From contig NZ_JAYKGW010000204.1 in assembly GCF_035285525.1 (NCBI RefSeq), positions 1 to 12,950 of the forward strand: a stretch of 12,950 nt of DNA. Reading direction: 5' to 3'. The notes beneath the pieces were generated by a model, which saw only the letters and a program-made list of their open reading frames with translations, was not told the origin of the DNA and made no database searches. The position numbers and the translations under genes were made by a program. This document shows, in pieces, positions 1 to 12,950 of this stretch. The first letter of the stretch is position 1. Every line of letters starts with the position of its first letter. This stretch comes from Okeania sp. Its GTDB lineage: Bacteria > Cyanobacteriota > Cyanobacteriia > Cyanobacteriales > Microcoleaceae.

Positions 1-570
1 TTGTTACTTCATTTCAATCTACACAAAGTTGTTAAAAGTTGGGTTTTGTTACTTCATTTCAATCTACACAAAGTTGTTAAAAGTTGGGTTTTGTTACTTC
101 ATTTCAATCTACACAAAGTTGTTAAAAGTTGGGTTTTGTTACTTCATTTCAATCTACACAAAGTTTTTATAAAGTTGGGTTTTGTTACTTCATTTCAATC
201 TACACAAAGTTGTTAAAAGTTGGTTTTTTTACCTCATTTCAATCTACACAAAGTTTTTATAAAGTTGGGTTTCGTTACTTCATTTCAATCTACACAAAGT
301 TTTTATAAAGTTGGGTTTTGTTACTTCATTTCAATCTACACAAAGTTGTCAAAAGTTGGGTTTTGTTATCTCAATTAAACTTACACAGAGTTGTCAAAAG
401 TTGGGTTTTGTTATCTCAATTAAACTTACACAGAGTTGTTAAAAGTTGGGTTTTGTTATCTCAATTAAACTTACACAGAGTTGTCAAAAGTTGGGTTTTG
501 TTATCTCAATTAAACTTACACAGAGTTGTCAAAAGTTGGGTTTTGTTATCTCAATTAAACTTACACAGAG
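1..570. repeat. Tandem array of 45/46-bp units (12 full copies plus 1 truncated copy), open at the window edge; candidate sopC/parS-like centromere
   Basis: Unit boundaries read from the sequence: 1, 46, 91, 136, 182, ~227, 272, 318, 363, 408, 453, 498, and a partial unit at 543-570. Units 1-8 are type A (TTGTTACTTCATTTCAATCTACACAAAGTTGTTAAAAGTTGGGTT), and some carry a 1-nt-longer TTTTTATAAAG variant. Units 9-13 are type B (TTGTTATCTCAATTAAACTTACACAGAGTTGTCAAAAGTTGGGTT). The array ends exactly at the stop codon (571-573) of the ParB-like gene. The repeat itself is certain. The centromere role is inferred from position only. Confidence 0.95.
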
Positions 571-1305
571 TCAGGATATATCTGGCCAGGAGTCAATAAT
601 TTTAATCATTCTTTTCTCTGCTAAACCGTCAATACGTTTAATAACATCACTAAAAGATTCAAAGGGTTCAAACTGTTTTTTATTTCGCTCTTTTTCAATA
701 TTATTTATTACTCTCTGACTTACTCCTGCTTTGCTTAACCTAGGACTTAGTTGAGCAAAAGACATAGTATTAAGAGCATCTAATAAGGGAGGTATTGGTT
801 CAGGAATTTTTCTTTCTAATTCTTTAATTCTTGCTTCTAATACTTGGTTTTTTGATGAAAGCTCTGCTTTAACTTCATTCATTATATTGTCTAATCTTGA
901 TTCCATATTAAGCAGACGAAAATCAAAATTTGATAAGCGAGATTCTCCGTTACTTGGTGCGGTAGTTTCTCTACCACTATCCGGTGAAGGTAGTGGAGTT
1001 TTTGGTTGAAGAGCTTCAGCTTGTTTTAAAACTAAATCTTCAATTTTTGATGATATTACTAAAGAATTAACCATTTCTGCTTGACGTGGATTTTTTTCTC
1101 TAGCTCTCACCGCAGCATAGTATTCTAATGCACCATCAATTAATTCATATTCTTCTATTCCAACCTGTTTTAATAGAAGTGGTTTTACTAATCCATCGCA
1201 CTCTAAAATCATATCGGCTAAATGTTCAATTTCATGTTCCGAAAAATTAGAACGAGACTGATTTGAAGTGATACTTTTTACATCGACTAAATAGAAGGAA
1301 ATCAT
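571..1305 (-). CDS. Atypical ParB-like protein: degenerate ParB/Srx N-terminal domain, coiled-coil linker and C-terminal ComEA-like tandem helix-hairpin-helix
   Basis: 244-aa ORF whose ATG overlaps the upstream gene's stop by 1 nt (TAATG at 1303-1307). The N-terminus VDVKSITSNQSRSNFSEHEIEHLADMILECDGLVKPLLLKQVGIEEYELIDGALEYYAAVRA follows the ParB N-domain pattern, but DGALEYY replaces the box II GERRxR arginines. The middle (RLSNFDFRLLNMESRLDNIMNEVKAELSSKNQVLEARIKELERK) looks coiled-coil. The C-terminus LNTMSFAQLSPRLSKAGVSQRVINNIEKERNKKQFEPFESFSDVIKRIDGLAEKRMIKII matches the ComEA (HhH)2 pattern. Confidence 0.8.
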   Translation of the reverse strand: MISFYLVDVKSITSNQSRSNFSEHEIEHLADMILECDGLVKPLLLKQVGIEEYELIDGALEYYAAVRAREKNPRQAEMVNSLVISSKIEDLVLKQAEALQPKTPLPSPDSGRETTAPSNGESRLSNFDFRLLNMESRLDNIMNEVKAELSSKNQVLEARIKELERKIPEPIPPLLDALNTMSFAQLSPRLSKAGVSQRVINNIEKERNKKQFEPFESFSDVIKRIDGLAEKRMIKIIDSWPDIS

Positions 1306-2780
1306 TAAATATTCTCCATTTTTTGTAGAACTTCTTCAGCTAATAATTCAAATTCATCAGCAGAGTCGTTAGCTGTCGCATCTTTATCTGAATACTTAAA
1401 TATAGATAAGGGATTAGGAATATCTAACTCCCCTACTTTGATCGTTTGATTTAAACATTTTGATAAAGCTGTTCTTTCTGAAATAATACTATTCATCAAA
1501 GGCAGTTCGTAACGTTCTGAAATCACTTTTGTTTGTCGAGAAAATGTGTGTTGCCTAAATTTAGAATTAGGGGAAATTTTAGAGGGAAGAACACCCATAA
1601 TTTTTAGAGAAGGCATTCTCATACCTTCCCGATATTCATTAACTTGTCTGACAAAATTTTTGACAGTAGGTAAGCCTTGATTTGCAAATGGTTTTAAATC
1701 AGAAGGAATTATCAAATAATCAGCAGTAATTAGAGGGATTTCGGCATAAATATCTCTAGATGGAGGAGTGTCAATAATTACTATATCATAATCATTTTCT
1801 ACTTTCTTTAGTTTAGTAATTAATCTGGATCTACTAACAGCAATTTTGGTTAGCTTGTCTTGATGCTCAATTAATTGAATGTGAGATGGAACTATATCTA
1901 ATTCTGGGTCGTTAAAAAATTCTGATTTCCTAGCTATGTCGCTAATAAAACCAAAGTCACCTGATTCTATTAGATGGTAAACATAACTGCTTCTAATATT
2001 ATCATTTTCTTCAAACTGAAATTTTACTAAACCAGTAGCAAATGTGGCGTTTGCCTGACTATCAAAATCTATAATGAGAACTTTTTTTCCTTTTTGTACT
2101 AGGGCAGCAGCTAAATTAACTACTGTTGTCGTTTTGCCTACTCCGCCTTTATTGTGATAAACAGCAATTACTTTCATAGAATTTCTCCTATTTTGATTAA
2201 TTGGATTATACTTGGTTTCAATGTTTATTAAATCTGCCTGATTTTCGAGAATATTACTAACAATTTCTTTTGGCTCAGATTGAGTAGCGATCGCCTCATT
2301 GACATTTACTTCTTTTTGTGGAATTTCCGATTTATTATAAACCACATTTTGACGTAAATATTCTCGACCTACTAATGCTTTAATTTCTTCTATTTTCTCA
2401 TCAACTTCAATTCCCAAACAATTAAACTCTAACTTAATATTATTTCCTTCTCTTTGATAAATCCTAATTTCTTTAGCATTAGTTAACAAGCCATATTTTA
2501 CATTCATGCTGGTTAAATAACGTCTAAATTTTCGTTGATGACGGTCTAAATTTTGTTTGGGACTTTTTGCCTCCATTACTAATGCTAAAGGAGAGTCTTC
2601 ATCCAAACGAAAAGGTAGTTCCTGGGCAGCAAATGATAAAAAGTCTAAGCGGATACTACCAAAGGTTACTTCTTGATGCCAATGTTCGATATCGTATCCT
2701 AATTTTGGTAGTAGATAACTAACAATTAGTTTGCTTTCTACTTCGCTTTCGTTACGACATAAATCTGGATTAAAATTCAA
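1305..2780 (-). CDS. Fusion protein: N-terminal HsdR_N-type PD-(D/E)xK domain plus C-terminal ParA/Soj/MinD-family partition ATPase
   Basis: 491-aa ORF with a TTG start at 2780. Residues ~10-110 (ESEVESKLIVSYLLPKLGY...IRLDF...LVMEAKSP...YLTSMNVKYGLLTNAKEIRIY) show the D...ExK core and trailing Y..tNG..y signature of type I restriction R-subunit N-terminal domains. Residues 202-491 carry the deviant Walker A with signature lysine (MKVIAVYHNKGGVGKTTT), then LIIDFDSQANAT and Walker B DIVIIDTPPS. An internal ATG at 2175-2177 (M202) is preceded by AGGAGA. Confidence 0.9.
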   Translation of the reverse strand: MNFNPDLCRNESEVESKLIVSYLLPKLGYDIEHWHQEVTFGSIRLDFLSFAAQELPFRLDEDSPLALVMEAKSPKQNLDRHQRKFRRYLTSMNVKYGLLTNAKEIRIYQREGNNIKLEFNCLGIEVDEKIEEIKALVGREYLRQNVVYNKSEIPQKEVNVNEAIATQSEPKEIVSNILENQADLINIETKYNPINQNRRNSMKVIAVYHNKGGVGKTTTVVNLAAALVQKGKKVLIIDFDSQANATFATGLVKFQFEENDNIRSSYVYHLIESGDFGFISDIARKSEFFNDPELDIVPSHIQLIEHQDKLTKIAVSRSRLITKLKKVENDYDIVIIDTPPSRDIYAEIPLITADYLIIPSDLKPFANQGLPTVKNFVRQVNEYREGMRMPSLKIMGVLPSKISPNSKFRQHTFSRQTKVISERYELPLMNSIISERTALSKCLNQTIKVGELDIPNPLSIFKYSDKDATANDSADEFELLAEEVLQKMENI

Positions 2781-2784
2781 GGTG

Positions 2785-2807
2785 ATTTCAGTTATCAGTT
2801 ATCAGTA
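2785..2807. repeat. STRR-like heptamer repeat (CAGTTAT x2.5; TACTGATAACTGATAACTGAAAT on the minus strand)
   Basis: ATTTCAGTTATCAGTTATCAGTA is read directly, ending 4 nt upstream of the TTG start of the ParA fusion. The 14-mer CTGATAACTGAAAT recurs on the plus strand at 7878-7891. Confidence 0.7.
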
Positions 2808-2817
2808 GAGAGTGAAC

Positions 2818-2835
2818 CTCCGACTTTAGTCGGAG
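2818..2835. other. Perfect 7-bp hairpin (CTCCGAC-TTTA-GTCGGAG) in the leader/promoter region of the ParA-fusion operon
   Basis: The inverted repeat is read directly. On the minus strand its 3' arm reads GTCGGAGG. Its function is unknown. Confidence 0.4.
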
Positions 2836-2985
2836 TTTTGAAATAGTGAGTTAAATATTTCTCTTGGTCGATTGGATATGGCGTTTTGCGGAGTGAAACG
2901 ACCGCTTTTTCATCCCCTTTTAAGGGGATACTTTAGACCTCATTTTTTGGTAATTATTTCTGAATTTTTAATTTTCTCCTTAATT

Positions 2986-3078
2986 AAAAAAGCAATCAGC
3001 ATTCAGCAGTCAGCAAGACTGTTTATTTCAAACGTAAATCTTGAGAAACTGATAGGTGATAGCTGACTGCTAATTGCT
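2986..3078 (-). terminator. Possible desA terminator: long imperfect hairpin followed by a T-run on the minus strand
   Basis: GCAGTCAGC (3006-3014) pairs with GCTGACTGC (3062-3070), and AGCAAT (2991-2996) pairs with ATTGCT (3073-3078). On the minus strand the structure is followed by TTTTT (complement of 2986-2990), and it begins about 20 nt past the desA stop. The loop is large (47 nt), so this is tentative. Confidence 0.3.
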
Positions 3079-3098
3079 ATTTAAAATTACTAAGAATA

Positions 3099-4151
3099 CT
3101 AAGAAACTTTCTGAGCATTGTACTCTTTAAAAGTCATATAAAACTTTTCTCGATCATACAAATGACACTTATCTGTTATCTCTTTCATTAAAGACCAAGA
3201 AAACTTAGTTTGATAAAGTTTATCTCCCCATTTATCCTTTAAAAATTGATATGCTTTTCTTAAATTATATGAAGGGATTCCTACAGAAACATGATGGGGA
3301 ATATGTACATTAATATCATGGCAAAGAAACTCTACCCAACGAGGATAATCACAATGTACTGTACCAAATAATTGAGCCTCTACTTCATTCCAGTTTTCTG
3401 CTGAAGTAAAAGGAATTTCTGGTACTGTGTGGTGAACAATAGTAAACGTACTCATCCAGAAGTGGTAAACTAACCAGGGCATTAACCAAAACTTGACCAA
3501 ACCCCACACACCAACTGTAGCTATTAACAAAGGAAAAGTGATCGCGCTAAACCCAACAATTACCAATGCAGAAAATTTAACATCTTTCCGATCCTGACCC
3601 TCAAATTTTCTCCAGTTAAAATGTATACCTGCCCAGTGAACAATAGAAGCTAACCACCAAAGTCTACCACGCATAAATCTATACACTAACTGCATAGGAG
3701 TACCAGCAACCTCATAATCTTCTGGATACCAAGGTTGCCAAGCATTATCTTCCCCCATCTTATTTGTATGTTTATGGTGATGATTATGGCCGATTCGCCA
3801 ACCATGAAAAGGATAAATTAAAGGCAAAAACATTAAGTGACCAACTAAATCATTGACCCAGCGACGGTTCGCAAAGGAACGATGACCGCAGTCATGGCCA
3901 ATTACAAAAAATCCTGTTAGTGCAGTGCCAGTGAAAATCCAGAATAGGGGCAATAAAAACCAAGGTGTAATTGTTAGTCCCCAATAACCTAAAACAACCA
4001 TAAAAACATTGGTTGTCACCATTGTCCATGTTTTCCATTTATCTTTAATGAAAACTTCGCGAGGTAGAGTTTTCACAATATCTTTTAGCTGTAGTTGGTC
4101 TTTCTGACCAGAATAATTTCCATGAACAGATTCTGCAATTGATACAGTCAT
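3099..4151 (-). CDS. desA: Delta-12 acyl-lipid (oleate) desaturase
   Basis: 350 aa with three histidine boxes: HDCGH, HNHHH and HIPHH. Long stretches match my recollection of Synechocystis DesA ([77 protein letters not shown]). The sequence is unlike omega-3 DesB, which has HDCGHGSF and differs elsewhere. Confidence 0.95.
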
Positions 4152-4207
4152 AAATTGTTTAAATTCCTGTTTTTCTTGATAGTTATGTATGTAGATTTAT
4201 GATTCCG

Positions 4208-4244
4208 AAAAAAACGCCAGCTCCACAACTTTGCTGGCGGTTTT
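4208..4244 (-). terminator. Rho-independent terminator-like hairpin (minus strand: AAAACCGCCAGC-loop-GCTGGCGTTTTTTT)
   Basis: CGCCAGC (4215-4221) pairs with GCTGGCG (4233-4239) around an 11-nt loop. It is flanked by A7 on the plus strand, which gives a T7 tail on the minus strand. It lies 220 nt downstream of the 84-aa ORF and only ~55 nt upstream of the desA ATG. Confidence 0.55.
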
Positions 4245-4464
4245 GACCACAGAAAATTTTTTACAGCTAATGCTCAGAACTAATAAAATTCAACGAATGT
4301 TAGTAAATTTTGTCCAAAACAGTGCTTTATGTAGCAAAACCTATCCTTTTATATCACAACCTTGTCTCTATCTAATTAAATAAATGATTTTTTTGGCTTT
4401 TGCTACTTCTTTTCTATTTGGTCAAATATTGCTATAATTTCATTCAAAAATTTTTTTGATTGAC

Positions 4465-4719
4465 TTATTTTTCAACAATTTGTGAAACTAAGTCTCTTTC
4501 TTTGATAGTTTGTAATTCTAATAAGAGAGTTTCTATTTCTGCTTCGAGATGAAGTAACTTAACTTGTTGATCGGTTTGATACAAAGACTTCATTTGTTTT
4601 AAGGTTCGGGTTTGATTGGTTAATTTTCCTGGACTGTTTACTTTTGTAGGAGTATCTGAACAAAGAGAAACTTTGGACAAAGTAGATGTGCTGTCAGAAA
4701 TCATTAAGTTACTAGCCAT
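4465..4719 (-). CDS. Hypothetical small protein with a C-terminal coiled-coil (84 aa)
   Basis: ATG-initiated ORF with a heptad-like tail (VKLLHLEAEIETLLLELQTIKERDL). I recognise no family and see only a weak SD. Coding status is uncertain. Confidence 0.35.
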   Translation of the reverse strand: MASNLMISDSTSTLSKVSLCSDTPTKVNSPGKLTNQTRTLKQMKSLYQTDQQVKLLHLEAEIETLLLELQTIKERDLVSQIVEK

Positions 4720-5071
4720 ATATACTCACTTAAATTCTTTTTATTTATTAAGATATACAACAAATTTAGCTGTTTAATCTTGATTAAATCAAAATTTAAC
4801 CTGATAAAATTATGGTTTCTAATTATTTAACAAATAATAAACTGTTATCATAAGTACGCAATGTGCAAATTTATAGGGAATAATCAGGGTTTCTGGAGCT
4901 TTTTCAGGAAGTAGGGGGTAGGGACATTGCATAGTCCGTACAGATATAAAGAGCCAAAAATCTGGTACTTTTTTCGCTCCTTAAATGCTACAGCCGTGAT
5001 TAATAATGTCAATGCTGCTATATTTAATCAGTCAGCCCTAATTAATTTTGCTGATGAACTTATTAGAGATG

Positions 5072-5214
5072 GGACTTACGCACGCGCAACGTATTTCTGT
5101 CATGGCGCGACTCGCAGCGCCAGCGACAGCGTTTCGCTCCGCGACATGAATGGGTCGCAGTCCCTCAGGATAGCAATCTCAAATTACCGAAACTCGTCCC
5201 CAATGCGTAAGTCC
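5072..5214. mobile_element. GC-rich ~143-bp element bounded by 11-bp terminal inverted repeats (MITE-like dispersed repeat or structured RNA)
   Basis: GGACTTACGCA (5072-5082) is the exact reverse complement of TGCGTAAGTCC (5204-5214). The interior is conspicuously GC-rich (GCGCGACTCGCAGCGCCAGCGACAGCGTTTCGCTCCGCGAC) within an AT-rich intergenic region. It contains a small AGCG-TTT-CGCT hairpin and repeated GTCGCAG/CTCGCAG motifs. Confidence 0.3.
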
Positions 5215-5509
5215 TGAGAGAGTTGCAATTTAATAAAATATTTTCTCATCCTGAAAGAGAAATAAATCTTCATCTAATCTATACTTATTCTTATATAGAG
5301 TAAACACAACACCTACTAAACATTGTTCATTGTTAATAGGTTTGAGTATCTAGAGGGATTTTAATATATCCCTAATATAAGTCTGGTCAACCAAGAAGAA
5401 AAGTCCTAATCCTGATTCATCCCGCTGCGAAGTATCAGCTTAATAATTCCCCTGGCTTTAGTCTAGAGACCGGAGAGTAGTAAAATTCAACAATTCAAAA
5501 CTTTTAAAG

Positions 5510-6601
5510 ATGACCTTAACATTGTCCCCTTATCAGTCAAAATTACAAGGTTGGCCGGGTTTAATAGAAGCATATAGGCCCTATCTACCCGTGACACAGG
5601 AAACTCCTGTGGTGACGCTGCAAGAAGGTAATACTCCTCTGATTCCTGTACCAACCATTGCCCATCAGGTAGGCAGAAATGTAGAAGTATTTGTGAAATA
5701 TGATGGCCTTAACCCCACGGGTAGTTTTAAAGATAGGGGTATGACTTTAGCCATATCTAAGGCCAAAGAAGCAGGAGCTAAAGCAGTAATCTGTGCTAGT
5801 ACAGGTAATACTTCTGCTTCCGCTGCGGCTTACGGGAGACGAGGTGGGATGCGAGCTTTTGTTTTAATTCCTGATGGTTATGTGGCTTTAGGAAAGTTGG
5901 CTCAAGCTTTGTTGTATGGAGCTGAAGTTTTGGCTATTAAAGGAAATTTTGACCAAGCTCTAGAAATAGTCCGGGAAGTGGCTAATAAGTATCCTGTGAC
6001 TTTGGTCAACTCACTTAACCCTTATCGTCTGGAAGGTCAAAAAACGGGGGCTTTTGAGGTGGTGGATGCTTTGGGAGATGCCCCAGATTGGTTATGTATT
6101 CCTGTGGGCAATGCTGGGAATATCACAGCATATTGGATGGGGTTTTGTCAATACCATAAAACTGGAAAATGCGATCGCTTACCAAAAATGATGGGCTTTC
6201 AGGCAGCAGGGTCAGCACCTATTGTCGAAGGCCATCCTATAGCTAATCCAGAAACAGTGGCCAGTGCTATTAGAATTGGTAATCCTGCTAGTTGGGAAAA
6301 GGCTATAGCTGCTCAAGAAGCGAGTCAGGGGAGTGTTAGTGCTGTGACTGATGAGGAAATATTGGAAGCTTATCGTTTATTGGCTTCTAATGAAGGAATT
6401 TTTTGTGAACCTGCTAGTGCTGCTTCTGTGGCTGGTTTATTGAAAGTTAAAGACCAAGTTCCTACAGGAGCAAAGATAGTTTGTGTACTTACTGGTCATG
6501 GTTTGAAGGACCCTGATGTAGCGATTAAACATAGCAATAACAAGTTTAAGCCGGGTATAGAACCAAGTATAGAGGCAGTTGCGAAAGTTATGGGGTTTTA
6601 A
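5510..6601 (+). CDS. thrC: Threonine synthase (PLP-dependent)
   Basis: 363 aa. It carries the PLP-lysine motif [11 protein letters not shown], plus [27 protein letters not shown] and [12 protein letters not shown]. Similarity to bacterial ThrC, for example B. subtilis from memory, runs end to end. Confidence 0.96.
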
Positions 6602-6693
6602 AGGAAGAAGGAGGAAGAAGGAGGGAGGAGGAGGAGGAAGAAGGAGGGAGGAGGAGGAAGAAGGAGGAAGAAGGAGGAAGAAGGAGGAAGGAG
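6600..6693 (+). repeat. 94-nt uninterrupted homopurine (GGA/GAA-type) tract
   Basis: Every base from 6600 to 6693 is A or G on the plus strand. The tract begins inside the thrC TAA stop codon (6599-6601). It contains a duplicated GGAAGAAGGAGGGAGGAGGAGGA block, tandem ~10-nt AGGAAGAAGG-like units and many AGGAGG cores. Confidence 0.95.
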
Positions 6694-6801
6694 TTTTGTA
6701 GACCCTATATATAGCTATGTTGGTAGAGGGTAAGGTTCCCGAAAAATTGGATACCAAACCCCTACGGGGCGTTAATTATACCGATACTAATGAATTTGAT
6801 A

Positions 6802-7482
6802 TTACTCATTTTTACTACTAGGTAAACGAGGTAATGGTTTTCCGCCCGGTGGTAGCTGGAGAGTATTGGTATAGGAGGTTTCCTGTAATTGGATTTTATT
6901 TTGAATTTGATTATTGATTTCTGTTTTTAGCTGACTCTCGGAAATATTCTCCAATGTTTGTGGTTTAGTTGCTTTTGCTTTGGCCAGAAGATTCACTGCA
7001 TCTGCCAAAGCATTTGTTAAACTTTTACGAGTATCTGCATGATTAGTTTGTTCTTGTTGAAGAGCTGTAGTTAATTTTTGGACTTTTGCCAGAGCGCGAC
7101 CATGTTCCTGGCTCACTTCAATAATTTTGGCCTTAAACTCATCTATAGTTTGTAAATGTTTGATTTCCTGTTCAATATTTGTTGTAGTTTCATTTTTATC
7201 CCTATCAACGAAGGATAAACCTTGTAATTTCTGAACTTTGGTTTTCAAGTTATCAATAGTTTCTTGGTTTTGTTGTGTTTCATTTCTGCGTTGTTGAGCT
7301 TCAGTATTATATAGTTGGCGCCATTTAGAAGCATTATTTTGAGCTAAATCTAATTCTGTTTGTAGTTCGACTATTTTTTGTTGAAGGGCTTTGATTTCAT
7401 TTAACCATGGAGTTATATCCTGTGTCATATCATAATTATAGGTGATAGGGTGTTCATTTAATTGGGTTATTTTTCCCTGCAA
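6802..7482 (-). CDS. Q/N-rich coiled-coil protein, function unknown
   Basis: 226-aa ORF from a TTG at 7482. An in-frame ATG at 7428 (MTQDITPWLNE) is an alternative start. Composition is heptad-like and rich in Q, E, K and L (IKALQQKIVELQTELDLAQNN, KVQKLTTALQQEQ). I recognise no enzymatic motif. Confidence 0.6.
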   Translation of the reverse strand: MQGKITQLNEHPITYNYDMTQDITPWLNEIKALQQKIVELQTELDLAQNNASKWRQLYNTEAQQRRNETQQNQETIDNLKTKVQKLQGLSFVDRDKNETTTNIEQEIKHLQTIDEFKAKIIEVSQEHGRALAKVQKLTTALQQEQTNHADTRKSLTNALADAVNLLAKAKATKPQTLENISESQLKTEINNQIQNKIQLQETSYTNTLQLPPGGKPLPRLPSSKNE

Positions 7483-7937
7483 GATTACCTTGACAATTTT
7501 AAGTTAAAAATTGATTATAGGTTCCCAAAAAGTGTGAGGTACAAAATTCTAGGTTTGAGGGAATACTTAACTGGGAAAAAGAGAAAAAATAACTGTATTT
7601 CAGGACTTTGAGAAACGCTATAATATTAACTTAATTAAGTTAGGCTACATTACTTATTTTATACTGAAATGCCAAATAATTTAGTGAAATTATAATAGTG
7701 TCAACGTTTTGAAGTAAGCGTTCTATATTTAGGGGTCATATCTTCGATGCAGAATGCGCTCGTATTGAACTTTTGAATGGATTAAGTAAGCCTTTTTTAA
7801 GTTTTAATTTTTGACAAAAAAATAAGGTCTCAAGTTTCCTCTCAGTCTTTTAAGTCTCTGACAAAAGCTGGGAGGTACTGATAACTGAAATGACACTTTT
7901 TCTTAGACTGCTATATATTACTATTTAGCTAAAAGCT

Positions 7938-9110
7938 ATGAGCTTTTTCCATTTTCTACGTCACTTTAATTCTGTAACATTGCAGGAATTTTCCAATCGG
8001 AAAAATAGGCAGCGATTTTTAGATATATTAATTCCAATTTCCCAAAATACTTATAGATTATTATTAACGATCCTCAAGTCAATAATTAAATATATATTAA
8101 GACGAATAATTCGCTTTTTTCAGTTCATTTATTATCTTAATTTATCAACTATTAAAGAAGTATTTAATTGTGCAGCAAAACAGAGATTATCCGGTTTATC
8201 TGCGGAGATGGCATATCATGCAATGCTTGCTTTATTTCCGGCTTTATTAACAATAATTGCTGCCATTGGAATATTTGACTCTTTAAGTTTAACCCTGTTT
8301 CAAATGGGAGGTTTACTAATAGATATACTTCCCAATCAAATACGGTTTTTAATTAGCTGGGCTGTGGATGAAATTCAGAGTTCTCCTAACAAAGAAATAT
8401 TTTCTTTTAGTTTTATTGTATCAATTTGGATATTTTCTAGTGTGGTTAGTTCTGCAATGGCAGCCCTTGATGCAATTCATCAAGTTCCGATTGAGGAAAA
8501 ACGACCTTTTTGGAAAGCAAAATTAGTTTCTTTAGGGTTAACTATTGGCAGTCTAATACTATTAATTATTGCTTCTACTTTAGTGTTAGTTAGTGACTTA
8601 ATTGTAGACATAATTGCTCGTCAAAGTTGTCTATTAGAGACTCTGCCTAACTGCCCTCCAGATCAAGTTGCTATTTGTTTATTTCAAGAACCTATAGATA
8701 ATTGTATTTTAAAGTCACAATTATTAGAAACTTGGAGTCAATTAAGATGGCCGATTACTTTAGGAATAGTATCAACAGCTTTTGCTTTTGTTTATCGTTT
8801 TGGTCCGAGTTATAGAAAGAAAGGTACGCCGATTATGCCTGGTGCAATTATATCAGCATTAATGTGGGCGGGAGCCTCTAATTTATTTCGTTTATATGTT
8901 TTCCATTTTGGCTTTAGTTTTGAGAACTATAACCGAATTTATGGAACTATTGGTACTTTTATTATTTTGTTATTGTGGTTATATATTAGTTCATTTGTAG
9001 TGTTAATTGGGGCACAATTAAATGTAACAGTAGGGGAGGAAATGGTTAAAAAAAAGGAAGTTATGCCGTTTCACAGAATTAAAAAGTCAAAATTCAAAAG
9101 TCAAAAATAA
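7938..9110 (+). CDS. YihY/virulence factor BrkB family membrane protein
   Basis: 390 aa. Family-typical segments are LSGLSAEMAYHAMLALFPALL, RPFWKAKLVSLGLT, YRFGPS, PGAIISALMWAGASNLFRLYV and YGTIGTFIILLLWLYISSFVVLIGAQLN, with multiple TM helices. The N-terminal ~55 aa may overextend the true start. Confidence 0.85.
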   Translation: MSFFHFLRHFNSVTLQEFSNRKNRQRFLDILIPISQNTYRLLLTILKSIIKYILRRIIRFFQFIYYLNLSTIKEVFNCAAKQRLSGLSAEMAYHAMLALFPALLTIIAAIGIFDSLSLTLFQMGGLLIDILPNQIRFLISWAVDEIQSSPNKEIFSFSFIVSIWIFSSVVSSAMAALDAIHQVPIEEKRPFWKAKLVSLGLTIGSLILLIIASTLVLVSDLIVDIIARQSCLLETLPNCPPDQVAICLFQEPIDNCILKSQLLETWSQLRWPITLGIVSTAFAFVYRFGPSYRKKGTPIMPGAIISALMWAGASNLFRLYVFHFGFSFENYNRIYGTIGTFIILLLWLYISSFVVLIGAQLNVTVGEEMVKKKEVMPFHRIKKSKFKSQK

Positions 9111-9182
9111 GATTTTATAGCTCGAAATAAAGGAAGAAAAAAGAAGGAATAAGGAAGGAAAATAATGGCATAAAAATTGGAG

Positions 9183-9374
9183 TTACCGTGGTCTTTGTAA
9201 GAGGCTAATTACACCAGTGGTTATGGAGAGAAATATTAAAAATAAAAGCACTCCTCCTGGTAAAAATGCTAGAATTTTCCATCCTCTCAGAAGCCAGAAT
9301 ATTAGGGTAATAATAATAAGATTGCCACAAATGTAAGAAAAATGGGGAATGGTAAAGTTAGAGTTTTGGCTCAC
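9183..9374 (-). CDS. Small predicted 2-TM membrane protein (63 aa)
   Basis: GTG start at 9374 preceded by GAGG 8 nt upstream (ATGAGGTCAAATTCGTG). There are two hydrophobic segments (ICGNLIIITLIFWLL and ILAFLPGGVLLFLIFLSITTGVISLL). It sits 44 nt downstream of the 316-aa gene on the same strand. Confidence 0.4.
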   Translation of the reverse strand: MSQNSNFTIPHFSYICGNLIIITLIFWLLRGWKILAFLPGGVLLFLIFLSITTGVISLLQRPR

Positions 9375-9418
9375 GAATTTGACCTCATATTTATATTGAT
9401 TAATAACAAACGTTGTGA

Positions 9419-10369
9419 CTATTGTAGCTTAAGACCTATATAACCAACGATTATTTTTCCAGGTCTTAACTCTTCAGAAAGATAAAGTCGCCAAGCACCA
9501 GGAGTCATTCGTAGATGCCAACTAAAAAGACGTTCTTTATTATCAGGACATTTAATAGTTAGTTGTTGTCTAAACTGTTTAATTCTGGAGTCACTTTCTG
9601 GGGTAGTTTTGCTTGGTAATAAATTTGGATTAAAAGTTCCTGTTTGCCAAGTTTGAGAGTATTTTTCTAGTTCCAATAATCGTTTTTTTACCTGTTGCAA
9701 AATTGGGTTGCCAGTGTTGAGGTTTTTTAGCTGTTGCTCTACTTGTTCACAGAAGATTAAATTAGCGAAAAATTCTTGTCTCTTTTCCCATAGTTTTTCT
9801 CCATCAATTTGCTTATCAAATAGTTGATTTTCTATATGGTTTTTAATCCATTCTGTATGTTGTTTAACATGACTGATTCGACTAGCATGAACAATTTTTT
9901 CCGAGTATTCAGTTAACTCTCCATTTTTATCTAATTCTGTTATCTGAAGTTCCAGAAAATCTGTATCCCATTGTGTTTCGGATAACAAACTAACTGTAAA
10001 AGAATCACTAATTAAAGCCAAACGAATACCCTCTGCTAACTTTCCTTGATGCCGAACTTCAGACAAATCAAATTTATCTTTAATTTGTGGGAGAGCATCC
10101 TCACAAAAAGGAACTTTTAAAGTTAGACTGCGGAAAAATCTACGCTCCTCTAAATCTACTGTTTTGTCGTTACGCCAACTTGCTATAGGATAATTACAAA
10201 CAAGTTCTATATTGTTAATATTGCTGTGAGTCCGAAGTATAGGTTTGACACCTAAACTTTTTGCTTTACGTAAAGTTTGAATTAACTCTGACATTAATTT
10301 TTGCGCTGTAGAAATATCAGCAACATGAGTCTGTAGAGAAAGTTCATTAAGCACCATTTCTAAATCCAT
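9419..10369 (-). CDS. Unknown 316-aa protein, third gene of the DUF262/ATPase operon; C-terminus resembles RelE/ParE/YhaV-fold toxins
   Basis: The ATG at 10369 lies 2 nt after the ATPase stop (TAA-AT-ATG). I recognise no family for residues 1-260. The C-terminal SWHLRMTPGAWRLYLSEELRPGKIIVGYIGLKLQ has the G-x-(W/Y)-R-h-h-(F/Y) ... hydrophobic strand ... G pattern that ends RelE/ParE-superfamily toxins. Confidence 0.8.
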   Translation of the reverse strand: MDLEMVLNELSLQTHVADISTAQKLMSELIQTLRKAKSLGVKPILRTHSNINNIELVCNYPIASWRNDKTVDLEERRFFRSLTLKVPFCEDALPQIKDKFDLSEVRHQGKLAEGIRLALISDSFTVSLLSETQWDTDFLELQITELDKNGELTEYSEKIVHASRISHVKQHTEWIKNHIENQLFDKQIDGEKLWEKRQEFFANLIFCEQVEQQLKNLNTGNPILQQVKKRLLELEKYSQTWQTGTFNPNLLPSKTTPESDSRIKQFRQQLTIKCPDNKERLFSWHLRMTPGAWRLYLSEELRPGKIIVGYIGLKLQ

Positions 10370-10371
10370 AT

Positions 10372-11481
10372 TTATTCTTCCCTGGGTTCTAAAAGTGCTT
10401 CTAAACTATTATCCCATTCATCAAAAAAACCTTCTGGCCATTCATCTATTCGCCCGTTTCGATCTATCTGGGGGGATATTATTTTAGTTATAAATTCTGT
10501 TCCTTGTTTTCGGCGGTCAAAATAATGTAATTGAACTTTTTCAGGATTAAATTTTCCTTTATAAACTGTTAATCTAATTCCATTTAAAACATGGTCGCTA
10601 TGAGTTTCAACTACAATTTGTACCCCACAACTAGCAGCAAGAGCTAATAATTCTCCCATTTTTGCTTGACCTTTTGGATGAAGATGTGCTTCAGGATTTT
10701 CTATTATAATTAAACTGTCTGGAGGGGATGAAAGAATAGCTACAATAATTGGTAAAGTATAGCTAATTCCAAATCCAACATTAGTAGAACGATAAGGATT
10801 ACTATCTCCATAATAATATTGAAGACTAATTAAATCTATATCTTGTTTAGGGTTTATTTGTAGCCGCGTACCAGGACTAATTTCTCCCATCCAAGCTTCA
10901 ACTTGTTCTCTTAAAATTAGGGAGTCTGCTTGTGGATGCCTTAAGCTAATATTTGGTATATTTTGGTTTTCATTTACAAATAAAAAATGAGCTGTATATT
11001 CTCCTTTAGTGCCTAATTTTTCTAGTTCTTGAACTTGGAAATCTGACATTTCTAAAAATAAACGCGGACCTAAACGTTCTGCTTGCAGATAGTGGAAGTT
11101 TTTCTTAAAAAGACTAGATTTATAAATATCTGAAGTCACAGGTGGTGAGGCAAGATTTAGAACATCTTTTTCTCGGTTGTAAGAAAAATTCCAAATTCCC
11201 CGAGTCCCATTTTCCCAGACAATTTCAAAACTAATAAAATCATCTTTTGCTCCTTCAAATAAAGCATCTTGAGCAGTGCCTATAGAAACTAATTCACCAT
11301 TGAGTGCTAAACCTTGATTTTTTAATAGTCCTTGTTGATAAGATTGACGCATTAAAAGTAATGCTTGTAAGACAGAAGATTTGCCTGTACTATTTAGACC
11401 AGAAAGTAAGGTTAGCGGTCTAAATGATAGAAGCTGGTTGGCAAAAGGTTTAAAATTTTTTAGATGTACTGAACTAATCAT
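10372..11481 (-). CDS. DUF3696-type ABC-like (AAA_15/AAA_21 class) ATPase
   Basis: 369 aa. Motifs are Walker A LLSGLNSTGKSSVLQAL, a signature-like region NVGFGISYTLPIIVAIL, Walker B with its following motif LIIIENPEAHLHP, and an H-loop VVETHSDHVLN. The C-terminal GRIDEWPEGFFDEWD tail is typical of the DUF3696 family as I recall it. Its ATG lies inside the upstream gene's last codons, giving an 8-nt overlap (ATGATTAG). Confidence 0.88.
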   Translation of the reverse strand: MISSVHLKNFKPFANQLLSFRPLTLLSGLNSTGKSSVLQALLLMRQSYQQGLLKNQGLALNGELVSIGTAQDALFEGAKDDFISFEIVWENGTRGIWNFSYNREKDVLNLASPPVTSDIYKSSLFKKNFHYLQAERLGPRLFLEMSDFQVQELEKLGTKGEYTAHFLFVNENQNIPNISLRHPQADSLILREQVEAWMGEISPGTRLQINPKQDIDLISLQYYYGDSNPYRSTNVGFGISYTLPIIVAILSSPPDSLIIIENPEAHLHPKGQAKMGELLALAASCGVQIVVETHSDHVLNGIRLTVYKGKFNPEKVQLHYFDRRKQGTEFITKIISPQIDRNGRIDEWPEGFFDEWDNSLEALLEPREE

Positions 11482-12628
11482 TTATAACTTCTTTGATAAT
11501 TTTTTCAATAGTTTCAAAACGATATTCTATCTTATCTTGAGCTTGAGAGATAGACTGGGAAAATTTTCTGTCTTTATCTACATATTCAGTAAATTTATCT
11601 ACTAAGTTTCGCTTCTGTACTTTAAGTTTTTGAGTCTGTCGAGAATTAAGCTGACTAATGTGAAATGACCATGTTTCAAATAAGGCTTTATTAACTGGAA
11701 ATTTTCTTTGCTTCTTAGGTTTCCTAAAAGCTTCGTCACCAAATATTTCTTGACAAATAATCATAGCATTTTTGAACTTATCTTTAAGTTGTTTAATTTC
11801 CGAATCAGATAAATCATTAATTTTTTTCATAGCATTATCTAAAAATTCTTCTCTGCCATCTCTAGCGTAATCTTGATAAGAATCAGATGTAAGCATCACT
11901 GCTAAAGCACCTAGTACAAATTCCCGATCATCCATACGTTTGATTCGTGATTCACCGAGCTGAATAACATTAGTAAATTCTGGAGATTTAGCAAGTTCAG
12001 CTAATAATTTTAGGACTTTACCAGGATTAAGAGCATGACGTATTTCTTGAGGAGTTAAACGTTCTCCTCCTGTGTTAATACGTTTAAAAATATTATACTT
12101 AACTTTAGCTGGCGTACCTGATGAAATTAGATATATAGTAACTTGAGTTTCTTCAATACGACGCTGGTATTTACGGTCTAAATCTTTATAGATTGTGCCA
12201 TTAAGTTCATTGCCCAAATATTCTAAACCAGTTAACCGTAAATTATTACCAATGAACTGTTTTAAAGCTGAAAGTCTTTGCAAACCATCTACTACTAACC
12301 AGTTTTCTTCATTAGTTCCATCAATATAAAAAGCTGGTAAAGGAATCCTAATAATAATAGATTCAATCAATCGACTTTTAACCTCATCATTCCAGATATC
12401 AGAATGACGCTGAAAATCTGGAGCTAAATCAAGAGCTTTTTCATTTATTCTTCTCACTAACTGTTCAATTGTAGGTTCTCTAGTAATAATATTAATTTTC
12501 TCTGGATCGTAGATTAAATTATCTTTTTCATATACTTCCTCTTCATCATTTTCTTCCTCTTGATATTTGCTATAATTTTCTTTACTACTCATAGATTTTA
12601 CTCCCATTATTTGATTTTGATTATACAT
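11474..12628 (-). CDS. DUF262 (ParB/Srx-fold, GmrSD-N-like) domain protein without a recognisable nuclease domain
   Basis: 384 aa. The DUF262 signature reads LDLAPDFQRHSDIWNDEVKSRLIESIIIRIPLPAFYI...WLVVDGLQRLSALKQF (FQR...W...LI.SI...P.P...DGxQRL). The C-terminal ~220 aa look helical, and I could not find a DUF1524/HNH-type His-Me motif. In-frame alternative starts are M8 and M13; M13 at 12592 has GGGAG 8 nt upstream. Confidence 0.88.
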   Translation of the reverse strand: MYNQNQIMGVKSMSSKENYSKYQEEENDEEEVYEKDNLIYDPEKINIITREPTIEQLVRRINEKALDLAPDFQRHSDIWNDEVKSRLIESIIIRIPLPAFYIDGTNEENWLVVDGLQRLSALKQFIGNNLRLTGLEYLGNELNGTIYKDLDRKYQRRIEETQVTIYLISSGTPAKVKYNIFKRINTGGERLTPQEIRHALNPGKVLKLLAELAKSPEFTNVIQLGESRIKRMDDREFVLGALAVMLTSDSYQDYARDGREEFLDNAMKKINDLSDSEIKQLKDKFKNAMIICQEIFGDEAFRKPKKQRKFPVNKALFETWSFHISQLNSRQTQKLKVQKRNLVDKFTEYVDKDRKFSQSISQAQDKIEYRFETIEKIIKEVIND

Positions 12629-12665
12629 CTGAGATTAGAAGAAATTAATAACTTTATATTCAAAA

Positions 12666-12694
12666 TTGACAACTATTATAAATAAGTATATCAT
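12666..12694 (+). promoter_or_regulatory. Sigma70-like promoter candidate (TTGACA, 17-nt spacer, TATCAT) pointing away from the DUF262 operon
   Basis: TTGACA at 12666-12671 and TATCAT at 12689-12694 with a 17-nt spacer. It could drive the partial plus-strand ORF at 12867. The match is by sequence only, in very AT-rich DNA. Confidence 0.3.
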
Positions 12695-12866
12695 CAAATA
12701 CTGTACCTAATTTTTCCTATTTATATTGACCTTAGTTTATCAATTTATGGATATCAGCGCTCCCTAACCAAAAAATAATTATGACAAAAAGTTATGTGTA
12801 GATTATACTAATCAATTAATCCTCCTAATACTTATTTCTATTGTTAGAGAAAATTTTGAGGAAAAA

Positions 12867-12950
12867 ATGCTAAGCATTGAATTTGAAGACTATTTATGTT
12901 TAGATAAATTATCAATGTCTGAATTAGAGCGATCGCTTACTAAAAAAAAT
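12867..12950 (+). CDS. Possible 5' end of a plus-strand gene running off the window (first 28 codons: MLSIEFEDYLCLDKLSMSELERSLTKKN)
   Basis: The ATG at 12867 is preceded by GAGGAAAAA (SD-like). The frame stays open to the window end. It is too short to classify. Confidence 0.3.
   Translation, partial: MLSIEFEDYLCLDKLSMSELERSLTKKN

Follow-up and report, generated by a model that had tools for sequence, protein, structure and literature searches.

The window analysed here, a stretch of Okeania sp. DNA of 12,950 nucleotides, carries at its left end two co-oriented minus-strand genes and, directly downstream of them, a tandem repeat array. The first gene (1305..2780, minus strand) has a TTG start, which is kept in Trichodesmium, and encodes a protein of 491 aa that was 100% identical to WP_324238277.1, listed as 'AAA family ATPase [Okeania sp.]'. 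This fusion protein consists of a PD-(D/E)xK domain of the HsdR_N type, followed by a variable linker and a ParA/Soj-type ATPase. The second gene (571..1305, minus strand) starts with ATG and encodes a partner protein of 244 aa. The ATG of the partner and the stop codon of the ParA gene share one base (TAATG); an overlap of 1 or 4 bases was also found in the loci L001, L002, L004, L054, L181 and L183, and the two genes lie 2 bases apart in L182. The partner gene would be translationally coupled to the fusion gene. The original prediction had called both open reading frames, one as an HsdR_N-type domain joined to a ParA ATPase and the other as its adjacent ParB-like partner, and both were found in place.

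The ATPase domain (aa 202-491; 1308..2177, minus strand) belonged to the ParA/MinD type. AAA_31 matched aa 202-383 above the Pfam cut-off, with an E-value of 3.5e-53 and 180.6 bits, and CbiA also matched the ATPase above its cut-off (E 4.9e-21, 75.4 bits). In particular, the deviant Walker A motif NKGGVGKTT with its signature lysine was present at aa 210-218, and the Walker A'/B aspartates D238, D240 and D337 were invariant, both as in ParA/MinD proteins. Among solved structures, the ATPase was closest to 4pfs/5ihp ('Cobyrinic Acid a,c-diamide synthase') and the H. pylori Soj structure 6iub, at E ~8e-22. McdA (6noo) was detectable at E 6.5e-11, which was weaker than Soj, and P1 ParA (3ez2) reached only E 5e-5. 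None of the NCBIfam partition models reached its cut-off for the fusion protein. As judged from these profiles, the ATPase is Soj-like and not type Ia. A ParA of type Ia, whose N-terminus is an HTH or winged-helix regulatory domain, was ruled out: the N-terminal domain matched HSDR_N_2/HSDR_N, and the SopA model scored 41 bits on the fusion protein against a cut-off of 725.

The N-terminal PD-(D/E)xK domain (aa 1-143; 2352..2780, minus strand) carries E11, E15, D46, E70 and K72. HSDR_N_2 matched aa 17-115 of the window protein (E 4.5e-5); its 23.9 bits fall slightly short of the 25-bit cut-off. The same Pfam model matched 20 of 20 homologues at E<0.01 (best E 7.7e-7), and HSDR_N matched 13 of the 20; scores of HSDR_N-type profiles in homologues reached 34.6 and 40.3 bits. 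The search of this domain against PDB profiles was uninformative (3h1t, E 0.82), and the AlphaFold2 model was weak in aa 32-65. As evident from the alignment of 20 close homologues and 14 diverse N-terminal domains, D46 (in RLDF) and E70-A71-K72 (in MEAK/IEAK) were invariant, and the predicted catalytic D-ExK triad is thereby conserved. The triad was not kept in two more distant representatives, P0347 (IIEVR, with no RLDF) and P0340 (LVDAK), which were read outside the alignment. The domain is rare; an exhaustive search retrieved 88 representatives among 1.84 billion at E<=1e-3, and the named matches were all from Cyanobacteriota except for one from Sericytochromatia. A ParA domain was present in all eight full-length proteins scanned (P0310, P0318, P0325, P0330, P0339, P0343, P0347 and P0364), five of which also registered HSDR_N_2 in Pfam. 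Additionally, P0335 showed a variant architecture of RloB, PD-(D/E)xK and ParA. The linker between the two domains (aa 144-201; 2178..2351, minus strand), assigned from homologue lengths and pLDDT, ranged from ~15 to ~70 residues across homologues and had a pLDDT of <50 over aa 146-199. The AAA_31 and HSDR_N_2 matches agree with the predicted fusion of a PD-(D/E)xK domain with ParA.

The partner protein was modelled by AlphaFold2 with a mean pLDDT of 79.9 and was divided into two folded domains joined by an extended region. The N-terminal domain (aa 1-99; 1009..1305, minus strand) had a ParB/Srx fold. ParB_N matched aa 13-69 with 27.1 bits against a Pfam cut-off of 26.3, and the top Foldseek matches were Noc (7ol9), ParB (7bnk/6sdk/7bm8) and PadC (6ryk), with E-values of 3e-5 to 1e-4; the Foldseek probability was 1.00 for Noc, ParB, PadC and sulfiredoxin. 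The GERRxR arginine box (box II) for CTP binding was absent at the aligned position, where the GERR box was replaced by G(A/H)(L/F)EYY, reading DGALEYY in the window partner and DGHFEYY in the family consensus, and G58-x-x-E61-Y-Y was found in 24 homologues. Because the GERR box is missing, no CTP clamp is expected. No HTH was found in the partner by Pfam or in the AlphaFold2 model, and no ATPase-stimulating N-terminal peptide was evident. The middle region (aa 100-170; 796..1008, minus strand) consisted in the AlphaFold2 model of a Pro/Ser-rich disordered linker, with a pLDDT of <50 over aa 103-130, and of one long helix at 120-166, a predicted coiled coil; E135 and R137 were invariant in homologues. 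The C-terminal domain (aa 171-244; 574..795, minus strand) was modelled as a five-helix HhH-type domain with helices at 174-180, 183-192, 197-207, 218-224 and 230-239 and a pLDDT of ~89, and the invariant W240 ended its last helix. PDB profiles matched it with 27ae and AF1531 (2i5h) at E 3e-4. DUF655 was matched by 11 of the 16 partner members examined, HHH_6 by 10 and HHH_3 by 6, the other members being judged by E-value; the HhH-type matches of the window partner itself were just under the Pfam cut-offs (DUF655, 22.1 vs 22.2 bits). The claims that the partner lacks the CTP-binding arginines and the HTH were thus borne out by the G-x-x-E-Y-Y motif, Pfam and the model, and the five-helix model and the DUF655/HHH_6/HHH_3 profiles agreed with its predicted HhH C-terminus. 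A partner of the kind that combines an HTH with a CTP box was ruled out by the same Pfam results, model and conservation in 24 homologues.

The array abuts the partner stop codon at 571-573. TRF reported a repeat at 1-548 with a period of 45, 12.1 copies, 94% matches and a score of 796, and our own parsing resolved 13 units of 44-46 bp over 1-570. Five type B units of 45 bp (346..570; gene-sense CTCTGTGTAAGTTTAATTGAGATAACAAAACCCAACTTTTGACAA) are followed by eight type A units of 44-46 bp (1..345; gene-sense CTTTGTGTAGATTGAAATGAAGTAACAAAACCCAACTTTTAACAA), both assigned by TRF and parsing with no strand; three of the type A units carry the tail TTTATAAAAA. The array has at least 13 units, since it runs off the contig end, where the final type A unit is cut. 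The core motif matched 11 times against 0.08 expected, which ruled out chance, and the predicted 45-bp array downstream of the genes is therefore real. The array folded worse than shuffled sequence (z +1.1 to +2.1), with neither strand better; no Rfam family matched within it, and no terminator-like site lay within it. The plus-strand open reading frames across 1-718 were translated repeats and not genes.

To place the array, we compared the region downstream of the partner in other lineages carrying the operon. TRF found no tandem array there in seven of them (L001, L002/L003, L004, L054/L055, L181, L182 and L183), and in an eighth, L059/L060, no 45-bp periodicity was seen in ~0.8 kb read by eye; the array was missing even where the partner was 86% identical. 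At this spot, Okeania and Trichodesmium relatives carry a single hairpin, TCCGTAGGTTGGGTT-N10-AACCCAAyTTCTACC, 6-45 bp past the stop codon (L054, L055, L056-58 and L004). Upon alignment of the type A unit with the hairpin plus its 3' flank, 36 identities were found in 46 columns, and G-to-A changes accounted for 5 of the 10 differences. The type A unit scored 37 against the Trichodesmium single-copy region, whereas the null maximum was 24 and none of 2000 shuffles reached 37. The single hairpin of L054 folded well (z -2.3 and -2.8), and its flank carries a 16-bp x2.1 duplication. The hairpin is dispersed, with at least 95 copies in at least 80 metagenome loci; among the 80 hairpin loci listed, none encodes the fusion protein or the partner.

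The single-copy hairpin of the relatives combined a GTAG tag with a short imperfect palindrome in many dispersed copies, as REP elements do. According to Di Nocera et al. (2013, PMC3733652), REPs are reported to recur in tandem clusters that include segments of the adjacent DNA. Measured against GTAG-tagged REP elements, the ancestral hairpin is alike in beginning with GTAG, in its 8-9-bp stem and 10-nt loop, in being dispersed and in lying, as two inverted copies, 3' of the partner gene in Okeania and Trichodesmium; the window units are unlike them in having lost the stem, and only the type A units keep GTAG. In this lineage, one copy of a dispersed GTAG-tagged REP-like hairpin may have been amplified in tandem, along with ~15 bp of its 3' flank, to give the array. 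Decay of the 5' stem arm within the array, mostly by G-to-A changes, would then explain why the units no longer fold. Because the array is missing from the other loci read, its unit derives from a single hairpin and that hairpin is widely dispersed, the array was interpreted as a REP-derived minisatellite specific to this lineage.

The gene pair had a far wider distribution than the array. We found the pair with its conserved junction in Okeania SIO3H1, an ENA marine metagenome, two Trichodesmium-type loci, Nostoc sp. C057, Trichormus and Laspinema; in Nostoc sp. C057 it sits on the 7.5-Mb chromosome. The ParA identity between Oscillatoriales and Nostocales was 60-67%, and the N-terminal domain was almost invariant. 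The gene order BrkB-thrC-desA-parA-partner was common to Okeania and Trichodesmium, and an AAA_16 NTPase and a wHTH protein accompany the pair in Okeania, Trichodesmium and Laspinema. By tblastn, the partner and the N-terminal domain had no match among 72,556 plasmids (PLSDB), the partner had none among 50,697 phages (INPHARED), and no plasmid match covered >=80% of the fusion protein. The very high conservation across orders and the housekeeping synteny have the appearance of vertical inheritance. The setting among housekeeping rather than plasmid genes was confirmed by the syntenic genes, the Nostoc chromosome and the plasmid searches of the partner and N-terminal domain; these observations and the phage search of the partner made the suggested integrated-element remnant unlikely. 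Plasmid-borne carriage was ruled out, given the chromosomal orthologues and the lack of PLSDB matches to the partner and N-terminal domain. We found no paper describing the gene pair.

Taken jointly, the best explanation, and one that we regard as fairly probable, is that the array and the gene pair are two unrelated things lying side by side: the array a one-off REP-derived amplification and not a centromere, and the pair an uncharacterised, chromosomally inherited two-gene module with almost only cyanobacteria among its named members. The points against the REP-derived reading are that centromeres evolve fast and can be lineage-specific, and that even an HhH protein with no sequence specificity could favour an array that is repeated and bent or AT-rich. 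The original prediction had likened the locus to F-plasmid sopA-sopB-sopC, in which case the array would be a centromere bound by the partner or the nuclease-fold domain, and the ATPase would segregate the DNA carrying it. The sopC centromere has 12 repeats of 43 bp, which 45-bp units in at least 13 copies resemble; the order of ATPase, ParB-like protein and array is also shared, as is an extra N-terminal domain on the ATPase, and the array begins at the stop codon. However, the analogy failed, since the same operon occurs in seven other lineages with no array and the unit has decayed from a hairpin dispersed in unrelated contexts. The array was missing from every other locus read with the operon, and its units have no inverted repeat; an operon-linked centromere array with inverted repeats was ruled out, as the array occurs on this contig only and its units are unfolded. 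Further differences from sopABC are the PD-(D/E)xK fold in place of an HTH, the Soj-like rather than type Ia ATPase, the partner with neither a sequence-specific HTH nor a CTP box, and the chromosomal location of a module whose partner and N-terminal domain are not found on plasmids. We consider a sopABC-like cassette highly improbable. It is also very unlikely that the array is another functional cis element, such as a REP-type element at the 3' end of the operon mRNA or a site for nucleoid-protein binding. REPs are discussed as RNA-level elements in PMC3733652, and in several relatives the ancestral hairpin immediately follows the stop codon, but the array units no longer form it, neither strand folds better than shuffled sequence, and the terminator and Rfam searches of the array were empty. 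Least credible is an assembly artefact, in the array or its copy number, at the end of this metagenome-assembled contig. The array does run off the contig end, and in a relative three short-read assemblies made independently are interrupted within the homologous hairpin; against this stands the ordered structure of the array, in which five B units precede eight A units of three sub-variants and of 44, 45 or 46 bp, an order that a collapsed or looped assembly would not yield.

Of the two parts of the locus, the gene pair is the more interesting. We favour a putative parS-independent, ParA-type DNA-associated system. The ATPase would dimerise on ATP and bind DNA, as ParA proteins do, and the partner would dimerise via its long helix, bind DNA with no sequence specificity through the HhH domain and contact the ATPase via the ParB/Srx domain, probably stimulating it. 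Such a system would have neither a CTP clamp nor a parS site, and parS-like sites numbered 0 in the window at up to 3 mismatches. The nuclease-fold domain may serve as a second DNA-recognising and possibly DNA-cleaving module, and we infer that the most likely job is the organising or processing of chromosomal DNA in polyploid cyanobacterial cells. Extended further, the pair would be a cyanobacteria-specific DNA-organising machine independent of parS and CTP, a possible counterpart of ParABS whose nuclease fold recognises or cuts DNA structures; we offer this only tentatively, as a doubtful step. If true, segregation or spacing of multi-copy chromosomes would be coupled to DNA processing, and a gap would be filled in a phylum described as lacking classical ParABS. 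Alternatively, the pair could be a defence or anti-mobile-element system in which ParA scans or loads, the PD-(D/E)xK domain is the effector nuclease and the partner is a sensor or adaptor. The conserved D-ExK triad is in line with this idea, as are the AAA_16 NTPase and wHTH neighbours and an Nsn system 6.6 kb from the pair within the window. The Phormidesmis orthologue lies inside a defence island, among genes for HEC-05 (GmrSD-like), an MmeI-like methylase, a PIN toxin pair and UvrD and DEAD/MZB helicases, and this island together with the RloB domain of P0335 makes a conflict or defence role possible. However, that Phormidesmis copy has no N-terminal domain, the proposed effector; PADLOC gave the pair only weak, short matches to ATPase models around the Walker A region; and the cross-order conservation, the housekeeping synteny and the absence of the partner and N-terminal domain from plasmids, and of the partner from phages, all speak against defence, which we judge unlikely.

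The favoured parS-independent system shares features with several characterised ParA-type systems. As in Soj/ParA-Spo0J/ParB-parS, the genes are adjacent and co-oriented, the relatives of the ATPase include Soj and the partner N-terminal domain has the ParB/Noc fold; unlike in that system, the partner has no GERR box and no HTH, and HhH replaces the ParB dimerisation domain. PadC, the ParA-bactofilin adaptor of Myxococcus, binds CTP and docks on bactofilin. It resembles the partner in having a ParB/Srx fold outside a parS-binding ParB, beside a ParA-type ATPase, and 6ryk was among the best structural matches; in contrast, the partner is without the arginine box, and its C-terminus is an HhH domain of a DNA-binding type. 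McdA-McdB, which positions carboxysomes, also combines a cyanobacterial ParA-family ATPase with a small coiled-coil partner, and an invariant tryptophan near the C-terminus, a reported feature of McdB, was found in the partner. McdA, however, is further from the ATPase than Soj is and carries no nuclease fold, and two folded domains (ParB/Srx and HhH) make up much of the partner, whereas McdB is small and largely disordered; no carboxysome genes were present in any locus read.

We also observed a short repeat in the 5' leader of the fusion gene. TRF identified the heptamer TCAGTTA (gene sense ACTGATA) in 2.7 copies at 2788..2806, with no strand assigned, 8 bp before the TTG start, and ACTGATA was present in 4.7 copies at the matching place in Trichodesmium (L004, 9961-9993).

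The minus-strand gene at 1305-2780 encodes a 491-aa product that is 100% identical to WP_324238277.1, and its residues 202-491 form a ParA/MinD-type ATPase domain (AAA_31, E 3.5e-53). The Walker A motif reads NKGGVGKTT, the Walker A' and B aspartates were invariant among homologues, and the Walker motifs are intact as judged from the sequence. Ahead of the ATPase domain, we found a 143-aa N-terminal domain followed by a linker of variable length. The N-terminal domain of the window protein scored 23.9 bits against HSDR_N_2, slightly below the 25-bit cut-off; each of 20 homologues matched the same family, and scores above the cut-off (34.6 and 40.3 bits) were reached by more distant representatives. 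The triad D46/E70-x-K72 did not vary among 20 close homologues or among 14 diverse N-terminal domains, and the nuclease active site is apparently intact. The top match of the N-terminal domain profile among PDB sequences was a designed repeat protein and was considered spurious, which left that comparison uninformative, and the AlphaFold2 model of the fusion was only moderate (mean pLDDT of 62.6). The ATPase domain was nearest to the Soj-type structures (PDB 4pfs/5ihp and 6iub, E about 8e-22), compared with 6.5e-11 for McdA and 5e-5 for P1 ParA; an McdAB identity was considered and set aside. No curated partition model in NCBIfam came close to its cut-off for the ATPase, and PADLOC and NCBIfam yielded no specific family for either protein of the pair.

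The ATG of the partner gene (571-1305, minus strand) overlaps the stop codon of the ATPase gene by one base (TAATG), and this translational coupling of the two genes is conserved. The 244-aa product is 100% identical to WP_324238276.1, and its AlphaFold2 model (mean pLDDT of 79.9) was divided into the following four regions: a confident N-terminal domain (aa 1-99), a disordered Pro/Ser-rich stretch, a long helix (aa 120-166) and a five-helix C-terminal bundle (aa 174-239). The N-terminal domain model matched the structures of Noc, ParB, PadC and sulfiredoxin. The C-terminal bundle recurrently matched DUF655, HHH_6 and HHH_3, with the scores of the window protein itself slightly below the cut-offs; used as a profile, it matched AF1531 2i5h and also 27ae (E 3e-4). 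The position of the GERRxR box is occupied by DGALEYY in the window protein and by DGHFEYY in the family consensus, and no helix-turn-helix (HTH) was found in the partner, as had been predicted for a ParB-like protein that lacks the CTP-binding arginines and the HTH. The unusual ParA fusion, the ParB-like partner and the repeat array of the original prediction were all present (ORFs, Pfam matches and 13 units at 1-570), and its domain assignments proved right, given the HSDR_N_2 and AAA_31 matches with the D-ExK triad in the fusion, and the ParB-fold and HhH-type matches in the partner. Additionally, the Okeania SIO3H1 locus L054 encodes, 6 kb from the operon, a 374-aa protein (16606-17730) with ParB_N, a long coiled-coil/low-complexity region and a Rho_N/SAP-like C-terminus; its architecture is analogous to that of the partner, and BLAST revealed no similarity between the two.

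We surveyed the distribution of the fusion architecture with an exhaustive HMMER search of 1.84 billion representatives, in which the N-terminal domain was rare, with 88 matches at E<=1e-3 and 53 at E<=1e-10. The named matches were all cyanobacterial except for one from Sericytochromatia. Among the full-length N-domain proteins scanned, a ParA domain was found in 8 of 8, and HSDR_N_2 registered in 5 of 8. The N-domain, full-length and partner searches together yielded members from Okeania, Trichodesmium, Dapis, Nostoc, Anabaena, Tolypothrix, Planktothrix, Stigonema, Chamaesiphon, Prochlorothrix, Pseudanabaena and Microcoleus, as well as the family Chroococcidiopsidaceae. ATPase identity between Oscillatoriales and Nostocales was 60-67%, the N-terminal domain was nearly invariant, and the BrkB-thrC-desA synteny with the pair was retained between Okeania and Trichodesmium. 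In tblastn searches, the partner and the N-terminal domain had no match in 72,556 plasmids, and the partner had none in 50,697 phages. No plasmid match spanned at least 80% of the fusion. The pair is conserved on the chromosome, and this conservation, the synteny and the results of the plasmid and phage searches indicate a vertically inherited chromosomal module and not the remnant of an integrated element that had been proposed. Our literature search found no paper on a PD-(D/E)xK::ParA protein with a ParB/Srx-HhH partner; the pair is conserved across cyanobacteria and represents an as yet uncharacterised form of the ParA/ParB theme. Two N-domain representatives carried an RloB-like (Toprim/OLD-type) domain ahead of the PD-(D/E)xK domain, which was followed by the ParA ATPase in one (P0335, 650 aa) and by no ParA ATPase in the other (P0337, 373 aa). 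In the Trichormus locus L183, the fusion gene is preceded by a divergent second ParA-family gene, which is short (1311-2195, 294 aa) and may be McdA-type or another orphan ParA.

The operon was obtained from eight other lineages, plus a Phormidesmis locus (L182) with a truncated ATPase. Partner identity to the window protein was 86% in Okeania SIO3H1 (L054/L055), 80% in three Logan assemblies (L056-58), 78% in an ENA/NCBI metagenome (L059/L060), 46% in Laspinema (L181) and 45% in Trichormus (L183); ParA identity was 77% in an ENA metagenome (L001), 65% in Trichodesmium (L004) and 62% on the chromosome of Nostoc sp. C057 (L002/L003). TRF detected no tandem array downstream of the partner in the loci scanned (L001, L002/L003, L004, L054/L055 and L181-L183), and the array is not a conserved companion of the operon. 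In the Okeania and Trichodesmium relatives, we found one stem-loop, TCC-GTAGGTTGGGTT-N10-AACCCAAy-TTCTACC, 6-45 bp from the partner stop codon, followed after another 80-250 bp by an inverted second copy. The 10-nt loop of this hairpin is TCGTTACCTC in L054 (10742-10772) and GAGGTAACGA in L004 (12463-12493) and L056, reverse-complemented between unchanged flanks, as expected for a palindromic element. The three independent short-read Logan assemblies all stop within the hairpin. L054 contains a 16-bp x2.1 duplication of the hairpin's flank, and the spot is therefore prone to slippage. When metagenome contigs were scanned, the pattern GTAGGTTGGGTT-N10-AACCCAA had at least 95 copies in at least 80 loci, often two or three per contig; the listed copies differ widely in loops and flanks, and among the matches listed (80 loci), no locus encodes a relative of the fusion or the partner. 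According to one report, GTAG-tagged REP elements occur in filamentous and unicellular cyanobacteria, with loops of 9-15 nt in the family GTAG-15 (PMC3733652), and the dispersed hairpin type of the relatives fits these elements. Just past the REP pair and convergent with the partner, L054 (11046-11939) and L004 (12971-13885) carry a gene of 297-304 aa, with a weak PDDEXK_1 (RecB/Cas4-like nuclease) match in L054 and none on record for L004; by synteny, it is likely to be the next gene past the left end of the window.

The array comprises 13 units at 1-570 and ends directly at the partner stop codon, with five type B units adjoining the gene, followed by eight type A units with three sub-variants, at unit lengths of 44-46 bp. 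When the gene-sense type A unit was aligned with the L004 hairpin and its 3' flank, 36 of the 46 columns were identical, and the score was 37, compared with a maximum of 24 in shuffled sequences (0 of 2000 reaching the observed score). G-to-A changes account for five of the 10 differences, and all but one of these changes map to the 5' arm or the loop next to it. By this comparison, the array unit derives from the relatives' single hairpin and 3' flank. On neither strand did the array fold as well as shuffled sequence, and the single L054 hairpin folded well (z -2.3 and -2.8); an early idea, that C-to-T changes preserve G-U pairs on the plus strand, was unsupported by these folding results. 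Outside the array, the unit had no further copies, either in the rest of the window or ahead of the operon, and an exact scan for the unit junction AAAAGTTGGGTTTTGTTA in 185,579 species genomes, a set evidently without the window's own genome, gave single chance matches only and no arrays. A CRISPR-like array was ruled out, because the units stand head to tail with no spacers. Even with up to 3 mismatches allowed, the window contained no canonical parS. Since the hairpin type is dispersed and fits the published GTAG-tagged REPs, we read the array as a private, decayed REP-derived minisatellite, that is, an ordinary amplified REP copy. Of the sopA-sopB-sopC-like reading, in which the array would be the centromere, the array part was not supported, the array being absent in the relatives scanned and REP-derived, and the resemblance of the proteins held only loosely. 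A locus ordered 'ATPase, ParB, repeats' can be mistaken for a partition cassette, as in the present case, where a widespread REP-type hairpin has been privately amplified; before a genome scan takes such an array for a centromere, its conservation among relatives should be tested.

We know of no established mechanism by which cyanobacteria distribute their chromosome copies. They are polyploid and are described as being without classical ParA/B/S-based segregation (PMC7766704). In the pair, a ParA motor is combined with an apparently intact nuclease site and with a ParB-fold partner in which a presumably non-specific HhH domain replaces the clamp and HTH. Our preferred reading is that the pair organises or processes multi-copy chromosomes. 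In such a role, the ATPase would act as an ATP-dependent dimer bound to DNA, and the partner would dimerise via its long helix, use its HhH bundle to bind DNA irrespective of sequence and engage the ATPase via the ParB/Srx domain; the nuclease-fold N-terminal domain may contribute structure-specific DNA recognition or cleavage. ATPase residues of about 255-330 diverge in the branch of Trichodesmium, Dapis and Okeania SIO3I5, and the partner protein read from this branch, that of Trichodesmium L004, had diverged too (31% identity); this parallel divergence hints at the interface of the two proteins.

The main rival is that the pair is a defence system, because of a Phormidesmis island, the RloB variant, AAA_16 and winged-helix (wHTH) neighbours, and an Nsn system nearby. 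In Phormidesmis L182, the orthologous ATPase (3141-4726, 59% identical) begins precisely where the ATPase domain does, with no PD-(D/E)xK domain ahead of it, and the pair lies in a defence island with HEC-05/GmrSD-type, MmeI-like methylase, DUF2281-PIN, UvrD and DEAD/MZB helicase genes, of which the HEC-05/GmrSD-type gene ends 25 bp upstream of the ATPase. Additionally, one representative has the extra RloB domain, and orthologous genes for an AAA_16/KAP-like NTPase (~665-711 aa) and a winged-helix protein (273-278 aa) lie a few kb from the pair in Okeania L054 (12722-15847), Trichodesmium L004 (14242-17342) and Laspinema L181 (1-2247 and 4853-8795). Between Okeania and Laspinema, the NTPase is 48% and the winged-helix protein 49% identical, with the genes arranged in a different order and orientation; no family in PADLOC or NCBIfam was available for either protein. 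Synteny suggests that these genes may lie just past the left end of the window. In the window itself, PADLOC identified a complete NsnA-B-C candidate defence system 6.6 kb from the pair, with three adjacent genes in A-B-C order on the minus strand at 9419-12628 (NsnA, E 1e-130, Pfam GmrSD_N; NsnB, E 2e-131, AAA_15/AAA_21/DUF3696; NsnC, E 1e-105). Nostoc and Anabaena include genetically tractable strains, and because orthologues were found in both genera, the pair is a concrete, testable candidate that merits experiments in such a strain.

The window is one entire contig (12,950 bp) of a metagenome-assembled Okeania sp. genome, and the fusion gene and the partner gene are followed by the array, which runs off the left contig end. 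The other genes are a FA_desaturase gene (desA, 3099-4151, minus strand), thrC (5510-6601, plus strand), a BrkB/YihY-type gene (7938-9110, plus strand) and minus-strand ORFs of 84 aa (4465-4719) and 226 aa (6802-7482) with no significant family match. Genes without Pfam matches that resemble these two ORFs in size and position are present in L054 (207 and 79 aa) and L004 (212 and 83 aa). Rfam gave no match at gathering thresholds across the whole window. Purine-rich microsatellites follow thrC (6602-6693) and the BrkB-type gene (9129-9173), with AGGAAGAAGG x8.6 and AAGGAAGAAAA-type units, and a TTCCTTC repeat upstream of ParA in L054 resembles them. We also observed (ACTGATA)n heptamers 8 bp upstream of the TTG start of ParA in the window (2788-2806) and in Trichodesmium L004 (9961-9993), an (AGCAATC/AGCTATC)n heptamer repeat after the desaturase gene (2991-3016), and a recurrence of the first of these heptamers, as TCAGTTA, in another intergenic region of L054 (12155-12180); we take these heptamer repeats of the window, L004 and L054 to resemble the STRR heptamer repeats of filamentous cyanobacteria.

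Follow-up and report, generated by a model that had tools for sequence, protein, structure and literature searches.

The question raised by the locus between positions 9183 and 12628 of the window (the whole analysed stretch of 12,950 nt) is whether its three closely packed minus-strand genes form an uncharacterised defence system without a name, as the initial annotation proposed, or belong to a system already described. The first gene (11474..12628, minus strand) codes for a protein of 384 aa, the second (10372..11481, minus strand) for one of 369 aa, and the third (9419..10369, minus strand) for one of 316 aa, while a small minus-strand ORF with a GTG start (9183..9374) codes for a membrane protein of 63 aa. 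The first two genes overlap by 8 nt, as the ATG of the second falls within ATGATTAG; the second and the third are separated by 2 nt (TAA-AT-ATG), and the small ORF lies 44 nt downstream of the third. This geometry, read from the ORF table and the sequence, is the one initially described, and the spacing suggests that the three genes are translationally coupled. The start of the third gene at 10369 is supported by the N-terminal MDLEM, kept in nearly all of the 30 aligned homologues.

The locus is very probably an intact anti-phage system, Menshen of Type I, with nsnA, nsnB, and nsnC as genes 1 to 3, located in the chromosome of a filamentous, Okeania/Trichodesmium-like cyanobacterium. The PADLOC Nsn models score far above the next-best families for all three proteins, with full-length matches of 1e-105 to 1e-131, so that the defence-system reading of the initial annotation is borne out, but its claim that the trio corresponds to no named system is wrong. 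The trio is not a new defence system because Menshen was named, and protection against phages demonstrated, by Millman et al. 2022, and because the system has already been surveyed in cyanobacteria, in the analysis of 1997 Menshen loci (8% of them cyanobacterial) by Li et al. 2025 (PMC12065111). What was found is thus the very outcome that the initial annotation had put first among those speaking against its proposal, a trio mapping to a named system. The Type I archetype from Solibacillus silvestris StLB046 has these three genes in the order seen in the window; it protects against T2, T4, T6, and Fado, being the only Menshen system for which protection has been shown, and mutation or deletion of its DUF262 gene abolishes the protection. 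A new three-gene system merely sharing domains with known ones could be argued for from the third gene, which belongs to no Pfam or NCBIfam family and whose homologues are labelled 'hypothetical protein' in NCBI records. Such a reading is nevertheless very improbable, given that the curated NsnA, NsnB, and NsnC models are matched along their whole length, each with 1e-105 or better, and that the architecture, motifs, and gene order are those of published Menshen, cyanobacterial loci included.

NsnA matches its PADLOC model at 1.1e-130 (residues 19-383 aligned to positions 21-384 of the 385-position model), and its sole Pfam domain match is to GmrSD_N/DUF262 (6e-21, residues 54-199). Menshen NsnA is characterised by the motifs QRxxxW, DGxQR, and FxxxN (PMC12065111). 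The latter two are matched by DGLQR (residues 114-118) and FKRIN (residues 181-185), while motif I, QRHSDIW (residues 73-79), differs from the published form in having four spacer residues (QRxxxxW) in place of three. Upstream of DUF262 there are just ~50 acidic, low-complexity residues, and the system is assigned to Type I because NsnA has no additional N-terminal domain. As in Menshen, DUF262 is followed by a C-terminal domain and no DUF1524 is fused to it; a DUF1524 His-Me nuclease was found in none of the three proteins (Pfam, E ≤ 0.1). The domain calls made earlier, DUF262 without DUF1524, an AAA_15/DUF3696 ATPase, and an orphan third gene, agree with the Pfam results. Judging from its domain and motifs, NsnA is the Menshen sensor, composed of a ParB-like DUF262 NTPase and a predicted C-terminal ParBDB-type region.

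DUF262 also occurs in GmrSD, SspE, and BrxU, where a ParB-like NTPase with DGxQR is likewise followed by a helical DNA-binding region, presumably for DNA sensing. These type IV restriction proteins carry a DUF262-DUF1524 fusion, whereas in the window a separate predicted RNase effector is linked to the sensor via an ABC ATPase. Moreover, NsnA matches a type II REase model (8e-14) and is homologous over nearly its full length to the DUF262 A subunit of PD-T4-2 (1.3e-40) described by Vassallo et al. 2022. These likenesses would be the grounds for regarding the locus as a different DUF262 system, either PD-T4-2-like or a modification-dependent restriction enzyme of the GmrSD type in split form, but the probability of this is practically negligible: the PD-T4-2_A score lies ~300 bits below that of NsnA, the trio has no DUF1524 nuclease, and the partners are NsnB and NsnC.

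Three start codons, at 12628, 12607, and 12592, are candidates for nsnA. The one at 12592, giving a protein of 372 aa, is probably genuine. An SD-like GGGAG (12601-12605) is situated 8 nt ahead of this ATG, and in a Trichodesmium locus (L001) the reading frame from the first nsnA ATG is disrupted, while a TATAAT at 12620-12625 is kept there together with its flanking bases. The region 12593..12730 (minus strand), comprising TATAAT and GGGAG, is put forward as a putative promoter and leader of nsnA; a consensus promoter scan gave no minus-strand hit within 12593..12730 at its threshold.

NsnB matches its PADLOC model over the full length (1.7e-131) and contains AAA_15 (3e-24), AAA_21 (1e-20), and DUF3696 (4e-19) according to Pfam. 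The features published for Menshen NsnB, a Walker A GxxxxGKS, a Walker B ending in EN, a GxG, and a His switch (PMC12065111), are matched by GLNSTGKS (residues 28-35), LIIIEN (residues 257-262, with the NsnB-typical EN in place of DE), GFG (residues 236-238), and THS (residues 293-295), on the same ABC ATPase plus DUF3696 architecture. Weak matches to the AriA, GajA, and PtuA models (1e-27 to 1e-12; PADLOC) reflect a likeness to PARIS (AriA/B), Gabija (GajA/B), and Septu (PtuA/B), in which an OLD-type/AAA_15 ABC ATPase holds or regulates a nuclease effector. The window differs from these systems in the lack of the PtuB HNH, the AriB/GajA Toprim, and the GajB helicase (none of the partner models of the three systems is matched by gene 1 or gene 3 in PADLOC), as well as in the DUF3696 tail of NsnB and the separate DUF262 sensor. 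NsnB is the Menshen ABC-type ATPase, DUF3696 forming its C-terminal helix, and is predicted to act as a transducer that holds NsnC.

NsnC matches the PADLOC NsnC model PDLC03879 at 1e-105 (residues 1-316 against positions 1-304 of 305), as well as 12 more NsnC models. Outside PADLOC, searches of Pfam, NCBIfam, and the PDB sequences found no match for it; Pfam searches with both halves of the protein and with 20 C-terminal homologues returned only sub-threshold noise, and a profile of 30 NsnC sequences gave nothing above threshold against all PDB sequences. The sub-threshold noise included, e.g., YtzH, Rax2_2, and an ARIH1 helix. Li et al. (PMC12065111) describe NsnC as having an inactive PIN-like N-terminal domain (inPIN) and a C-terminal effector, most often a BECR RNase, of which PB-BECR1 has an H-R-H triad. 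The window NsnC, too, has two domains, the C-terminal one being RelE/YafQ-like. Its N-terminal half lies within the PADLOC NsnC HMM match, and the full-length AF2 model (pLDDT 89) has an alpha/beta domain at the inPIN position; a Foldseek search of PDB with this full-length model yielded nothing significant, RelE ranking no higher than 9 and PIN giving no match. The C-terminal half (residues 190-316; 9422..9802, minus strand), comprising a helical linker and a RelE/YoeB-like domain, was modelled separately with high confidence (AF2 pLDDT 93.9, pTM 0.87), and its top Foldseek matches in PDB are nearly all RelE/YoeB/ParE-type toxins, PrpT included (2kc8, probability 0.94; 4fxe_E, probability 0.96, TMt 0.67; 3oei_C, TMt 0.73). 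The E-values of the RelE-like matches, 0.04-0.07, are not significant when taken alone. The model points to a RelE/YoeB-like (BECR) fold and a predicted RNase, the putative effector of the system, in keeping with the 'toxin-like tail' ascribed to this gene initially.

With the RelE/YoeB/YafQ type II toxins the NsnC C-terminal domain would share the fold as well as a catalytic constellation of the His/Arg type, placed on the beta-sheet. It differs from them in having no detectable sequence similarity, in being fused to an N-terminal domain of ~190 residues, and in the lack of an antitoxin gene, control being predicted to be exerted via NsnB. C274, D276, H285, W293, and R294 are invariant in this domain among the 30 aligned homologues. 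In the predicted H-R-H triad, the last residue is K314 in the window protein and His in 7/30 homologues; the chain terminates two residues past K314, unlike in published Menshen, and a sister cyanobacterial subclade has His and a longer tail. The clade with Lys for His makes up the majority of the homologues found. It is conceivable, though rather unlikely, that the His-to-Lys change and the tail loss define a distinct NsnC RNase subtype with another cleavage chemistry or target, and the variant is a candidate for inclusion in tests of NsnC RNase activity.

As for the mechanism, every step beyond the identity of NsnABC is drawn, by structure prediction and analogy, from the model that Li et al. 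2025 proposed. Their AF3 models (PMC12065111) comprise a GajA-like NsnB tetramer binding the effector as in Septu and PARIS, in a predicted NsnB4-NsnC2 complex with NsnC held via DUF3696; signalling from NsnA to NsnB could not be predicted. Accepting that model for the window, NsnA, with its DUF262 NTPase and C-terminal DNA-binding domain, would bind invading, possibly modified, phage DNA, and in the DNA-bound state would stimulate the NsnB ATPase. NsnB, a predicted tetramer, would clamp the NsnC N-terminal domain between DUF3696 helix pairs, and ATP binding or hydrolysis would release NsnC or activate it allosterically. The RelE-like domain might then cut phage transcripts or host RNA, and thereby stop the infection. 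For the general mechanism of Menshen the locus gives no special handle, and its significance goes little beyond annotation.

The A-B-C order with tight spacing is found in Oxynema, Fischerella, two metagenome contigs (L061 and L062), Okeania, and Trichodesmium, and is identical in 8 related loci. The trio occupies five different, unrelated cyanobacterial genomic sites, one of them within a BREX-like island, where the trio stands between a PglX-type methylase gene and SNF2/PglZ genes; the trio is thus conserved across unrelated contexts. The homologues in Okeania, Trichodesmium, Oxynema, Fischerella, and other genomes, now recorded as 'hypothetical protein', can be annotated as nsnA, nsnB, and nsnC. 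The window locus itself, from a marine filamentous cyanobacterium, is syntenic in the Okeania and Trichodesmium relatives and so marks a fixed chromosomal site. In a scan of genome contigs with yihY, Okeania sp. SIO3I5 gave the best match (85%), and positions 6736-12848 of the window have a 100% identical counterpart in a Logan contig from SRR19514071.

The state of the genes at this site varies among relatives. In a Trichodesmium MAG nsnB is interrupted by two in-frame stop codons and its Walker A is damaged (GKF), and Okeania SIO3H1 has a truncated nsnA and a fragmented nsnB. These decayed copies, together with the fact that no other defence gene adjoins the trio within the window, would fit a locus that is Menshen by descent and is here a decaying relic or a selfish toxin module giving no phage protection. 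Set against this are the full-length ORFs and intact catalytic motifs of the window and the intact copy in Okeania SIO2F4, relative to which dN/dS is 0.19 for nsnA, 0.15 for nsnB, and 0.33 for nsnC (0.15-0.33, comparable to 0.23 for yihY), indicating continued purifying selection on all three proteins. The relic explanation is accordingly unlikely, and a functional Menshen remains the preferred one. The pseudogenisation of nsnB in two relatives indicates, in turn, that selection for Menshen is not universal in the lineage, and the fixed locus with repeated nsnB decay could reflect cyanophage-driven, lineage-specific gain and loss in Trichodesmium and Okeania. Neither this nor an RNase subtype, if true, would make a new kind of system. 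An intact Menshen where sister genomes hold decayed copies offers a natural intact-versus-broken comparison, of modest value for studying how bloom-forming marine diazotrophs defend themselves against cyanophages.

The small membrane ORF of 63 aa is a real gene outside Menshen and an unrelated neighbour of it. The idea that it forms a fourth component, e.g., a membrane effector or an immunity protein, draws on its position on the same strand 44 nt downstream of nsnC and on the failure to find a terminator-like site between the two genes. At the Trichodesmium and Okeania loci the ORF is 73-86% identical and lies ~260-1000 nt from nsnC, a ~215-nt insertion in Trichodesmium placing it 258 nt away. 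In Laspinema, Oscillatoria, and Phormidium, yihY is directly followed by an opposite-strand small ORF of 46-57% identity, and nothing in those yihY loci matches NsnB or NsnC. Next to the nsnC genes of Oxynema, Fischerella, L061, and L062, no such ORF was detected. The small gene thus accompanies yihY/BrkB without Menshen and is absent beside nsnC at other sites; it is not part of the operon with which it was initially listed, and a four-gene system is exceedingly improbable. The conserved block adjoining the three-gene Menshen cassette consists of desaturase, thrC, coiled-coil protein, yihY/BrkB, and small ORF genes, which bears out the earlier description of an accessory cassette beside housekeeping genes.

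Signs of mobility were lacking, with no tRNA, Rfam match, or integrase in the window and no G+C anomaly (0.31-0.35 in the cassette versus 0.30-0.33 in the flanks). An imperfect direct repeat of 15 nt, with copies at 9385-9399 and 12715-12729, brackets the cassette; it was considered as a target-site duplication and rejected: a rough estimate puts the expectation at about one such pair when all words of a 4-kb AT-rich stretch are paired, and the repeat is not kept in the Trichodesmium or Okeania loci. It probably arose by chance or represents similar promoter-like AT boxes.

The three minus-strand genes nsnA, nsnB and nsnC of the window form, judging from their profile matches, a Menshen system (NsnABC), one that already has a name, has been validated by experiment and was the subject of a recent review. 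The products of all three match their PADLOC-DB counterparts over practically the full length: NsnA at 1.1e-130 (residues 19–383 on model positions 21–384 of 385), NsnB at 1.7e-131 (1–365 on 1–344 of 345), and NsnC at 1e-105 (1–316 on 1–304 of 305). The runner-up families are far weaker, PD-T4-2_A for gene 1 (1e-40) and HEC-03B, AriA, and GajA for gene 2 (1e-38 to 1e-12). The initial annotation had taken the operon for a candidate uncharacterised one that it could match to no named system, a view to be given up should the trio map to such a system; the PADLOC-DB scan places it in Menshen, and that view is dropped. Its domain description agrees with the Pfam search, in which GmrSD_N/DUF262 is the sole match of gene 1 (6e-21), gene 2 matches AAA_15, AAA_21, and DUF3696, and gene 3, described as an orphan, has no match.

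Menshen was named by Millman et al. in 2022, and the Solibacillus silvestris system was found by them to protect against T2, T4, T6, and Fado (both as cited in PMC12065111); mutation or deletion of the DUF262 gene abolishes the protection (PMC10952713). Li et al. (2025, PMC12065111) recorded 1997 loci across at least 27 phyla, with cyanobacteria contributing 8.16% of the loci, and defined Type I by an NsnA devoid of an extra N-terminal domain. Since NsnA has just some 50 acidic residues ahead of DUF262, the window copy is, on its sequence, of Type I.

According to the ORF table and the sequence, nsnA occupies positions 11474..12628 (minus strand; 384 aa from the first ATG), nsnB 10372..11481 (minus; 369 aa), and nsnC 9419..10369 (minus; 316 aa), followed 44 nt further on by a small membrane-protein ORF with a GTG start (9183..9374, minus; 63 aa). 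The first two genes overlap by 8 nt (ATGATTAG) and 2 nt separate the second from the third (TAA-AT-ATG), exactly the geometry originally proposed, including the 44-nt gap. The start of nsnA is ambiguous: an SD-like GGGAG lies upstream of the ATG at 12592, and a TATAAT at 12620–12625 is kept in the locus of a Trichodesmium MAG, where the first ATG no longer opens an intact frame, so that NsnA is probably 372 aa long. The nsnC start at 10369 is backed by the MDLEM sequence, conserved in nearly all homologues of a 30-sequence alignment.

The window proteins show the published signatures of NsnA and NsnB. NsnA carries QRHSDIW (73–79), with one spacer residue more than the published QRxxxW, as well as DGLQR (114–118) and FKRIN (181–185). 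In NsnB, Walker A is GLNSTGKS (28–35) and Walker B is LIIIEN (257–262), with the NsnB-specific EN replacing DE; GFG (236–238) and THS (293–295) are also found. Following PMC12065111, we infer for the window locus that NsnA would use its DUF262 NTPase, together with a DNA-binding C-terminal domain, to sense phage DNA, and would then activate NsnB, the ABC ATPase. The predicted NsnB assembly is a GajA-like tetramer, in which the DUF3696 helices may clamp the N-terminal domain of NsnC; ATP binding or hydrolysis would release NsnC or switch it on, and its putative RelE-like domain would cleave RNA, phage or host.

Sequence searches link NsnC to no Pfam family or solved structure, which agrees with the description of its domains as previously uncharacterised (PMC12065111). 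The AF2 model of the whole protein (pLDDT 89) has no significant match among PDB structures. Residues 190–316 modelled alone (pLDDT 94, pTM 0.87) match mostly RelE, YoeB, PrpT, PfiT, and HigB toxins, among them 2kc8 (probability 0.94), 4fxe_E (probability 0.96, TMt 0.67), and 3oei_C (TMt 0.73). Individually these matches have weak E-values (0.04 or worse), so it is the coherence of the match list, together with membership in the NsnC HMM, that supports a RelE-like C-terminal domain, in line with the published BECR/PB-BECR1 assignment; the toxin-like tail suspected in gene 3 is borne out to this extent. Residues C274, D276, H285, W293, and R294 are invariant in the 30-sequence alignment. The predicted PB-BECR1 triad is H-R-H; however, the window and 23 of the 30 homologues have Lys (Lys314) at its third position. 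The other seven, also cyanobacterial, have His there and then a tail of ca. 7 residues. The window protein, whose residues 250–316 lie at window 9422–9622, ends in GYIGLKLQ, which carries Lys314. Three further histidines, H161, H167, and H171 (residues 161–171, window 9857–9889), located at the end of the N-terminal domain, supposedly an 'inactive' PIN, are invariant in 30/30 NsnC homologues, all of at least 45% identity.

NsnC has 290 detectable homologues, the named ones nearly all cyanobacterial, and in every locus retrieved the three genes keep the same order and tight spacing in unrelated surroundings. Menshen lies between a NUDIX regulator gene and DUF4178/spermidine synthase in Oxynema, and between MTHFR and a FitA/PIN toxin–antitoxin pair in Fischerella. 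On metagenome contig L061 (1798–12930; NsnC identity 45%) it is flanked by a PglX-type 951-aa N6_N4 methyltransferase and by a SNF2-helicase with PglZ, a BREX-like island, and on metagenome contig L062 it adjoins Uma2 and HicAB genes. Such gene neighbourhoods show the trio behaving as a mobile defence cassette, and they match the association with BREX/R-M reported in PMC12065111.

Within the Okeania/Trichodesmium clade Menshen occupies a fixed site. Synteny with the Okeania SIO3H1 locus (ParB, ParA, desaturase, thrC, coiled-coil protein, BrkB, small ORF, nsnC-B-A) extends over the whole window; with Okeania SIO2F4 and the Trichodesmium MAG it holds throughout the region sampled. Beyond nsnA all three loci have GHL10, followed in SIO3H1 and the MAG by CobN. 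A Logan contig (SRR19514071) equals window 6736–12848 at 100% identity. The more distant Oscillatoriales Laspinema, Oscillatoria, and Phormidium retain the desaturase–thrC–coiled coil–yihY–small ORF block, and their loci give no NsnB or NsnC match and, for NsnA, just two DUF262 matches, both weak and distant; the comparison thus places the insertion of Menshen beyond the small ORF in an ancestor of the Okeania/Trichodesmium group. No tRNA, integrase, compositional shift, or convincing target-site duplication was found at the window locus. A 15-nt direct repeat (9385–9399 and 12715–12729, TCATATTTATATTGA / TCCTATTTATATTGA) brackets the cassette exactly; as related loci do not share it, it probably reflects chance or similar AT-rich promoter boxes.

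The small ORF is, by its conservation, a real gene, 73–86% identical in relatives and starting with ATG in Trichodesmium versus GTG in the window. It is present in genomes without Menshen and missing next to nsnC where the cassette lies elsewhere (Oxynema, Fischerella, L061, L062), and its distance from nsnC, 44 nt in the window, is ca. 260–1000 nt in relatives; it travels with yihY, not with Menshen. Across Oscillatoriales (L007–L014, L034) this two-helix ORF sits directly downstream of yihY/BrkB and is encoded on the opposite strand. On this distribution it represents an unannotated small-protein family, a conserved yihY/BrkB partner independent of Menshen.

The nsnABC genes are intact in both the window and SIO2F4, with pairwise dN/dS values of 0.19 (nsnA), 0.15 (nsnB), and 0.33 (nsnC), against 0.23 for yihY; the range of 0.15–0.33 indicates that the Nsn proteins are under purifying selection. 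In the Trichodesmium MAG, nsnB (L001 6889–7998) is a pseudogene in which codons 97 and 144 are in-frame stops and Walker A reads GKF; in SIO3H1 (L063 8495–9998) nsnB is fragmented and nsnA truncated to 301 aa; nsnC is full length in both. By these sequences, Menshen is undergoing loss in some lineages. In SIO2F4 (L064 7400–8360) the intact nsnC is followed downstream by two or three tandem recurrences of its last ca. 330 nt, the effector-domain half, on both sides of a run of N; this is either a scaffolding artefact or a real duplication of the effector-domain cassette.

At the left end of the window (1–548) a 45-bp tandem repeat (12.1 copies, 94% matches; alternative period 136 bp) lies ca. 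20 nt past the stop of a ParB_N-like ORF (571..1305, minus; 244 aa). The latter overlaps by 1 nt the gene for a 491-aa protein (both within 571–2780, minus), in which an HSDR_N_2-like N-terminus, a weak match of 4.5e-5, below the Pfam cutoff, is joined to an AAA_31/ParA ATPase; the ATPase also weakly matches the PADLOC candidate PDC-M28B (4.5e-11), and the pair is syntenic in SIO3H1. A short open frame (MLSIEFEDYLCLDKLSMSELERSLTKKN...) leaving the right end (12867–12950, plus) is probably not a gene; its counterpart in the Trichodesmium locus is partly conserved at the DNA level, intergenic, and contains a HIP1 GCGATCGC site. Finally, a purine-rich AGG/AGGAAGAAGG microsatellite straight after the thrC stop (6602–6693) produces a GC-skew spike of 0.5 and a spurious 106-aa antisense ORF.
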